Positions 1 to 10,519 of a stretch of 10,519 nt of DNA are shown in pieces; within the stretch, counting starts at the first letter, position 1; each line of letters opens with the position of its first letter. Source of the stretch: Clostridia bacterium (GTDB lineage: Bacteria > Bacillota > Clostridia > UMGS1883); contig JBJDXJ010000013.1 of the NCBI GenBank assembly GCA_051866635.1, forward strand, positions 1-10,519, in the 5' to 3' direction. The notes beneath the pieces were generated by a model that was given only the letters and a program-made list of their open reading frames with translations, ran no database searches and had not been told where the DNA came from. Made by a program: the position numbers and the translations under genes.

Positions 1-74
1 CAAAAATCTTATATCTAATTCAAAAAAACTTACACACTTTTCTTGACAAAGCCATCAAGAAAGGAAGACAGGCT

Positions 75-137
75 AATAAAAAGAATCCGTATTCTCCTTG
101 GCTCATTTGCCTTGAAGTAATACGGATTTTTCTTATT
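75..137. terminator. Stem-loop just downstream of the NTPase gene (terminator or structured RNA)
   Basis: AATCCGTATT (84-93) / AATACGGATT (119-128), extendable imperfectly to 75-93 / 119-137. T-rich tails on both strands. The 25-nt inner segment is unusually long. Confidence 0.55.
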
Positions 138-155
138 GCAGGTAAAACACTTTAA

Positions 156-2012
156 TCACTTTGCTTTGTCTAAACATTTTTGAATTTCTCGGATTGAAAT
201 ATTTATATAAGCCTTTACCATTTTATCTTCCTCTGCTTTTTGAATTATCTTTAACTCTTCAATAAGTTTTTGGAAGTTTTCTTTAGATTTTGCCATTTCT
301 TCGTCTGTCGAATATCCATTGTTAAAAATGTGAATATGACTGATTACATAATCCAGCTCTCTTTTAACAACATCATCTCCATCTACATATCTTCTGAGGT
401 ACAAGTCTAATAATTCATCATCGAAAGAATCAATAGGGGCACCACGAAACTCATGCATCGGTATGCTGTTGCCACTCCTTATATGCTTTATCAAATCTCT
501 TTTATTTACAAACAAACATTGTCTATCATTATTCTTAACAACTTTATTATATACGGATTTCATTTCAGGACTCATTTCATGTAATGTTTCATCAGTAATA
601 TATCTATGCCTTTCATCTTTAGTGATAGCACCATTTTTGAGCATAATTTCTCTGTTATCAAGTCCCTCTTCCATTTTCTTACAATCTATTTTGCACGGCA
701 AATCTACATTGTGAATCTTCATTCCTGTAACTTTTTCAAGCAAAGAAATCAATTCATCACATGTCAAATATCCATTATATGCTTTCTCAACTGCAACAGG
801 TAATCCATCAAAAATATCTTGATATGACAATGACCAAAAATCATATATGAGAAATTTCTGTTCGGGTGTTATTTCTTTAGAAACATAGATTTTACCAATT
901 TCAATTCTAATATCTTCTGGCTTCCACTCGCCCTTCACAATCCAATCTCTTATACTTGGTGTAATCAACTGTTCTTTATTATAATTAGAATATTTCTTTT
1001 GAAAAGAAATATCAGAGAATAAGTATCCATAATCGCTTTCTTTATAATTATCTGCTTTATACTCAAAGGTTATAGCTGTAAACAAATATAAAACTTTCTC
1101 TATATATTCTTCCGCAACACTATTAGCCCTCATTATATCATACACACGTTCAAAATTTATAACAGCTGATTTTAAACTTCTTATATTTTCATATTTGCTT
1201 TCAATAAATACTTTAGCTATTAAATCCTTATTATTGCCCAAAAAATTTTTATATTTCTCGCTCTTCGTGCTATATCCCGCTACTAAGCAATTAACCACTT
1301 CATAATGCTTTGGTGCAACTTGAACTGTTCTAAAAATTACTTTTTCTTTAAATTCAGCATATGAGAATTTTGTGTTGTCATTACTTTCTTCATCATTATC
1401 CTTGCCGTTTTTCTCTTTCTTAATTTTAGTTTCATCAGCAATTACTATTGTTTTAATTTTTCTGTTCTCTGAATACTCATTAATCGAACCTAAAAGTTCT
1501 ATCTCATCTAACTTTGACCTTTCAAAATCATCAAAAACAAGCACCAATGTCTTAGTAACTTTATTGCTTCCATCCCAACATTCAATCTTATTTTTAACTT
1601 CTACAAAATTATATACATCAACTGACAGCACAGCATTAATACCTGCGGCTACCTTAGAATATGTGCTGAATGCTGATGCTAATTGTGACACATTTTCTTT
1701 CGCCTTTGTTATTTTCGCCCTGCTCTTATCATCACATTTACTCGATTTTTGCAACCAAAACACATTTTCTTTCACTTTTTGGTTTAATTTTTCGATAGAG
1801 TCAACGCCGAAAAGTGATACTATTGCAACAGCATATCTTTCTTTTGCTCCGATTTTCTTTGCGATTATTTCTGCTTTCTCGTCCGAGTGTAATTCTTCTG
1901 CGATTTCTTTTACTAAGTAGCTTTTTCCGCAACCCCATTTTCCACTTACCAACAGAGCACCATTATCTTCTTTGCAACCAATATAACTATAAATCTCATC
2001 TTTAGCATTCAT
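156..2012 (-). CDS. KAP-family-like P-loop NTPase (618 aa) with an uncharacterised C-terminal region; candidate anti-phage cargo
   Basis: N-terminal Walker A (ALLVSGKWGCGKS) and Walker B with the KAP-type signature (LVLVFDDFER), later FKEKVI motif. AAGGAG RBS (2027-2022) lies 9 nt before the ATG. Visibly AT-richer than the surface protein gene. Confidence 0.8.
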   Translation of the reverse strand: MNAKDEIYSYIGCKEDNGALLVSGKWGCGKSYLVKEIAEELHSDEKAEIIAKKIGAKERYAVAIVSLFGVDSIEKLNQKVKENVFWLQKSSKCDDKSRAKITKAKENVSQLASAFSTYSKVAAGINAVLSVDVYNFVEVKNKIECWDGSNKVTKTLVLVFDDFERSKLDEIELLGSINEYSENRKIKTIVIADETKIKKEKNGKDNDEESNDNTKFSYAEFKEKVIFRTVQVAPKHYEVVNCLVAGYSTKSEKYKNFLGNNKDLIAKVFIESKYENIRSLKSAVINFERVYDIMRANSVAEEYIEKVLYLFTAITFEYKADNYKESDYGYLFSDISFQKKYSNYNKEQLITPSIRDWIVKGEWKPEDIRIEIGKIYVSKEITPEQKFLIYDFWSLSYQDIFDGLPVAVEKAYNGYLTCDELISLLEKVTGMKIHNVDLPCKIDCKKMEEGLDNREIMLKNGAITKDERHRYITDETLHEMSPEMKSVYNKVVKNNDRQCLFVNKRDLIKHIRSGNSIPMHEFRGAPIDSFDDELLDLYLRRYVDGDDVVKRELDYVISHIHIFNNGYSTDEEMAKSKENFQKLIEELKIIQKAEEDKMVKAYINISIREIQKCLDKAK

Positions 2013-2051
2013 ATTTTCATTCTCCTTAGTTTACAATTGTTTTCTTTTGTG

Positions 2052-2091
2052 ATTATAGCACTATTATACAATACATATTTTTAATCGTCAA
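2052..2091 (-). promoter_or_regulatory. sigma-A-type promoter of the NTPase gene
   Basis: Minus strand TTGACG (2091-2086), 17 bp, TATAAT (2068-2063). A second, extended -10 TGcTATAAT lies at 2060-2052. Confidence 0.75.
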
Positions 2092-2662
2092 CGATACTAA
2101 TCAATTTCTCCCAAGTATATTTAAACATCCTAACCTTATTCTGCTCCCATCTTTTAGCCTTAGAGAGCTGAACGCCCATCATCTTTGCAAACTCCATCTG
2201 TGTTATATGTAATTCTTTTCGCAACCTTTTAATATATGCCCCCTGTCCGTTATACAGAAATTTATTATAATCATCAAGCAGGTCAAACACATCAACATCC
2301 AAAATCTCAGCAATCTTGTCCATCATCTTACCTTCATAATAGTCACGGTTAGAATCCTCGTAACTTATGTAAGTGCTTCGCTCAATTCCGAGATAGTCAG
2401 CGACTTCTACTTGCAGTAAACCTTTCTTATACCTGTAGTATCTTAACTTGTCCGCAACAGAAGTAATCATATCCGCATTTGGAAACTTCAAAGTGAATTT
2501 CTGCACCTCAGATATCTTTCTCGGAGTAATAAATCCAAACGAGTGTATGTACATCGGTATAGCCACACATTTATTGCTTTTTTTTTTCTTCCGTATCAGC
2601 GAAACATTATCGTCAATTTTGATAATGTCGTCATAAAAGGGAGCAATTATTCCCTCTTTCAA
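2081..2662 (-). CDS. Double helix-turn-helix (XRE/Cro-like) DNA-binding protein; start uncertain
   Basis: Two HTH_3-like motifs: [32 protein letters not shown] and [31 protein letters not shown]. No clear SD before TTG 2662 or internal ATGs 2554/2470. Frame is open upstream to 2695. Confidence 0.8.
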
Positions 2663-3014
2663 CCCAAAAGAGCCGTAATGAGTGGGTCGCTTTTTCTATA
2701 CACCGTGCCACATAAGTTGCAAGGCGTGTATTTTTTTCGTAATCAAAACTGTCAACTCCTTTCATAAGCCCTATTGTCCCAATGGAAATTAAATCGTCAA
2801 TATCGTACGACTGGGAATACTTTTTTACAATATGTGCAACCAATCTCAAATTATGTTCAATTAAAGTATTCCGTGCCTCCTTATCACCCTGTTTCATTTT
2901 TTCAAGACATTCTCTCTCTTCCTTTTCGCTTAAAGGTTCAGGAAAGTTTCCGCTTGATACAACTCCCGACAAAAACAGGGACGTAAAGAAGTATTGTAAA
3001 AGCTCTAAAAACAC
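2631..3014 (-). CDS. sigK: 5' half of interrupted pro-sigma-K gene (spoIVCB-like); sigK homology 3014-~2692, then a 20-aa unrelated tail
   Basis: [10 protein letters not shown]...[24 protein letters not shown]...[19 protein letters not shown]...[12 protein letters not shown] is characteristic of SigK. The expected continuation NEILM is replaced by [10 protein letters not shown]...stop. GGAGGT RBS (3026-3021) lies 6 nt before the GTG start. Hydrophobic N-terminal pro-sequence present. Confidence 0.93.
2670..2715. other. Putative attachment junction; crossover near the AA at 2693-2692
   Basis: Minus strand TGT ATA GAA AA|A GCG. Intact sigK would read GAA AAY GAR (E-N-E), so the match ends after GAA AA. 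The exact crossover is ambiguous within the A5 run (2695-2691). Confidence 0.65.
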
Positions 3015-3067
3015 AAAAGCACCTCCAAAATATACTACAGTATATTTTAAAGGTGCCTCTTTTGTGT
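3011..3067 (-). other. Long hairpin overlapping the sigK promoter, SD and start codon (terminator-like)
   Basis: Minus-strand RNA: ACACAAAA GAG GCACCU UU AAAAUAUACU GU AGUAUAUUUU GG AGGUGC UUUUGUGU, pairing as 8+6+2(G-U)+~9 bp. Confidence 0.7.
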
Positions 3068-3073
3068 CTGTCC
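3039..3073 (-). promoter_or_regulatory. Putative sigma-E/SpoIIID-dependent sigK promoter
   Basis: AATATACT (3046-3039) resembles the sigma-E -10 (cATAcanT). GGACAGAC (3073-3066) resembles a SpoIIID box just upstream of the -35 region. This is the established arrangement for sigK promoters; assignment is by motif resemblance only. Confidence 0.5.
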
Positions 3074-3223
3074 CGGGTTAATATTATTTTACAATCAACA
3101 AAATCACAATTCCCGTTATCTATTGAAATTTCTCCCGTTATATCAGAATATGTATCAGGGCAAATAAGTGTAGCTGTGACGCTTTCCTAAGTTATTTAAT
3201 AAAGTACAGCAAAATAATGGTAA

Positions 3224-3260
3224 AGAAAATTGGTTGCCTCTGAATAGCAACCAATTTTCT
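3224..3260 (-). terminator. Intrinsic terminator of the surface protein gene (possibly bidirectional)
   Basis: Perfect 14-bp inverted repeat AGAAAATTGGTTGC (3224-3237) / GCAACCAATTTTCT (3247-3260) with a 9-nt loop, 27 bp after the stop codon; T-rich 3' side on both strands. Confidence 0.85.
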
Positions 3261-3287
3261 CGGTCAAGCGACTTGCTTTGTTCAAAT

Positions 3288-6200
3288 TTATTTATTTGCT
3301 TCAAGAAATCTTTTCAGAATTGTTGCAACCTCTGCTCTTGTTGCATTATCCTGAGGATTAATTGTGGTATTTGTTTTGCCATTCATCATGCCTGCACCTA
3401 CTGCATACTGAACAGATGTGATTGCATACTCGGATATTTTTTCTGCATCCGTGTAAGATAGGACATTTGTATCTTCACCAACTGACACATCATATCCTTT
3501 GTATCGTGCATATCTGTACATAATAGCCGCAATCTGTTCTCTTGTAATACTGTCATCCGGTGCAAACTCTGTTTCGGAACGACCGTTTACAATACCTTGG
3601 CTTGCGGCCCAGCGTACCGCTTCGATATAGTAACTGTTTGTATCAATATCATCAAAAGACATTGCATAATTTACCTGAGGCTTGCCTTCGGCTCTCCACA
3701 GAACTGTTACCAACATTGCACGTGTAACCAGCCCGTTGGGTTCAAAGGTCGTATCACTTGTCCCGCTAAATAATCCGTTTTCAGCTGAATATTTAACACT
3801 TCCATAGAACCAGTCATTTTCTGTTACATCGGTAAAGGGATTTTTCCATGCTTTATCATTCTCGGTTTCTTGTTTTGCCCACTTCGCATATAAGGTAATC
3901 GCCTTTGTCACATTTGTGTTGAAATCATAAGCTGTGACAAGATTTTTATCCGAATACCATCCGTCGAAAATGAAGCCCTCCTTTGTAGGATCTTTCGGCT
4001 TTGTTACAATATTATTTTTTTCTACTTCAACGCTGTTAATCACACTTCCGCCATTAGTGTCAAATGTGACGGTATATGTTGTCTTGGCAGTTCCACCGCC
4101 TCCGCCACCACCGCTACCTTCTGAACTTTTCTTTGGAATAATCTCATCCTTTGTTGCGTCACAAAGAGCACAAGTGTAGCGTTTTAAACCTTCTTCCTTT
4201 GTGGTAGCTTTCTTTATTACAATACCACTATCCCATTCATGGGGACATTCAATTGCAGCTATAGCATAGTGTGAAAAATGGTTTGTTTTGAAGCTTACAA
4301 ATCCATCCTCGTAATTTGCACGCACATATGATACCGAGCCATCATCGGCAACATAGCATACAATAATACGTTTTCCCTCCATATCTTCCGGCATTACGTA
4401 GGCAGCACGAACATCAACTGTACCATTAAGGGAATGAATTTCATCGCTTGTTTCTACACCATTTTCATCAACATGAGTAACAAAAAGATTCAACTGCAGT
4501 ATAACCGCATCATTAGCAATTGTGGCAAGTGCAGCTTGTTGTTTCTCATTTAAAGCATCCTTCTCTACCGCATCAATATGGATGCTGACCTTGTCATTGT
4601 CTTGTGCCTTATCAGATACTGTTTTCAAAACATCAGAGCTCATGGTTATTTCAGCTTCATCAGCCAAAACAGTAAGAGAATCCACCTCTGTGCTGTTGTC
4701 AAGAGCGTTTATAAGATTGGACGGCAAAGTTATATTATTTATACCCTCTGTTCCTCCTTTTGCGTCTATAACAATCTCTCCTGCAGAAGGGACATTATCT
4801 AAAATATTTTCAATGTCAGCCTCACCAATCTTAAACTCAACATTATTTCCGTCAATTTCGGTATCAATTTCGATACTTCCTCCGTTGATACCGATGAGTG
4901 CACCCGGTTTAATATTCAGAATTGCCTCGAAATACGTATCAGCTTTTACTGTTATATTGTCACTTGATATCAGACATGCACGAACCTTATATTCTCCTAT
5001 CTCTTCCGGAATGGTTTCCATCCATACACCGGTTGCATGTTGATATTCCACCTTAATAACAGCCGTTGCATCCTTAGGAACTATAGAAGCGTTAACATTG
5101 GAAACCTTTCCTTTTCTCTGCGTTAAATTTCCCAATTCTATTAAATAATCTTCAGCTTTTTTTACTGTCAAAATTCCGTTTTCGGTATTCACGTTATAAT
5201 TCTTAGCCGTAATTCCTGAAAGGAAAATATTATAAACTCCAACATTATCAAACTGATTATACTCGGTTGTGTATTCCGGAGCTCCCAAAATAACGGAACT
5301 ATCCTCTTCAAACACAAAGCCTGTTGCTTCAAATCCCTTAAATTCGGGTTTTTCGCCGTAGAATATTTCCGAATCATTTACCTTAACTTTAAGCAGTGCT
5401 TTATTTACGATTATCTTATAGCTTACAGTAGTTTCAAGGTATCTGTCTGTTGCAGCAGCTGTAGCTGTGATAGTAGTTTCACCTGCATTCAGAATTGTAG
5501 CTCTTCCGTTTGTATCTACGGTAGCAACTTCTGTGTTGCTGCTTGTATAGGTTATTTCTCCACCGTTTTCGCTGTCATTATATACCATGTTGTCAACATA
5601 CCTAAAGTCGCCGTATGTAACAGTTATATCGTTTTCAATAGTAAATTCAAGCTCTTGCTTTGTCATTTTGGGAATTATTTCTGTCTTTTGCTCTCCGCAA
5701 CGTTTACAGGTATAGATTACTGTTCCTTCCTCTGTCTCCGTCGGATTCTTTGTAATAACGCCGTCGTCCCAATCATGCCCTAATGCGTTAAAGGTTTTTG
5801 TTTCTTCATAGCCGCAAACAGAGCATTTACGGAAGGACTCTCCTTTTTCGGTACAAGTTGCCGCTGTTCTTACTGTCCACTCGCTCATGCTGTGTCCCTT
5901 TGCGGGAATCTCACGTATGTCGGTTACAGCGTCACATCTTGTACAATGACGTGATTCAGTTCCTGCTTCTGTACAGGTTGCAGCTTTATCTACTGTCCAA
6001 TCATCTTCAAAATCGTGTCCTGTTGCAGGAATGATTTTTGTTTCTTCGTATCCGCAAACAGAGCATTTACGGAAAGACTCTCCGTCATCTGTACAGGTCG
6101 CATCTTCTCTTACTGTCCATTCGCCCATACTGTGTCCCTTTGCGGGAATCTCACGTATGTCGGTTGCAGCGTCACATCTTGTGCAGTGACGTGATTCAGT

Positions 6201-9200
6201 TCCTGCTTCTGTACAGGTTGCAGCTTTATCTATTGTCCAATCATCTTCAAAATCGTGTCCTGTTGCAGGAATGATTTCTGTTTCTTCATAGCCACAGACA
6301 GAACATTTACGGAAGGACTCTCCGTCATCTGTACAGGTCGCATCTTCTCTTACTGTCCATTCGCCCATACTGTGTCCCTTTGCGGGAATAACCTCTGTTC
6401 TTGTTTCGGCACAGCCTTCATCAGTACAGGTATATACCTTTTCTCCGTCTGTGGTACAGGTCGCCTCAACCGTTACTGTTCCGCTATCCCAGTTATGTTT
6501 TGTAATACTGTCTACAAGCTTGATCTCTGTAGGAATTTCAGTTGTACTTCCGTTTCCTGTGATTGTAAACATATCGGTAAGCATATATTTTATTCCATCC
6601 TCAGTATCTATGCCTTCGCCGAATGTAATTTCGAAAATACCGGAAAGTACATCGCCCGGTTTAAATTTATCTGCTTGGAGAACATATCCCTCCTCAGCAG
6701 TACCGACTATAGTACCTCCCAAACTTTCCTCGGGATCATACTGTAAATCCGTTACAGAATATTCTTTACAGAATTTTCCGCCAAGAATATTCAAGGCTAC
6801 TTTGTACAAGTTTTTGTTTGAAACATTCTGCAATCTGAACAAAACTCTGTAGGGTGTTCCAGTTACTGCCGTTTTTTCCGCCTCGATAGTCAGCTTCATA
6901 GCACTTCCGCAAAGGACACTTATCGCTTCCTTTGTTTTAAATGGCACATTAATGTTTTCAGAAATTCCGCCGCCTGTTCTTATGCCGCTGACCAATCCGC
7001 TTATATAATACTCTCCTTCTGAATCTCCACATATATACCAGTGATGCTCTGCTGTTCCTTGAGGCAAAATATTTCCGAGAGACACCTCATCAGACTGCGG
7101 AACATCTATCATTTCTGCCAAAGACAAACCCTCAGGCAAATTAAGTTTTGCCTGACACGACTCAATCGTTTCCACCGCAGAAACATTTGCAGCCACAAGT
7201 TGCACGTCAAACATTTCCTTAAGCCATGTAACATTTGAGTGAATAATAAGATAAATATCCTTTGAAACAGGCATAATTATCTTGTCATCAACCGGCGGTG
7301 TATAAATCAAAATCTCATCATCGGTGCAAATATAATTAATTGTTATTTCTTCCTCAGGTGAGAAACGTAAAACAGCAGTGCAGTTATAAACATTCTTGTT
7401 TCCGACAGCTTCGGGGTCAATACCTGCGTTTACAATGTCATCGTAGGTCATTTCCGAAACCTCTGTCTTTATGTCAAGAATTGAACCGTTTTCCAAATAA
7501 GAAGTAAACTCTGCATCATCGTCTGTTTTCTCTATTGTAAACGTACGCATATTGTAGTCTTTTGCAATAATATTAACAGTGTATATGCCGTTATCCAGTT
7601 TGAATTCTGCATCTCCCTTTGAATCGGTTGTGGCTTTTTTGCTCACTGTTCCGTCATTGTTCGATATAAAAATCTGTGCATTCGGTATTGGTTGCAGTGT
7701 TTGCGTGTCAGCAACTTTAAAGCGAGTGTTGCCTTCCTGCAAAACAGGCTCAACATGCACTACGGCAAATCCGTAGTCATAGTGCCATGACCATAAATAA
7801 GGGGTGGTAAGTGAAATTTCAAACTCAGAACCATCTACATAAAAGCTGTCTTCAAAAAGCAAATTGTTAAACTCATCAGTTCCATATTCTTTTTTTGCAC
7901 CTGTTCCATCTGTTATTGTAACTGTTGCGTTTAAACGATCATAAATGTGAGACAGAGGTGACATAGTTACCCATAAGCCTTTTACAGAACTTCCGGTATA
8001 CGCATAGCGAACAGTTTCTGTAGTACTTGAACGATACGGATGGGAGCTTTCAATCAACTTTCCGTCATATTCAATAGTTTCCGGAATGTCAACATCATCC
8101 TCATTTACCAAAGTAAATGTTATATCATTTGCCTTCTCAATGGTAAATTTATCAGCATCTTTTCTAAAGCCCACCACGCTTCCGTCTAAGCACAAATATG
8201 CCCTTCCGGAATATAAAGGGGAATGTCCATAGTCATACCGATACATAAGATACACATTTTCACCCTCATATTCGGGCGAAATAACAATTATTGAATTGAA
8301 TACACTTCCTATCAAGTCTTCGGCTATTAGTTCTCCGTTCTCCGAAATAATATAAAAATCACAATAGTTATGATCCGGATCTATCATATTAATATTAAAA
8401 GCACAGCCGACCTTCAAAGTAAAATCTATTCCGGAAATGTCTGAATCCAACAAAACCTCATCTGCCTGTGCTTCATCGGTTGTTGTACCCTTTTTCGAAT
8501 AATAATAGTTTCCTTCTAAAATATTTGTGTAATAACTGTTTCCGAGCATATCGTCAGCCATACCGCCTCTTATACTTAAACGGAGCTTTGTACTTACCGG
8601 TGCGTCGGATTTTTCAACGCCTATAATAAAGGGAATTTCCTTTTTTGTTTCGCTGAAATCATCCTTTGTTGTCAAGCCTGTTACATAGTAGGTTTTGCCG
8701 TTAACTAAAAGCTCGCAGTTGGTAGAATAGTTTTCAACAACTGCATCATCAGGCAGTGTTACACTACCTGAAATCGCGTATCCTGTGTTTACACTGAAAT
8801 TCAGGTCAGTCAAATCCTCTTCCGGGTTAACCGTAAAGGTTTCTTCGGAATCGGCATAATATATTCCGGGTAAAATATTTGACGAAGCCCCCATTTCACC
8901 TTCATCAAATATAATATACGGAGTATATTCTTTTTCCGTTATTCCGTAGGGCATTACAGCCTCGTACTCAAAAGTTTCAGGATTTACATACCCTCTCGTC
9001 CAATAAGTTCCGAAATATATTGTAATCGGTTCATTTCCCAACGTTTTAAGGTCATCTGCCGTGATTTTACCGGACACTGTTTTGCCCGTGGGAATAAGAA
9101 TTTCCATATCGGGAAGTTTTGTAATACTTAAATAATCATCTGCATAACGATCAGGCTTCATACCCTCTTCGGTTAATACAAACTGCAAATTTGAAGATGT

Positions 9201-10519
9201 ATCGGTATAAAGATTTGTCTGTGCTCCTGACAAGTTTCTGAGCATTACCCTTATGCTTACAGCTGTTTCTTCTGCGGAAAAGTTAAATTCAAATGGATAA
9301 TCTTTAATCTCGCTTATCTCAAATTCTTGTTTCAGATATTCGTTTGTATCTTGTCCGTCTATCCAAATATCTGCAATCAAACTGCCGCCTGTCAAATATG
9401 CATCCTCCGGGAAAGATAATGTTCCCTTTGCAACACGTTCGCCTTTCGGTTCTTCTGGCTCATCTGTGTAATTAAAATGGATTTCTGCATTTGTCAGGCA
9501 ACTGTTTCCACTTTCAATAACAATACTGTTCCACTTTTCTTCTGTGCCTGTATAATACACATCAGTTAAACTGCTGCAGCCTTCAAACGTGCTATCCCCT
9601 ATGCTTGTTACGCTGTCCGGAATTGTTATGCTTGATAAACTGCGGCAATATCCAAACGTATAACGTCCTATGCTTGTTACGCCATCCGGAATTGTTATGC
9701 TTGCTAAGCTACTGCAACTTGAAAACGCACTACCCCCTATGCTTGTTACACTGTCCGGGATTGTTATGCTTTCTAAACTGCTGCACCTATAAAACGCATG
9801 ACTCTCTATGCTTGTTACACTGTCCGGGATTTCATACTCAGTCTGTGTAATTCCTGCCGGATAACGAATAAGTTTTGTTTTATCTTTGTTAAACAAAACT
9901 CCTTCAAAACTTGCATAATTAAGGTTTTCTTCGCTTACGGTTATGCTTTCTAAGCTGCTGCAACCATTAAACGCACAATCACCTATGCTTGTTACGCTGT
10001 CCGGGATTGTTATGCTTTCTAAGCTACTGCAAATTGCAAACGCATAACACCCTATTCTTGTTACACTATCCGGGATTGTTATGCTTGCTAAGCTACTGCA
10101 ACTTAAAAACGCACTATCCCCTATGCTTGTTACGCTGTCTGGGATTGTTATGCTTGACAAACTGCTGCAATCATCAAACGCACCTTCCCATATGCCTGTT
10201 ACACCATCCGGGATTGTTATGCTTGCTAAGCTGCTGCAACCTGAAAACGCATAACTCCCTATTCTTGTTACACTATCCGGGATTGTTATGCTTTCTAAAC
10301 TGCTGCACCTATAAAACGCATGACTCTCTATGCTTGTTACACTGTCCGGGATTGTTATGCTTGACAAACTGCTGCAATGGGCAAGCGTCAAATTTCCTAT
10401 GCTTGTTACGCTGTCCGGGATTGTTATGCTTGCTAAGCTGCTGCAACCATAAAACGCACTATCCCCTATGCTTGTTACGCTGTCCGGGATTGTTATGCTT
10501 GCTAAGCTGCTGCAACCAT
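3288..10519 (-). CDS. Large SLH-anchored cell-surface protein with BspA-type LRRs (5'-truncated, >2400 aa)
   Basis: Frame stays open from the track's TTG (10391) to the window edge ([27 protein letters not shown]...). Approximate N-to-C order: LRR_5 array (10519-9480), divergent beta-rich repeats (9445-8100), CUB-like (8060-7760), carboxypeptidase-regulatory-like (7725-7530), unknown region, His/Cys repeats (6500-5667), Big_2 Ig-like (5560-5410), MBG-like (5405-5160), Gly/Ser linker, InlB B-repeat/Flg_new (4080-3878), three SLH domains with TRAM/TREQ/TRAE motifs (3845-3300). Confidence 0.92.
5667..6500 (-). repeat. Seven ~40-aa His/Cys repeats, including a near-identical 240-bp tandem duplication (~2.5 copies, ~5798-6389)
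   Basis: Unit H-x(2-5)-W...ATCT..G...CxxC...IPAxG. Sequence at 5881, 6121 and 6361 aligns with a 240-bp period. Confidence 0.93.
9560..10519 (-). repeat. 69-bp (23-aa) BspA/LRR_5 tandem repeats, 12 complete variable cores in the window
   Basis: Unit [23 protein letters not shown] with a strongly conserved DNA scaffold (+ strand tatgcttgttac.ctgtccgggattgttatgctt). Interrupted once by an insert ([29 protein letters not shown], ~9940-9835). Confidence 0.95.

Follow-up and report, generated by a model that had tools for sequence, protein, structure and literature searches.

Introduction

The closest described relatives of the element analyzed here are the skin elements of Bacillus subtilis and Clostridioides difficile. 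The B. subtilis skin (SpoIVCA and Skr) occupies the same attB position in sigK: as far as the available parts of the source go, its core is the Asn codon of the R-C-I-E-N-E motif (PMC6957869, supplement file 1). Excision of the large serine recombinase (LSR) type is also shared, and the small directionality factor of the B. subtilis system is described as being under sigma-E. However, the B. subtilis skin, a defective prophage, is 48 kb long and its att arms are unrelated, whereas the complete elements of the present family measure 6.7-10.4 kb and look recently mobile, and neither a split recombinase nor a helix-turn-helix (HTH) tail is mentioned in the parts of the source available to us. The C. 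difficile skin (CD1231 and CD1234) is like the present family in that, according to the accessible text of PMC5025042, its LSR gene lies immediately upstream of the sigK 3' half and is transcribed from a sigma-A promoter with inverted repeats, and a small sigma-E/SpoIIID gene gates excision; the term "Helix-turn-helix" is absent from the main text of that paper. More broadly, Galperin et al. 2022 (bioRxiv 10.1101/2022.02.25.481979, available in part) described 15 skins in Clostridia and Negativicutes, 2.6-48 kb in size and variable in content, with the recombinase as the only shared gene. Those skins likewise split sigK and usually place the LSR just upstream of its 3' half, whereas an HTH tail and a gene of ~60 a.a. 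are shared throughout the family reported here; Table S7 and Fig. S4 of that work may include members of it.

Attachment sites inside integrase genes have been described in other settings. In the rumA-targeting serine-integrase ICEs of streptococci, the att site lies inside the integrase gene, so that the C-termini differ between the excised and integrated forms, and a functional difference between the two has been proposed (Ambroset et al. 2016, PMC4701971). In contrast to sigK, their target is a dispensable rRNA methyltransferase gene, and the available part of that paper describes neither a developmental gene nor a swapped tail with a DNA-binding domain. Myxococcus phage Mx8 also carries attP inside its integrase gene, and its integration replaces a 112-residue tail with 13 residues and lowers the activity, according to the accessible parts of PMC4701971 and PMC6070905; the same attP placement is reported, in the sources available in part, for the SSV-family archaeal integrases. 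The Mx8 and SSV enzymes are, however, tyrosine recombinases, and they do not target a host developmental gene that excision then rebuilds. Skins at this sigK site with variable content, and att sites inside integrase genes, are therefore already known, while our literature search, which left most of the subscription literature outside its reach, found no report of a tandem-HTH LSR tail gained on excision from sigK. How serine integrases set their direction and how the rebuilt sigK escapes re-interruption are open questions, which have so far been answered by separate small factors.

Here we analyze a stretch of 10,519 nucleotides from a Clostridia bacterium (the window), which had been predicted to carry sigK interrupted by a skin-like element. 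We estimate a probability of about 75% that the window holds the attL of a small, horizontally mobile, non-phage LSR element with attP inside its recombinase gene, such that one event toggles two genes.

The sigK break lies at the B. subtilis site

On the minus strand of the window, a SigK N-terminal half comes first, then a frame with two XRE-HTH domains, and last a KAP NTPase; on the host side, the neighbor is a large LRR/S-layer gene (3288-10519). The best NCBIfam match of the ORF at 2631-3014 (minus strand) is SigK (TIGR02846, profile positions 13-111 of 227), with a lower score for SigE, and its sole Pfam match is Sigma70_r2. The sigK 5' half itself (2692..3014, minus strand) aligns to residues 17-112 of the B. 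subtilis sigma-K chain 8vjl_B, and an N-terminal stretch resembling a pro-sequence suggests that it encodes one. SigK homology stops at ARCIE (C-I-E|AA; crossover 2693-2692) and is followed by an unrelated tail of 20 residues. The SigK profile, the Pfam matches and the junction thus agree with the original prediction, in which sigK was interrupted after ARCIE and followed by HTH and NTPase genes, and the break given there for B. subtilis, in the ENE region, was correct, given the skin core at the Asn codon of R-C-I-E-N-E (PMC6957869, available in part). The proposed comparison with relatives bearing an intact sigK gave the same picture: among the nearest proteins (P0002-P0049, in a search limited to 223 a.a.), 44 of the 48 run on past the break through ENE[IV]LM and 4 end at the residue where the window does, and the intact SigK relatives are up to 90% identical to the window half. 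A host-side palindrome of 20 bp spans the sigK ribosome-binding site (3016..3059, minus strand), and similar palindromes lie upstream of sigK in two related loci, L001 and L002.

Related loci share one attachment site

The window HTH was aligned with 49 of 113 homologues, GTDB genomes were scanned, and the best 80 of 115 confirmed stretches were retained; these loci are mutually related, and the counts across them are not independent. The hosts are mainly Clostridia, with Negativicutes and one Erysipelotrichia, and the loci nearest to the window come from "Clostridia bacterium" MAGs, in line with the clostridial host that had been thought probable. Each of the 80 HTH loci adjoins an att junction: in 75, the HTH directly follows a sigK 5' half broken at the codon where the window breaks, in 4 the junction is of the attP type, and in 1 it is inverted. 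In the attP-type loci, the HTH follows the right-end arm, and the LSR body is visible in three (L018, L034 and L067). In the inverted locus (L048), the HTH adjoins the sigK 3' half; it has kept its place beside the P' arm and is thereby separated from the sigK promoter.

Junctions were scored by pattern, with visual inspection of three sigK-N loci that the pattern did not catch. The central dinucleotide was AA in 77 of the 78 scored junctions (77 loci and the window), with TT in the single inverted insertion; in L009, for example, AA are the only bases common to attL and attR. In the window, the AA (2692..2693, minus strand) corresponds by junction comparison to the first two bases of the Asn codon of intact sigK. 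The element-side arm of attL (P', 2666..2691, minus strand), delimited by conserved columns and arm complementarity, contains a GGCTC motif mirroring the right-end arm. Over arms of 30 positions in 12 elements, attP is complementary at 12-20 positions and attB at 7-12; the element arms are imperfect inverted repeats and thereby fit the expectation for a serine-integrase attP.

Both ends were recovered for 12 elements, of 6.7-10.4 kb within a search flank of 10 kb that misses larger ones, and each has an LSR ending at attR and both sigK halves. Joining the host arms at AA rebuilt a clean sigK frame in silico in all 11 relatives processed (L002 is cut by the locus end). The window itself is the attL end, at the B. 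subtilis site, of the skin-like element that had been proposed: the LSR, attR and the sigK 3' half, which the relatives carry, are absent within it, and only the severed tail of the LSR is present. The window forms a clade with L001 and L002 (SH-aLRT 98 in a quick tree of 77/78 rows); its junction shares 84% DNA identity with that of L002, whose HTH is 92% identical to the window HTH and whose LSR has Pfam Resolvase, Recombinase and Zn ribbon matches. Near-identical HTH DNA occurs in hosts with saturated sigK (pS 0.0 vs 0.81 for L064/L065), and 23 pairs among 69 loci have an HTH pS <0.15 despite saturated sigK, with short windows and MAG binning as caveats, which points to recent transfer. The family thus looks recently mobile rather than domesticated.

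The HTH frame is a severed tail of the recombinase gene

The original prediction regarded the HTH as distinctive cargo, which our data do not support: the HTH frame belongs to the element's own recombinase gene, as a 3' part severed from the rest. This orphan part (2081..2691, minus strand) comprises a linker, a small beta domain and two XRE HTH domains. The double XRE-HTH ORF was called as 2081-2662, and its frame is actually open back to the crossover, for 202 codons, where a host-side TAG just upstream blocks it. At 74/78 junctions, no stop interrupts this frame between the crossover and the first HTH, compared with 1/78 and 2/78 for the other two frames; closed frames occur in L016, L043 and L066. 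A start codon with a Shine-Dalgarno match of at least 5 bases was found for the HTH at only 2 of the 78 junctions. Purifying selection acts on the orphan frame and extends to the segment ahead of the HTH (dN/dS 0.02-0.27 for 12 chosen pairs; 0.16 and 0.06 for the window and L002). A structure model of the orphan tail reached a pLDDT of 86.8; a Foldseek search with the HTH model returned generic XRE domains only, none at E <=0.001, and the small beta domain had no match in the Atlas.

Most elements, circularized in silico, give an LSR-HTH fusion

When the 12 complete elements were circularized in silico, the LSR and HTH came together in frame in 10, giving proteins of 760-795 a.a. counted from the catalytic motif; in these relatives, the recombinase ORF thus contains the crossover, and recombination there alters the C-terminus. 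The fusion is broken in the other two, by a stop two codons before the crossover in L035, whose HTH is still conserved, and by a frameshift in L042. In the integrated state, the LSR ends at a host TGA in 8 of the 12 elements; three others have an extra tail of 6-22 residues, and the L035 enzyme terminates two codons early. Linker lengths vary, and the distinct classes that are multiples of 3 number 8 for the HTH side and 7 for the LSR side. In the clade of the window, L001 and L002, the HTH side is shifted by one base, and in L002 the LSR side is shifted oppositely. L002 alone has a linker of 115 + 236 nt with a compensating pair of frameshifts, 10.4 kb apart, that cancel solely on the circle; its ancestral frame is recognizable and contains a stop.

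Such fusions also occur naturally. Full-length Resolvase-Recombinase-Zn-HTH proteins made up 9 of 15 long matches, in addition to P0336, and contiguous fused DNA is present in L018, L034 and L067, although the fused genes in two tandem arrays appear damaged (the LSR is frameshifted in L018 and lacks the coiled-coil part in L067); L016 contains a stop. An AlphaFold model of the natural fusion P0234 (mean pLDDT 74, pTM 0.44) has two folded parts joined by a low-confidence linker at 549-589 and is uninformative on contact between the LSR and HTH parts. Among 72,556 plasmid and 50,697 phage records, LSR relatives were present and no record contained the full fusion at 80% coverage; for the best match, Ruminococcus albus pRUMAL01, neither sigK nor an HTH tail is annotated within the 29.6 kb inspected. 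Taken together, these sequence comparisons make it very likely that sigK and the recombinase gene are split reciprocally and that the fused frame is maintained by selection.

A conserved small gene and the LSR promoter

A small gene of 55-75 a.a. is present in 12/12 complete elements and in 43 of the 45 loci with at least 4 kb of sequence. The upstream motif RKACAR-N9-10-MATA precedes it in 26/38 cases (12/18 after collapsing near-copies) vs 1/384 other element ORFs, the motif having been defined on the sequences used for counting and L002 fitting a relaxed pattern only. We take this motif to be like the consensus for SpoIIID in B. subtilis. It resembles the -35/-10 of the sigma-E promoter as described in the available part of PMC3789822, and the SpoIIID box as given in that of PMC5025042. 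The small protein has no Pfam family, and the Atlas gave hypothetical proteins only; at ~60 a.a., it is a candidate directionality factor.

The LSR gene is preceded by a sigma-A-like promoter, identified by eye, and then by a motif resembling an att arm. This motif matches at 11-12 of 14 positions in 6 of the 12 elements and is at background level in the other 6. A palindrome of 9-10 bp follows the LSR promoter in L012, L018 and L020.

Proposed mechanism and alternatives

In the model that we favor, the LSR would insert the element at the AA of the sigK Asn codon. In the integrated state, sigK would be split, the LSR would keep its catalytic, recombinase and zinc/coiled-coil domains and end at attR (about 560-600 a.a.), and the two-HTH tail would be left behind the 5' half of sigK, lacking its own start. 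Upon excision, sigK would become whole and the circle would encode an LSR-linker-HTH-HTH protein of 760-795 a.a. By analogy with CD1231/CD1234, excision in the mother cell is probably carried out by the short, constitutive LSR, with the small protein, expressed from a sigma-E/SpoIIID-type promoter, acting as the directionality factor. More tentatively, at slightly less than even odds, the HTH tail may be a state sensor, which would most plausibly bind the att-like or palindromic operator at the LSR promoter, stop recombinase output once excision has occurred and adjust integration when a new host is entered; the chief alternative is that the tail aids integration directly. We give about an even chance to the broader proposal of a widespread Bacillota family of two-gene switches, in which excision both completes sigK and equips the LSR with tandem HTH domains that would set its directionality or switch the system off, so that the circle registers its own state; the element would also serve as a hotspot for defense cargo, and sporulation would require the host to preserve its ability to excise.

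We weighed this model against an ordinary skin in which the HTH is a separate regulator with independent translation, its transcript arising by read-through from the sigK promoter of the mother cell, and the frame join to the LSR is a relic. The HTH does stand directly behind sigK-N in 75/80 loci, its domain is predicted to fold alone, SigK-N::HTH fused ORFs exist (P0172), and the L035 HTH is conserved despite the stop before the join. Separate translation is possible at 26 of the 73 sigK-N junctions, including those of L001 and L002, because these have an in-frame host-side start codon. However, a host stop lies within 2 codons upstream of the HTH frame at 42/73, the window included, no start or Shine-Dalgarno sequence is conserved, and the window's clade changes its offset to sigK while keeping that to the LSR. 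Inverted L048 parts the HTH from the sigK promoter altogether; together with the frame tracking, it speaks against an HTH that is cargo in its own right or made by read-through from sigK, and we regard the separate regulator as improbable. A programmed frameshift from sigK into the HTH was also rejected, as the offset to sigK differs among clades.

Two further alternatives concern what the element does for, or in, its host. The fusion could be real but serve horizontal spread only, with excision unlinked to sporulation, or with many hosts rendered asporogenous by the sigK knockout. Recent transfer between distant hosts, the replication genes in 11/12 complete elements and the close relatives with an intact sigK are in keeping with this, but the split sigK halves rebuild clean frames and a motif of mother-cell type lies upstream of the small core gene (by the sigma-E description in the available part of PMC3789822). 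We consider this unlikely, though less so than the separate regulator; it is compatible with the split-recombinase anatomy and differs on timing only. Equally improbable as the separate regulator is a dead remnant in the genome of the window, or a misassembled contig, with sigK as a pseudogene. The right end lies beyond the window, truncation affects the small gene at 44-50 and the exact SigK-N protein was found on one contig only; against this, purifying selection acts on an intact HTH frame, the KAP gene has its full length and the junction matches independent genomes (84% DNA identity with L002). In addition, L001 has a partial duplicate of the element's stem-loop ahead of a complete small gene.

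With the split recombinase as the preferred reading, nature would supply a long and a short form of one LSR, set by the state of the DNA, which makes the question of directionality testable with two proteins and four att sites. The annotated LSRs of this family would then represent only one of the two forms, a point that matters for genome mining of integrases. Our survey also suggests that many "sigK pseudogenes" in gut Clostridia MAGs are genes split by an actively spreading, defense-carrying element.

Cargo and backbone features

Replication genes, encoding a P4-type primase or a rolling-circle initiator, occur in 11 of the 12 complete elements (fragmented in L018), and relaxases were found in the incomplete loci L025 and L075. 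Among the 97 ORFs of at least 70 a.a. in the complete elements, no capsid, portal or terminase PHROG match was obtained at 1e-8, nor any resistance-family match; the sole PHROG "major tail" match is the S-layer-homology stretch of an SLH protein. At the element sizes covered here, the family looks non-phage. A single Rfam match in 1-3400 of the window was at chance level.

The first ORF of at least 150 a.a. behind the HTH belongs to 34 families over 63 loci. The prediction that the cargo would be unlike that of characterized skins does not hold for the HTH, which is a recombinase part, and for the remainder, cargo variation between skins is ordinary (Galperin et al., available in part). At 1e-5, 13 of 32 hand-picked cargo proteins matched PADLOC profiles, some partially: PDC-S49, AbiGii, PDC-S56, RmrT/RmrA, type II R-M, SIR2, Fic and PDC-S01.

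At the far end of the window, a stem-loop conserved in the element backbone (75..137; 19-nt arms, 89% complementary) is probably a terminator between convergent genes. Window 50-137 is 92% identical to L002 12457-12544, and window 50-134 likewise aligns to L001 7376-7460; bases 1-49 match neither locus. The last 8 codons and stop of the conserved ~60-a.a. small gene lie at 50..76 (plus strand), cut off by an in-frame stop at 44-46. Ahead of the cargo gene is a predicted sigma-A-like promoter (2063..2091, minus strand; 11/12), the best of 16 consensus matches whose total number is at chance level. The cargo gene (156..2012, minus strand; GC 0.31) encodes a KAP-family P-loop NTPase of 618 a.a. 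(Pfam KAP_NTPase). It matches PDC-S49 with E 8e-45 over residues 10-346 only, the N-terminal half, and is similar in size to that ~620-a.a. profile. This NTPase, probably anti-phage, appears to be interchangeable cargo, and along its whole length it shares 48% identity with the gene that occupies the equivalent slot in L001.

Split sigK genes and rearranged elements in other loci

Many SigK proteins of other lineages (P0053-P0119, recovered by database similarity) end at the same codon as the SigK of the window and carry related tails. Therefore, a sigK split at this position appears to be common in public metagenomes. Among the loci carrying relatives of the window's HTH, four have two interruptions of one sigK, the second of which lies at an H[IV][IV]KK|Y motif. 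These doubly broken genes map to 5835-6008 and 9825-9965 in L019, 522-722 and 9783 in L077, ~1980 in L020 and ~1245 in L054, and a distant large serine recombinase (LSR) adjoins the second break in L020 and L077. Since sigK is in three pieces, two excisions would be needed to rebuild it.

Elements were also stacked in tandem within a single sigK, in L017/L018 (on the same contig) and in L067. The internal junction of these arrays is an attP, the circle junction, with the LSR fused to the HTH, and the fused genes look damaged. At L048 (2275-3216), the inserted element has an inverted orientation and the crossover dinucleotide is TT. In addition, the HTH tail, the severed 3' part of the LSR gene, is preceded by non-sigK sequence in P0238, P0251 and P0252, including an ABC permease in P0238, suggesting that one subfamily of elements has secondary targets besides sigK.

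Sequences beside and within the elements

Directly upstream of the window's sigK, a surface protein of >2400 a.a. (3288-10519, minus strand) carries BspA leucine-rich repeats, Cys/His-rich repeats and three SLH domains; L001 and L002, which form the window's clade, have different sequences at this position. A 20-bp palindrome (3016-3059) covers the sigK ribosome-binding site in the window, and is also present in both L001 and L002; it may act either as a hairpin in the RNA or as a binding site for a protein.

The orphan frame of the HTH tail (2081-2691, minus strand) contains an 8-bp hairpin at about 2636-2660 (minus strand), shared with L002, which was not predicted in the three other loci folded. 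This hairpin could weaken transcriptional read-through that starts at the sigK promoter. A backbone stem-loop (window 75-137) is duplicated in L001, where the copies (4957-5010 and 7376-7460) flank a cargo block, hinting at cassette-like cargo gain. The element in L037 contains two genes of the YkwD family (CAP, spore-associated) at 10228-12007.
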